NCBI GenBank assembly: GCA_965240325.2
Contig: OZ251231.1
Span: 2,480,001-2,544,000 of the forward strand
DNA: 64,000 bases
DNA from: Rebecca billardiae RCC1528
Lineage: Eukaryota > Protista > Haptophyta
Direction of reading: 5' to 3'
In this document: positions 1-64,000 of the stretch, piece after piece
How the letters are laid out: each line of letters begins with the position of its first letter
How positions within the stretch are numbered: the first letter of the stretch is position 1
The notes under the pieces: model-generated
Database searches by the model: none
What the model saw: only the letters and a program-made list of their open reading frames with translations
Told to the model about the DNA's origin: nothing
Position numbers and translations under genes: made by a program

Positions 1-1
1 G

Positions 2-1915
2 CACGCCGACGAGCTCGCGCTCGAGCCGCGCCGGCTGAGCAGCACGCTGTGGGCGTACGCAATGGGCGGGGTGGGCGCGCCCGAGGTGTTCGGCGCGGCG
101 GCGCGGCACGTGCTGCGCGGGGCGGCGCTCGAGGGGTTCAACACGCACGACCTCACGCAGGCCGCGTGGGCCTTCGCCCGCGCGCACGCCGCCGGCCACG
201 GCGTGGCCGACGGCGCGGCCGCCGTCGAGGCGATCGCGCGGCGCGCGCTGGCCATCGGCGGCGGCGGCGGCGGCGGCGGCGAGGAGCTGACGGCGAATCA
301 GCTCTCGATCCTGGCGTGGTCGCTCGTCTCGTCGGGCGCGTCGGGCGCGCCGAGCGCCGAGCTGCTCGACCAGATCGGCGCGCGCCTCGCGCCGCGCGTG
401 GCGGAGGTGCTTCACTTTGACCTCGCGCACGCGGCGTGGGCGATAGCCAAGGGCGGGCGCGGCCGCGCCGAGGGCGGCGCGCTGCTGGACGCGGTGCTGA
501 CGCTGCCGGAGCAGACGCTGCGCGCGCTGCCGCCGCAGACGCTCGGCATGCTGGTGTGGGCGCTGGGCGCGAGCGGCCGGCTCGGCGGCACGGCGGCGGA
601 CGACGACGAGCCGCGAGCCGCGGCGCCGGCCGCCGAGGCGGGCGCGCAGCAGCCGCGCGCGCGCGCGGCGCACGGCGCGCGCGCCGCGCCGCGCGCGCCG
701 CGGCCGCTCGCGGCGCCGGGCGCGCGCGCCGACGCGTGCTCCGAGCTGGAGGACGAGGACGCGCTCGAGCTGCACGCGCCGAGCGGCAGCGCGGCCACCG
801 ACCCCGCCGCGCCCGCGCCGCCGCCCGACCCCGCCGCGGCGCGCGGCCTCGCCGCGCTCGAGCGCGCGCTGCTGGCGCGCGCGCATGAGCTGGGCGAGCG
901 CGAGCTCTCGCATGTCTTCACGGCGTACGCGGGGCGCAAGCCGCGCGCGCGCGCGCTGCTCGGCCGGCTGGCGGAGGTGGCGCCGCGCAAGGTGCGCACG
1001 TTCACGCCGCAGAGCCTCTCGCTCGTCGCGTGGGCGGTCGTCGCCTCGCGCACGCCCGCGCGGCCGCTGCTCGACGCGATCGCGCGCGAGGCGCACGCGC
1101 AGGCGGGCGCGCTGTCGCTCGGCGCGGCCGGCGGCGGGCTGACGGCGCGGCTGCTGTGGGCGCTGGCGGTGGGCGAGGCGGACGCGCGGCCGCTCTTCCA
1201 GGCGCTCGCGGACCGCGTCGCCGCCGAGCCCGACGCGCTCGCCGAGCTCGAGCCCGCGGTGGGCACGATCCTGTGCTGGACGTACTGCGCGATGCGCCTC
1301 TTCCCGCGGCCGCTGCTAGCGCCGCTCGTGCAGCGCTTCAATCGCACGCCGCCCGAGCGCTTCAGCAGCCGGCAGCTCGTGCAGCTGCACCAGCTGGCGA
1401 ACTCGCTCGCGCTCGAGGCGCCGCAGCTCGGCCTCGCCCTCGCGCCCGCGCTGCACGCCGCCGCGACCGACGCGATCTCGCACGGCACGCCGATCATCAC
1501 GTCGGAGCTGCACCTCGACGTGTCGAGCGCGCTCACAAGGCTGGGCGTGCCGCACGCCAACGAGGCGCTGCTGCCCGACCTCGCGTACCGGGTGGACATC
1601 GGCGTGCGCGGCACGCGCGTGGTGGTGCAGGTGAACGGCCCGGGGCACTACCTGCCGAGCGCCGCGCGCGCGCAGCGGCCGCAGCTCAGCCGCAAGCAGC
1701 GGCTGCTGCTGCGGCACGCGCGGCTCGCCGGCTGGCACGTCGTCGAGCTGCCGTACTGGGAGTGGGACGCCGCGTGGGAGCTGGACGAGCACGCGGGCGG
1801 CAGCACGGGCGCGCGCGACGCGTACCTGCGCCGCCGGCTGCAGGGGCTCGTCGACCTCGCGGGGGAGCACCCGGGTGGTGCCGGCGCAGCAGCCGCGCAC
1901 GCCCAGAGCCCCTGA
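2..1915 (+). CDS. Helical-repeat (OPR/FASTK-like) protein with C-terminal RAP domain, 5'-partial
   Basis: The frame is open from the window start (HADELALEPRRLSSTLWAYAMG...). It carries repeated 'Q.LS.LAWA' helical units and a C-terminal RAP signature YRVDIG...VVVQVNGPGHY...GWHVVELPYWEW. Confidence 0.8.
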   Translation, partial: HADELALEPRRLSSTLWAYAMGGVGAPEVFGAAARHVLRGAALEGFNTHDLTQAAWAFARAHAAGHGVADGAAAVEAIARRALAIGGGGGGGGEELTANQLSILAWSLVSSGASGAPSAELLDQIGARLAPRVAEVLHFDLAHAAWAIAKGGRGRAEGGALLDAVLTLPEQTLRALPPQTLGMLVWALGASGRLGGTAADDDEPRAAAPAAEAGAQQPRARAAHGARAAPRAPRPLAAPGARADACSELEDEDALELHAPSGSAATDPAAPAPPPDPAAARGLAALERALLARAHELGERELSHVFTAYAGRKPRARALLGRLAEVAPRKVRTFTPQSLSLVAWAVVASRTPARPLLDAIAREAHAQAGALSLGAAGGGLTARLLWALAVGEADARPLFQALADRVAAEPDALAELEPAVGTILCWTYCAMRLFPRPLLAPLVQRFNRTPPERFSSRQLVQLHQLANSLALEAPQLGLALAPALHAAATDAISHGTPIITSELHLDVSSALTRLGVPHANEALLPDLAYRVDIGVRGTRVVVQVNGPGHYLPSAARAQRPQLSRKQRLLLRHARLAGWHVVELPYWEWDAAWELDEHAGGSTGARDAYLRRRLQGLVDLAGEHPGGAGAAAAHAQSP

Positions 1916-3638
1916 CGGCGATTGGATCGCGCCTGCCGCCCGGCGCGCCCGACTCGGCCGACGGCTGCAGCCCGGTGGAGTTTGGCCAGCAGTAGTCTTC
2001 CGTACTGTAACTGGCCGCTCGATCGGACTGACGATGCAGTACTACCGTTGTACTAGTCACTAGTCACGACCGTGACACTGACGATGACAATATGGTCCGT
2101 GTCGTATCGCGCAGATTCCGACGATGAAACTCGTCATCACAATTATTATTAATATCTACTAGTTATTTATAATTATAATTAGAACGACGAGACGCGATGA
2201 TTGACATTTTATCCGCTGCTCTGTGCCGCTCAGCCGGCTCAGCGGGCTCAGCCAATCAGACCTGACTGACCGGTGACCCGGTACTCTCAGGGAGCTCAGC
2301 GGAGTCAGCCTCAAGTTACTCAGCACTCGACCGGGGTCGCCCCGGAGCTGCATCGCGGCCCGCGCGTACGGGCATGACGCCGGCTGCGTCACTACGCCCA
2401 CAGTAGCCCGACTCGGCCTGCTCCGGCTGTGAGTATAATCGGTGGACAGCGGGTTATAATGCCGTTACGTCGGTGCGACGCCGGCGCAGACAGGCATGAC
2501 ATGATCACACAGAGCCACACGTATGAGAGTCATGAGACAGCTAGCCAACAGTCTCTGACTCGCCGGACAACTGGTACCGAGTTAAATCGGACCGTACGGA
2601 CTACTAAGTACCGTAGCCCGAGTCCGACTCCGAGGAGCAGGCTCACTGCCAGTCTCAGGACGGTGTGACAGCACGCGCGGGCTGTCGGCAGGCCGGCCAG
2701 CGCGGTCCGCGCCGGCCGTAGCCCGTGCCGAGCGGCCGGCACCGCCACCACGTTCACGACGCGCTACTGGCACCGAAACGCACGCTGGCGGGGCCGATTA
2801 CCGGATGCCCGGTTTGCTCGTTCATACTCACGGCATATCTGGGGTAGCTAGGCCTCGAAGCGAGGCCCGCCTTCGTATCGGGCACGCTCCGCTATTGAGG
2901 CGGACGACGTAGTGCGCGCGCCGCGCTGCTCGTGGGCGCGTGTGCTTTGGGCTAGCTGACACACGGCTCCCGGCGCACAGCACGCCTCTGCTCGCGAGCG
3001 GCGTCGGCCTCTCGCGACGAAGAAACGCGTCAAGATTCTCTCCAACTACTTACAAACACCCCAAGCCAACTACCTAGTATACCATTTTTTAAAAGCTTGT
3101 CATGTAGTAGTAGTAGTACTATGTAGTATAATAGAGGTGGGGTTCTGAGATAAACGAAGCTTCCTACATAACTACCCTCTCTTCGGTACTTTTTACAAGC
3201 CCTGGGCCCGGGTTTTACCGCGACTGGCCGACTACCGCCTTTTCGCCGTTTGGGGTGATGAAGGTGAATAGTGTGGGCTTGCGCGGTGCCACGTCAAACT
3301 ATCAAAAAGTTCGTAGATCCATCAATCTCAGAGATTGTGATGATATTGAGGGTAAGCGAATGTATCCCAGTGACCGAGAAGGGTTCCCTGCGACCTGAGT
3401 GCCCGGACTACCCGCACCTTGAATGCAGTAGTATGATACCGCCCGTAGTATACTGACGGCTGCTTCTCACCCTAGTCGTGTAGGAGCTTGCGCGCGTCAA
3501 GGGTAGATTTCACACCGCATGTCCTGTCGCGAAGCGAACTGGAGAGCATCACATCCAAAGGCGCGCCACCCACTCACCGAAGACCGACAGCGCTGAACTC
3601 GCACGTCCCCAGCACCGCTTGTGCGAGCGACCCTGTTC

Positions 3639-6580
3639 ATGCGGGGCCTCGCGCGTGTTCGACCGCTAGAGCCGCGCAATCCCGCGGCGAGTCCATCCCT
3701 AGACGCGACGCAGCATGCATCGACAGCGCGCGATGCCCATACGGTCGAGGGCATCGACGCGGCGCGCGGCGGTGACCAGCGCTGGCTTGACGCCGAGCTC
3801 GGGGCCGATGCCGCGACCAACGTGCCTTCGGGGGCCGGCCCTACGCTGACCCGGCTCGGGTGCTTCGCCGACGCCTCGCTCGAATGCGCATACCAACGCG
3901 ACGTCCTCTCGTCGCGCTTCCACACCCGATTGATACGGCTGGCGTGTGTCCTCATCGTGCTCGCCTCGCTCGCGCTGCTGCGCTTCGCGCTTCCCGGCGG
4001 CGCGCCGGCACACTGGGTGGTGCCGATGCGCACGGTCGCCTTCATCTGCTCCACGGCAGGCGCGACGGCCAGCGTGTGCCTGGCGCGTCGCATGCGGCTG
4101 CCGCTCGTGTGCACGCAGGGCGTCGTGTGCGCGTGGCTTTGCTGCGCGAGCACCGTCGTCGTGCTCACGCCGTTCCGGCTGCTCAGCCTCATGGGCGAGC
4201 ACGCGGACGGCACTCCGGCGGCTCTCGCGCTCGAGGCGGTGTACACCCCCTCTACCTCCGACACCGCGCTCATGCTGGTCGCGCTCATCCTCTCCGTCAG
4301 CCTCGCCGTGCCGATGGAGACGGGCGCTGCGTGTGCGGCTATCGCTTACGCAGCCGTTACGGTCGCGCTGTGCGACTCGATGCTGCCCCAGCCCGTGCAG
4401 GGCGTCCTCGAGCTCGAGGCTCCCGTCGTGCTGAGCCTGGTGCTCATCGTCGCCGTCGTCATCCGGTCCGTCGCCCACCGCGCGCGCTCCGACCGTTGCC
4501 TGTGGCATTCGCAGGCGCTCGGATCCCTCCCGCAGCGCTGGCACGAGGCTGTTGCGACCGGCTCACTCGACGAGCAAATACACGCGATAGGCGCGGCCGC
4601 GGCGTCTCGGGCGTGCTCGCGGCTCGTTCGGGTCGTGATGCACGACCTGCGCTCGCCGCTGCTCTCCGTGCACGCGCTCGCGACCAACCTCGCCGAGACC
4701 GACGGCGCGACGCGGCTGGACACGCCCGAGGTGTGCCACTCGATCGCGTCGCTGCTCACGTGCACCTCGCTGATGGAGGGCATCCTCTCGGACATGCTCG
4801 ACTGGGAGCGCATCGACTCGGGGCGGCTCGTGCTGGTGATGCAGCCGATGTCGCCTGCCAAGCTGCTGCGCGACGCGAGCACCGCCTTCGGCGCCCTCGC
4901 TGCGCGCAAGGGCGTCTCCCTCGTGTTCGAGCCGGTGCCGCCCGAGCTTGCCGAGCTGGAGTTCATCGCCGACGCGCGCCGGATGATGCAGTGCCTCAAC
5001 AACGGCATCTCGAACGCGGTCAAGTACGTCGACGCGGGCACGGGCCGCGTGGTCGTGCGCGCCTTCGCGGGCGAGCCGCACGAGGACGCCCGCACCGGCT
5101 GGCGCTGGCTGCACATCTCCGTGACCGACAACGGCATCGGCCTGTCCGAGGCGGAGCTGGCGGCGCTGAGCGTGTCAGAGGCCTTCCAGCAGGTGGGGCG
5201 CGGCCAGCTGCAAGGCGCCGGCGGCTCCGGGCTCGGGCTGGTCATCGCGCGGCGGCTGCTCGCGCTGCACAACGGCTCCGAGCTGCAGGTCAGCTCGGAC
5301 GGCCACCAGCGAGGCACCACCTTCGAGATGCGCATCGCGCTGCGCCTCTCGGACTGGGCCGAGCATCCCGCCTTCGCCGCGTCGTCTGTTTCGAGCTCGC
5401 CCGACATGATGGCGCGGGCGGCGGCACCGGTGTCGCGGCTGCTCGCAGATCCGGCGCCGCAGCTCGGCGAGCGGCCGCCCCCGAGCCGCCGTCCCGGCTT
5501 GCTCCGTGCCCTCGGCAACACGCCGGCGCTCCCGCAACGCTCCGGTAGATTTGGGCTCCCGCGCATCCCCGCGTTCGGCGGCACCAAGCAGGGCAAGGCA
5601 GGGAAGCTCAACGGCGGCGGCAGCGCCGTGCGTGGCGCCTGCGCGCCCTCGGCGAGCGACAGCAGCTGCAGCGGCAGCTGCGACAGCGGCTCGAGCGGCA
5701 CGAGGGCGTCGAAATCGCGCTTCTCGAGCTGCGCGAGCGCGGAGCTCAGCGGTCGCCGCGCAAGCGCCGCGAGCTGCGCGCAGCCCACGCAGTCGGCCGC
5801 GCGCTCCCAGCAGGCGCCGCACCTCCCCGAGCCGGCCGCGCGCGCGGCTGCACGCGACACGTTGTCCGCGCGCGCGCTCCACGTCGAGGACGACCTGATG
5901 CTGCAGCTCGCCATCGGGGAGCAGCTCTTCCGCCGCGCGGGCGTGCCTTGGAGCATGGTGTCGAACGGGGTCGAGGCGCTCGAAGCCGTGAGCGAGGCGG
6001 CCGCAGCCGGCGAGCCGTTCACCTTCGTGCTCATGGACAACCAGGTGCGTGCTGGGCCGTGCGCCGCGCAGTCGGCGCGCGCAGTGCGACCGCCGCGTGC
6101 GCGACCCCGCGCGCGCGAGTCGTCTCTGACCCACGCGTGCGCCGTGCGTGCCACCGAATGCGCCGATTGCAGATGCCTCAAATGGGCGGCACGCAGTGCA
6201 CAACTGCGCTCCGCGCGGCTGGCTTCGCTGGCACGATCCTGGGCATGACGGGCGACCCTCCAGGCAGCACGGACCGCGATGACTTCGAGGCATCGGGGCT
6301 CGATGCGTGCTTTGACAAGACGAGCGAGGCGGTCGCGGAGATCGAGGAAGTCCTGCGGCGCCACCTCGGGCTATTCGACAGTCCGCCTGCCGACGCCAAC
6401 CCTACGGCAACGTCATCACAAGAGGCGTGTGCCGCATCGCCGTCCGACGAGCCGCAGTGCGCGGGCCCGCCGGCCGGTGAGAGCGAGACCGAGTTGCCGG
6501 GCAGCAGCGACTCGTCGTCCCGCGGAACACGTTCGGCGGGCGTGAGTGAGTCTCACTCTTTGTCCCGGTGGGCGGTCTAG
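3639..6580 (+). CDS. Membrane-bound hybrid histidine kinase (TM region, HisKA, HATPase, receiver); intron 6045-6172
   Basis: Motifs: H-box VMHDLRSPL, N-box NNGISNAVKY, G1 DNGIG, G2 GSGLGL. Removing the GT(6045)..AG(6172) intron restores the receiver HVEDD...MDNQ|MPQMGG...GMTG...FDK. The N-terminus has several hydrophobic segments. Start set at the first in-frame ATG. Confidence 0.88.
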
Positions 6581-6726
6581 TTTGTCGAGGTGCGCGCTGC
6601 CAGCTGCTCATCGCAAATGCTGCGGGGGTGCTTTCTAGTGCATGGACGCTCATAGTCACAGGTCCTAGAAGTTTTGTACGTTCCCCCATACCATGTTCCC
6701 GACACTCAGTGAGTGATGCAGTATAC

Positions 6727-6772
6727 AGCTTACTAAGAATAAGAGACGCACACAGCTCAGGCAGGCGAGATT
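6727..6772. repeat. 46-bp dispersed repeat, copy 1 (inverted relative to copies 2 and 3)
   Basis: agcttactaagaataagagacgcacacagctcaggcaggcgagatt is the reverse complement of 31328-31373 and 35803-35848 with one mismatch. Confidence 0.9.
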
Positions 6773-6970
6773 AGCAGACAAATGTGTCAATATGTGAGTG
6801 AGACGTGCGCCCTGACCGCCCTGTGGCCTGTGCGCAAACATCGCGGTAGTCATCGCTTGGGAGCCGAGGCAAACCGTCGTCGTCGATCCCTCCGGCTTTG
6901 TACCAGGAAGTGAGCTCCGTTCACCGTTGGGCGTTGGGCGGCTTGCGGACAACGAGCGGCGAGGCCCCTC

Positions 6971-8485
6971 ATGGGTGAAGCCGCGGTCGCCGCGGGCTTG
7001 CACGAGGCTGTCGCAGCCCTCGAGCGTGAGCTGACTTGCACGCTGTGCGAACGGGCGTACGTGAACCCCGTCCTGCTCCCGTGCGCGCACGCCTTCTGCA
7101 AGGACTGCGTGGAGGACACGTCAGAGTGCCAGGCCTGCTTTGTGCCCTTCCTGGCGCGCGACGCGGTGCCGAGCCCGACGCTGCGCTCCGTGCTGCAGGA
7201 GTTTGTCGCGTGCAAGCGACGCATCGCGGCTGCGCTGGCGGGCGAGCATGCCGACAACTCGCGCGACCTGACCAGCTCGCCCGCCGTCCGTGAGCGCTAC
7301 TTCCGCGCCTTTTGCGAGGTGGAGCGAAAGATGGCGGCGTGCCAGCGGCTGCTGCGCGACGAGAGGGCGGAAACGACCTCGCGGCACCAGCCGACGCGCG
7401 CGCAGGCGCTCGACGTGGTCGCCGAAGCGCTCGCGCCGTGCGATGACGCCGCATGCGCCATCGGCTGCGCACAGCGCGCTGCAGTCGACCCGCCGGGCCC
7501 GGCCGCGCACGGCCCGGCAACGTGCGGCAAGCGCGCGCGCGACGCACGGGTGGCGGGCGCTGGGGGCGAGGGCGGAGAGGCGAGCGCGGCCGAGCAGGGC
7601 GACGCGCCACGATCCGTGCTGGCCGATGGGAACGCCATGCCCCCCAAGGCGGGCGCAAAGCGCGCGCGCCCGAGCTCCCCGCCGGTCACCTCACGCGCCG
7701 CTGGCGTCGGTGAGCGCGAGGAGGGGGGCGATGCGGACGCGGTGGCAGCACGCGCGCTCGGGGGCGCAGCTCCGGCGAGCGCGCCGACCGCACCATCCGT
7801 TCTCATCGTCGGCTCCAACCTGACAGAGGCGAGCAGCGCGGCGCTCAAGCGCGCGTGCCGCGAGCTCGGCGGCGCGCAGGCTCTGCCCAAGTGGGCGCCG
7901 GCCGCGACGCACGTGATCATCGACCCGACGGTTGTGGGCGGGAAGACGCTCGGCGCGCGCACGTACAAGCACCTGTGCGGCGTTCTCACGGGCGGGTGGA
8001 TCCTCAGCACCGCGTGGGTGAGCGAGTCTCTCAGCGCCGGCCGCTGGCTGCCCGAGGCGTCGTTTGAGCTCGATGGCGACGTGACGACCGAGGGCGCCGG
8101 CGGGCCAGCCAAGGGGCGCGCCAGGCGCGCCGCCGGCCGGCCTGGGCCATTTGTGGGCGTCCGGGCGTACCTCCGGGGCAAGTTTGCGACGCCTCTGCCG
8201 CCCAAGGCGCAGCTCACCCAGCTGCTGCAGCTCGGCGGTGCCCAGATCTTCCCCACGTTCGCGCAGCTGCAGGACTCTGTGGTGCGGCGAGGGGCCGAGG
8301 GCGCGATCGCGCTGTGCACTCCCAACAGCCTGGAGGCAGCGTTCGAGCAGCGATGCCGCTCGGCAGGTGTGCCTGTGCTCACGCCGCAGTGGCTGCTCGA
8401 CTGCATCTCGCACTGCGACCGCCTCAGCTACGCAGGCCCCAACAGCGGCTACCTCGTCGGCGGCGCCGGCGCAGGGCAGGCTTGA
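6971..8485 (+). CDS. BRCA1/BARD1-like RING finger + tandem BRCT protein
   Basis: N-terminal C3HC4 RING (CTLC...PCAHAFCKDC...CQAC). BRCT1 ATHVII...RTYKHLCGVLTGGWILSTAWV...WLPEASFE; BRCT2 LLQLGGAQI...PQWLLDCIS. Confidence 0.88.
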   Translation: MGEAAVAAGLHEAVAALERELTCTLCERAYVNPVLLPCAHAFCKDCVEDTSECQACFVPFLARDAVPSPTLRSVLQEFVACKRRIAAALAGEHADNSRDLTSSPAVRERYFRAFCEVERKMAACQRLLRDERAETTSRHQPTRAQALDVVAEALAPCDDAACAIGCAQRAAVDPPGPAAHGPATCGKRARDARVAGAGGEGGEASAAEQGDAPRSVLADGNAMPPKAGAKRARPSSPPVTSRAAGVGEREEGGDADAVAARALGGAAPASAPTAPSVLIVGSNLTEASSAALKRACRELGGAQALPKWAPAATHVIIDPTVVGGKTLGARTYKHLCGVLTGGWILSTAWVSESLSAGRWLPEASFELDGDVTTEGAGGPAKGRARRAAGRPGPFVGVRAYLRGKFATPLPPKAQLTQLLQLGGAQIFPTFAQLQDSVVRRGAEGAIALCTPNSLEAAFEQRCRSAGVPVLTPQWLLDCISHCDRLSYAGPNSGYLVGGAGAGQA

Positions 8486-10167
8486 TCGGAGCTAGTCAAT
8501 ATCGTTGGATCTCTAATGACTAATTACGTCTGTAATAATAATGTCTGTTCCGCAATAATGGATAATGATAACAATAATACTTTAATTAAGATAAAGTCTT
8601 GTATCGTAATTAATACTCATATGTATTTTAACTATATATTTAATATATATTATTACTGCTGTTATAATTTAAGGCCGTCGTCACTCTCTCAGTCTCTGTC
8701 AGCAGCAGGCTGCTGGTCAGTCAGCAGCAGCTGGAGTGCCTCAGAGTCCACGACAGACCGCTGACCCCCCGGGACACGGTCCACGGTGCGAGTTCACGTG
8801 GTCAAGTCACTCAAGTCCCGGTCCACGGCCGGTCCGTACGCTGAGCGCCGCCGACGAATGACAGCATCGGTAGCAGCATCAACTCTTCAGTCCTGACGCG
8901 CGGGATTTGGCGCACATTCGGACCCGGGGCCGGGCGCGTCTCATTGAACGGCACGGGGGCGTACTGCTCAGAGTATTCTGAGTGATAGACTGATAGTTAG
9001 TGATGACGCTTGACACCGCCATGGCTGTATTACACAGGCCTGGGTGCCGTCGCGGCCGGTCCGGCCGAACCCCGCCGAGTCCCGGGCGGAGTTCCGGGCG
9101 GTAATTCGGGAATGACGCTCCGCCGAGTCAACGCTGGCCTACTAGGTGGCTTTCTCCCGTGGCAATCACTAGCCAACAGGTCATTGGTGAGTCGGCGCGT
9201 GGACTACCGCTGCTGACGGCCAGATCCGCTCGGCTGACACCTTGCCGACGGGCGGCAGCCCCCCGGGCGCGTGTGCGGCACGCCCTGCGCCAGATCGGAG
9301 CAGTCGTGGCCCGAGACGCGGCGGGCCGTCGGCGGGCCGCCTCGGATTCACGCGCCGCCATGCGCGCGCGATGTGGGGCCCTGGTACGATGGCGGCGCAG
9401 TCCGGGCCGGGCGGATCCAAGATCAAGTTGTTCAGCGACGAGCCACACAAACTGCTCCATCAATTAAAGGAACTGCGCGCTGTCCCCGTGTTAATTTGAC
9501 GATTTGATGGCCGCCGATCGGCGAGCCGGAGTCGGCCAAGGCAGGTCATGAAGCGGCCTTGCCCGGCAGTGAGTCACCTAACGACTACTCACGCACGCGC
9601 ACAATAACATTCATTCGTAGTCGTCATGACATCAATGGCAGCCTCACGGTGTTGGTCATCAGGGTGGCGGCAAACCTCGTGTCGCCGGTGGGTGGTGGCA
9701 GGTGTGGTGCGCGAGCACAGCATGGCAGCGGCGCGTCGACTGCGCCGCAGCGCATCGGCACAGCCGCACGGGGCGGCATCCCCAGTCGTCAGGCAGCGGC
9801 GAGAACGTGCGGCCGTCAAGTCCTCGCTGCTGCTGGAAGCTGTCCCAATGGCACGCTGCCACACGGTGCTCGCTCGTGCAGGCGCGCAGCTGAGTGGCGT
9901 GCCCGATTCCGATGGCGCGCGCGCCCGGCATGCTGATGCCGAGCGCACCTGCGCGCCGCTCGCGCCCGAACCCTCCCGCCCACTGACGGCCACCTTGGCG
10001 CCGCCGACCCTGAACACGCTCACCTCTGCTCGCCAGCAAGTATCAGCATGCCGTTGAAGTCCTTATCGGTGGTGGCGCTCGTGCCGAGCGCGTACGCCCA
10101 GCCCCGAGGGGCAGAGCGCGCGCATCTCTGCGCGCGCCCGTTGGAACGCTGCAGCAAGTGCGGCAGC

Positions 10168-10873
10168 CTAGTAGTAGCCGCCATCGGCCTTGCCCTGCGC
10201 GTCGAGGATGCCCTTCCAGAAGCCCGAGTCGTAGCGCGCGCGCGCGTTCACGTCAACGAACACCTCAATGTTCGCGCCACGCTGGCGCACCGGGAACACG
10301 GTCAGGTCGCGCGGCTCCTTGAGCGCGCCAGTGAGGGGGCCGATGATTGGCGGCGACGGGCACCACTCGCCCGTGAGCTTCCCCGTGCCGAGATCGAACG
10401 CAGTGCCGTGGAGCGGGCAGACGACGCAGCCTGCGCGGACGCGGCGGGGGCATGCCGTAGCGTGTCGCGCACGTGATCATCAGCAGGGCACACAAAACAG
10501 TGCCGCGCGCTCGTTCGGCGCGCAGATCCATCCGGGTGCGTCGGCGCGCGCGCGCAGGCTTGTGAGCGGCTTGGGGTGGGGTGCGGCACACACCGTCCTT
10601 GATCTTGCCCTGATCGAGCGGCGTGCCGATGTGCGGGCACACGTTCGCCGTCGCGTACACAGTCCCGTCCTTCTCGACCGCGATCAGGATGTCCTGCCCC
10701 GCAGCGAAAGTCGGCGAGAGCGAGTTCGGCTTCAGGTCCGAGGTGGAGCTGACCTGCACCCAGGCGTTCTTCACCGGCACGTTCTCGCCCTTCATCGACA
10801 CCGCCGATGAGCGCACGGCGCTCGTCGCCGGGCCGTGGAAGGCAAGCGAGAGAGCAACGAAGCTGGCGAGCAT
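10168..10873 (-). CDS. Rieske [2Fe-2S] domain protein, probably plastid-targeted; intron 10431-10593
   Basis: Splicing joins CPHIGTPL...KIKDG|CVVCPLHGTAFDLGTG (CxH...CxxH) and the protein ends KGILDAQGKADGGYY*. The N-terminus MLASFVALSLAF + S/R-rich stretch resembles a bipartite plastid signal. Confidence 0.88.
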
Positions 10874-11259
10874 TGTGATGAGGCTGTGCCGCGTGCGATT
10901 GACCACGACAAGGGGTCTGGATCTCGCCGCGACGATATGACCACGCTAATGAACAGCCGGATTAAATGCCGGGCCCGGACCCAGCAGGGGTGGTCCGGCA
11001 GGCTTGCCACGCGGCCGCGCCGGCGCGCCGGCGCCGGCCCGAAGAAGTCCGGCTTTTGTCCCAGGACATTTCAGATTGTCCCGCAGGCCGCAGCCTCCAT
11101 CGTTGTGCCGGTCCGCTTTTTCCATTTTATTGATTTGAGTGGCGAGCGATTTGCTGCTGAAATAATGCGCGAATAAAGTCGCCGCGGCAGAATGGCACCG
11201 CGACCGCCTCCCGACGGGTAGGGAGCAGCGCGCGGCCGGTGAATCGGGCAAGGGCCGCC

Positions 11260-13648
11260 ATGCCATTTGCATGCATCTGCGTGGCAGTGGCTATGGCCAG
11301 CCCCAGCGTCCGGCCCGGGCAGGCTTGGTCCGCGCAGCTCAGCTGCCCAGTCTTCTTCGAGACGTGCGGCGGCTTCACCAACCAGCGCATCTCTCTCATC
11401 CACGGTGCGCACAGCGAGGGGCTCGAGTGGGGTGAGCGAGCGCTCCGCCGACCGAATGCGCCCGTCCGCTCCGCTCACGCGCGCGCCCCGTGCGCGCCCC
11501 GCAGGGCTGCTGGTGGCACACGTGACGAACCGAGTCGCGGTGCTCCCCAACCTGAACGGGAACGGCGAGCAGAACGCATCGGACGGCTACTCCGAGGCCG
11601 GCGCGAACGCGCTCCCGTTCGCCGCGTTCTACGCGGAGGAGGAGACGATCGCCCGCCTCGCCGCGATCGGCGTGCGCGCCCAGCCGCTGAGCGCCGTGAG
11701 GCGGCCGGCGAGCGTGCAGCGCGTTGCCGTGAAGCAGATGAGGATGGGCCGCGAGCAACAGGACTGGCGGAGCCGCTTCGGCGTGTCCGGCGGCGGGTGC
11801 TCGCCGATCGCGCTGGACTGCACGATCTTTGCCGTCGACGTCAAGTCGAGCCAGAAGCTCCGCCGCCTGCTCTGGCGCATCGATGCGGCGCTCGTGCCAT
11901 CCGAGCGCGTGCGCGCGCAGGCCGCGCAAATGGAGGCGCGGCTGCGCGCGCGGCCGGGCGCGCAGCACGGCTTCACCGCGCTGCACCTGCGCATCGAGGA
12001 GGACTGGCGCGAGCACTGCAGCCGATGGACGAACGTGCGCGCGGGCCGGGACAACTGCGACTCCAACTCCGAGCAGCTGCACCGCGTCCTCGCCATCGAG
12101 CGCGTGCCGCCCAACCGCACCGTGTACCTGGCGGGGCAGGTCTTTGACGGCGCGCTGCGCTCGATGCGCCAGTTCGACGCGCTGCGCGCGCGGTATGACG
12201 TGGTGGCGAAGGGCGGCGCGGGGATCGGGCCCGAGGACGCGTCGGACTTTGGGGCACGGCGCGAGCTGCACGCGGCGGTGGACTACCTGCTCTGCTCGCG
12301 CGCCGACCACTTCATCGGCAACTCCGTCTCCACCATGTCGGCGCAGCTGCTGCTCAGCCGCAGGTCGGCGCGGACGCGCGCCAACGCGTCCGCTGGCGGC
12401 TCGCGGACGCGGCCCGCGGGCCGGTGGGCGCTGCGGGACTTCCACTACAACGGCGGTAGCATCCCACTCGAGGAGGTGCTGCTCGGCTCCGACGCGGCCA
12501 AGCGCGAGGTGCTCCGCCGTGCCGAGCTGCGCACGTGGGCCTTTGTGGCGACCGACGGCCCGCCGGACGAGCTCACGCGCACCGCGGTGCTCTCGGCACT
12601 GCGCCACACGGCGCTCTCGCCCGTCTGCCTCTTCCTCGGCTCGCGCACGAGCGCGATGGCGCGCTGGCTCGAGTCGCACGACGTCGTGATGCTGTACCAC
12701 ACGCCCGCATGGGCGCCGCAGCTCTGCGCCGCGGCCAGCCGCGACGCGGGCACGAAGCAGCGCGCGCCGCAGGGCGCGCGCGCTCAGTCGTACGCGCGGC
12801 TGCTCGCCCAGCTGGCGCGCGTCGAGCTGCCCACGCTCGGATTCGTCGACCCGTTCATCCTGTACACGGACACGGACGTGCTCTTCGTGCGCAACCCGAC
12901 GCTCGAGATGTTCGGCCCGCTGCCCAGCTACTACTCGATCGGCGTCAAGCCCGAGCAGCTGCGCCCCGCGTGCACGAAGCGCTCGAGCTTCCTGCTGCCA
13001 GAGCAGGCGGAGCCACACGGGCCGCACCGCACCAGCTGGCTCAAGAGCGCCGGGTGCAAAGCGGACCCGCACCAGCCGGCCGGCAGCCTCGGCGTGATGC
13101 TCCTCCACACGCCGATGATGCGCCGGATGCACCCGACCTTCGTGAAGCACGCCTTCTCCGGCACGATGGTGAGGCACATCGCCCTCGCCGCCACGAAGGC
13201 GCACCTGCGCGATCAGGAGCAGAGGATCTTTCCAAAAGAGTTCTTGGGCCGCGCGCTCGTGCGCGCTGCGCCCGCGCTCAACTGGATGCCGATCTGGGGC
13301 GTGAACGAGTCGGCGGTGATCGCGCACTTCCACGGGGCCAAACCCGCCGACTACCGCCGCGCGCATGACAGCATCCGCGCGGCGTACGGCTCGGTGCGCA
13401 GCGAGGACGTCGGCCGGTTCCACTGGGCGCAGTACTGGCAGGGTGCGGGTGCGGCCAGCCCGCACGCGGCGCATTCGGCCGTGCAGCTCTGCTTGCTACG
13501 CGCTGGCTGCTACGACTTTGTCACGCGCTGGTACGATGCTGGGCAGGAGCATCATGGCGCAGATGGTGCTCCGAGCCCCGAGCACGGCGCGATGGCGTCG
13601 TCGCCTGCTGCGCCCTCGATCGCAAGCAGCTGTCAGACCACGCCCTAG
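11260..13648 (+). CDS. O-fucosyltransferase-like domain fused to a GT8-like (DxD) glycosyltransferase domain; intron 11405-11504
   Basis: GGFTNQRISLIHG|LLVAHVTNRVAVLP, LHLRIEEDW and DYLLCSRADHFIGNSVSTMS fit the POFUT/O-FucT fold. The C-half has ILYTDTDVLF, GVMLL, LNWMPIWG and HFHGAKP (GT-A/GT8-like). Hydrophobic N-terminus. Confidence 0.75.
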
Positions 13649-14564
13649 CAGGAGCAGCAAGTAAGCGGCTGCTGATGACGTGATGGCGATGCAGTCAATA
13701 GTCATGCAGACGACGACGACGGACGACGTCAGTTGCCATCGCGAACTACGTACTGCTCGCGCGCGGTCGCGACATCATCAGGCAGTCCGTCCGTGTCGTC
13801 ATCTGATTCTACTTGTAATCGCGGTCATGAATAAACATGGCGCGCTGCGCTGCCAGATGATATGATGTGATGATATGAATATATATAATATATATCCGCC
13901 GACGATATTATATTGATATGCGGACGATATTGAATCGCGTCGATCGTCAGACGACTCATTGACGTCACTCGACCTCGTGTCTCGTCAGCGCGACGTCGTC
14001 ATCAGCAGCTACTGTGCCACGCCCGGCGGGAATGGTCGTCAGTGATGCTGTTACTCACTCATCTGTCACTCGTCATCAGAGTCGTCAGTCATCATCATCA
14101 TTCAGTCCACCGCCCTGGCAGCAGCCGGTAAGGTCGCGCCCGCGCCGAGCTCGGAGCTGCGTACTCATTAGCAGCTGCAAGTCGTCATCATTCATCGTCG
14201 TCTCACTACTCGTCATCCGCCGACGGCCGAGTCGTCCGCCGCCAGCCGCCAGGCGGCCGTGAGTGGGCCAGGGTCGTCAGGGCGCGGTCATCAGCCACAT
14301 GCGCTCTTGATCGTTGTCATCCGGGCGCGCGACGAGCGCTCGATAGCCTCGCGCACGCCTTCGTAGCTCGCCAGCACGCTCATCACGATGGCATTGCATC
14401 AGCAGCACGTGCAGCACGTGCAGCAACCTTGGGTCGTCAGCATCGTCATCATCATCATCATCACGCGGGTGCAGCCACACACAGCGAGTGCGTGCGTTCG
14501 GCGCAGCGCACAATCATAACAACCATCCTTCATCAGCCACCATCGGCACCATGGTAGGCGCTCA

Positions 14565-17500
14565 TCACACGGTTGAGTCGACGCTCACAGGGGGGTCCAT
14601 CGGATCGTAGTTGAGCGCGACCACCCGGTGCATAGGGCTGCCTTGGTGTCCGGCGGGCGCGTCGTCCGAGTCCTTGAGTGCCGGGTGCGCGCGCTGCAGC
14701 TCGGCGAGCAGCTCCTGGAGGAAGGCCTTCGTCTGGCTGACGGCGGGTAGCGTCGCTCGGATGTGCATGCGCACCCTGCGCGCGAGGCAGAGATGCAGAA
14801 TGGCGCGCATCGCGGGGCCATGGCTCAGTCGTGCGGCGGGGCCGCGCGCGCGCCGTGGGCGCACCGGCCCGGGATGGGCGCCATGGGCCGGGCGCGTTGC
14901 AGCGCGCGCGCTTACGGCTGGTCCAGATGTGCGAGATAGCCGAGTGCGAACATGAGCGCCTGTACGACGGCGACTAGGAGCACCCAGTTCATGCCACGCC
15001 GCCCCATGTCCACGAAGCACGCGCCGTACGCCAGCATCGTCGCGTTGGACACGAGGAACAGCCAGGTGCCATGTGAGAGCCGCGCAAGCTCGAGCACGGA
15101 GCGGCGCGCTCGCGCCGTGCCCACCTCGCCGACTGCGTCCAGAGCGCGCTCGAGCAGCAGGCCATCAGAGTGCGCGGCGGCCCGGGCGTGCGCGGCCGCC
15201 GCTGCGCCGGCATCCGGCGGCGGGATGCCCGCCGCCGTGCTCGCCGCCTTAAGCTGCGGCAGCAGCGCCAGCAGGCCCTGCGTGTCAGCTGCCCACGTGC
15301 CGTGCGCGTACGCGCCCGCGGCGACGCGCGTCTGTAGCCGGTGGCAGTGGCCGAGGAGCTCGACGTAGCAGCGGTGCTGGGTGGATGCGACGGCGTCCGT
15401 GGGCGGCGTTGGGCCAGCTGTCTTGACCAGCATCGCGATGCGCTGCACCGCGCCGACCTCGTCCGCGACGGCGGCGCGCAGCTCCGCCGCGCGCCGCTCG
15501 AGGCTGAGCACGAGCACCACCCAGGCCGCCCCAAACACGGCGCCCAGCACGCCGAGGTTGACGAGCAGGCCCTTGGAGGTCGCGCCGAGCATGAAGCGGA
15601 AGATGTCGAGCGTGAACCAGAGCAGCACGATCACGACGGCGTACATCAACACCGCCGCCGCGTGCGGGCTGAGCGCGCAGAACGTGAGCGGCCCCTGCTC
15701 GTGCGCGTCGCCAAGGTCGGCAGAGACGACGGCGTACCGGCTGAGCGCGCACAGCTGGCCGAGCCACGCGCGGCCCGCTGCCGTGCACAGCACGGCCGTG
15801 GCGAGCGCGGCGAGGATGATGGCGATCATGACGGCGCCCGTCGCCCAGCGTACGGTGTTTCGATAGCGCAGCATCGCTTGCGCCCCCATGCGGCCGCACT
15901 TGCGCTCGCGCTCCTGCGCCTCAAGCTCGGCCTCTGCGCGCGCAAGCCTCGCCTCCTCGGGCGGCAGGTGGCGCGTGCGCTTGCCTTTGTTCGGGCACGA
16001 CTGCACGGGCGAGACCATCCCGTCGCTGAAGGAGCCCGGCGTGCCGCGGAAGCAACCGAGCACGTACGGCGCGTTCGGCGTGGCGTAGTACCGGTACTGC
16101 CCGTCCGAGCCGATTTTGCCGTTGCACCTGCGCGGCAGTGCGTGCGTGGACCGGAGGCGTGCGGCCGCAGCGCAAACGCGTGAGCAGCTGGGTGCGTGCG
16201 GGCTGTGCCATCCGCGCGCGCGCGGGCGGGGTACGCACTCGTCAAGCGTGGGCATGAGCGTGGAGGTCGAGCCATTGTTCGCGTGCATCGACACCATCAG
16301 CACGCCCTCCTCGTCGTATGGCCCCATGATTGGGAAGCCGTCGAGTGCCCAGCCGATCAGCGGCGACGGCTCTGACTCGGCGTCCCAGCTGGCGACGAGG
16401 TCCGCGTCGTCCGTCGCCTTCCACCAGTCCTTGCTCTTGGGCACGGAGATGCCGAGCTGCTCGAAGAGGCAGCGCGCCGCGCCGTGGTAGTGGTACACGT
16501 GGTCGGTCGAGTCGATATGCCCGCCGCACTCGTCGAAGTACTTGTCGAGCGTGAGCACCCACTTGCCCGTCTGCGCGTTCAGCCGGCGATGGCGCGACAT
16601 GAACGGGACGCCGTTCACCGCGACGCCGAGCGGCACGCGGTGCGTGAGCGGCGTCGGTTCCGAGCGGTAGCGCGGGTAGTTTGGCAGCGTGAACGTGAGG
16701 TCTTGCGCGGTCGGCGTGTATTTGCCCAGCTTGAAGCTGCCGTCCTCCGGGTTGACGATCGGGCCGTCGCGCTCTGAGTACTTGTGGTCGGGGCAGCTGT
16801 CCGAGCTGAACACAAAGGTCGTCTTGGTCGAGGAAGCAGTCACCGCGTCGTGCATGCACATGTTGTTGGCGAGCACGGTGGACGAGTTGACCGTGGCGTT
16901 CGGCGCGGAGCAGATAACGGAGAGCGCGGGCACGACCGGCTCAGCGCACTCGGGGTCGGCATGGGCGCGTGCCTGGGCGTCCGTGTAGCCGGGCGGCGTG
17001 ATGTACTGGTAGTAGCAGAGGTCCATGAATGCGGACTTGTCGTTGCCGCAGTCGCTGCAGCCGCACCCACAGCCGCACCCGCAGCTGCCACAGCCGGAAC
17101 CGCACCCACAGCCTCCGCAACCACAGCTGCACCCACAGCCGCAGCCTCCACAGCCGCCGCAGCCGCCGCAACCTCCGCAGCCGCCGCAGCCGCCGCAGCC
17201 GCCGCAGCCGCCGCAGCCGCCGCAGCCGCCGCTGCCGCCGCAGCCGCTGCCGCACAGGCTGTCACATCCACTGCCGCAGCCGCTGCCGCAGCCACTGCCG
17301 CACCCGCTGCTGCAGCCGCTGCCGCACCCGCTGCCGCACCCGCTGCCGCACCCGCTGCTGCAGCCGCTACCGCACCCGCTGCCGCAGCCGCTGCCGCAGC
17401 CTCCGCACGTGCCGTTGTCGCCGGAGCTGCCGCAGCTTCCACACCCACCACAGCTGCCGCAGCCGCTGCCGCACCCGCTGCCGCACCCGCTGCCGCAGCC

Positions 17501-17827
17501 TCCGCACGTGCCGTTGCTGCCGGAGCTGCCGCAGCTGCCGCAGCTTCCACACCCACCACAGCTGCCGCAGCCACCACAGCTGCCGCAACCAGTACCATTG
17601 CTTGTCCCACAGCTGCCGCAGCTGCCACACCCACCACCACAGCCGCCGCAGCTCCCGCAGTAGCTGCTGCCGCAGCCGCCGCAGCTCCCGCAGGTCGCGT
17701 TGCCGGTGATGTTCAGGCTGCCGCAGCTCCCGCAGCTGCCGCACGTCGAGCCGCAGCCATCGGCTTGGACATGGTCGAGAACGAGGGCCAAAAGGACCAG
17801 GGTCGCGAGCGCGAGCGTACAGCGCAT
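14565..17827 (-). CDS. Signal peptide + Cys/Gly/Ser repeat + YHYH domain + coiled coil + multi-TM DUF4239-like domain; introns 16128-16238 and 14776-14915
   Basis: Signal [22 protein letters not shown], then ~65 Cys in CGS/CGSG/CGG/CG repeats. YHYH-family motifs [15 protein letters not shown]...[25 protein letters not shown]|CNG...YRYYAT..PY..GCFRG. C-terminal TM pairs end in LDQP|VRMH. Confidence 0.8.
17048..17757 (-). repeat. Coding Cys-Gly-Ser tandem repeat array
   Basis: Repeated ccgcag/gctgccgca units on the + strand; 9-, 12- and 6-nt periodic blocks. Confidence 0.95.
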
Positions 17828-18112
17828 GTCCTTCACGTTGGAGTGCGTCGCGTGGACGGGCCGGTCTCGACGAGCTCTTCCGCGCGGCGTGCGCTCTTCC
17901 GCTCGTGATTGTGGCCGTTTGTGCGGCCGTGCAGGTTCTAGGATGCTTCGTGTCGATCTCCAAATACGCTCCGAAGGTGGCCGGAATCTGCCGGCCGAGC
18001 TTCTTGCGATGAAATTGTTTGTAACCTAAATACTCACCCAAGTAATCTCATCCACAATTTTTCCGCGCGTCAGACGCCTCAGCGTGACCAAAACCGAGAC
18101 GCTGGCGAGCGG

Positions 18113-20020
18113 TCAAGCGCGTCGGCTCGCGCTGCGCTGACGCGGCAGCTGGCTGTCCAGCACGGCCCGGATGGCCACCGGTGTGAAGAGGTCGCTCATG
18201 ATCGGTGCGGCCCCGACGGTGTGCACGAGCTTGTCGGCGGGGCTGTTCGGATGGTCGAGGTACGGCAGCGGCTTGATCTCTCGCGCGCCGGTGCAGCGCC
18301 GGCTGCCAGGGCCGCACTCGGCGGGGTTGTACCGCGGGTCGGGGCACGCCGATGCGCGCGAGACGATGGGCTGGCCCGTGCGGTCGTGCGCGCGCATCAG
18401 CTCGCAGTACAGGTCGCACAGCTGGCACATGCGCGTCGAGCGGTGCACGCTCCACAGCTGCGATAGGCGCGTATAGCTCGGGTCGAGCACCGAGTCGTCG
18501 TCGCGCCACGCGAGGTACTTTCGGTACTCGTCCGGATGCCGGTCGAGATGCAGCAGGTACTCGGCGAGCGCCTTTGGCGAGTCGAAGTTGTGCGCGTTGA
18601 TCACCCACGGCGCGCGCGTCGAGATGGCGACCTTCTCGACGAGCGGCGAGCCGAGGTAGACGGGGACGACGCCGAGGCCCATCGGGTTGAAGACCTTCTC
18701 GGAGACGTAGCCCTCGCAGCGCACGCGCTCGAACGAGAGGTGGAACTTGTAGTGCATCAGGTGGCTCGTCACCACCTTGTCGCGCTCCTTCTCCGTCGCG
18801 TCCGCGCCGAGCGGGCACGGCTCTGAGATGTTGAACCGCTCCTTCTTCGGCTTGCTGTCGCATGGCAGGTCGACGTTGTGGTTGCACATGCCCATGCGCG
18901 CGACGGGGATGTACCGCTCGAGCTCGGTGATGTACGCGTCCCGCCCCGAGTACTCCTCGCAGTCGCTCACGAGCGACGAGACGAGCCACTTCCGCTCCTC
19001 GACCGGCACGATCTTGCGCTTGCGCAGGTGCTCGATCGACGGCAGGAAGGCCGGGCACACGATGTCCGCCGTGTACAGGTCGTAGCCGACGGTGGCGTTG
19101 AAGGCGCGCTGCGCGAAGAGCGGCAGGGCGGTGATGTCGCGGTTGTACAGCACCCACAGCTGCCGCGCGGGCTGCGACGGCGGCACCACGCCCGTCTCCT
19201 GCATGTGCCTGCGGAAGGCGTGCGCGTGCTGGCTCTCGTTCACGCCAGTCTCGACCGCCGAGGTCGGCAGCCGGTTGCGCGTGACGTACTGCTGCGCTGC
19301 GTGGTGCACGAGGAAGCCGTACGCGACCCAGACGTCCGCGCGCGCCGCCTCGGCCGAGCCCGCCTCCGCCATCGCGATCTGGCACGCGTCATCCACCTCC
19401 TTGCACTGCTCGTCTTTGCATGCGCTCTTCTCCGGGATGCAGCGGCGGAAGCCAGAGCCCGCGGCGGGCACCCACGCGTTGTCCACCTTGGTGCCCATGC
19501 GCAGCTTCGGGTGGAGGACGATGCGGGTGGGCTGTGGCCGGTGGCATGAGAGCGGCTCGTCGAGGAAGCCGCGCTCCGCGCGGAGCTCCGCAAGCGTCCC
19601 TTTACTCGCCCACTCAAGGCCCGAGCGTTCTCGCGCGGCGAGTGTTGTCGGCGCGGCGGCCGCCGCAGGCTCGGGAGCCGGGACGCGTTCCTGCTGCGTG
19701 CTAGCGGTGGCGGAAGGCGCGCTGGGCTGAGGATCGGTGCGCGCGGCCTCCTCTGCCCGCTCCGATCGGCGCCCGTCGCCGCTGCGCGCGGCTGCGCCCG
19801 TCTCCGCCGCGGGCGCATCCGGGATGCCCTGCATTGCACGGATGAGCGTCTCGTCCGCCTGCGAGAGCGTAGCGCGCTCCTCGCCCGCGGAGGCGTGCGC
19901 AGCCGTCTCGATGCTATCGCTCGAGCGCACCACCGGCCGTATGAGCTGCACGGTGAGCATCAGGCACACCACCGCCACGAGCCCCAAGGCATAGAGCAGC
20001 CGCGAAGCGGCGGCCGCCAT
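18113..20020 (-). CDS. GT10 alpha-1,3/4-fucosyltransferase-like protein, type II membrane
   Basis: GT10 motif HYKFHLSFERVRCEGYVSEKVFNPMGLGVVPVYLG and INAHNFDSPKALAEYLLHLDRHPDEYRKYLAWR. N-terminal TM LLYALGLVAVVCLMLTV. Confidence 0.88.
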   Translation of the reverse strand: MAAAASRLLYALGLVAVVCLMLTVQLIRPVVRSSDSIETAAHASAGEERATLSQADETLIRAMQGIPDAPAAETGAAARSGDGRRSERAEEAARTDPQPSAPSATASTQQERVPAPEPAAAAAPTTLAARERSGLEWASKGTLAELRAERGFLDEPLSCHRPQPTRIVLHPKLRMGTKVDNAWVPAAGSGFRRCIPEKSACKDEQCKEVDDACQIAMAEAGSAEAARADVWVAYGFLVHHAAQQYVTRNRLPTSAVETGVNESQHAHAFRRHMQETGVVPPSQPARQLWVLYNRDITALPLFAQRAFNATVGYDLYTADIVCPAFLPSIEHLRKRKIVPVEERKWLVSSLVSDCEEYSGRDAYITELERYIPVARMGMCNHNVDLPCDSKPKKERFNISEPCPLGADATEKERDKVVTSHLMHYKFHLSFERVRCEGYVSEKVFNPMGLGVVPVYLGSPLVEKVAISTRAPWVINAHNFDSPKALAEYLLHLDRHPDEYRKYLAWRDDDSVLDPSYTRLSQLWSVHRSTRMCQLCDLYCELMRAHDRTGQPIVSRASACPDPRYNPAECGPGSRRCTGAREIKPLPYLDHPNSPADKLVHTVGAAPIMSDLFTPVAIRAVLDSQLPRQRSASRRA

Positions 20021-20126
20021 GCTGCTGCGTCCAGTACAGGTCTGTACAGCAGTGAAAATAGTCGCGTAGTACGTAAAGATTAAGGTGAGCAGCGCGGGCG
20101 CGGGCGCGCGGCCCCCCCCCCGTGCG

Positions 20127-21182
20127 ATGGCGGGGGAGACGCTCGAGTGTCGTATCTGCCTCGAAAGCGATTTGGCCCGCAACCTCATCGCGCCGTGTGA
20201 CTGTGATGGCAGCGTGCGATGGACGCACCCAGACTGCCTGCGCAAGTGGGCTGTCGAGACCAGAAGAACGCAGTGCGAGATCTGCCACGGAAACTATAGG
20301 GGGCTCGGGGCGGATGAGGTAGTGCTCGACGTGCACATGGCGAACATCGCCGACCGTGCGGCCGAGGCGGAGGACCTTTTCTCGGACCACATGCTACGCG
20401 AGCGCTTCTTCCGCGGCCGCACAGACGACGTCTTCCACGAGCAGGAGGCGCTGTACAATCGTTCGCGCTCGTCGCTCGGCGTCATGCTCATCATTGTCTT
20501 CCTCATGTTCGTTGTGACCACCAGGCCGCGGCACGAGATGCAGGCCATCAGGCGTAACGCGCTGATGCAGCGCCTCGCGCGCGCTCGGCGCGCCAACGCG
20601 ACGAACGCGACGGCCGTGCAGATCGGCTCGGCCGCGGGGCCATGGCCCGGTGGCTCTGGCGCAAGCGACGAGTACGGCCACCCGGCCCACCCCGTGCAGC
20701 TGCGGGACCCGTTCGGTGACAGCGCCCTCGACGCGGAGCTGAACGGCGAGTCAGTCAGCCTGCGCGCCGCCAAGCAGCGCTTCGCCGACGAGTTTGGTGA
20801 GCCTGTGAACGGGAGCGGCCTGGACGGCGCGATTGTGCCGCGCCACGCTGCACGGCCGCACGCTGAGCTGGACGACCCGCGCCTGGCCGCGCTCACGCCG
20901 GCCCAGCAGCGCGCGTGGCGGCAGCGGTACATTCACGACTACTACGCGCGCAGGCGGCCGGCCGATGTGATCTGGGAGGCGCTCATGCGCGGCTTTTTCA
21001 TCGTGCTCATGCTGCGCCTTATCCTGATCCGCGCGCGCCAGCTGCGCGAGGGCCAGGCTGGCATGCACTTTGACTATGACGGCGTCGACTTTGCCGATCG
21101 AATGTTTAACAACCACCACGAGCCGATGGTTGTGCGCCACTTCAATGCGAACAGGCGAGCAGGTGCTTACATCCTCGTCTGA
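20127..21182 (+). CDS. RING-CH (RINGv/MARCH-type) E3 ubiquitin ligase with two TM segments
   Basis: CRICLE...LIAPCDCDGSVRWTHPDCLRKW...CEIC. TMs LGVMLIIVFLMFVV and GFFIVLMLRLILI. Confidence 0.88.
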   Translation: MAGETLECRICLESDLARNLIAPCDCDGSVRWTHPDCLRKWAVETRRTQCEICHGNYRGLGADEVVLDVHMANIADRAAEAEDLFSDHMLRERFFRGRTDDVFHEQEALYNRSRSSLGVMLIIVFLMFVVTTRPRHEMQAIRRNALMQRLARARRANATNATAVQIGSAAGPWPGGSGASDEYGHPAHPVQLRDPFGDSALDAELNGESVSLRAAKQRFADEFGEPVNGSGLDGAIVPRHAARPHAELDDPRLAALTPAQQRAWRQRYIHDYYARRRPADVIWEALMRGFFIVLMLRLILIRARQLREGQAGMHFDYDGVDFADRMFNNHHEPMVVRHFNANRRAGAYILV

Positions 21183-21535
21183 GTCGGCCCGCGGGCCGCC
21201 GAGCGCCCCGCGCGGTGTCACAGTCCAGCCGGTTTTGCAATCATCACTCATGTGAGATCATAATCAGTGAGTTGACTGTAGATCTGGATATTGTATCTGT
21301 CACAGGCGTATACTGTAGCCGAGTAGTGCACCGCAGCAACCTTAGCCGGGCGTGGCGTGCGCACAGAGCGACTGGGCTCGCTTCCCAAGCAACGGTAGTC
21401 GTAGTAGTAGTGAGTAGACCACCATCGTCCGGAATGCCGACTTTGCTATGGCGGAATCCGGATGTCGTCGACTCGTCGTATTATTCGACCGCCATCATTC
21501 GATCTCCAATAATATTCGGCCAACGGCGGTGCGCG

Positions 21536-22825
21536 ATGCTCGCGGCCGCCTGCCCTCTCCTCGCGGCCGTGCTGGCCTCGACGTGCGTCTCATCCGAGGC
21601 GGAGGCCTGTCGCTCGATCCGGTGGCTCTTCACGCCGTACAGCTGCAGTGCCTTTGCGCAGAGCTTCTGGGAGACCACGCCGCTGCTGGTGAAGCGCTCA
21701 GCTGAGCCAGTGTGGGCGCCGCCTGACGCAGCACGCCCGCAGGCACTGCTCAGCACAGATGGCTTGAGGGAGGTCCTGCGCCGGTGGCACGTGCGCGTGC
21801 AGCAGGACCACGGCCAGGTGGTATTTGTTCGTCCGGATAGCTTCGTGCACGACGAGGCCATCCTCGCTGTGGGCGAGCGCGTGACCGAGCACGCACTTGA
21901 AGCTGCGCTCGAGGCGGGCGACACGGTTGTTTTGCACAACGCTGAGCTGTACTGGCCGCCGCTCACGCACCTCTCCCTGGCGCTCGGCGAGTACTGGCAG
22001 ATGTACGCGCAGTGTAACGTGTACTACTCGCCTCCCGCCGTCGAGCGCGCCGTGAGCGCGCACCAGGACGCGCAGTCCGTCTTCATCGTGCAGCTCGAGG
22101 GCCGAAAGCGCTTCAGCCTGCACGCGCCGCCCGAGCGCTGGATGCTCAAGCAGCAGCAGCGCGGCAAGGGGCGGGACAGGCTGCAGGAGGAGGACCTGGG
22201 CGAGGCGTTGCTCGACGCGGTGCTCGACCCCGGCGACGTGCTCTTCATCCCCCGCGGCGTGGTGCACCGCACCTCGACCGCTGACAGCCGCGTGCGCTCG
22301 CTCCACGTGACAGTCGGCGTCGAGACCGAGACGGACGGGCTGCTGTGGGGCTCGGTGCTCGCGGCGGCGCTGAACGTGACGCACGGGCTCGAGGCGGCAC
22401 GCGCGGTGGGCAGCGCGACGCTCCGCGTGGAGCCGCTGCGCAAGGCACTCGGCAGAGGCCTCGTCCGCTCGGGCAGCCACGGCGCGGTACACGCTGACGG
22501 CCGGCTTGAGATCGAGCTGCGCGCCGCCCTCGATGCCGCTCGTGACGCGGGCGCTCTGACCGCCGTGCCCGATGCGGACGAGGATCGAGTGTTGCACGCG
22601 CTGGGCGGCCCGCTCCGTGAGCGCGCCCGGTTCCTCGACTCCAAGCGCGAGCAGCTGTTGAGCTTCGGACGGCTGCGAGGGGAGACGGAGCTCGCTGCGA
22701 GCCAGGACTGGCCTACGGAGGCGAGATGGGCGCACGAGCAGGTGCTTGCGCTGGGACGCGCTACGCCTACAGCCGCCGCCGGGTCAGAGGTCACTGCTTC
22801 GCCTTCCGTGGACGATTGGCGGTGA
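21536..22825 (+). CDS. JmjC/cupin-4 2-oxoglutarate oxygenase (NO66/MINA/ROX-like)
   Basis: FAQSFWETTPLLVKR, CNVYYSPP, HQD (HxD) in SAHQDAQSVFIVQLEGRKRF, LDPGDVLFIPRGVVH, SLHVTVG. Confidence 0.88.
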   Translation: MLAAACPLLAAVLASTCVSSEAEACRSIRWLFTPYSCSAFAQSFWETTPLLVKRSAEPVWAPPDAARPQALLSTDGLREVLRRWHVRVQQDHGQVVFVRPDSFVHDEAILAVGERVTEHALEAALEAGDTVVLHNAELYWPPLTHLSLALGEYWQMYAQCNVYYSPPAVERAVSAHQDAQSVFIVQLEGRKRFSLHAPPERWMLKQQQRGKGRDRLQEEDLGEALLDAVLDPGDVLFIPRGVVHRTSTADSRVRSLHVTVGVETETDGLLWGSVLAAALNVTHGLEAARAVGSATLRVEPLRKALGRGLVRSGSHGAVHADGRLEIELRAALDAARDAGALTAVPDADEDRVLHALGGPLRERARFLDSKREQLLSFGRLRGETELAASQDWPTEARWAHEQVLALGRATPTAAAGSEVTASPSVDDWR

Positions 22826-23580
22826 TAATTATGTTGACGATGCGCAAAGTCTAATTGGTGCGCGCCAGCTCTAGCAGCCTCGTCGCCGCTCCGTTCGGCC
22901 TAGCGGCTAGGCGCTAGCCCAAGGGCAAGGGCAAGGGCTGGCAAGGTTAGAAGTGGACCGTCACGGTCCAGGCGGCGGGCCAGGCTTCGTCGTCCGATCT
23001 GCGATGATCGTCCATTTCGCATTCGTCGGCGACGTCGTCCGCGTCACTACTCCGGCCGTGATGACCGCGCATCGGCTGCTCCGCGGGCCACGGTTGCAAC
23101 ACGGCCAAATGACCGCGCGACGAGCGGATGGCTGGGGCCTGCCCAGCGCCGGTTTGGAAATTCATTCGAGTCCGGGATCGCGCGCGCGCGTCGCCGCGCC
23201 CTCGCCGCGTCGTCGGCAGCCATACTGAATTTCCTCGCGCGGCGGGGGCGCTTACGACATCTGCTTTTCCCGGAATCCTGCGCTGTGTACATTATACTAT
23301 CATCGGCCAGCAGGCAGCAGTGTCTGAGCCTCAGGCTCATCACTACATCAGTCGGGCTCAGTCAGTCTCATCCGAAGGCCTTCTCCACCCGCCGCACCCC
23401 TGACCAGTCTCGGAGATCAGGCGCGCAGCATCCGCTCTGAGACGGAGTCACTGCCTGACGACGTCGACTCAAGACCGACTGCCCCACCGGCACGGCCGAC
23501 GGCGGGCGCGCGCGGCTTCAAGGACTTGTAAGGGCCAGGCCCAGGGGCAGCCGGATTATCGCGTGCCTCGTCGCGGCGGG

Positions 23581-26218
23581 TCATTCGGCACCCCGACCAT
23601 TCTGACCTGAGCCACGCCCACCATCGCGAGCGATGGCGTCACGCACCACATTCGAGAGGATGCGAAGCCCGTGGTCTGGCGCCTGTGGCGGGCGCGAGGC
23701 GCGTCCACCGGATGAGACACAACGGCACGGCAACGGCGCGCGTGAGTGCACTGCTTGTCGACGCTCGATGGCGCGCGCGCGGTCGCGCGCACGGTCGCGG
23801 CGAGGGTCGTGGCGAGAGTCGCGGCGAGGGTCGCGGCGCTTACGGTGAGGATCGATTCTGGGTGGAACTGCACCGCGCGCACAGGCAGCTGCGCGTGCTC
23901 CACCGCCATGATCACGCCGTCCTGCGCGGTCTCTGCGGTGACGAGCAGCTCGGACGGGTGCACGTCGCGCAGGCTGAAGAGAGAGTGGTACCGCGCGACC
24001 TGCGGCCGACACGGCGCGCGCGCGCACCCGCAGCCGCGGCGTTGCGCGCGGGCAGATGCCGGGGCGTCGGCGGGTGAGTAGCCGCGCGCACTCGGCGGAG
24101 CGGGCGCCGCGGCCCGGCAGGGCGCGGCCGTACCTGGAACGTGGAGGGCAGGCCCTCGAAGAGCGTCGAGCCCTTGGTCGCGCCCGCGGGGCTGAGGCGC
24201 ACGGTCGCCGGCTTGCCGTGCTGCGGGTGCGGCAGCACGCCCAGCTTGCCGCCAAAGTGCTCGACCAGCGCCTGCAGCCCGAGGCACACGCCGAAGACGG
24301 CGAGCCGGCGCTCGAGCAGCGCGCCGATCAGCTTGGAGCACTCAAAGTCGCGCGGGTTGCCCGGGCCGGGCGAGAGCACGACCAGCTGCGGCCGCAGCTC
24401 GTCCAGCGCCTCGCGTGCGTGCGAGTAGCGCACGGTCGTCACGGCCGCGCCCGTCTGCTTGAGGTAGTTGGCGAGGGTGTGGACGAACGAGTCCTGGTGG
24501 TCGACGAGCAGGACTCTGAGCGCGGGCGCGGAGCCGGCCGGCCCGCCGGCGGGCGCGGGCTGGAGCCACGGCCGCGCCGCGCCGGCGTCCTTGGGCGCGC
24601 AGCGCGTGCCCGCCGCGGCGCTCGCGTTGGCCGCGCGGATCGCGTCGCGCATCGCCGACGCCTTGAGCTCCGTCTCCGCCTCCTCGGCGGCGGGTGTCGA
24701 GTCGTAGAGCAGCGTGGCGCCCGCGCGCACGGACGCGACGCCGCGCTGGATGTGCACGGTGCGCAGCGTGAGGCCCGTGTTCACGCGGCCGTCGAAGCCG
24801 GCGAAGCCGATCGCGCCGCCGTACCACGCGCGGTGCGAGCGCTCGTGCTTCTCCACAAAGCGCATCGCCCACAGCTTGGGCGCGCCCGTGACGGTGACGG
24901 CCCACATGTGCACGAGGAAGGCGTCGAGCGCGTCGAAGCCGTCGCGCAGGTACCCCTCGACGTGGTCCACCGTGTGGATCAGGCGCGAGTACATCTCGAT
25001 CTGCCGCCGGCCGATCACCTTGACCGAGCCCGGCACGCAGATCCGAGACTTGTCGTTGCGGTCGACGTCGGTGCACATCGTGAGCTCCGACTCCTCCTTG
25101 GGGTCGGAGAGGATGGTCTTGATGTGCTCCGCGTCCTCGAGCGCGTCGCGCCCGCGCGTGATGGTGCCCGAGATCGGGCACGTCTCGACGCGCATCCCCG
25201 CCTGGTCGGGCTCGACGCGCACGAACATCTCCGGCGACGCGCCCACGAGGAACTCCGCCTCGCCCAGGTTGATCGCAAAGCCGTACGGCGACGGGTTGCG
25301 CTCGCGCAGCACGGAGAAGATGTGCGAGGGCTGCGCGGCGCACTCGTCGGCGAAGCGCTGCGAGAGCACGACCTCGAAGAGGTTGCCCACGCGGAACTCC
25401 TCCTTCGCCAGCTCGACGAGCTTGGCGAACTCGCCCGCCTCGTGGTCACGCGTCGCGTCCGGCTTGCGCGGCGCGTGCACGGACGGCGACGGCTCGCGCG
25501 GCAGCGCCGTCGTCGAGAGCTGGCCGATCGAGAACTCGTACGACACGACCCACGCCTCGCGCGCGACGACGTCGGAGACGAAGATGCGGTCCGGCAGGTA
25601 GAGCACGAGGTCGCGCTGCCCCTCCGAGCCGCGCGCCGGGCGCAGCTCCACGGGCTCGAACTGCAGCGTGAGGTCGTACCCGAACGAGCCGTACAGCCCG
25701 AGCTGCGGCTCCTCCTCCGCCTTGAAGAGCCGCACGAGGCAGCGCACGACGGAGAAGATGGAGGGCTGCTTCGAGCGCTCCTCCTCGGGGAACCAGCGCT
25801 CCGAGGTGCGCACCTCGCCGCGCAGCGTGCCCTCCACGCTCGCGTCGACGCTCGCCACCGCCGCGTCCGCCGAGAGCGCGTCCTGCACGGCACGCATGAG
25901 CACACGCCCGCGCGCGTTGAGCGCGGTCACGCGGAACGAGCGGCCCCACGCCTCGAGCACAAGCGGGGGCGCGGTGAAACCGATCGTCCAGTGCGCGTAG
26001 CGCCCGGGGAACTCGTACGACGACTCGAGGATCAGCCCTCGCTGCATGTCTATCGTCTGCACGAGCTCACGCTGCTCGCGCTCGACGTCGTCCACGGTGC
26101 GCACGGCGCAGTCGACGATGATGCCGCCCTCCGTCGTGTACCGGCCGGGCTCGGAGCGCTGCTTCGGCGCGCCCATGGTCCGCCCCTCGTGCCGCGGCCG
26201 CTTCGAACGTCCCTCCAT
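23581..26218 (-). CDS. trpE(G): Fused anthranilate synthase components I+II (TrpE-TrpG); introns 24000-24133 and 23683-23843
   Basis: LESSYEFPGRY, GNLFEVVLSQ, NPSPY, TCPISGT, ELTMCTDVDRND. GATase part DHQDSFVHTL, LSPGPG, GVCLGLQ, STFQ|VARYHSL, QFHPESILT|APDHG. The start codon is uncertain (26218, 26176 or upstream). Confidence 0.93.
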
Positions 26219-26419
26219 CCTCTCTCCCGCGCCTCCGGCGCACGTGCAGGCGAGTGCAGATGACGACAAGGGCGCCGGCCACGCGATCGAGGCCGAGAAC
26301 TGTCCCGTGTCCGGGCCGTGGGGCCGGTGAAAGCCCGGAAATGCTTCTCCACGCCCGCCCGCGCGGCCGGCGCCATCGTGACTCATCAAGCGAAGAGTGC
26401 GCCTTACGGTTTTTGTTAA

Positions 26420-28563
26420 ATGGCGGCGACGCGGCCCGCGGTGAAGAAGCTGCTCAATGAGCCCTCGCATGCGGTGGACGAGATGATCTGCGGCCTCGTC
26501 GAGGCGTGCGAGGGGCTCAACCGCCTCGACGGGCACAACGTGATCGTGCGCGCGGACGTGGAATCTGTGCGCGACACGCAAGTCGCGCTCGTCTCCGGTG
26601 CGTGCATGCAGGCGCGCGCCCTTGCGCACGCGCCGGAGCGCAGCTCGAGCGCACCCCTCGTCACGAAGCCTGACGGGCTACCGCGCCACTCGACGCGCGC
26701 GCGTGCGTGCAGGTGGCGGCAGTGGGCACGAGCCATCACACGGCGGCTGGGTGGGCGCGGGCATGCTGAGCGCCGCGGTGGCGGGCGACATCTTCGCGAG
26801 CCCGTCCACGCAGAGCGTGCTCGCGGCCATCCTGGCGACGACGGGCTCCCCTGGCTGTCTCGTCATCATCAAGAACTACACGGGCGACCGCCTCAACTTT
26901 GGGCTCGCGTGCGAGCAGGCGCGCGCTGCCGGGCTCCGCGTCGAGATGGTCGTCGTCGGGGACGACTGCGCACTGCCGAGCAATGACGCGCACCTGGCGC
27001 ACCGGCGTGGCCTCGCGGGGACGCTGCTCGTGCACAAGATCGCGGGCGCCGCCGCTGCCGCCGGGCTGCCCCTCGATGCCGTCGCTGAGGAGGCGCGGCG
27101 CGCGGCCGCGTGCGTTGGCACGATGGGTCTCTCGATCCGCGCGTGTGCGCTGCCAGCCCAGCCAGTCTCGCGCGAGATCGGCGAGGGCGACGTCGAGATC
27201 GGGCTGGGCATCCACGGTGCGCGCGTGCGGCGTGGCGCCGGCGTCTGCACCACGCGCGCCGGGCTCACCTCCGCCCCCACCGCAACCTGTCACCCTGACG
27301 GCACCCGCGCGCGCACGCGCGCGCGCGCACGCGCGCGCGCAGGTGAGCCGGGCGCACACACGCACGCGATGGGCAGTGCGGATAGCCTGGTGGATGAGCT
27401 GCTGACGCAGGTGGTCAACCCGGCGCCGGGGTTTGGGTACCTCGCACTGAGCGCGGGAGAGCCCGTCTGCCTCGTGGTGAACGGTCTCGGCGGCACCACG
27501 CCGATGGAGCTCGCCATCGCGTGCCGCCGCGCCGTGGCGGCCCTCGAGCGCGCGGACGGAATGGCCGTGCGCGTGACACGCGTGCTGGTCGGCACCTTCA
27601 TGAGCTCACTCGACATGGCCGGGCTCTCGCTGAGCGTGCTCAAGCTCGACGAGCAGCGCGCCACTCGGCTGGATGCGCCCACCGCGGCGCCCGCCTGGCC
27701 AGCGAACGGCTGTGTGCGCGTCGCGGGCAAGCAGCCGGTGGGCGCGCCTCCGGCTGTGCGCGCGCAGCACGCGCTGCGCGGCGCGCGCGCTGACCCGGCG
27801 CTGCTGCATGCCGCGCTGCGGCGCGTGTGCGAGCAGCTGATCGCGTGCGCCGCGCAGCTCAACGCGTGGGACCAGCTCGTGGGCGACGGTGACTGCGGAG
27901 ACACGCTGCGCGCGGGCGCCGAGCGCGTCCTCGCCTCGCTGGAGCAGCTGCGCTCCGAGGGCATGCTCGACGACTCGGCCGCCGCGCTCGCCGCTCTCGG
28001 CGAGAGCGCGCAGGCGATGGGCGGCTCCTCCGGCGCGCTGTACAACATCGGGCTGACTGCGGCCGCGCGCGCGGCAGCCGCGGCGGCCGCGGAGCCGGAG
28101 GCGCGCATGTGGGCGTCCGCACTCACGGCGGCCGCGGCCGCCATCTCCGACGTGGGCGGCGCCCGACCTGGCTACCGGTGTGCGCCGCGCCGCCGCGCGC
28201 CCGCCCATCCGCGCAGCGCACCGCGCGTGCGCAACGCCCGGCTCGCTCACGCGCGCATCCACCTCGCGCCGGCGCCGCGTCTCGCCGTCCAGGACGATGC
28301 TGGATGCGCTCATGCCGGCTGCCGACGCGCTGCGCGCGGCGCTCGACGCAGGGCGCCCTGCGCAGGAGGCCTTGTCGGCGTGTGTGGACGCCGCGGCGGC
28401 AGGGGCCGAGGCGACCAAGGCGATGCGCGCCAACGCGGGTCGGGCCGCGTACGTGCCCGAGGCCAGGCAACAGGGCGTGCCCGACCCCGGCGCGATGGCT
28501 GTCGCCGAGTGGCTTCGCGCCTTGCGCGCAGCGCTGTACGACGGCGGTCCTGCAGCAGCCTGA
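26420..28563 (+). CDS. DAK: Dihydroxyacetone kinase / triokinase (Dak1+Dak2); introns 26598-26712, 27217-27342, 28178-28292
   Basis: Splicing restores VALVSG|GGSGHEP, KNYTGDRLNFGLA, RRGLAGT, GLGIHG|EPG, GDGDCG, MGGSSGALY, GYR|TMLDAL and GRAAY...PDPGA. Confidence 0.94.
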
Positions 28564-29051
28564 GCCGTCTGCAAAGTGCCGCCAATCACGCACTGGCCGC
28601 AGCACCTGACGAGTGCCGGGAACGGCAACGGGGAAGCCGGAAGCGGGAAGGCGGGAAGCTGCCACAGCGCCCGCCTTCAGGCTGAAGCCAGTGCTGTACG
28701 TCGGAAGCATCAGCAGACAGCAGCGCAGATGAGAGTCTCGGTGACGGAGAGAGAGAGTGTCACTAGAGACAGAGAGACTACGGACTACTGTACCGAGTGG
28801 CGGAGTACTCTCGTGCCACTCGTCTAACCGTTACCGCCGCGCTGTTCGGTGTTCCGTGTTCGGGCCTGTTACGGTCCGCATCGCGGCGGACCTGTCGCGG
28901 ACCACGGACCGACTGACTCACTGCGCATGACCGGTGGCCGTGGGCCGCGTGGCGCGGCGCGGTCTCTTAAAGTTAAACTCTCTTTGACACTCAGTACTAC
29001 ACAAGTGAGCACTGTCTAGTCTCGGACTCAAGAGACAGAGTAGTTACATAG

Positions 29052-29173
<122 letters not shown>

Positions 29174-29970
29174 GCTTACTTAGTTACTACGCGGCAGAGT
29201 TTGTTTCAGTTTGGCGTTTGCCAGTTCACTATATGGCATCAATCATCATACGCCTTATAGCCTTAGGCTTACTCGATAACTACGACCGTATGACAGCAGC
29301 GCCGCTTTGAACGATTAGTAGCCCGCCGGTTCCGTACTAGCCTTAGCTTCACTAGAGACTACCGTGTACAGTAGACTACTAGTGAGTAGAGACGAGAGAG
29401 TCCGTGAGAGAGAGAGAGAGAGAGAGTCTGAGAGAGCCGATCGGATCGTCTGATTGATCAGTGTGAGTGATCGTAGTCCGCCATTCGGTTACTGCGTCAG
29501 GCCATTCACTCATAATCCCGGAAGGCGAAGACTATCTATGCTCGGATGACCGAGTCAGCAGCAGATCCAGTTATTACGATCGCGGTCATACTACTCATAG
29601 CCGATATAGCGTCACTTTATATATAATAATTCATCATCCGAACGGTTATGCCGATGGCTGCCGAGTCATTGATCATCATTTCGATGGCGGTGGCAGCCCG
29701 CGTGGTAGTGTTGGACAGCGAGTGCGTCCTGACCGCGGCTGCGGGACGACGGCCCGCGCGGCTGGTTGAACCACTGAGTGGTATAGTGTGGTGACTCACT
29801 AGTCACTACTCAGGTGCCCGAGCGCGGGCCCGTTAGATTGTCGGGGCGTCGGCCTGACATACCACACGCAGCAGCCTGGTAATCGGCACATCCGCCCGCC
29901 CTGATATCACACGCCTGGTAGTGTACACCCGCTTGCCGGAGCGCCGCACCCGCGCGGCGAGACTCCGTAC

Positions 29971-30765
29971 TTACTGCACTGCCGCCATGCTCGCCGTGCA
30001 CTCGCTCCGGGCCGGCGTCGGATCGAGGGGGTGCTGCAGATGGTGCGGGATCGGAGTGCAGTGAGGTGGGTATCCGTAGTCGGTGGCGTCGACGCCGGCG
30101 TACACGTTGGCCACGAGTGCACCATCGATGGCCGCCTCGACGAGAGCGGGTGTGATCACTGCCGGTGGAGGCAAGGGCGCGTCGCTCATCACAGGGGTGA
30201 CGCTCCGCACGGCCGCCGTCGCTGTGGCCGGAGCTGACGCGAGTGTGCCATGCCAGAAGGCAGCCACCTTGGTCATGTCTAGGTCGTCCACAAAGTCGGT
30301 GCTCTGCGCTGGAACCGCCGTCATCGACCGTCGCACACCGACCGGTCGCAAGCTAGGTGAGGCGACAGGCGCGGTTGGGTTCACCTGCCCGTCGGCGTTG
30401 ACAAAGACGGCAACGGCACCGACCTTCGTCGGTGCGAGCTGGGTGAGCGTAGAGGGGGACGGACCTAGGACTGGAATAGTCAGCGTGTTGCTTGTTGTTG
30501 CCGCCTGCGCTGGTGTGCTCCGACGCTGCGTGCGTCTGCGATCCGGCTTGCCGCTGGACGTGTTGCGCCTGCGCTTCTTGTGGAGGCTCGTGGCGCCATC
30601 CGGGCCTTGGCGCGTGTGCGTGCTCACGGTGTCACTCGAAGTGCTCGCGCACTCGTCGCGGCCGTTGTGCAGAGGGACTGGCGAGTACACGCAGTCGCGC
30701 GAGACTGGGAGGGAGCTGAAGCCGGCCACCACCGAGGCGCCGGCGGTCGCGTTGAGGGCTAACAT
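29971..30765 (-). CDS. Hypothetical Pro/Thr/Ala-rich protein (possibly TE-associated or non-functional)
   Basis: Open frame with basic KKRRR/KPDRRR patches, but no recognisable domain and a weaker codon bias than neighbouring genes. Confidence 0.25.
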   Translation of the reverse strand: MLALNATAGASVVAGFSSLPVSRDCVYSPVPLHNGRDECASTSSDTVSTHTRQGPDGATSLHKKRRRNTSSGKPDRRRTQRRSTPAQAATTSNTLTIPVLGPSPSTLTQLAPTKVGAVAVFVNADGQVNPTAPVASPSLRPVGVRRSMTAVPAQSTDFVDDLDMTKVAAFWHGTLASAPATATAAVRSVTPVMSDAPLPPPAVITPALVEAAIDGALVANVYAGVDATDYGYPPHCTPIPHHLQHPLDPTPARSECTASMAAVQ

Positions 30766-31327
30766 TCGCGGCGGGGGAATCGTCAAGCCGTCGTCCGACC
30801 GGTTGAGTGCGGTGCGAGTGTTGTGCGATTGCGTTCAGTGTCTCAGACTGGATCGAGTAGGAGGTACCACCCCTTGGTACCGCGATTCCGTCAAACTAGA
30901 ACCGAAGTAGAGGGGAGCACACACAATCGCCGCCCTGAGAATGACCTTTCAGGCTCTCCCCATGTCCCAGCACTAGCAACCGTTCGGCCTCTTTCGAATT
31001 GAGAGTTGTCGTTCAGATTCAGCGGAAGCTGCCGAAGCACTTCGAGCAGCCTCTCTCGCCAATCAGAGCTGTGCTTTCAGGCTGACCACATCCAAACTGG
31101 TTGATGAGCTGATTGTAACATGGTTATGCGATGTTGCGTTGACGATCCTCCCTTCCCTGTTGCCGTCGTATATGGTTGGCGTGTGACTACAAAAATGAGT
31201 ATGGTGCGTGTGTCAGTCGGCTCTCATGATCAGGGCCGCGATGAGCCCGGATCACTTCCCGCGATGAGCTCATCACTGCTTCCCGCCCGCTATGTACTTC
31301 ATTGGGCGGTGACAGTTGGCGGGCGTC

Positions 31328-31373
31328 AATCTCGCCTGCCTGAGCTGTGTGCGTCTCTTATTCTTAGTAAACT
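31328..31373. repeat. 46-bp dispersed repeat, copy 2
   Basis: aatctcgcctgcctgagctgtgtgcgtctcttattcttagtaaact, identical to 35803-35848. Confidence 0.9.
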
Positions 31374-31399
31374 GTAGTGCACGTTAAAATGTAAGGTTG

Positions 31400-31900
31400 T
31401 CGTCTGGGAATCCGGACGCCGCCCGCCGAACCGTTCGCGCCGCCGCCCGGCGCACGCGCAAGGACACGCCGCAGGAGGACCTGGGCGTGATATGCCGCGA
31501 TTTCGCGCGCGAGGCGGTGCGCGTGAGGAGCATGCGCACCGGAGGAGACCTCACAGACGCGCGCGACATGGACAACGACCTGCGCAAGGTATCTGAGTTG
31601 ATGACCGAGGCCGAGAAGTGCCGGAGCCATCAACGACAACGACAAGTGGATCAAGCAGGCGAACACCACCATCAAGCACGAGCGAGAGGTCATTCGGGAT
31701 GTCGGCAAGCTTCGTACAGCATATCTCGAAGGCGCCGCCGCACGCCTCGCGCGCTGTGCCAAGTGCAGCCGCATGGCTGAGGCTCCCGAGGGGCTGCGCT
31801 CGCTTGCGTTGTCCCACGACGGAGGGCACGACATCGATACGGGCGGGCTCAACACCGCCAACCGCCCGCCGGGGCAGGCCGACGAGACCCAGAAGCATGC
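31400..31900 (+). pseudogene. Frameshifted coding-like remnant running into the inverted repeat
   Basis: DTPQEDLGVICRDFAREAV...ELMTEAEK continues after a frame change near 31620 as AINDNDKWIKQANTTIKHEREVIRDVGKLRTAYLEG...MAEAPEG; helical-looking, GC3-rich codons. Confidence 0.35.
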
Positions 31901-32485
31901 GTTGTACTCATCGGACGCGCTCGGCGCACTCTCAGGTCGTGTTGGGCGCCCACGCGCGCGCGCGTGCTGCTACGAGCACCACGACAAGCCCAAGCGTGCA
32001 CTCGGCGGCATGCGCGTGAGCCCTGTAGCTCCGTCAGACGCCCGTGACATGGTGTCACGGACGTGCTCGCCGCAAACAATTGCAACGAAACCCGGGCGCG
32101 GACGGGCTCCCGGGTCCGAAATTTGGACGGAAGTCGGACATAAATGCGAATATCTACGTTATAACAGCCCAATATGGCCCAATTATAGGAAATATGGGTA
32201 ATATATCCGACTTCCGTCCAAATTTCGGACCCGGGAGCCCGTCCGCGCCCGGGTTTCGTTGCAATTGTTTGCGGCGAGCACGTCCGTGACACCATGTCAC
32301 GGGCGTCTGACGGAGCTACAGGGCTCACGCGCATGCCGCCGAGTGCACGCTTGGCGGCTTGTCGTGGTGCTCGTAGCAGCACGCGCGCGCGCGTGGGCGC
32401 CCAACACGACCTGAGAGTGCGCCGAGCGCGTCCGATGAGTACAACGCATGCTTCTGGGTCTCGTCGGCCTGCCCCGGCGGGCGGT
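31861..32485. repeat. Long near-perfect inverted repeat (arms 31861-32138 and 32206-32485, 67-bp AT-rich spacer)
   Basis: The arms are reverse complements except for one small indel (acaagcccaagc vs acaagccgccaagc). Confidence 0.95.
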
Positions 32486-33416
32486 AGTAGGAAGAGCCAC
32501 CGCTCTTCCGCTCGCCGCTGAGAGGCTGCCGCAGTCGCAGCGTCGGCAGACGATGCAGCAGCGCTGCTGCGGCAGTGCAAGCGCGAGCCGTGGCAGAAGT
32601 AGGGGTCGTGGGCGCGGGCGTGGGCGCGGTCGCGGGCGCGGGTGCGGCCGCTGACTCGCCCTCGTCGGAGTCGGCGCCGGGCTCGCCGCCTGCATCTCGC
32701 GTCCTTCACTCTCCGGGCCGGCGCGTAGAATACAATAGACATAGTCGTAGACCTGTAGCTTAATAATTGATGATCGATATCAGATTAACCGACACACACT
32801 CACACACACACACACCTGCCACTAGCTCGGTCGAGACCGCCGCTGATGGGGCTCATCAAGTCCACCAGTTGGGTCGGCCGAGCCCCGGGGCAGCCCTCTC
32901 GGACTACGACCGTGCAGAGTCGGACACTGCTGCAGCCCGCGCGGCGTGCGCACGCGCGGCCACGCGCCGGCGCCGTGGCCGTGCCGTCCGGGCGTCCGGC
33001 GCGGCCTCGGCGGTCCGGCCGCCGGACGGCCATCGGCCAATACCCATCGGCCAGAGATGGCTGGTCGACCGCTAACCATCGGCCATGGCCGCCTAGCGGC
33101 CAATATCATCGGTCATGGCCGGCCATATAGGCCTTATTGATTCGCACATAGGCACGCGTACTCTGATTCTGCCAATCTGACCGGCACGCGGCGGCCCGGA
33201 CGTGAGGGCGCCAGACCGATTCACAGTAGCAGCGAGTACCGCCCGTTAGTGGACTCGTCCTCCTAACTCTAAGGAGTGACCATCGTCAGTCGTCGGCAGA
33301 GCCCGGCGCATGCAGTACGGACTCGCCCCGAGGCCCGAGCAGCGCTCGGTCGCCTCGGAGCGGTCGCCGCCGGAAGTGATTGATGAGCGCTGTCGCTCGC
33401 CGGCACCACCCATTGT

Positions 33417-34895
33417 TCAGTTGCCAACTTTGTTGGCGCGGTGCATGCGCTCGAACACGGCCCAGCCCAGCACGACGGCCGCCGCGCCGGCGTAGAAGTG
33501 CGCCGCCGGCTGCCCGTGCCCGATGCCCCACGCGAAGAGGCGCGACATGAGCTTGTAGGCAACGAGCCGGTCGAGCGTGCCGACCGAGTCGAGCGCGGTG
33601 AGCGTCGCGCCCGCCTCGCCCGGCGGGGCCGCCGTGGCGATCATACCCGTGAGACCAGGGAGGCACATCGTCGCCACGGACGAGCCGAGCACGGCGAGCA
33701 CGAAGGCCACGCCCGACTTGGTCGCGCCCATCGCCGCGAGGCACGCGCCAAAGCTGAGCATGCCGATGCGCACCAAGCCGGCCTCGCCGACGAGCGGCAG
33801 CAGCAGCTTGGGGAGGAGCACGTTTGAGAGCGCGAGCACGACCCCCGAGCTCGCCTGCAGCCCCACGGCGACCGACGGCTCCCAGCCGAAGCGGTACTTG
33901 GCGTAGTTGAACATGTTGACCTGCAGCCCGTTGAGGCCGAGCCAGAAGAGGAGGAACGCTGCGGTCGCGCCCGACGCGCGGCTGTGCACGAGCCGCCAGA
34001 TGGCGGCGAGCGCGTTGGCGCGGCCCCATTCGACGCGGGGTGCGCGGCGCGGCGCCGGGAGGGTCTCGGGGCCGAATGCGCCGATGAGCGTGCCCGCCAC
34101 CAGCGCCACCACTGACGCCACCTTGAAGATGTCGCGGGGCGGGAGGTTTGCGGAGAGGATGCCGCCAGACATGCCGCCGAGGATGAACGCCGAGCCGACC
34201 GCGACGCCCTGCAGCACGCCGAGGTTGGCGGCGAGGCGGCGCGAGGGGGACACGTCCTTGACGGCGGACTGGCAGATCGGCAGCATGCACGATGTCACGC
34301 CGTCGAGCGCGCGGCCCCCGATCAGCAGCGGCATCGAGCGAGAGAAGGCGACGGTGCCCCAGCCGACGCAGATGCCAGAGCACGCGAGCAGCTGCAGGGG
34401 CTTGCGCCCGACGGCGTCAGACACGGCGCCCCAGACGGGGTCGAAGAGGAAGGTCATCAGCTGGTCCACCGACTCGAACGTCCCCTTCAGGTCGATGCCC
34501 GCCGACGACACGGCTGTCGAGCCGTCCGCGTTTGCAAGCTGGTTGCAGAAGGACGGCATCGCGACCGCGGTGAGTGCGACGGAGAGGAAGTAGGCGAAGC
34601 ACGCGAAGATGGGCCAGCCAAGGGGACCCTGCTCGGTTGGCGCGCCTTCTTCGTCGATGTCGTCCATGTCCTCCTCGTCGTACGCCCCCGACAACACCAG
34701 AGCCCGCTGTGAGCGCCGCCGCCCGGGCAGCGCTCGGCGCAACAGCTTCCCAGCGCAGCCGATGCCTAGGGCGCCGCCGCGGACGGAGCCGAGGCCAACC
34801 ACAGACAGGGCACGCGACTTGGTTGCGCCCGTCTCCTCCGCGCGCCCCGCCGCAGCGCCGCAGAGCAGCACGAGGACTCCGAGCACGCCGCGCAT
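33417..34895 (-). CDS. MFS transporter (DHA1/TetA/MFSD14-like) with N-terminal signal and transit-like extension
   Basis: Motif A WGAVSDAVGRKP, GRALDG, FGPETL and about 12 hydrophobic segments. N-terminus MRGVLGVLVLLCGAAA followed by an R/S-rich stretch. Confidence 0.88.
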   Translation of the reverse strand: MRGVLGVLVLLCGAAAGRAEETGATKSRALSVVGLGSVRGGALGIGCAGKLLRRALPGRRRSQRALVLSGAYDEEDMDDIDEEGAPTEQGPLGWPIFACFAYFLSVALTAVAMPSFCNQLANADGSTAVSSAGIDLKGTFESVDQLMTFLFDPVWGAVSDAVGRKPLQLLACSGICVGWGTVAFSRSMPLLIGGRALDGVTSCMLPICQSAVKDVSPSRRLAANLGVLQGVAVGSAFILGGMSGGILSANLPPRDIFKVASVVALVAGTLIGAFGPETLPAPRRAPRVEWGRANALAAIWRLVHSRASGATAAFLLFWLGLNGLQVNMFNYAKYRFGWEPSVAVGLQASSGVVLALSNVLLPKLLLPLVGEAGLVRIGMLSFGACLAAMGATKSGVAFVLAVLGSSVATMCLPGLTGMIATAAPPGEAGATLTALDSVGTLDRLVAYKLMSRLFAWGIGHGQPAAHFYAGAAAVVLGWAVFERMHRANKVGN

Positions 34896-35114
34896 GGCGA
34901 CTGCACGAGTCCACAAGCCACGCCCAGGAGAACTCGGCGACGCAGCGTCGCAGCGCGGCAGCGGCTGCCGCAGCGGCGGGCGGCCTTTCGCTGACGAGCG
35001 ACGAATCCGCGCCCTGCCTCTGCCGGTGGTGGGACCCCCTTGCACTGCTGGATGAACGACAATCTCCAAATCGACAGTCGAAAGCAGTCAACCACCCGTC
35101 AGGCTATTGTGACA

Positions 35115-35208
35115 CAGGGCTGGGAATTCGTCGTACAGTGACCATCACGTGTCGTCACGGCTGCCCAACAGGCGTGATCACGTGACATCACGTGACGAGT
35201 CCGGCCCA

Positions 35209-35248
<40 letters not shown>

Positions 35249-35739
35249 CCGGGGGTTCCCCCCCCCGGGGCCCCGCCGGCCCGAGGCGCAGACAATTTTT
35301 GGGCAGCCTATTTGGGAGTGAATAATGACGAAATTACTAACCGTACGACGACAGACTATCAGTACTGACGAGTGACTCATGATTCTCATGAAGAGCGCGA
35401 TTAGACAGCCGCACTCCGACTAGTCGCGGTCAGCAGCCCCGTCTGTGAAGACCTGCATGAGGCTCGCCTGCCGAGCCATCAACTTGGCCAGCTCGCGCGC
35501 ACTCACTGCTGCCGCGAACCCGCCTTGGCTCGTCGAGGACCCGGCGAGTCGGCGCCGCCGCCCCGCGCAGGCGCGCACTGCTTCGGCCTCGGGCCCGGGG
35601 GCTGTCCGGGTGCACACCATGACTACCGGACTGCTGTCACGTGACGGACCCATTGCCGACGTGACGCGTCACGTGATCACGTGTCACGTGATCACGCCGT
35701 GATATCACGCTGGCACGTGATCACGAACTCCCAGCCCTG
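35115..35739. mobile_element. Non-autonomous hAT-type DNA transposon (MITE)
   Basis: TIRs cagggctgggaattcgt ... acgaactcccagccctg (16/17). Flanking 8-bp TSD ttgtgaca / ctgtgaca (7/8). Clustered subterminal CACGTGA/TCACG motifs at both ends. Confidence 0.85.
35210..35247 (+). repeat. Poly-G tract (38 nt) inside the MITE
   Basis: Uninterrupted G run followed by tccgggggttccccccccgggg. Confidence 0.9.
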
Positions 35740-35802
35740 CTGTGACAGGTCTGGCCGGGACAGTACACATACTGAGCGCGGTGCGATTGATATGCATGGC
35801 CT

Positions 35803-35848
35803 AATCTCGCCTGCCTGAGCTGTGTGCGTCTCTTATTCTTAGTAAACT
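35803..35848. repeat. 46-bp dispersed repeat, copy 3
   Basis: Identical to 31328-31373. Confidence 0.9.
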
Positions 35849-36577
35849 AAGGTATTCATCATCATCAACGGTCGTAGTCGTAGCTAGTTGTGGCCTGTGT
35901 AGCCTGTGAGTGAGTGTGACTTCCGGCGGACATCTGCCATCTTGCCTCCGCCGGTCCGGCGGTGCCATGCCTGTCACGGTGTCCGAGAGAGGCCCGCCTG
36001 CCTGCAGTCATCGACACCGCGGTCGCGGTGACGCTGGCTGGAACGGCCTGGATCGTGTGCCTGAATTCCCGCGTGGTGGCGACTACCTAGTATACCTGTA
36101 TGCATATGCGAAACTGATGATACCCGGACTGGGTATTTAGTTATAGAAAATATAGATTCTGAACCTATTGGAGGTGTGGCTGATGATCCGCATCAGTGAA
36201 TCAGTGATGATCCATCTGGCATCTGGCCGTAAATCGTAATGTCGTCACTCGTCTGACAAGGGTGAAGGGACCGCCTGGGGTGGTCGTCAGGAGCTATAGA
36301 GTATAGTGTCAAATCAATGATAATCCATCAGAGGCGGCGATCCCGCCGATTGCAGTGTCAAGATGTAACGCTCCAGTGACCGGACTGGGGGGTGGACCGA
36401 ACTCCGAAGCCGGAGCCTCGTGACACGCGGTCCGTACTGCTGACAGCTGAGTCCGACAGTCGTAACGGCGTAACGCCGGCCGCCCCGCGGCCCCGCGGCC
36501 CGGGCCCGCGGGGGCCCCGGCGGTCAGGCGCCGCTCCGGCCTGCCAGGACTCAGTAGTGACGATATCGATATGTCAG

Positions 36578-36593
36578 AATAAATAAATAAATA

Positions 36594-36674
<81 letters not shown>
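36578..36674. repeat. (AAAT)n + (TA)n microsatellite
   Basis: Direct inspection. Confidence 0.97.
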
Positions 36675-36675
<1 letters not shown>

Positions 36676-36909
36676 CTTGTCGAGTCAGACTCAGAGCAAT
36701 CCGGGACGGCGAGGCCGACGGGCTGAGACCGGTCAGGACGGACCCGTCACAGACAGAGGTAATACGTTACGACTACTACTGTTAGGTGACGTATCATGAT
36801 GCGCTGCCAGGCGGGCAAAGCTGAAAACGCCGGGCACCAAAGTCGTGGCCCAAGGCAGATGGGCCCAGCCGTGATGTACAAGAGAAGCAGCCATAGTCCA
36901 GAGCACGCG

Positions 36910-37545
36910 TCACACAACCCCCGTGCGCCCCGCGGCGAACGCCTTGAGCCCGTGCTCGAAGAGCTCCTCCGTCATGCCACTCGGTGTCCGGACGCATACG
37001 ATGCCGTCGCAGTTCCGGGCGACGTCGCCGCAGTTGTCGCCGTAGATGCAGTCGTCCCAAAAGATCATGGAGGCGAAGTCCACGCCCGACTCTTTGGCGA
37101 TGTTTGGCACGTGCGTCCGGCCCTTGTTGCCCGGGAATATCTGCCTGTAGCTCACGAGCTGCGCAACAGTCGTCCCGGTCGCCTCATCCACCACAATGTT
37201 CTCCAGGCACGTCTGTGCCCAGTCCGGGCACGTCGTGCTGCTCGCAACGGCGACCTGGAGGTCGGGCCCTCCAATCGACGCCCGGTCGTGCAGCACCCGC
37301 CGCAGCACGGCGAGTGCGCCAGGAAACAGCCTGACCACGTCGCCGCCTGCGCGCATGCCTCCGGCCTTTGCGTCGTACACGGTCGGGGCACTCGACAGCT
37401 CGAACATCTCCGGCGTCCACAGGCAGGCGTCCAGGTCAAAGATGAGGAGGCGTGGTACCCGTCGTGACGAGGCGGCGGGCGCAGACATGGTTGGCGACGT
37501 GGCCGCGCTGACGGACACCAGCACGACAAGCGGCACGATGCTCAT
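36910..37545 (-). CDS. MDP1: Magnesium-dependent phosphatase 1-like (HAD IIIC), paralog A
   Basis: LLIFDLDACLW (DxD), RLFPGA, VAVASST, QIFPGNKGRTH, MIFWDD, TPSGMT. Hydrophobic signal-like N-terminus. Confidence 0.88.
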   Translation of the reverse strand: MSIVPLVVLVSVSAATSPTMSAPAASSRRVPRLLIFDLDACLWTPEMFELSSAPTVYDAKAGGMRAGGDVVRLFPGALAVLRRVLHDRASIGGPDLQVAVASSTTCPDWAQTCLENIVVDEATGTTVAQLVSYRQIFPGNKGRTHVPNIAKESGVDFASMIFWDDCIYGDNCGDVARNCDGIVCVRTPSGMTEELFEHGLKAFAAGRTGVV

Positions 37546-37686
37546 GAAAGGATCCACCCCGACCAGGCACCGGCACGCCGATGCTGCAAGCTACGGCAGT
37601 ACTGGTACATACTACTACGGCACTGGGTCTCCGGTCCAGTCCGGGGCTTGATTGACCCCAACAATCCGCGACTACTGCCAAGGGCG

Positions 37687-38994
37687 ATGGCGGCGGGCTC
37701 GACCGCCGTCATCAGGCTTGGACTGTTCTCGTGCGTAGCCCTCGCCTCCGGCGCAGGGGAGCTGGTGCGCCCTGCTGGCGCTCCGACATGCGGCGCGTTC
37801 ATCAACGTGCACAACCCGAAGGCTGCCGGGGAGTCGGTCAACAGCCTGATGCGCGCCCAGGCCGCTTTTAAATTCTGTCGCCGCAACCAGTGCGTCGACC
37901 TCGAGCACGGCGGCCAGCTGTTCAGCCTGCTGCACCACTGGATGGCGAACGGCACGCTTCGCAGGCGGCACCCGTACGTGTGGACCGAATGGCACGCCGG
38001 TCCGTCGATGCCAATCTTCACGCACCCGCCGTCGATCTATGCGTCGATGATTCCACTCGCCGCGATGATGCGCGATCGGCTCGCGCGCGGCGCCGAGGGC
38101 GCGCCGGCGTGCCGCGTGGTGCTCGCCACCATGCTGCGGCGACCGATGAGCCACCTGCTCTCGACCTACAACTTCGTGCGCCCCTCGCTCCCTCGGGGCA
38201 CCACCCTCGACGACTTCATGGCGCTGCTCAAGACGCAGCGCCGCTGGACGTACCTCGGCGTGCTCCAAGACATCCCGTCCAAGAAGGATGCCATGGCGCT
38301 GCCGCGGGTCGAGCGCTCGTCGCCCGGGCACGAGGCAGGCTGGGTGGACGGTGGCGGGCAGCGCGGCGGCTTCATCACCCTGGAAGCCCGCCGCGACCTC
38401 GACGCCGCCGCCAAGCGGCAGACCTTTGCGCTGCTGGACACATACATCGACATGCTGGACGTGGTGGGCTTTGTCGAGCGGTTCGAGCCGTCGCTGCAGC
38501 TGATGATCGACGCGATGGGGCTGCGCTGCGCGCGGTGGCGGGACGAGGTGCACGCGTGCGCGGCGGGCAAGTGCATCGGCGCGAAGGGGCGCGCGCGGGC
38601 ACGGGCGGAGCCGCGCGTCGACCCGGCGGCGATGCTCGCGAACGCGTCCTTCCACGCACACTTTGAGGCGACCTTCCCGGGGCTCGAGGGCTGGTTTGCG
38701 AAGCGACTGGCCGGCTTTGACCGGCAGCTCGAGGGGCAGGGGCCGGCGTTCGCGGCGCGAGTGCGCGTCCTGCGCGCGAGGCACGAGCAGCAGTCCCGAA
38801 ACGCACACGACGCGCTGCTGCAAGAGGCAGACGTGTGCCGCGTGAGCAAGCTCGTGCGCGGTGGACTCAGTTTTCGACTTGGTGCCGGTGGTGTACGCGC
38901 CGGACGGGGTCGCGGGGCTGCTGGGCCCCGCAGTCATGCGCGTCGTGGTCTGAGACGACGAAGCTGGCGGTCCGACTCGGGCGAGCATTATTGA
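37687..38994 (+). CDS. Golgi-type (Sulfotransfer_2-like) carbohydrate sulfotransferase-like protein
   Basis: 5'-PSB-like FINVHNPKAAGES, 3'-PB-like TMLRRPMSHLLSTYNF, and VVGFVERFEPSLQLM. N-terminal signal/anchor. Confidence 0.7.
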   Translation: MAAGSTAVIRLGLFSCVALASGAGELVRPAGAPTCGAFINVHNPKAAGESVNSLMRAQAAFKFCRRNQCVDLEHGGQLFSLLHHWMANGTLRRRHPYVWTEWHAGPSMPIFTHPPSIYASMIPLAAMMRDRLARGAEGAPACRVVLATMLRRPMSHLLSTYNFVRPSLPRGTTLDDFMALLKTQRRWTYLGVLQDIPSKKDAMALPRVERSSPGHEAGWVDGGGQRGGFITLEARRDLDAAAKRQTFALLDTYIDMLDVVGFVERFEPSLQLMIDAMGLRCARWRDEVHACAAGKCIGAKGRARARAEPRVDPAAMLANASFHAHFEATFPGLEGWFAKRLAGFDRQLEGQGPAFAARVRVLRARHEQQSRNAHDALLQEADVCRVSKLVRGGLSFRLGAGGVRAGRGRGAAGPRSHARRGLRRRSWRSDSGEHY

Positions 38995-39221
38995 TGCGAG
39001 TGGCAACTGAGTCTCGTCTCTCAGCGATCGGATCTCACCTGTCCGAGTGACAGTGTCACGGTTCACCATCAGCTTGCTAACGACATCGTCGATCATCCGA
39101 ATACTTCAATAAATTATTATTATACTACTTTATATATATTATATTCTGCTATAATAAACGTCGTGTATTCACTCCTCACTGCGGCCCGGGAATAATATTG
39201 CATATGAATTATGACGATTGA

Positions 39222-39224
<3 letters not shown>

Positions 39225-39294
<70 letters not shown>
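39225..39294. repeat. (TA)n microsatellite
   Basis: Direct inspection. Confidence 0.97.
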
Positions 39295-39296
<2 letters not shown>

Positions 39297-39543
39297 TAGT
39301 ATTAGATCGATTATCGATCATCGCCATTATCGCGCGGATTCAACGGATCGCGACCGCGTTATCGGTTATGGGCTATGCTCGATTGCAGTTGCTCGAGTCT
39401 CAGACTCAGTCACACGGCGTCGGCGGACATCTGGCGGCTACCATATAGCCGGCAGCCTCGGTCCACACACAAGCGCATGGCGCCTTGCTTCGTACGGCGC
39501 GCAAGACCTCGGGCGCATACTACTGCATGCCCTCCATGCGCAC

Positions 39544-40320
39544 CTACTCCTGCTCGTCCTGGAGCGGCGTGCGCACGTTGCCGGCGCCGGCGCCAGCACC
39601 AGCCGTCCGGCCGGCGAGCGCCTCAGCCGAGTCGGCGCTCGCGAGCTGGTGGTACTTGTCAAGGCCCGCCTCCCACTGCTCGGTCGTCATCCCAGTGGGA
39701 GTGCGCATCGTCACAACCCCTGGGCAGTTGCGCTCGACCATCCCGCAGTGGTCGCTCCACGCGCTGTCGTCGAAAAAAAGCATGTTCGAGTAAGGCACTC
39801 CCGTCAGCTCTTTCAGGATCGGGAAGTGCGTGCGCGACTTATCGGACGAGAGCGGCTTGGTGCGGCCGATCTGCAGGTTTGGCTCGCCGTCACCGTCCTC
39901 CCACCCCATGCGCAGCACGTCGAGCATCGTCACCCCGGGCAGCACCTCGAGCACCTCCATCGCCTGCCGACCAATCTCGACAGCGCGAGGCGTGTCGGCG
40001 CTCGAGGCGACTGCAAGGCGCATGCCCTGCGGGATGAGCTCGTCGTGACACTGCTGCAGCGCCCTGAGCGCCCCGGGGAACATGCGAATGACGTCGCCGC
40101 CCGAGTGCACACCGATGACGCCCTCCCCCCGCCCAGCCAGGTCGCCGCGGATCGGGCGGTCGCAGTCGTCCCATAATGTGTACATTTCCGGCTGCCAGAC
40201 GCACATGTCGAGGTCGAGCACGCAGAGCGTGGGCAGCACGCGCGAGCTCAGCGCGCGTGAGGAGCTCGCCGACGGGGACGCCAGCGCCAGGGCCAGGGGC
40301 ACCACCAACGCCAGAGACAT
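39544..40320 (-). CDS. MDP1: Magnesium-dependent phosphatase 1-like (HAD IIIC), paralog B
   Basis: CVLDLDMCVWQPEM, RMFPGA, LAVASSA, DKSRTHF, MLFFDD, TPTGMT. N-terminus MSLALVVPLALALA followed by an S/R-rich stretch. Confidence 0.88.
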   Translation of the reverse strand: MSLALVVPLALALASPSASSSRALSSRVLPTLCVLDLDMCVWQPEMYTLWDDCDRPIRGDLAGRGEGVIGVHSGGDVIRMFPGALRALQQCHDELIPQGMRLAVASSADTPRAVEIGRQAMEVLEVLPGVTMLDVLRMGWEDGDGEPNLQIGRTKPLSSDKSRTHFPILKELTGVPYSNMLFFDDSAWSDHCGMVERNCPGVVTMRTPTGMTTEQWEAGLDKYHQLASADSAEALAGRTAGAGAGAGNVRTPLQDEQE

Positions 40321-40727
40321 GTCGCGCTGCAGTACGCGCTGGAGCGGCCGGCCAGTCGCCTCGAGCTCGTCGCTGCTGGAAGCGATACAGTCGTAGTAGA
40401 TTCCCCGCCGAGTCACCGGACCCGGATGCGGGCGAGAAATCAACAACCACAGATTCCGGTCGGCGGTCGCTCGTCGTGCCGTTCATGGATTCTGGAAGGC
40501 GATGGCGGGAACTCACCGGCCGCCCCCGGGGGGGGGGGCGGGGGAAGCTCGATCTCTGGCAGAGCCTTGAGTGACTCAGTAGCTAGTAGTGGAGTGTGTT
40601 GTGCCGGTGTGCCGCGCCGTGCCGATCACGATGCTTCCTGACGGTGCAGTCGATAAACTATGCGGCTAGTATGAAGAGTGGGCCGGATCGGCCTCATTTT
40701 ATAACTACTGCTCAGCGATTACACCGC

Positions 40728-42830
40728 TCAATAAGCTCTAGTTGTCAACGCGCCCCGCGACGCTGTCACGTTGGCTGCCGTCCGGCCGCCAAGCCGCTGA
40801 GCGACCTGCCCAATGACGAGCGCGCGCTTCTCGCGGCTTGCGCCGTTGAGGTGCAGGAAGCAGATGTCGCGCGGCACCCCGGTGGCTCGGTCGGTATGCC
40901 GGATGCGGCCGTCCAGCGCGACGCGCGTGGTGCGGAGGGGGTCCCTCTGCCCGCCCTTCGCGTCGAAGAAGGTGCTGAGCGCCAGCAGCGAGCAGTGGTC
41001 AACGGCCACGTCTGCCGTGTGCCCGGCCCAGTACCAGCTGAACCCCAACTGGTCGTTGAGCAGGTACGGCAGGTACTTGGCTCCGGCCCCGACGGAGCGC
41101 GCGCGCCACATGCCCGCCTGCATCTCGGCCGCGACTCGCTCGACGACGGGCAGCAGCGCGGCCACGCTGCCAGCGAACACGCCCGAGTTGAGGTACGCGG
41201 GGAAAGGGGCGGGCGTGCGCGGCGCGCCGCCGGCTGGCCCGTCGGCGCGCGCCGCCTCGCCCTCGGCCGCGTCCGGCGCGCAAAGCCGCCGCGCCCACGG
41301 TGGCGCGCGGCGCTGCCACTCGGCCGGGAGCTCGATGCCACGGCCGTGCAGCTGCGGGCTCGCGTTCAGCCCCCCCCAGCTCCCTAGGGTGCCGAGCTCG
41401 CCGCTGAAGATGACGCGCGCGCCGGACAGTGCAAACAGCGTGTTCAGCCGCTCGCGCACGCCCGCCAGCAGGTCGGCCTCGGCGCCGCCGTCGGGCTGGC
41501 AGCCACCCCACACGGCGTCGGTGCCGTCGGTGAAGACCACGGTGCGGTTGGCGCGCCCGGCGGCGGCGGCGGCGCGCAGGTAGTCGCGCAACGCGAGCAC
41601 CTTGGTCGTGTGCAGCGTGTACGGCGGCGCGCGCTCGCCGGGCGCGCCGCCGGCAAGGTTGAGCACCGGGCATGGCACGCGCCGCGCTGCCGCCGTGGCG
41701 CAGAGCGTGCGCTCGATCGCGCTCTCGACGACGCGGCCATCCTTCGACGCGTACGTGAGCACGACGAGCCCGCCCTCGCCCTCGGCGACGCGCCGCCACG
41801 GCCTCGCCGCCGCGTACTGGTTCCACGCGTCTCGCCACTCCAGGAAGGCGGCGTGCGGCTGCAGGGCGCCGAGCACTTTGGCGGAGATGGGCATCAGCCC
41901 GCCGGCGAAGGAGGGCGCGTCGTCCCAGCGCCATCTCTCCCACAGCGTCCACGGCGCCTTCGCCGTCAGGTGCGCGACGCCCACCCGCGCCGCTGCCCAG
42001 CGCTCATCCGAGCGCCGGTCGTGCACGGCCAGGTCGGGGTGGTCCCCGAGGGGGCCGATCAGGGAAGGGTGCGCTGCCGCCCACGCGCGCAGGCGCTGCA
42101 TGGGCGTTGGTAGGACGCTCGCCTGGCGGAGCCTGCGCTTCCCGCCCGACGGAACGCGGCCGCCCTTCAGCGGCCCAGTGCCCTGCCACGGGTCGACGGC
42201 GATCAACTGCGAGTGCAGCACCGCCGAAGGCCGCAGGAGCAGCGTGCGAAGCCCGAGCGGCGCCCGAGCGGCGCATGCCGGTGCGGCCGAGGAGGCCCCC
42301 GGCTGATCAGCGGCTGGGCCGCCGCTCCCGCACGCGGCCATCACGAAGGTATGCGAGCTCGACGCCAGCTGCGCGATGGGGAGCTCGCTGTCCATGTTCC
42401 CGCGCACCAGCGCGCCACGCTGGATGTACGCCACCGCCTCCCAGCCCGTCGTGTTGGGCCGTGCGAGCGCGACAAACGGGTCAGCGTTGGCCTCGCGCGA
42501 GTGCAGGCGCACGAGCACGCAGCCCAGGTCAAGCAGCCAGGCGCGCTCGTGTGACGACACGTTTGCCGTGACTGTGTGGAGAACCGCCAGCGGGCGGCGC
42601 GCGCCGTGCTGCCGAAGCACGAAGGCGAGCTGCAGCGCGAGAGGCACCAGGCCTGCGCTGTCGATCACCGTCGCGTAGCCCCAGCGTACGTCAGAGGCTG
42701 GTGCCGCCGCCGACGGGTCGAGGAAATTTCGCGCCGCCTTGTTTGCGACTGGACGCCCGCCACCGCGAACGCCCGCCGCTACCAAAAGTGCTGCCAGGCA
42801 AGCACCACGGGCGGCACCGCAGGCCGCCAT
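40728..42830 (-). CDS. Secretory glycosyltransferase-like protein: degenerate GT8-like N-half + PLOD-type GT C-half
   Basis: The C-half has KVLALRDYL...VVFTDGTD...VIFSGE...YLNSGVFAG...NDQ...HLNG (PLOD/LH3 GT-like). The N-half WGYATVID...ALQLAFVLRQHGARRPLAVL is GT8-like but lacks DxD. Confidence 0.62.
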   Translation of the reverse strand: MAACGAARGACLAALLVAAGVRGGGRPVANKAARNFLDPSAAAPASDVRWGYATVIDSAGLVPLALQLAFVLRQHGARRPLAVLHTVTANVSSHERAWLLDLGCVLVRLHSREANADPFVALARPNTTGWEAVAYIQRGALVRGNMDSELPIAQLASSSHTFVMAACGSGGPAADQPGASSAAPACAARAPLGLRTLLLRPSAVLHSQLIAVDPWQGTGPLKGGRVPSGGKRRLRQASVLPTPMQRLRAWAAAHPSLIGPLGDHPDLAVHDRRSDERWAAARVGVAHLTAKAPWTLWERWRWDDAPSFAGGLMPISAKVLGALQPHAAFLEWRDAWNQYAAARPWRRVAEGEGGLVVLTYASKDGRVVESAIERTLCATAAARRVPCPVLNLAGGAPGERAPPYTLHTTKVLALRDYLRAAAAAGRANRTVVFTDGTDAVWGGCQPDGGAEADLLAGVRERLNTLFALSGARVIFSGELGTLGSWGGLNASPQLHGRGIELPAEWQRRAPPWARRLCAPDAAEGEAARADGPAGGAPRTPAPFPAYLNSGVFAGSVAALLPVVERVAAEMQAGMWRARSVGAGAKYLPYLLNDQLGFSWYWAGHTADVAVDHCSLLALSTFFDAKGGQRDPLRTTRVALDGRIRHTDRATGVPRDICFLHLNGASREKRALVIGQVAQRLGGRTAANVTASRGALTTRAY

Positions 42831-43178
42831 GCTGCACCTTTTATTGGCGATCGATGAAGGCAAAATTAATTAAGAACTCCCTCATTACGACCCATCACTT
42901 TTTACCGTTGATGGACGAAATTGACGTGCCTAAAACATTCGATGAGCCGGATTCGTCGCCTGGATAGGACATTTGCATCGCTAATTCGCTGATGCTACCA
43001 TTTCTATGTCGAGATGATGAGATTCCCAGTAGGCTTTTCTGTGTCAGGATTCACAGATGCGCTTGGTCGCCTGTTTTTTCTTAGCGGGTTCACGGAGGTT
43101 GCGCGTCAGGTTCAAGGTGCGGGCGGCACTGATCCGCGACTACAAAGGGTGCGGCCAGACGGGGGGCGCGAGCCCGCG

Positions 43179-43991
43179 ATGCCCTCGAGAATGTCTGAGG
43201 CGGACGCGGTGGCGAGCGCGGAGTGCGGGGACGTCGATGGACTGGCGTTGTGGTGCAAGCAGATGGGAGGTGCGAGCGCAGTCAACACCACGCTTTCGAC
43301 GGGCTCCACACTGCTGCACGTCGCCGCTGAGTCAGGCCAGCTGGGAGTCGTGCAGTTCCTCATCGACTCGGGTGCTGCGCTGATGGTGGACTCGGATGGG
43401 CAGAACGCCTTGCACTCAGCAGCGGTCTCGGGGCACGCGAGCGTCATTGCAGCCCTCATCGAGGCCTACGGCCCGGCTGCGGCTCAGGAGGTCAACCGGC
43501 GGGACCAGTACCGCATGACACCGCTGCACCTCGCCGTCGAGGGTGGGCATCTCGCCGCCACATCGTACCTCGTCTCGCTGCCGCAGCTCGCCGGGCGCTC
43601 GCGCCGCGACAGCATCCACTTCATCGCGCTGCGCCACGGCCACCGCCGCGTGCTCAAGGTGCTCGAGGAGAACACGCCAGAGACGCCGCCAGAAACACCG
43701 TCGCCGCAGCTCGCGCCGCAGGTGAAGCACGCGCCGCTGTCCTCCCTCCACACCCTCACCAATGACGCGCGCACGGAGGGCGACGGCGGCTCCAGCTTCT
43801 CCGCGAAGCCGGCGCCGCTGGCGGCGGCCGCACCACCGCCGAAGCCGGTGCACAGCAGGCCCCGCTGGCGCCTGGGCAAGTTCTGGGAACGGCTCGGCCG
43901 GCCTCGGAACAAGCGTGCGCACGTGAGCCACCGGGCGGAGCGGCAGCACCGTGTGTTTGCGTGGGGTCGCGAAGCAACCGCCTCGGCCTGA
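43179..43991 (+). CDS. Ankyrin repeat protein
   Basis: GSTLLHVAAESGQLGVVQFLI, GQNALHSAAVSGH, MTPLHLAVEGGH. Confidence 0.85.
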   Translation: MPSRMSEADAVASAECGDVDGLALWCKQMGGASAVNTTLSTGSTLLHVAAESGQLGVVQFLIDSGAALMVDSDGQNALHSAAVSGHASVIAALIEAYGPAAAQEVNRRDQYRMTPLHLAVEGGHLAATSYLVSLPQLAGRSRRDSIHFIALRHGHRRVLKVLEENTPETPPETPSPQLAPQVKHAPLSSLHTLTNDARTEGDGGSSFSAKPAPLAAAAPPPKPVHSRPRWRLGKFWERLGRPRNKRAHVSHRAERQHRVFAWGREATASA

Positions 43992-44889
43992 TGGTGCCGT
44001 CAGCAGCACGTGCCGCGCCACGCGTGTCGCGCGTGCGAGGCCGACAGGCCGCCATCGGTTGCCGGAGTCGATCAGAGCATACCGGATGAGTTTGCCGCGG
44101 CGCAAGTCAATGACGCTGCCCCGCCGCCCGGGTCACGCCAGCTGGCAGTCCGCGGCATCGGCGGCACTGAATTATGATCCCTCATCGCCCTCGCGGCTGC
44201 GAGTCAGACCGCGCAGCCTGGCCTGTGCGCGGAGCAGCACATTAGCTGACGATGCATATATCATACGACTCGATCCTAGGACGCGCTTATATGACTACTG
44301 GCTCGACTACCGTCTGACGATGCGGCGCGGCACCGCTACAGCGGCCACCGCCCGCCGCCCGGGCCCGGCGGCCACCGGGCCCGGCACCGGGCCCGCCGCG
44401 CGGGGCCCGGCACGGCCGGCACCGCGTCGCGGCCGCGGGCCGTCGGCTGAGAACTGAGCCAGTAGTGAGACGGCTGACGGCCGACAGTGAGTGTGACTCA
44501 GTTAGCCTGGGACCGTATCATATATATATTCAGCGCATTCCGCGCCTGAGCCTGAGGCCGACTGCTTAGGACGGTTCCTCCGGTACTCCGGGTAGTCCGA
44601 TCGGCCCAGAATCAGATTTGCAGCGGCCCGGGCGCCGTCAAAACACCTGACGTCGACGACGACGGCGACGATTCGCGGAAGACTTGTGTCTTGACGACGA
44701 TGATGTCACGAGCTCACCGCGGTCATCCTCCTCGAGCCTGGAGCGTTGATGGGCGCATATCAAGCATGCGCATGGCCGCCGGTGGATAGAATGCAGCTAG
44801 ACCACAGCTGGAAGCAGAGGCTGCCTCGGGTCTCCGCATGTCCGGGCACGTCGCCAGTTGACAGAGACAGATGTCCGCGCGGCGGCGCG

Positions 44890-46427
<1,538 letters not shown>

Positions 46428-46938
46428 GGTGCCGCGCCTGTCGCTGGCCACACCCGCGCCCACGCGCGGACAGGCCCCCACCGAGCTGACGGCGCCGGCT
46501 CCGTCCGACCCGAGGGATGCGCAGCAGCGAGGCTGCCGCCGATGGCTTTGATGCTGGCTTCTCATTGGGCGGCGAGGCAGCGCGTCGAACGCGGGCGAAC
46601 ACGGTTCGATGCTCGGGACGAATTCACCGCGACCCTTCAAAGTCTCGCGGACAGGCAGACAGATCTACAGCATCGGATCTTGATCCAAAGCTTGATCACA
46701 CTCACAGTCACTCAGTCAGCATCATTGCATGAAGCTTTCAGCTGCCCAGTCGTTCAGCAGCAGCATCGCGCGTACACAGGTCACACTCACAGCGTGACAC
46801 CGTCTCAGCCGTCGTCTGAAGATGCGTCCGAGGCAGATCGAATGCGACGCTGAGGGCGTGGCGCGTGTGGAGGTGGGAGCACGGCGCACGGCAGGCTGGC
46901 AGCAAAGCATCAGCATGCCACATGCGCGCGCTGCGCCA

Positions 46939-48465
46939 TCACGCGCCCCCGGCGCCAAGCTCCGTCTCGGCTCCGCCGTCGCCGCCGCCGGGCTCAGCCT
47001 GCCACGCGACCTCGCCGCCGAGGAAGGCCGCCGCCTTGAGCTGCACGCCCAGCTTGGCCGCCATCGCGCGCAGCGCCGCCTCCTGAGAGTCCGACGTGGC
47101 GAAGGAGAGCACGGCCCCCTCGCGCCCGGCGCGGCCGCACCGGCCCGCGCGGTGGACGTACCGCCGCCCGTCATCGGGCGTCTCCAGGTTGACGACGTGC
47201 GTGAGGGCGGGCACGTCCAGCCCGCGCGCGGCAATGTCGGTGCTCACGAGCGCGCGCAGCTTGCCCGTCGTGAAGCGGTGCATGACGGCGACGCGCGCCT
47301 CGCGCTCCTGCGAGGCGCGCAGCGCCATCACGTCGGGCATCCCCAGCTCCTCGAGCTTCTCCGCGACGAAGTCGGCCTCCTTCGCCGAGTTGACGAACGC
47401 GAGCACCCGCGGCTGGGGCTGCGTGCGCAGCAGCCGCGCCAGCTGCTCGATGCGCTTGGGCGCGGCCACGCGCACGAGCCCGTGCTTGATCGTGGGGGGC
47501 AGCCCGCGCGCGTCCGCCTGCCGGTGGACGCTGAGGAGGAGCGGGTCGCGCATGAGATCCGCGGCGGCCCTCGTCACGCTCGGCGCGTCGCCGGTCGCCG
47601 AGGCGAAGACGAGCTGCACCTCGCCCGTGCCGGCGTCGGCGGCGCCGCGGCGCGCGTGCCGCAGCAGCCGGCTGAGGTCGGCTGCGTGCGGGGGGCGCAG
47701 CCCCTCGTCCACCTCGTCCACGACGACGGTGCGCACGGCGGAGAGCTTGAGCTTGCGCCCGCCGGCACCGAGCGTCAGCTCGGCCAGCCGGCGCGGCGTG
47801 GCGATCACCACCTGCGGCCGCTCCCGCCGCAGCCGCTCCTCCTGCCTCGCCACGTTGACGCCGCCGACCAGCGCCAGGCTGCTGAGCGCGGTGTCGGCGA
47901 GCAGCGCCGCGCAGCAGCGCTGCGTCTGCAGCGCGAGCTCCTTGGACGGGCAGAGGACGAGGAGCTGCGCGGCGCCGCCCGAGTCGGCGGAGACGCGTGC
48001 GCTCAGCGCCGGGAGGACGAAGGCGAGAGTCTTCCCCGAGCCCGTGCTCGCGTGCAGCACGACGTCGCGACCGCTCGCGAGCGGTGCGGCCGCTGCGGCC
48101 TGCAACGCGTTGGGGCGCTCGATGCCCATCGAGGCCAGGTTGGCGCGAACGCCCGCGAGCTCGTCGCTCTCAAGCAGCCCGAGCGATTCGAACGAAGACG
48201 CCTCGGCTGCCGCCGATGCCGCGATCACTTCCACGCGTTGAACCTCCACACCAGCAGCGGCCGCGGGCGAGGGCACAGCCGCGACTGGCGGCCGAGCTGG
48301 GGCCGGGGTGCGAGCTGCCCGCGGTGGAGAGGGCCGGGCGCGCCCAGGCGGGCGCGTGGGGCGAGCCTTTGCGCCGCGCTTCGCGCCACCACCGGGCTGC
48401 GGGGCCCGAATGGCGAGCGCGAGCGCCGCGAGGGCGAGCACCACGCCGAGCCGAGAGGCCGCCAT
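46939..48465 (-). CDS. DEAD-box RNA helicase, probably plastid-targeted
   Basis: Q motif PNALQ, ASTGSGKT, PSKELA, TPRRL, DEVD, SAT, ARGLD, YVHRAGRCGR. N-terminal signal plus a basic Pro/Arg transit-like region. Confidence 0.92.
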   Translation of the reverse strand: MAASRLGVVLALAALALAIRAPQPGGGAKRGAKARPTRPPGRARPSPPRAARTPAPARPPVAAVPSPAAAAGVEVQRVEVIAASAAAEASSFESLGLLESDELAGVRANLASMGIERPNALQAAAAAPLASGRDVVLHASTGSGKTLAFVLPALSARVSADSGGAAQLLVLCPSKELALQTQRCCAALLADTALSSLALVGGVNVARQEERLRRERPQVVIATPRRLAELTLGAGGRKLKLSAVRTVVVDEVDEGLRPPHAADLSRLLRHARRGAADAGTGEVQLVFASATGDAPSVTRAAADLMRDPLLLSVHRQADARGLPPTIKHGLVRVAAPKRIEQLARLLRTQPQPRVLAFVNSAKEADFVAEKLEELGMPDVMALRASQEREARVAVMHRFTTGKLRALVSTDIAARGLDVPALTHVVNLETPDDGRRYVHRAGRCGRAGREGAVLSFATSDSQEAALRAMAAKLGVQLKAAAFLGGEVAWQAEPGGGDGGAETELGAGGA

Positions 48466-48568
48466 CACGCCGCCCACGTGACTGGGTCAACACGCCGGAC
48501 GGCAAACGGTTTCACGGCCAGAAACAACCATCAACCCTTTTGCAGAACCGCATCACGGCGCCCGGGCG

Positions 48569-49237
48569 ATGCACGCACCCGCCGGCGCGCCAGCCGCTGC
48601 TGCCAGCGCGCTGCCAAAGCGCGTCGCGCTCATCCGCCACGGCCAGGGCTGGCACAACAAGTCGTGGAGGTATGGGGGTCTCGCATGGATCGGCAATATC
48701 CTCACGACCCAGGACGTGACCCTCCGGCCCGAGGGCCAGGCGCAGGCGCGCGCGGTGCGCGAGGACATGGACGCAGAACCACAGCACGCGCTCCGCGACG
48801 TCGAGGCGGTGCTCGTGTCTCCGCTGTCGCGAACGATCGAGACTGCGACGCTCATATTCGACACGCTTCCGCGCGTGCGTTTCGCTCTGTGCCCACTCGC
48901 GTCGGAGCGCTGCCTTGCAACCTGCGACCGCGGCACACCAAAGTCCGAGCTGCTCGAGCGCTGGCCACACGTGCGCGAGTGGGAGGGCGTCGACGAGCTG
49001 GACGAAGTTTGGTGGCCCGCAGACCGAACCTTCGCGCAGGAGCTCCGGCCCGACGACCGCGCGCAGCAGCTGCTGCGCGCCCTCGCCCGCCGCCCAGAGG
49101 GCGCCGTCGCAGTGGTCGGGCACCACGGCTTCTTCCACCTGCTCACGGGGAGGCACCTCAAGAACTGCGAGGTGCTGTGGTGCACGCTGCGCGAGGGGCC
49201 GAGCGGCGCCCTCGAGCTGCTGCCAGATCCCGCCTAG
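48569..49237 (+). CDS. Histidine phosphatase / phosphoglycerate mutase family protein
   Basis: LIRHGQGWHN, VSPLSRTIETA, CDRG, VAVVGHHGF, LKNCE. Confidence 0.88.
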   Translation: MHAPAGAPAAAASALPKRVALIRHGQGWHNKSWRYGGLAWIGNILTTQDVTLRPEGQAQARAVREDMDAEPQHALRDVEAVLVSPLSRTIETATLIFDTLPRVRFALCPLASERCLATCDRGTPKSELLERWPHVREWEGVDELDEVWWPADRTFAQELRPDDRAQQLLRALARRPEGAVAVVGHHGFFHLLTGRHLKNCEVLWCTLREGPSGALELLPDPA

Positions 49238-49610
49238 CCGCTGCTGCGGGGCGGGACTCGCCGTCCGCGGCGCGCGGCGACGTTGGTGACGGCGGGCCGA
49301 GTGCTGCTAATTGTGCGCCCTGCGGGACGCGGCCAAGCGGGCTGTGCGGCCAGGGCCCCCGCCCTCACCACCAAGGGCCGCCAGCCTGCGCAGCTGGCGG
49401 CTTTAGCCGCTACTAAAATAGTACTGCATGCCCGCCCAGGCTGAGGCTGCTAAGACTGCTACGAGCTGCTGCTCGAGCAAGGGCGGTAGGCTCGAGTGAG
49501 TTATTAATTTTCGAGCAAAAACCGGCTGGCAGTAGCACAGCGCGACCTTGCGAAACGGTCGTCACTAGCTCTCCACGTCCTGACGTCCACCTCAACCCCC
49601 TGCCAGCAGG

Positions 49611-52600
49611 ATGGGCTTCGTCTTCGCGAACGAGGTGGTCCGCGAGATCGCCGAGGCGGAGCAGCTGAGCTGGCGGGCGATCGGCGAGTGGCTCGCCTCA
49701 CTCGGCGCGCTCAAGCCCGGCGCGCCCCTACCAGCCTCGCTCACCACCGGCCTCGTCTACGCGCGCGTGCTCAACGCGATCGAGCCCCGGCTGGTGCGGC
49801 TGGGCGAGGACAACCTCTCGGTCGACCTCGCGTACGCCGCGCTCAAGGCGGGCGTGGCAAAGCTCGGCGTGCAGGTGTGCGGGCAGAACCTCGCAGACGC
49901 GATCAACTGGGCCCTCGCGCCACGGTGGACGGCGCGCGACCACCTCGAGTTCTGCTCGCTGCTGCGCATGCTTGCCGGCCAGCGCACGCTCGCAGACGCG
50001 CTCGTCGGCACCGACCGCGTGCTGCTGCAGGACTTGGTGGAGGTGCGCGCGCCGTGCGGGCCCGGGCGCGCGCCTGGACCATCGGTCGCGCTCACTCCCG
50101 CTCCCCGCCCCGCGCCACACCGCCACGCCCGCCCCAGCCGGATGAGCGCAACCGACTGCTGCGCCGACGCGTGGACCAGCTGCAGGCGGCACACGGCTCA
50201 CTGCGCGAGCAGTGCGACATGTGCGCGCGCGCGGCGTGCAAGAGCGGCGATGCGCGCGAGATGGCGAGCTGCGCGCCCGGCGCTGCATCGGCGCGCGCGC
50301 ACGCACACGCGCCGCCGCGCCCTTGTCCCTCACGCGCTGCGCCGCGCACCGCGCGCGCCCGTGCGCGCGGCAGGCTGCACGACGAGCTGCTGCGCGAGAA
50401 GGAGGCGACAGGCCACCTGCACCAGATACTGCGCGCGTGCGCGATCGAGCGCGAGACGCAGCTGCTGCGGTACGAGGCGCTCATCTCCGCCTTCTCCGCG
50501 CACGACGCCGCGCGCACGGGCGAGCTGGACGTGGAGGGAGCGGCGGACGCGCTCGCTGAGCTCGGGATGGCGGCCGATGCGCCGAGCGTGCGCACGCGTC
50601 TGGGCGTGCGAGGCTCGCGCGAGGCGCCGCTCGTCACGTTCTCGCGCTTCGCGAGCCTGGCCTCCGCGCTGTGGGCGGACACGGCGCGCAGCCGCGCCGC
50701 GCGCGAGGAGGCGGTGGAGGCGGTGCGCAGCTCGTTCGAGGCCGTGGACGGAGGCACCGGGCTGGTCGGCGCGGCCGAGCTTGGCGGCGTGCTCAGCGCG
50801 GCCGGGCTGCAGGCGAGCGCGGCCGAGATCCGACGCGTGGCGGCCGAGCTGCACGTGGGCACGCGCGTCGATCTCTTCGGCGCGATGCGCGTCTGGGACG
50901 AGTGCGTCGCGCGCGGCAGCCCCGCCACACCGTCGCCGCTGCCCGCTCGCACCGAGACGGCGGACCGCACCGCCGCTCTGCGCGAGGCCTTCAGCCGATA
51001 CGACGCGGACCGCAGCGGCGCCATCAGCGCGGACGAGCTCGCGCACGCGTTCCGCGCGGCGGGCCTGCCGCACGACCCGGCGACCGTGCGCTCCGTGCTC
51101 GCGCGCGCCGATCGTGACGGCTCGGGCTCCATCGACTTTGCAGAATTCCGCAGGCTGGCGCGCGCGATGGAGGCGGAGCGCGCGCCGCCGACGCCGGCGC
51201 GCACCGCTCGCGGCGCGGACGCGCGCACGGCGGCGCTGCGCGAGGCGTTCGACAAGTACGACAGGGACCGCGGCGGCACGATCAGCCGGCGTGAGCTCGA
51301 GCAGGCGTACAAGGCCGCCGGGTACAAGCACGACGCCGCATCGATCGACCGCGTCTTCGCCTCGGCCGACCGCGACGGCTCGGGCTCGATCGACTTTGCA
51401 GAGTTCTGCCGGCTGGCCGAGCAGCTCGAGGGGAAGGGGGCCGGGCAGACGCGCGCCACGGCCGGCGTGCGCGGCGCGCGCGCGGCCGCGGCCCCGCCGG
51501 ACAACGAGCGCACGGCGGCGCTGCGCCGCGCGTTTGATCAGTACGACAGCGATCGCAGCGGCAGCATCAGCCGGCTCGAGCTGGCGCAGGCGCTGCGTGC
51601 GGCCAACATGCAGTACGACAAGGCGACACTCGACCGCGTGTTCGCCTCGGCCGACCGCGATGGCTCCGGATCGATCGACTTCCCGGAGTTTGTGAAGCTG
51701 GCGGACGAGCTGGCTCGGCAGCAGACGGCTGGCCAGGGCGGCGCTTCGACGTCTGCCGCGCCCCCTGCCCGCACGGCTCAGGCAGCGGACGACGAGCGCA
51801 CGGCGGCGCTGCGCCGCGCGTTTGATCAGTACGACAGCGACCGCAGCGGCAGCATCAGCCGGCTCGAGCTGGCGCAGGCGCTGCGTGCGGCCAACATGCA
51901 GTACGACAAGGCGACACTCGACCGCGTGTTCGCCTCGGCTGACGGCGATGGCTCCGGATCGATCGACTTTGCCGAGTTCCGCCGGTTGGCGGACGAGCTC
52001 TCCAGGCAGCAGACGGCCGGCCAGGCTGGCGGCACAGCGCCCGCTCACACTCCCGCCGCGTCGGGCGCGGCGCGGGCCTCGCAGCCAGCCGCAGCGGCGG
52101 CCCCGCCGGACAACGAGCGCACGGCGGCGCTTCGCCGCGCGTTCGAGCAGTACGACAGCGACCGCAGCGGCAGCATCAGCCGGCTCGAGCTGGCGCAGGC
52201 GCTGCGTGCGGCCAACATGCAGTACGACAAGGCGACACTCGACCGCGTGTTCGCCTCGGCCGACCGCGATGGCTCCGGATCGATCGACTTCCCGGAGTTT
52301 GTGAAGCTGGCGGACGAGCTGGCTCGGCAGCAGACGGCTGGCCGCACTGGAACCACCTCCACGCCGACGCCCACCACGTCGAATACCGCGCGGCCCTTGC
52401 AGCCGGCCGCAGCGGCGGCCCCGCCGGACAACGAGCGCACGGCGGCGCTTCGCCGCGCGTTTGAGCAGTACGACAGCGACCGCAGCGGCAGCATCAGCCG
52501 GCTCGAGCTGGCGCAGGCGCTGCGTGCGGCCAACATGCAGTATGACAAGGCGACACTCGACCGCGTGTTCGCCTCGGCCGACCGCGATGGCTCGGGCTCC

Positions 52601-53014
52601 ATCGACTTCCCCGAGTTTGTCAAGCTGTCAGAGTCGCTGGCCAGTGCAGCCAAAACGGCGCCCGCACCCACGCTGGCACCCGCCGCCTCGGCAGCGCCGG
52701 CGGATGGTGTGCCATCGGCCTCCGCAACGGGTCCGGCGACGTCCTCTGCGACGCAGCGCCCGGCCCCGCCGCCCGGCAGCTCCGTCGAGGACTCGCGCAT
52801 CGCTGGGCTGCGCGCCGCGTTCCGGCGATACGACAAGGACGGCAGCGGCAGCATCAGCAAGGCCGAGCTGTCGGAGGCGTTCCGAGCGGCGGGCATGCCG
52901 TTTGACGCGGCGGTGATCTCGGACACGCTGGACAAGGCCGACCTGAACAAGGACGGCAGCATCGACTTTGACGAGTTTGTCCACCTTGCGGACATGACTG
53001 CTGCCAAGAAGTAG
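49611..53014 (+). CDS. EB1-like calponin-homology domain + coiled coil + multiple EF-hand pairs; introns 50043-50137 and 50221-50373
   Basis: Splicing gives DLVE|PDERNRLL...QCDM|LHDELL. There are seven canonical EF-hand pairs (e.g. DSDRSGSISRLE / DRDGSGSIDFPE) plus two degenerate units. The N-terminus LTTGLVYARVLNAIEP...KLGV...DHLEF resembles the EB1/MAPRE CH domain. Confidence 0.8.
51499..52627 (+). repeat. Four near-identical internal DNA repeats encoding EF-hand pairs
   Basis: The unit gagcgcacggcggcgct...cagtacgacagcga...atcgactt recurs near 51500, 51790, 52110 and 52430, separated by divergent Ala/Pro/Thr linkers. Confidence 0.9.
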
Positions 53015-55093
53015 CGGCCGCTGCAGTGCAGCTCGCTGCTGAGCCCTGGCTTCAACATGTGCGACCGCAGCTTCTCCCGCGCGCTCGCCGACAGCGTGCA
53101 CAAGCTGCTCCGCAGTGATCGGAGTGTGTTCAACACGGGTGGCCGATGTGATGCAGGCTTACGCGCTGTACCCGTAACCCGCGCGGCAAGCTCGCAGAGA
53201 TGTGGGATTACAAGTCGTCGCATGCCATGCGCAAGGTCGCCGCCGACTCGGCCGTGGACGCGGCGGCATCGACTACTGCTACAAACGGCAACGCTGCTGA
53301 GCCGTGACTCGTGAGCGCCGCCGCAGGGCCGATAGGGCGACGCGGCCGCCAACCTGGTAAGCAGGTAAGTAGGCTCGCTCAGACGGCCATCCGCTCGGTA
53401 CAGCTTACTCGGCGGTGCCGCCGTTGACGGCGTCTTATTAGGACCTGCCCATCACATAATATATATATATATATATATGTCTAGCCGTCCTCGTGAACGC
53501 CGACGCCAACTGCTGGCCGAAGGTGGGCACGCCGCCTGGCATGTCGATGCCGAGGCGGCTGCGTGTGTTCCTATACTCGTCAGTGGGATTTACGTGTCCT
53601 CATGCCTTGGCGAGCGGCAGCAGATGCGGTGGGCATGCCGCTCGCCGTCGACGAGACGCGGTGCGTGAGTGATCCCGCGCGGACGTCCGCTGACGGAAGG
53701 CTGAGCGCCTGCGGACGGCGTCGACTGAACCTCCACCTGACCGCCCGGGCGCAGCACTGCTGGGGACCTAACCTGAAAAACCCAATCGTGTTGGGAGGCA
53801 GGGGGTCACATGAGCCCTATAAGTGCAGCGCCGCAAGACCGGGCGGTCGGACGGCGGGTGTTGTGATCCCGCCGCCCGAGCACCAGACCAACTCGGGCCC
53901 TGGGTGGGCGGGTCGCCGAAAGATGTTGGTCGGTGCACGCGACGCGCCACCCGCGTGCGAGCCGCCGCCGCCGGCGACGCAGGACGAGCTTGGCTGGAGC
54001 CATCTCGCACGCCGCGCCTGGCGAAGCAGGCGGCAGAGGCCGGCGCCGGAAACCGATCTCCTGGGCGGCAGAACAACCCGGACAGACTGTTTGTCCGGGA
54101 GCAGCGCCCTTTGATGAGGCGATGGTCTGGTCTAGCTAAGGGCGATGTGGCTGATGAGCGGCGCTGGCGCCCGGCGTTCTTGTCGTCCTCTTAGACAATC
54201 AGTTATTGTACCAATAACCCCACATATATAGAGTCGGATATCCCACTGCGATCCTATCCCATAGTCTGACTTCCGAATCCTATGCGGCATAGCCATATAG
54301 TTAACGCCATAGGCCGGGCATAGGATACTGCATAGGATACAGTGGCCCCAACGGGACGACTCAGCAGACGACAATACGACATTTTCTCATGTTGCCGAAT
54401 GGTACGACTGCACCTAGGGGTCGGTAGCAGTGTCGCCACCATCCGCCAGAGCGAGCAAGCTTGCTGTGATTTTCGACCACCACCGCATGTTTTGGGCTCC
54501 ACGGATGGAGCGCGTGAAGCCGTCGCGGGGCGTTGCCGCCTTGCGACTCCACGGCGGCAACGCCGACCGACATGTGGCACTTGTAGATGACACCCAGCTT
54601 GATGCTCACACATCGTGGTTCACTGTGTTCGACCGGAGCCGTACGAGGTTCAATCACAATGCGTTTTGGTCCTCGCCAAGCATGGCATTGTACGTCACGC
54701 CGGGGCTGCGCGCGCAAGCCGCTGCGGTCGCTCGCGTCGTCAGGTGGTTGCGATCGAGCATCGGCGCGCATGTAGAGCAAGCCTCGGAGGTAGCCGGAAC
54801 ATCTTGCCATGTCGCGTGCGTGGATGGTATCGCACCTGTAGACACGCCATGCGTGTGCCGCAGTCGATTTACGCGACGCTCGACCCGCACGCTCTTGGAT
54901 TCGTGGGCTCATGGTCCACTGCCACTGCTGCAAGCCGTTCACCAATATTGAATATGGCCCCCCTTTATTCCTTTGATGGTACCACGACAGACGAATCAAA
55001 AACTCTGCCCTGGCGGGCGGGGGGGTCGGCGGGCCGTGCCAGTGCTGTCGCAATATTTCCCCAGCGGGTACGCGCCTTTTATTTATAGCGGTT

Positions 55094-56176
55094 TCATGAC
55101 GGGCAGGATGACGAATAACAATCGGCGACACACAGATGATGATGGTGAGCTACCTGACTCACTGACGAATAATAACGCGACAGATGACTCTGATGATCTC
55201 GCAGCACCGCCGCCTGCCACTCAGCCTCGAGCGCGGCGGCGGCGACGCCGCGGCCGGAGCGCACGTACGCGTCGCGCGCGGCCTCGCCCACGGAGTCGGC
55301 GAGCGACTGCATCAGGGCCTCGTGCACGTCCACGTCCGCTGGGATCTGCACGAAGCCCGCGACCTCGTCGGCGTCCACCTCGGCGTCGTCGCCGGCGCGC
55401 GTCCAGAGCGCAAAGATGTCGGCCACCTTCTCCCACGCGTACACGCCCGCGCCCATGAGCAAGGTCCACACCCACGAGGGAACGTGCAGCACGCGGGGCG
55501 GGACGGGCAGCCCGTGGCTTCGCGCGAGCTCGCGTACGCGCTGCATGTGCCGCATCTCGACCGCGATGACGTAGTCGAGCGCCTCGCCGCCGACGAATCC
55601 GCCAGAGGAGATCGTGAGCATCTCCTCGTGTCGCCAGCTGAGATCGTGTGTCGCCAGGATGCCAATGTCCGCTCCGGGCACGATGGGCTCGGCGAAGGTC
55701 GCGTCGGCGTCGTGCACGGCCGCCACGCTGCGCAACAGCGCGTCCAGGTCCAAGCGCTCGTCGGCGCTCGCCGCTCCGCGCGACAGGTCCGGCACTCGCA
55801 CGTGCGGCGGTATCAGGAGCTGTTGGCGGTGTACGCGCGCGCAGTGCGAGAGCGTGTGCCACTCGCGATCGACGGTGGGCACGCGCTGCTCGAGCAGGCA
55901 CACGAGGCGCAGCGCATGTGCCACTGGCTTCACGACGTCGGCCTCGTCCCGCAGCGCCCGTGCCATGGGCAAGGATGGTGCGGCGATCTTGCACGCGCGA
56001 CGTTTCAGCTCGTCGCGAATGCGCCCCTGGGATCGGTGATAGCGCGCTGTCGCCTCAGTCGCCGACTCGCGAAGACGCGGTTCCTGCCACGGCGGCAGAC
56101 CCGGCAGGTGCGTGCGGTGCGCGTCGTACGCCGCTTCGCGCTGCCCCTCCGTCGCATTGGCCACCGTCGACGCCAT
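55094..56176 (-). pseudogene. Degenerate Ulp1/C48 protease-like ORF, probably transposon-borne
   Basis: MLTISSGGFVGGEALDYVI...RVLHVPSWVWTLLMGAGVYAWEKV...WTR resembles the Ulp1 N-part (L.....WL.DE.I..Y...F.SFF..L...Y..V.RWT). No intact HW or Q..DCG catalytic motifs are seen. Confidence 0.4.
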
Positions 56177-56990
56177 GCAGGCCGGACGTGGGTCCTCGAG
56201 CGCCAAGCGATCCTTGGCCGCGAGCTCGCGAGCGTGAAAGATGAAAGATGATCGCTCGCTCTGGAACGCCACCGACCGTAGCAAACGGATTTGCATGCGC
56301 CCGACCTTGCCAACCGGGGCACGCGACGACAGTCCGGTGTGTGCATTCCGGTTATGGTGTTCAGAAGGTTGCGCCAAAGCTTGCGTCGCGTGCGATGGCG
56401 CTTCCCGCCCGCGAGACGCCTCGTGATGAATGCGTTTCCGCACCGAGCCCGACGCGCGACGGTGGATCGTGCGAGGTGGTTGTCTTGCGCAGCGCATGAT
56501 GCTATGGCCCGTGCGAGCGCTCGACGTGCACGTCGGGCGAGGATCGCCCCAGGTCGCACGATCGTGTCGACGCGCCGAGCGTACCGCTCCAACGCGTCGA
56601 TTTAGCCCCCGTTCGACCTGCACGCGAGACGACGAGGGCAGCAATCGCGAATCGGGCGAAAACACCGTTCGGGAATCCCCTCACGATGTCCGCGCTGGCG
56701 TTGGATTTGGCGCGCGCCGCCCACGCGCTCCGCGCCAGGCCGCAGATGGTTTTCGGCCGAGCGTCCCCAGTGGGAGCTGCGAGGGCGCCCGGTAGTGAGC
56801 GAAGCGACCTGGCAGTGAGCGAGGCGATTTTCTTTTCTCTGCGAGGCGATTTTCTTTTTTCTTTTCTTTTTCTTATCTTTTTCCCGGGCACTACAAGGGG
56901 CGGACCTACGGCCCGCCATACAGTAACTTGAAACTGTTTGCATGTCGCGCGCCTGCCGTGAACCCCTTCAGCGTCATTGTTGACATCAGC

Positions 56991-58547
56991 ATGGCGACAC
57001 GCTCCTCTCAACTCCGCGGCCTTTCCGCAGTGGCCGTATTGGTGGCTGCTCAGACGCTGAGCAGCAGCGTAAACGGGCAGACGCTGGGCGTCGCGCCCGG
57101 CCGCTCGGATGATTGCGCTCCGAGATGGGGGTCGAATGCGATGCGGTGCGGCGTTGTCCTGCTGCGCCACGTCCCCAAGACGGCCGGCACGCTGATGCGC
57201 AAGCAGTTCAGCGACCAACGTGGTGGGAACGCGCGCCGGTGCGGCTGGGGCAACCGCTTTCGGCCGCCGGGGACTTCGATGACAGCGTTGATCGCTCGTG
57301 CGGGTGTGCGCCCCATCAGGACCACGCGCGTCTACGAGCTGCTCGGGCCCAACGCGAGTGCACTCGCACCCAACAGCTTTCCCTTCCACTGGCTCGAGGT
57401 GCACCGGGCCGTGTTCGAGCGATACCGCGCGGTGAGGGATGCGTTCGTGCCGCTCTCGGCGTGGTGGCCAAAGTGCACTTTCGTCGTTGTCGCCGTCGTT
57501 CGCGAGCCGTACACCTGGGCCGTGGCGTTCTGGTCCTTCTTCAGGCGGCGCGAGGAGCCCTCGTGGCTGCATGACCGCCTGCCGTGCATGGCCAGCCGGC
57601 AGCTGCGCGCTAAGGCCAACGGCAAGGACCTGCACAGGTGCTTCTTGCAGGTTGAATTTGTCTTTCCAGAGGTCACCCCAGTGCGCGCTCACCGCAGCCT
57701 GACGCCCTCGGAAGTGCGCGGCCTCGTCGACATGCGCACGCACCGCGTCTTCGTCGGCGTGCTCGAGCGACTGACGCAAACGCTTGCTGTGACCGCGTCG
57801 ATGTTCGGGCTGCCCGTCGGCCCGATGATCGGCAGCATCCGTCCCAGCAGCCAATCGCCGGCGCATAGCATTACCAGCATCGTCGCCGCGCTGGCTGCTG
57901 AACCCAACGCCAGCGGGCACGGTCCCACGGAGGAGGAGGCGCCGGGACGAGGCTTGCACGAGTTCAATGTTGCGCTCGCCGCGCGCACCCGTCCTGGCCC
58001 GCGCCAGCTCGTGGAAGCGGACCGGTTGGACGTGCTTAAGCAGCACGAGCACGAATTGGCGGGAAACCTGACGGCGTGGTGGCCTCGCATACACGAGGCG
58101 CTTGCTGACGACTACCTTCTCCACGCCGAGGCGACGCGCATGCTCGACGAGCTCACCGTGAGCGAGGCGAAGCGCACCCCCTGCTTTGCGCCGACCGGCA
58201 TCGCGCCTGACGATTACGCGGCTCGGCTGCGAGATCCGTTCAGCAAGAGCTTGCCCAGCCGCGTGCCAACGCTGGACGCAGTGCGACAGCATCTCATGGA
58301 CGAGGACCGCGCGTACTGCGCACGCACGAAGCGGATGGCTACGGAGCGCGAGCGCTGCGAGGACGTCGCGCCGTCGCGCAACGAGGCGCACGCACTCGGC
58401 GCTGGCCGCACCCTCTCACGCCAGGCGGTGGCCTCCATGGACCTGGGGACAGAGGCGGAGGACATTCGCTACAACGGTTCGCGACGAGCTGCACTGGAGC
58501 CGTCGTGGAAGGAGACGAGCAAGTACATCTTTCGCCGTTGCCAATAA
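56991..58547 (+). CDS. Sulfotransferase-like protein 2
   Basis: VLLRHVPKTAGT (5'-PSB-like), VVREPYTWAVAFWSF (3'-PB-like), FVGVLERLTQTL. Hydrophobic N-terminal segment. Confidence 0.62.
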   Translation: MATRSSQLRGLSAVAVLVAAQTLSSSVNGQTLGVAPGRSDDCAPRWGSNAMRCGVVLLRHVPKTAGTLMRKQFSDQRGGNARRCGWGNRFRPPGTSMTALIARAGVRPIRTTRVYELLGPNASALAPNSFPFHWLEVHRAVFERYRAVRDAFVPLSAWWPKCTFVVVAVVREPYTWAVAFWSFFRRREEPSWLHDRLPCMASRQLRAKANGKDLHRCFLQVEFVFPEVTPVRAHRSLTPSEVRGLVDMRTHRVFVGVLERLTQTLAVTASMFGLPVGPMIGSIRPSSQSPAHSITSIVAALAAEPNASGHGPTEEEAPGRGLHEFNVALAARTRPGPRQLVEADRLDVLKQHEHELAGNLTAWWPRIHEALADDYLLHAEATRMLDELTVSEAKRTPCFAPTGIAPDDYAARLRDPFSKSLPSRVPTLDAVRQHLMDEDRAYCARTKRMATERERCEDVAPSRNEAHALGAGRTLSRQAVASMDLGTEAEDIRYNGSRRAALEPSWKETSKYIFRRCQ

Positions 58548-58574
58548 CGCGCGCGCTAGCGCGCGCAGTATTAT

Positions 58575-58649
58575 ATGACCGCGTTCCGCGGTCCTTTTCC
58601 GTAGAACGAACGTAGTTCGGGGCCCGCGGTGGCGGTGCACCCTCCGTCG
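58575..58649. repeat. Dispersed direct repeat (other copy 60580-60648)
   Basis: atgaccgcgttccgcggtcct..ccgtagaac.aacgta..gtt.ggggcccgcggtg..cctccgtcg is present at both sites. Confidence 0.85.
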
Positions 58650-59152
58650 CAGTCGTCTATTGACAGACCAGCCAGTTGCATGCCCGTACAACTAGACTCC
58701 AGCGGCGCGCCGCTGCGCCCCGGCGCCGGCGCCGCGGGCGCGGGCCCATCGCAGCCGCCGGCGCGGCGCCCGGATTGTGTACAGGCGGATGCGACGAGGC
58801 GTGATCGACGAATGAGCGCGACTCCACGTGCACGCCAGGCCACGTGGAGCTGACAGCCAGGGAACACTGTGCGGGGCCGCGGATTCGTTCGGGCCGCTGC
58901 TGCTGACCGCGCTGTCTGTCGTCACACCGCGCCGCGGCAGCAGCCAGGAGTAGTCAGTAGATGATTTGCACTGGTCCGAGTAGGGTTCGACCAGCGCCTG
59001 CGCGACGGCCGACAGGCGGGCGCGAGGCGTGATCGACGCATGAGCGCAACTCTATCTACGCGGAGCTGACAGCCAGAGGGAGCACTGTGTGTGCCGAGGT
59101 GCGAGGGCACCGGTGATCGTTATTTCGCGCGCCGCGCGTGCACTGCACGGGG

Positions 59153-59668
59153 TCACGGGGTGACACACCTCGGTCGGGCTCGGCACGCGTCGCAGAGGCA
59201 CGGCCAGCTCTGGGGACGTCGCGCACCACCGTCGCCCGCGCCGCAGCTCGTCCTCCTAGGTCCGCCCGTCCAGCGCTGCAGACAGACTCGCCGGCGCGGG
59301 CCGAGAGTGAGTGCCGCAAAGCGGCTGCCAGCTGTTGGGCCGGGTGAGGAGGAGGGAGGGAGCTGGCCTGCGGGGCGCGTGGTGAAGTCGGTGATCAGTC
59401 GCGTCGCGCTCCCCCTGGCGATTGCGCCCTCGTCCTCCAGCACGGTGCGGACCTTGCGAACGAAGTTGTAGATCGACCATTTGGGCACGTTGTACTTCAC
59501 GGCCGCAGAGGGCACGTCCTGCTCGTGCCTCACGACTGAGATGGCAGCAGCGATGCTCTGGAGCGTGCTCTTAGCCACCTTCTTCACTGCCCCGGATTCG
59601 AGCAGCACGTTCAATACGCGGCGAGCGCGGTCCTCGTCGGCGTCGCCAGCTGACGTGCTCGGCATCAT
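59153..59668 (-). mobile_element. Remnant ORF with psq/CENP-B-type helix-turn-helix (pogo/Tc1-mariner-like transposase N-terminus)
   Basis: IAAAISVVRHEQDVPSAAVKYNVPKWSIYNFVRK fits the HTH_psq pattern; no DDE domain follows. Confidence 0.5.
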
Positions 59669-59713
59669 GTCCACGTGAGCGCAAAAGTGGCCTCGAGCCT
59701 GCTCCTGGCTCGC

Positions 59714-60241
59714 CAGAGGGCAAAAGGCCAATAGCTACTCCCAATTCCCGAAGGCTGATGATGAATGCGCACACGTGCGCCTGATGAATATCGATGATAT
59801 TCTGCTCGACCCCGCCTAGCAGTCCATGAACCATATACATTATAATGTATGAAAACGAAGCGGTGCAAATGATGTTCTCCAGTATAGTGGATACGACCCC
59901 GACGAAGCGATTTTATGCCTGCGTGAACCATACATATGAATACGAAGCGCGGTGCAAATGTTCAGAGGGCAAAAGGCCAATAGCTACTCCCAATTCCCGA
60001 AGGCTGATGATGAATACGCACACGTGCGCCTGATGAATATCGATGATATTCTGCTCGACCCCGCCTAGCAGTCCATGAACCATATACATTATAATGTATG
60101 AAAACGAAGCGGTGCAAATGATGTTCTCCAGTATAGTGGATACGACCCCGACGAAGCGATTTTATGCCTGCGTGAACCATACATATGAATACGAAGCGCG
60201 GTGCAAATGTTCTCCAGTAGTGAATACGACCCCGACGAAGC
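59714..60241. repeat. 249-bp tandem duplication (59714-59962, 59963-60211) with internal ~90-bp subrepeats
   Basis: The units differ at one visible position (gaatgcgc vs gaatacgc). Submotifs gaaccata...acgaagc..ggtgcaaatg and atacgaccccgacgaagc recur. Confidence 0.93.
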
Positions 60242-60440
60242 CAATATATATCGGTTGGTTACTTCGCTGATCCCGTAAGGACGTGCAAAAATAGCCTCAA
60301 AGAAGCTGACGCTTGTATTGGACTTGTAACCGTCCTACTTCACACAGAAGTGAACTCTCACGCCCGGCCGTCCACGATTGATTAGGGGAATGTCGTGGAC
60401 GCGGTTTTTTTCTCCGTGATGCATCTGTAGAGAGGGTCTC

Positions 60441-60581
60441 AAAATTCGAAACTCGGTCTCCGCCAGCCCTAAAAATCGGCCCCCGCGTCCCTTTTTCTTG
60501 ATCAAAGATCTTTTTGAAACGTGGTTCCGGCCCGCTGGTGCGGGCTCCACGCTGCGCGCTCCGCCCTGCACCGCGGGCCAT
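60441..60581. repeat. Diverged ~140-bp repeat ending in a GC hairpin (other copy ~62236-62380)
   Basis: Shared cagccct.aaaatcg, aaagatctttttga and gggctccacgct.cgcgctccgccct.caccgcgggccat. Confidence 0.8.
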
Positions 60582-62424
60582 GACCGCGTTCCGCGGTCCT
60601 TCCGTAGAACCAACGTATAGTTAGGGGCCCGCGGTGCAACCTCCGTCGGCTGCTGTCGATCAGTCTGACTGACATGGCGGGCCGAGGACTGTCGCCGCGT
60701 GCCGCGTGGCAGGAAGCGCGGCCGCGCCGGGGCGGCGGGGCGGCGCGCGCGCGCAGGGCGTCGGCGAGAGGCGCCGCGCGGCGCGGGCCGGCGCGTGCGG
60801 GCGTGCGGGCGCACCTGCTTGAGGTGCTCGCGCTGCGCCATGGGCTCGACGACGGGCCGCTGGTCGCTCAGCCGGCGCGCCTCGTGCCGGCAGAGCGAGA
60901 GCGCGCGCCACTGCCAGCGGGCCACTGCTGCCCCGGCCTGCGCTGCGCAGCCGCGCACGGCCGATCGCCAGAGGCGAGACCGAGCGGAGCTCGGAGTGGA
61001 ACGAGGCGAGCGGCGCGTCGCGCCTGCCGCCGCGCGTGCGCGCCTGCTCCACCGCGCCGCCGTGCTCGCCCGCCGCCTCCTCGTCCGCCGCGTCGGCCTC
61101 GAAGCCACGGCGGCGGCCAGCCAGCGCGGCAGGCTGACAATCGGCAGCCCGTGGCCGTGCGTGCTCGCCGAGTTGCTGCTGCTGCACCTCCGGCGCGGTC
61201 GACGACCGAGTTGAGGAGGAGCTCGCGCTCGGCGTCGAGGAGCGAGCTCGCGAGCTCGAGCTCGCCCTTCAGCCGCGCTAGCTCCGGGCGCATCCGGCTC
61301 ATCTCCGCTGCGGCGTGCCGTCGCGGCTCGCTCCCGTCCAGGTCCTCATTCCTCAAGCGACGAGCTCGCGTAGTGCTCCGGACTCGGCTCGCCCTTGCGC
61401 GCTCCTCCTCGAGCGACGAACGCGCCCGCGGGCAGGTTGTTGGGCGCGCGCCGACTCGGCGTGACTCGGCCACGCGGCCCGGCAAGACGACACGGACCAG
61501 TGGGCGCGCTCGGTGAGAGCGGAGCGCGAGGGCCGGGCGAGACGGAGTAGACGCGGGGCCTGCGAGGCGACAGGCGCGCTCGAGGAGAGCAGAGTGCGAG
61601 GGCGAGAGGCAGCGGCCGGCCGGCCCCCGCCACCAGCCCACCGCCTCGCGCACCGCGGCGTACTGCGGCGGCACGCGCACGCACGGTCCCCGGTCCGCGT
61701 CAAGCAAGGGCTCGGCCACGTCGCGGCGTGCGCCGGCGCGTTCCGGCGCGAGTCGTCAAGGGCCTTGCCCCATAGTAGTGCAATTTCGTCTGCTGTATAT
61801 TCGTCACGAATACCCTACGGAGTGATCATCTTTTCAGTCTGCAGTGCGCCCTCTAGTGAGTAGTGGCTTCCGCGGGAACCATGTCCATTTACGACCATGC
61901 ACGTTCAACCGTATCGCGTCGCAAAAGTGATTGAACGGGAACCCCCTTGGTAGAATACCCTGCTATACTGTAGGACCCCCGTGCACATGCACTTTTAAAA
62001 AACACGTCCGGCCCTGGGTCCGGTTGGTCCCGCGGACTGGCGACCAAGTTTTGTTCCGTATGAATATTTACAACACATCGCAGCTATCAGATATTCGTTC
62101 ACTACCCAGATATACTGACAAATGCACGTTCACAGGCTCACGTCCGTCCATCGACTTATGCGGCCATGGCGCGGGCGCGCTTATTTCGTCAATCGCATCT
62201 TGCTAATGGAGAGTAATGGGCCAATGGACCCCTCGAAAAAGCGAAAACTCACCCTCCAACAGCCCTCAAAATCGTCCCCCGTCCCCTTTTCTGCTTTGAT
62301 CATAAAGATCTTTTTGACAACGTAGTGAGGGCCCCCGGCGGGGCTCCACGCTACGCGCTCCGCCCTACACCGCGGGCCATAATATGCCTCGTCATCGGTC
62401 GCGACTATATAATCACTACGACGC

Positions 62425-62504
62425 ATATATATATATATATATATATATAGTATATATATATACTATATATATTATCGATCATATATATATATATATATAT
62501 CATA
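62425..62504. repeat. Imperfect (TA)n microsatellite
   Basis: Direct inspection. Confidence 0.9.
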
Positions 62505-64000
62505 TCGTCGCAGCTATACTAGCAGCAGTCACATCGAATTCGATCTCAGAGTATAGACAATACGCCTACGGAATATTAATTGACCACCGCCTCGCGTCAT
62601 GACGACGATCGATATGATTATCACAGTAAAGAAATCGATTTTCGGCGTTAAACCCGTCCGCACTTCCGCCCAGTGGGGATGCGCTGGAATTTTTTTCATG
62701 CCCCGTTCGCGGCACTTCGCGCCGCGCACAGTGGAGAAAGATCGGGCCGGAAGCCGTTTGAGCATGGTCGGTCGTGCGCACGCCCATTCGAATCGATGGC
62801 GCGCTCCGAGCGGCGGGCGTGCGCGCATGACTGCCGCGAGGGGGGCTGCGAGGCGTCGGCCGGCTTGCCAAGGCGGTTCCCTGGGGCGGCGTCACCCTCC
62901 CCCGCCCCTCCTCGCCCACCCTCGCTCCACGGGCGGCCACACGTGACCTGTTGAGATGAGTTCACGGGGGCCGCGCGGCACGCGCGCGGAGAGGCGAGGA
63001 AGTGGTGTTTCGCGGAAAAGCGCAACGTCGCATTGTGATCAACCCATGTGGGCACCCGCTCCACACGTTTGTACGCATTCAAACCGCACACAGCGGCCTG
63101 AGCAGCTCCCAGACTGAGTTTCGCTCTTGAAGCCTGTTTTGGGGCCAGATCTTGGTGTGGATGTAGCGCGGCGAGGAGGCGCCGGGCGCGCGCCCGAGCT
63201 GCGTGCTGCCACTCGCCATGACCCATAGACATCGTCCGTCGCGAACGACCCGGCTCGCCTCGACCTCTCCGACCCGCCGGGCAGCCACGACCGAGCGCGC
63301 AGCCAACGGTGTCCAAACAGAGGCTTCTGCCTTCTCAGACCGCGTGGGATGGGCATAGGCGCGAGAGAGGGCGCCCAGCGCGCTCTTGAGATGCACAGGA
63401 GCACGCACTGATGCGTATGGAACCATCCCATCACGATCGCCCCGACCTGGCGCGCCCTATCTGGCCCGTCAGGCTGCCCGCGCCGCCGCCGCCGGGCCGC
63501 GCCGCCGCCACAGGCGCCGCCGCACCGCGGGCACATGGGTAAGTCCGTATTCAACAAATACAGAATTTCCGGTGCGGCCCTCTTTTGGGCGGCAAGGTCG
63601 GTCTGGTCGACACCTGCCGCGCGGCATGGGCCACGGCGCGGCGAGGTGGCGGCTGGCGCACCGCGGCGTGGGCGGGATGGCTCGAGGACACCACCGCCCC
63701 GCCTCCCACGCCGCGCCGTGCGCGTGCGCCGTGCTCTCGTCGCGTACCGATTTTCCTGCGACGAGCGACGTCCAACAGCGCGACCATGCCATCGCGCGAC
63801 GAGGTGCGTTCAGCTCGGCGATTTGTCGTATTTGTTGAATACATGCGGGTACGAATCGGCCGCAAGATGGCCTCGACGTACACGTCGAGAGCCACGCGCG
63901 CGGTGTGGAGTGGCACGCGACGCGGAGAGGGCGGGTGCGGTGCCGCGGGCGCGCGACTGGTCTAGAACATCCCAATGAAGCGCGGGACGGCGCTGCGCGC

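Follow-up and report, generated by a model that had tools for sequence, protein, structure and literature searches.

A cysteine-glycine array paired with a YHYH domain in a predicted protist membrane protein and its relatives

Metallothioneins are small, cytosolic proteins, while the ultra-high-sulfur keratin-associated proteins and the insect high-cysteine chorion proteins consist of variable-length Cys-Gly-Ser low-complexity repeats that undergo dense disulfide cross-linking. The array described below resembles the ultra-high-sulfur keratin-associated proteins in its make-up, a likeness drawn from general knowledge of their composition and not from aligned sequences. The two Pfam families that accompany the array, YHYH (PF14240) and PF14023 (formerly DUF4239, now named 'Bestrophin-like'), are widespread and without experimentally established function, and our literature search found no functional study of YHYH/PF14240 or of DUF4239/PF14023. 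For YHYH, a Zn site formed by a His triad and an Asp has been predicted, as has a role as a hydrolase acting on cell envelopes (Iyer et al., 2021; PMC7824862), and a three-His Zn site was predicted in a YHYH-family protein in the N-Zinclopedia preprint. Across the ocean, YHYH is also one of the prevalent Pfam families in diatom transcripts, with regional patterning.

Here we describe a marine protist gene in which an array, a YHYH domain and a PF14023-type domain are joined. Judged from sequence comparison, the gene belongs to an undescribed protist protein family in which a hypervariable Cys-Gly array always adjoins, or lies within, a YHYH domain of one particular clade. The literature search returned no description of the array, YHYH and PF14023 layout, and nothing relevant on Cys-rich low-complexity phytoplankton proteins. 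The initial annotation of this DNA had known the layout from no described protein, in agreement with the literature search; the layout is not unique to this genome, as a metagenome contig (L009) carries a similar one.

Gene model and the Cys/Gly/Ser array

All parts of the protein lie within a single minus-strand gene running from 17827 to 14565 of the 64-kb window, the whole stretch of DNA that was analysed. An uninterrupted minus-strand ORF extends from the ATG at 17827 to a TAA at 14912-14914 and would give a read-through product of 971 aa; an exact-sequence look-up of this read-through protein found no matching record. In the refined model, we infer a transcript of three exons encoding ~1003 aa (Table 1). 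The predicted product is a secretory-pathway membrane protein with, in order, a signal peptide, the array, the YHYH domain, a linking TM helix, the PF14023 domain and a cytosolic tail.

Table 1. Features of the gene, with positions in the 64-kb window
Feature	Position	Strand	Basis
Start codon and signal-peptide-like N-terminus, aa 1-22	17762..17827	-	First ATG of the ORF; Kyte-Doolittle hydrophobic stretch 1-23, then ..VQA/DG
Cys/Gly/Ser array, aa 23-263	17039..17761	-	Composition; sole stop-free frame; synonymous TGT/GGN variation with Cys/Gly kept
Remainder of exon 1: poorly ordered N-terminal extension, 'CPDH' strand, first half of YHYH	16239..17038	-	PF14240; AlphaFold2 core pLDDT >90
Predicted metal-site motif FDECGGH..DH.YHYH	16484..16534	-	Conserved columns; literature prediction
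Intron 1, 111 nt, in frame, GTGCGT...CGCGCAG, inside YHYH	16128..16238	-	Gap in homologue alignment; codon periodicity
Start of exon 2: degenerate second YHYH half-site (CNGK..YRYY) and conserved C-terminal CP..G extension	15983..16127	-	Pfam; alignments
Charged helix (the 'short coiled coil' of the initial annotation), aa 620-645	15893..15970	-	Sequence; helix in single-sequence model, pLDDT 82-92
Linking TM helix, ~aa 662-684	15776..15844	-	Hydropathy scan; equivalent helix in L009 and P0005
PF14023 membrane domain: TM pair, helical soluble segment, TM pair, aa ~715-971	14916..15685	-	Pfam (sub-gathering) and homology
Intron 2 (probable), 140 nt, GTAAGC...CGCGCAG	14776..14915	-	Acceptor type shared with intron 1; codon periodicity then follows the exon 3 frame
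Exon 3 (probable): cytosolic C-terminal tail, 69 aa, and TGA at 14565-14567	14565..14775	-	Collinearity with homologues; GC3 0.84-0.96 in frame

Both introns are predicted from the alignment of homologues and from codon usage. At intron 1, the BLASTP gap against P0009 and L009 comprises exactly the 37 read-through residues, the homologues read LD.C(N/G)G uninterrupted across the site, and the segment itself shows a dip in GC3, a rise in GC2 and a pLDDT of ~52-55. The apparent TAA stop of the ORF sits within the GTAAG donor of intron 2, and the sequence that follows this intron collinearly extends the LD(S/T)PYR.H.. helix of the homologues (P0004 from residue 196; single-comparison E 0.048). 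The start coordinate of the initial annotation, 14565, is explained by the third exon, which ends there.

That annotation had also placed the array, an intact YHYH domain and a DUF4239/PF14023-type domain in one gene, and this view is upheld by coding periodicity that continues unbroken over the junctions between array, YHYH and membrane domain, and by L009, in which YHYH and PF14023 occur in one ORF. We rejected the idea of two neighbouring genes joined by chance read-through, since there is no stop between the parts, the periodicity is continuous and L009 has the same fusion.

The signal peptide, the array of about 235 aa with some 65 Cys, the steps in Cys spacing and the sequons noted earlier were all borne out, with slightly larger counts. 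The array (241 aa, residues 23-263) contains 66 Cys, 107 Gly and 45 Ser, and is thus ~27% Cys with almost no aromatic residues and a single Tyr. The spacing of its cysteines steps from 3 to 4, then to 3 (~10 times) and then to 2, and five N-x-T sequons (NIT, NAT and three NGT) fall within it. The underlying DNA is an imperfect tandem repeat with periods of 9, 12, 18 and 99, of which the C/G/S frame alone is free of stops, and this frame is shared with the signal peptide and the YHYH domain alike. Cysteine is encoded by 51 TGC and 15 TGT codons in the array, compared to 20 TGC and no TGT in the remainder of the gene; at the Cys positions of the array, the 15 synonymous TGT codons stand against one Tyr and no Arg. 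Pfam searches (E up to 1) matched the array to no metallothionein, keratin or chorion family, a result made weak by low-complexity filters.

The YHYH and PF14023 domains

The YHYH domain is intact, as the initial annotation had it. The whole protein matched PF14240 over profile positions 1-193 of 193 (E 3.5e-21, 76.5 bits), and the domain piece alone scored 80.3 bits over the same positions, far over the gathering score of 25 bits. Both the D-x-C-x-G-H and the Y-H-Y-H motif are present (DECGGH and YHYH, aa 432-448). The residues of the predicted site, Asp432, His437, His446 and His448, are intact, and the motif also holds Asp439, Asp442 and His443. The corresponding columns of a 61-row alignment that includes this gene (A4; D168, H173, H182 and H184) are at least 90% conserved and thus nearly invariant, and the Asp and three-His site is invariant in the alignment of the algal clade (A2). 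Two Cys pairs inside YHYH, C170/C189 and C304/C328 in A4 numbering, are conserved as well. The second half-site lacks His in this gene (CNGK..YRYY) and is degenerate throughout the protist clade, while the bacterial P0001 keeps C.GH..YHYH; a His-bearing second half-site is not required for membership of PF14240.

The AlphaFold2 model of YHYH has a core pLDDT >90. No resembling solved fold was found with this model by Foldseek and VIA-align, sequence and profile searches of the PDB with the YHYH domain gave no match, and an Atlas structure search with the model returned YHYH clusters only. Because no solved structure resembles it, YHYH has no mechanistic template. A whole-length search limited to YHYH produced only three distant matches, and a word search with a 707-aa piece spanning YHYH and the TM region produced none, probably because it was swamped by low-complexity words.

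The claim of a DUF4239-like membrane domain needed indirect evidence. The gene's own PF14023 score, 22.6-22.9 bits (E ~7e-5 to 9e-5; profile 33-220 of 232, with a query lacking exon 3), falls below the gathering score of 32 bits. In phmmer, the domain matched P0004 (2e-19), P0005 (4e-11) and P0006 (3e-4), which themselves score against PF14023 at 30.9 bits, just under gathering, for P0004 and at 60.4 and 63 bits, both passing, for P0005 and P0006. An Atlas feature search with the domain gave 29 PF14023 proteins among 30 matches. The claim therefore fails on the domain's own HMM score and stands on homology to P0005, P0006 and L009, all of which pass; this homology to bona fide members confirms the predicted assignment to PF14023 despite the sub-threshold score. 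No match to PF01062, the canonical bestrophin family, whose solved structures are pentameric anion channels, was found in Pfam, and a profile search of PDB sequences with the membrane domain gave no match. The single-sequence AlphaFold2 model of the membrane tail was poor (pLDDT 58.7), and Foldseek with this model returned generic helical matches that carry no meaning.

Recurrence of the array-YHYH pairing

The pairing of array and YHYH occurs in eight distinct lineages including that of this gene; the others, at least seven in number and all of marine protists, are L003/P0009, L004/L005, L006, L007, L009, L010 and the L011-L020 cluster. Because of this recurrence, the family is regarded as real. 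The ~47 other rows of the alignment, mostly bacterial-type, have no array and only 4-10 Cys (typically 7-8). In the tree, the array-bearing YHYH domains fall on one side of a branch with SH-aLRT 86, inside the 97* set. These comparisons strongly support the functional link between array and YHYH that had been proposed from this one gene. The nearest counterpart is L009, whose single ORF holds a Cys patch, YHYH (50 bits) and PF14023 (73.9 bits), and which aligns with this gene in one collinear BLASTP alignment from YHYH to the end of PF14023 (E 6e-35).

The arrays themselves are ~25-30% cysteine across the family, with hypervariable length and repeat units that differ completely among lineages. 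Their codons differ too: L006 uses TGT and GGT throughout, L013 has more TGT than TGC, and this gene uses mostly TGC. The array-bearing metagenome loci lie on contigs of 48-58% GC, and the present genome has 70% GC. As the codons differ among lineages, the composition of the array is taken to be selected at the protein level. The array is placed either membrane-distal to YHYH or within it, as in L004/L005, where it separates the CPDH strand from the KYTPT segment; it never forms a stalk between YHYH and the membrane.

The membrane parts of the relatives vary, comprising a 7TM-like module, a single TM, a GPI-like tail and a DOMON. One multipass module is common to L006, L007 and P0009, and its language-model features resemble THH1/TOM1/GPR137-type 7TM proteins (score 0.90), which we treat as a lead only. 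Since the pairing recurs on differing membrane parts, array and YHYH form a conserved ectodomain cassette with an interchangeable membrane module. The family is likely to have been overlooked because assemblies are broken within the arrays and the called genes begin downstream of them (P0007-P0010, L003, L006, L007, L009 and L010).

Some members depart from the common plan. L008 has an acidic EKEG repeat in the same YHYH loop, replacing the Cys array. L013 is fused to DOMON and has Thr-rich spacers, and P0010 contains a His/Asp-rich stretch.

Possible functions and relation to known systems

The mechanism that we prefer, tentatively and at somewhat short of an even chance, is a thiol/metal unit around the predicted His3-Asp site. 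Array and YHYH would act as one extracellular or lumenal unit, in which YHYH would hold a transition-metal ion (Zn- or Cu-type) at this site and the flexible array would put a dense thiol(ate)/disulfide field beside it. The array could then serve as a ligand or redox buffer of high capacity, taking up, retaining or passing on metal (or electrons) at the surface of the membrane. Here the unit would be anchored by the PF14023 module, which may add ion conduction or signalling, although the cassette would not need PF14023. The His/Asp-rich stretch of P0010 and the DOMON of L013 are further hints of a metal or redox function in relatives. Three points argue against the metal reading: in the oxidising compartment reached after a signal peptide, 66 Cys would normally form disulfides and not free thiolates, the EKEG repeat that takes the array's place in L008 fits a composition-tolerant spacer, and the likeness in make-up noted above is to disulfide cross-linkers.

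The initial annotation had gone further and proposed a metal sponge feeding a channel-like domain. The coupling to a channel is weakened because relatives carry the cassette on unrelated membrane parts (7TM-like, single TM or GPI-like tail). The corresponding extended reading, namely a cell-surface or vesicle-lumen cassette for trace-metal or thiol-redox handling in marine phytoplankton, whose metal- or redox-loaded ectodomain in this gene gates or supplies a bestrophin-like ion pathway, seems unlikely.

A close rival to the preferred thiol/metal unit, and a possible if less probable one, is that the array is metal-free and acts as a disulfide cross-linking tether, by which YHYH, a predicted metallohydrolase anchored in the membrane, would be bound to the extracellular matrix, a scale or the cell covering. 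Judged by the signal peptide and N-x-T sequons, the array would lie in the secretory pathway, which is oxidising, the conserved Cys pairs of YHYH suggest a disulfide-bonded ectodomain, and the position of the array at the membrane-distal end is tether-like. Consistent with a tether are also the hypervariable length and repeat unit, as in structural low-complexity proteins, the Thr-rich spacers of L013 and the EKEG repeat of L008 at the array's place, and the prediction of YHYH as a cell-envelope hydrolase (Iyer et al., PMC7824862). However, a generic cross-linker would not be expected to stay bound to one domain clade, even to the point of insertion into a YHYH loop, and the 64-kb window contains no second Cys-dense array. 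The lack of a Pfam match to keratin or chorion families also speaks against cross-linking, if weakly, owing to the filters mentioned above.

Alternatively, array and YHYH could serve as an extracellular sensor of redox state or metal that signals to the membrane module, bestrophin-like here and 7TM receptor-like in relatives. In line with such a relay, the cassette is joined to multipass modules of two unrelated kinds, namely PF14023 in this gene and L009 and, in L006, L007 and P0009, the module with 7TM-like features. We consider it quite unlikely, since other members have a single TM or a GPI-like tail and would be incapable of transduction, the 7TM assignment is weak and the 'channel' of PF14023 is a Pfam name only. 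We give very little chance to the proposal, also made in the initial annotation, that the YHYH metalloenzyme modifies the adjoining array as an in-cis substrate, by analogy with fused precursor/BURP cyclases: array and YHYH are strictly adjacent, the one even inserted within the other, and the His-rich site is conserved, but the Pfam scan showed no BURP or other RiPP-enzyme family, and the arrays share no core-peptide units, recognition flanks or cleavage sites, their repeat units differing by lineage. That the array is a functionless in-frame GC-rich microsatellite, or is spliced out, is scarcely credible: its imperfect 9/12/18-nt repeats do lie in a 70% GC genome, but arrays with different codons occur in eight lineages, on metagenome contigs of lower GC, and here the only open frame is the Cys frame, in phase with signal peptide and YHYH and with its Cys positions kept through synonymous change.

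The association of the array with one YHYH clade and with varied anchors provides a testable handle on the role of YHYH in metal or thiol chemistry at the cell surface. If the preferred metal reading is true, phytoplankton would handle trace metals with a new kind of protein; if cross-linking is true, the family would represent a new membrane-to-matrix tether. A cassette that gates or supplies an ion pathway would represent a new type of acquisition or sensing machine and would provide two orphan Pfam families with their first functions.

In comparison with known systems, the gene is like other YHYH proteins in its full-length match above the gathering score, in both motifs and in the nearly invariant Asp and three His, and its YHYH domain is predicted to be secreted or extracellular, as in bacterial and phage members. 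It differs in belonging to the protist clade, in the lost His of the second half-site, and in its Cys-Gly array and multipass membrane fusion. With PF14023 proteins it shares the helix pattern of a TM pair, a helical soluble segment and a second TM pair, followed by an LD.P end, but in its closest relatives in the databases the domain stands alone, in proteins of 300-400 aa, whereas here a large ectodomain is attached via an additional TM helix; with neither a PF01062 nor a solved-structure match, channel activity is suggested by the Pfam name only. The array resembles metallothioneins in its Cys content, its C-x-C and C-x-x-C spacing and its one Tyr, but is ~four times longer, dominated by Gly, placed after a signal peptide, supplied with N-glycosylation sequons and part of a membrane protein of ~1003 aa, and it has no metallothionein Pfam match (E up to 1). 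In BURP-domain cyclases, too, repeats share one polypeptide with a His-rich domain that presumably binds metal, but here there is no BURP domain and the repeats are without defined core peptides and flanks. Finally, keratin-associated and chorion proteins are free-standing matrix proteins of unrelated organisms, whereas the array described here is an appendage of a domain with a predicted metal site on a membrane protein.

Gene model and cysteine-rich array of the window gene

The window gene reads as a single long minus-strand ORF in DNA of ~70% GC. Pfam analysis identified a complete YHYH profile (PF14240, 76.5-80.3 bits) and a PF14023 match (now 'Bestrophin-like domain', earlier DUF4239) of 22.6-22.9 bits, under the cut-off of 32. 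Separate exons or the read-through ORF, rather than the joined protein, served as queries for searches and folding. The ORF contains a first intron that is well supported. Reading through it adds 37 residues absent from every homologue, removing it restores the LDEC-NGK motif of the YHYH family, and the coding pattern of codon-position GC is lost across it. When the window gene was compared by BLASTP with P0009 (a database relative of its YHYH domain) and with L009 (a metagenome locus), the gap corresponded exactly to the 37 read-through residues. A second intron is probable: once it is spliced, the protein runs on in frame with coding periodicity, and the exon 3 tail is collinear with the LD(S/T)PYR.H.. 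helix of the homologues, extending it. The predicted gene thus has three exons and encodes ~1003 aa, matching exactly the limits given in the initial annotation (17827 to 14565). Between the signal peptide and the far side of the YHYH/TM junction, third-position GC never leaves 0.84-1.0 in a single frame, and no hidden gene boundary therefore lies there.

Coordinates of the window gene model and of neighbouring and related features
Feature	Sequence	Position	Strand	Remark
Read-through ORF	window	ATG 17827 to TAA 14912-14914	-	971 aa
Exon 1	window	17827-16239	-	predicted
Intron 1	window	16238-16128	-	111 nt, in frame, GTGCGT...CGCGCAG, inside YHYH
Exon 2	window	16127-14916	-	predicted
Intron 2	window	donor 14915, acceptor 14776	-	probable; GTAAGC donor holds the apparent TAA stop; acceptor of intron-1 type
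Exon 3	window	14775-14565	-	predicted; TGA 14565-14567
(ATG/GAT)n microsatellite	window	~14440-14470	-	short; directly 3' of the stop, presumed 3' UTR
GDP-fucose protein O-fucosyltransferase	window	11267-13648	+	PF10250, 55 bits
GT10 fucosyltransferase	window	18113-20245	-	PF00852, 108 bits
P0004	L001	1-1095		truncated by start of 4.1-kb contig
EKEG-repeat gene	L008	42-3305	+	33% GC
Apparent split-DOMON gene	L013	10-2307	+	PF03351, 52.6 bits, two stretches

Residues 1-22 of the ORF are hydrophobic and signal-peptide-like in hydropathy, and they are followed by an array of 241 aa (residues 23-263) with 66 Cys, 107 Gly and 45 Ser, in which five of the six Asn lie in N-x-T sequons (NIT, NAT and three NGT). 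The stepped Cys spacing previously described (3, then 4, then 3 about ten times, then 2) was found in the array, and its DNA is pieced together from imperfect tandem repeats with periods of 9, 12, 18 and 99. The array is more than an open microsatellite, because stops interrupt every frame across it except the C/G/S one, 15 Cys codons are the synonymous TGT next to 51 TGC (TGC 20/20 in the rest of the gene), and comparable non-synonymous transitions are almost absent (Tyr 1, Arg 0). No further Cys-dense arrays were found in the 64-kb window. Two fucosyltransferase-type genes flank the window gene, the GT10 ORF ending only ~290 bp upstream of its ATG; this could be coincidence or could be tied to glycosylation of the sequon-rich array.

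The YHYH domain and its pairing with arrays

In a 61-row alignment, D432, C434, H437, Y445, H446, Y447 and H448 (window protein numbering) are near-invariant across the YHYH family; D439/D442 and H443 are additionally fixed in the protist clade, in which the histidines of the second half-site are gone. A three-His plus Asp Zn site was predicted for YHYH, and a hydrolase suggested, by Iyer et al. 2021 (PMC7824862), and a 2026 N-Zinclopedia preprint, which terms the family an uncharacterised 'blank slate', predicted a three-His Zn site in one of its proteins; the near-invariant residues agree with both predictions. The conserved Cys pairs of the domain are in keeping with an extracellular, disulfide-bonded protein. 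An AlphaFold2 model of YHYH built on the alignment reached a pTM of 0.74 and a core pLDDT >90, with low confidence in the intron-encoded stretch and the first 60 residues. Foldseek and VIA-align searches with this model found no similar solved structure, and an Atlas search with YHYH returned YHYH clusters only.

Loci L006-L020 were obtained by scanning JGI metagenome contigs with the alignment of the protist YHYH clade. A Cys-Gly array accompanies this clade in eight lineages (the window gene, L003, L004/L005, L006, L007, L009, L010 and the L011-L020 cluster), and the remaining ~47 rows of that set, largely bacterial-type, lack an array and contain 4-10 Cys each (typically 7-8). In a quick maximum-likelihood tree, a branch (SH-aLRT 86) set the ten protist rows apart; they are nested in a set of 14 with strong support, which includes array-less eukaryote-type proteins. 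Repeat units differ wholly among lineages (CGS, CGSG, CGG, CGAG, CCATEKCGTG, CGGCSTS), and codons range from all TGT/GGT in L006 through mostly TGT in L013 to mostly TGC in the window gene; conservation is at protein level and concerns composition and position. In every case the array lies within YHYH or on its membrane-distal side, never between YHYH and the membrane. The closest database relatives of the domain, P0007-P0010, start abruptly at the KYTPT motif because arrays adjoin upstream on the contigs. Upstream of P0009, the reading frame of L003 encodes a C/G/S array that is cut off where the contig ends. The full ORFs of L004 and L005 hold a Cys-rich array of 170-200 aa (48-59 Cys), inserted into YHYH after its N-terminal CPDH strand and ahead of the KYTPT segment. 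Several database entries start right after an array and several contigs stop inside one, which probably explains why the family was overlooked until now.

Membrane parts across the family

Hydropathy of the window protein places one TM helix at ~662-684 and a TM pair at ~722-776; a long soluble stretch of helix follows, and then a final TM pair to ~967. When 1.84 billion representatives were searched exhaustively by phmmer with this membrane part, only three relatives emerged, all of 300-400 aa: P0004 (E 2e-19; PF14023 30.9 bits, slightly under threshold), and the stand-alone P0005 (E 4e-11; 60 bits) and P0006 (E 3e-4; 63 bits), both above threshold. At the locus of P0004, the closest relative of the tail, an in-frame stop lies immediately upstream of the homologous part. 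In a language-model feature search, 29 of 30 matches were PF14023 clusters, mostly of diatoms and haptophytes, and the tail is a divergent PF14023 member. Its single-sequence model was poor, with generic helices as Foldseek matches, and a profile search of PDB sequences gave no match; a bestrophin fold and ion conduction are putative, by family name.

Of the loci compared, L009 is the most informative: one ORF, on a contig of ~2 kb, joins a Cys-rich patch to YHYH (50 bits) and to PF14023 (73.9 bits), and a single alignment with the window gene begins in YHYH and reaches the PF14023 end (E 6e-35, 25% identity). From this match, the YHYH + PF14023 fusion is real and old. Chance read-through of two parts in the window gene was ruled out by the equivalent fusion.

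Other lineages carry other membrane parts. L006 and L007 have Cys-Gly arrays and a common multipass module, homologous to that of P0009; L003, L006, L007 and L008 share an F(L/F)xDP motif in the module downstream of YHYH, which had no Pfam match. Language-model features (score 0.90) weakly liken it to THH1/TOM1/TOM3 and GPR137-type 7TM proteins, a lead only. L008 has the same module with an acidic (EKEG)n repeat in the array's place (~residues 300-360, between a CPEH strand and the YHYH core) and further E/K/G repeats at its N-terminus. L010 combines a long (CGAG/CGSG)n array with a single TM. In the L011-L020 cluster, (CGG)n arrays flank YHYH on both sides and the DOMON domain looks split; the order there, as in L013, is DOMON N-half, (CGG)n, YHYH core, CPDH strand, second (CGG)n and DOMON C-half, and the position of the CPDH strand behind the core is a possible circular permutation. 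P0010 has a His/Asp-rich stretch (HGHPDHDHENDHDDED type, residues ~225-255) between YHYH and a C-terminal hydrophobic tail, which looks like a metal-binding low-complexity segment.

Proposed working and alternatives

The window gene product is a secretory-pathway membrane protein. On its outward or lumenal side it carries the conserved cassette, in which a Cys-Gly array is paired with YHYH and its intact, predicted metal-binding His3-Asp site; membrane parts are interchangeable within the family, PF14023 being the one used here. We infer that the ectodomain lies outside, followed by one linking helix and a four-helix PF14023 core, with the helical segment and C-tail cytosolic. We tentatively prefer a reading in which array and metal site act jointly: the array would form a dense thiolate/disulfide field beside the metal centre at the membrane surface, and may buffer or relay metal ions, or electrons, there. 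This is favoured because the pairing is strictly domain-specific and the array is inserted into YHYH in some lineages, with side hints from the P0010 stretch and the DOMON fusion. The metallothionein-like sponge feeding a channel, as first proposed, finds partial support: the coupling of array to YHYH is supported, whereas nothing in the family's architecture demands a coupling to a channel.

The main rival, which we consider somewhat less likely, is that the array is a disulfide-cross-linked tether holding a surface enzyme to a matrix, consistent with its oxidising location, its glycosylation sequons, a composition resembling that of keratin-associated proteins and the EKEG repeat in L008. 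A sensor role for the cassette is unlikely, and an array serving as in-cis substrate is very unlikely. A neutral repeat or annotation artefact is scarcely credible.
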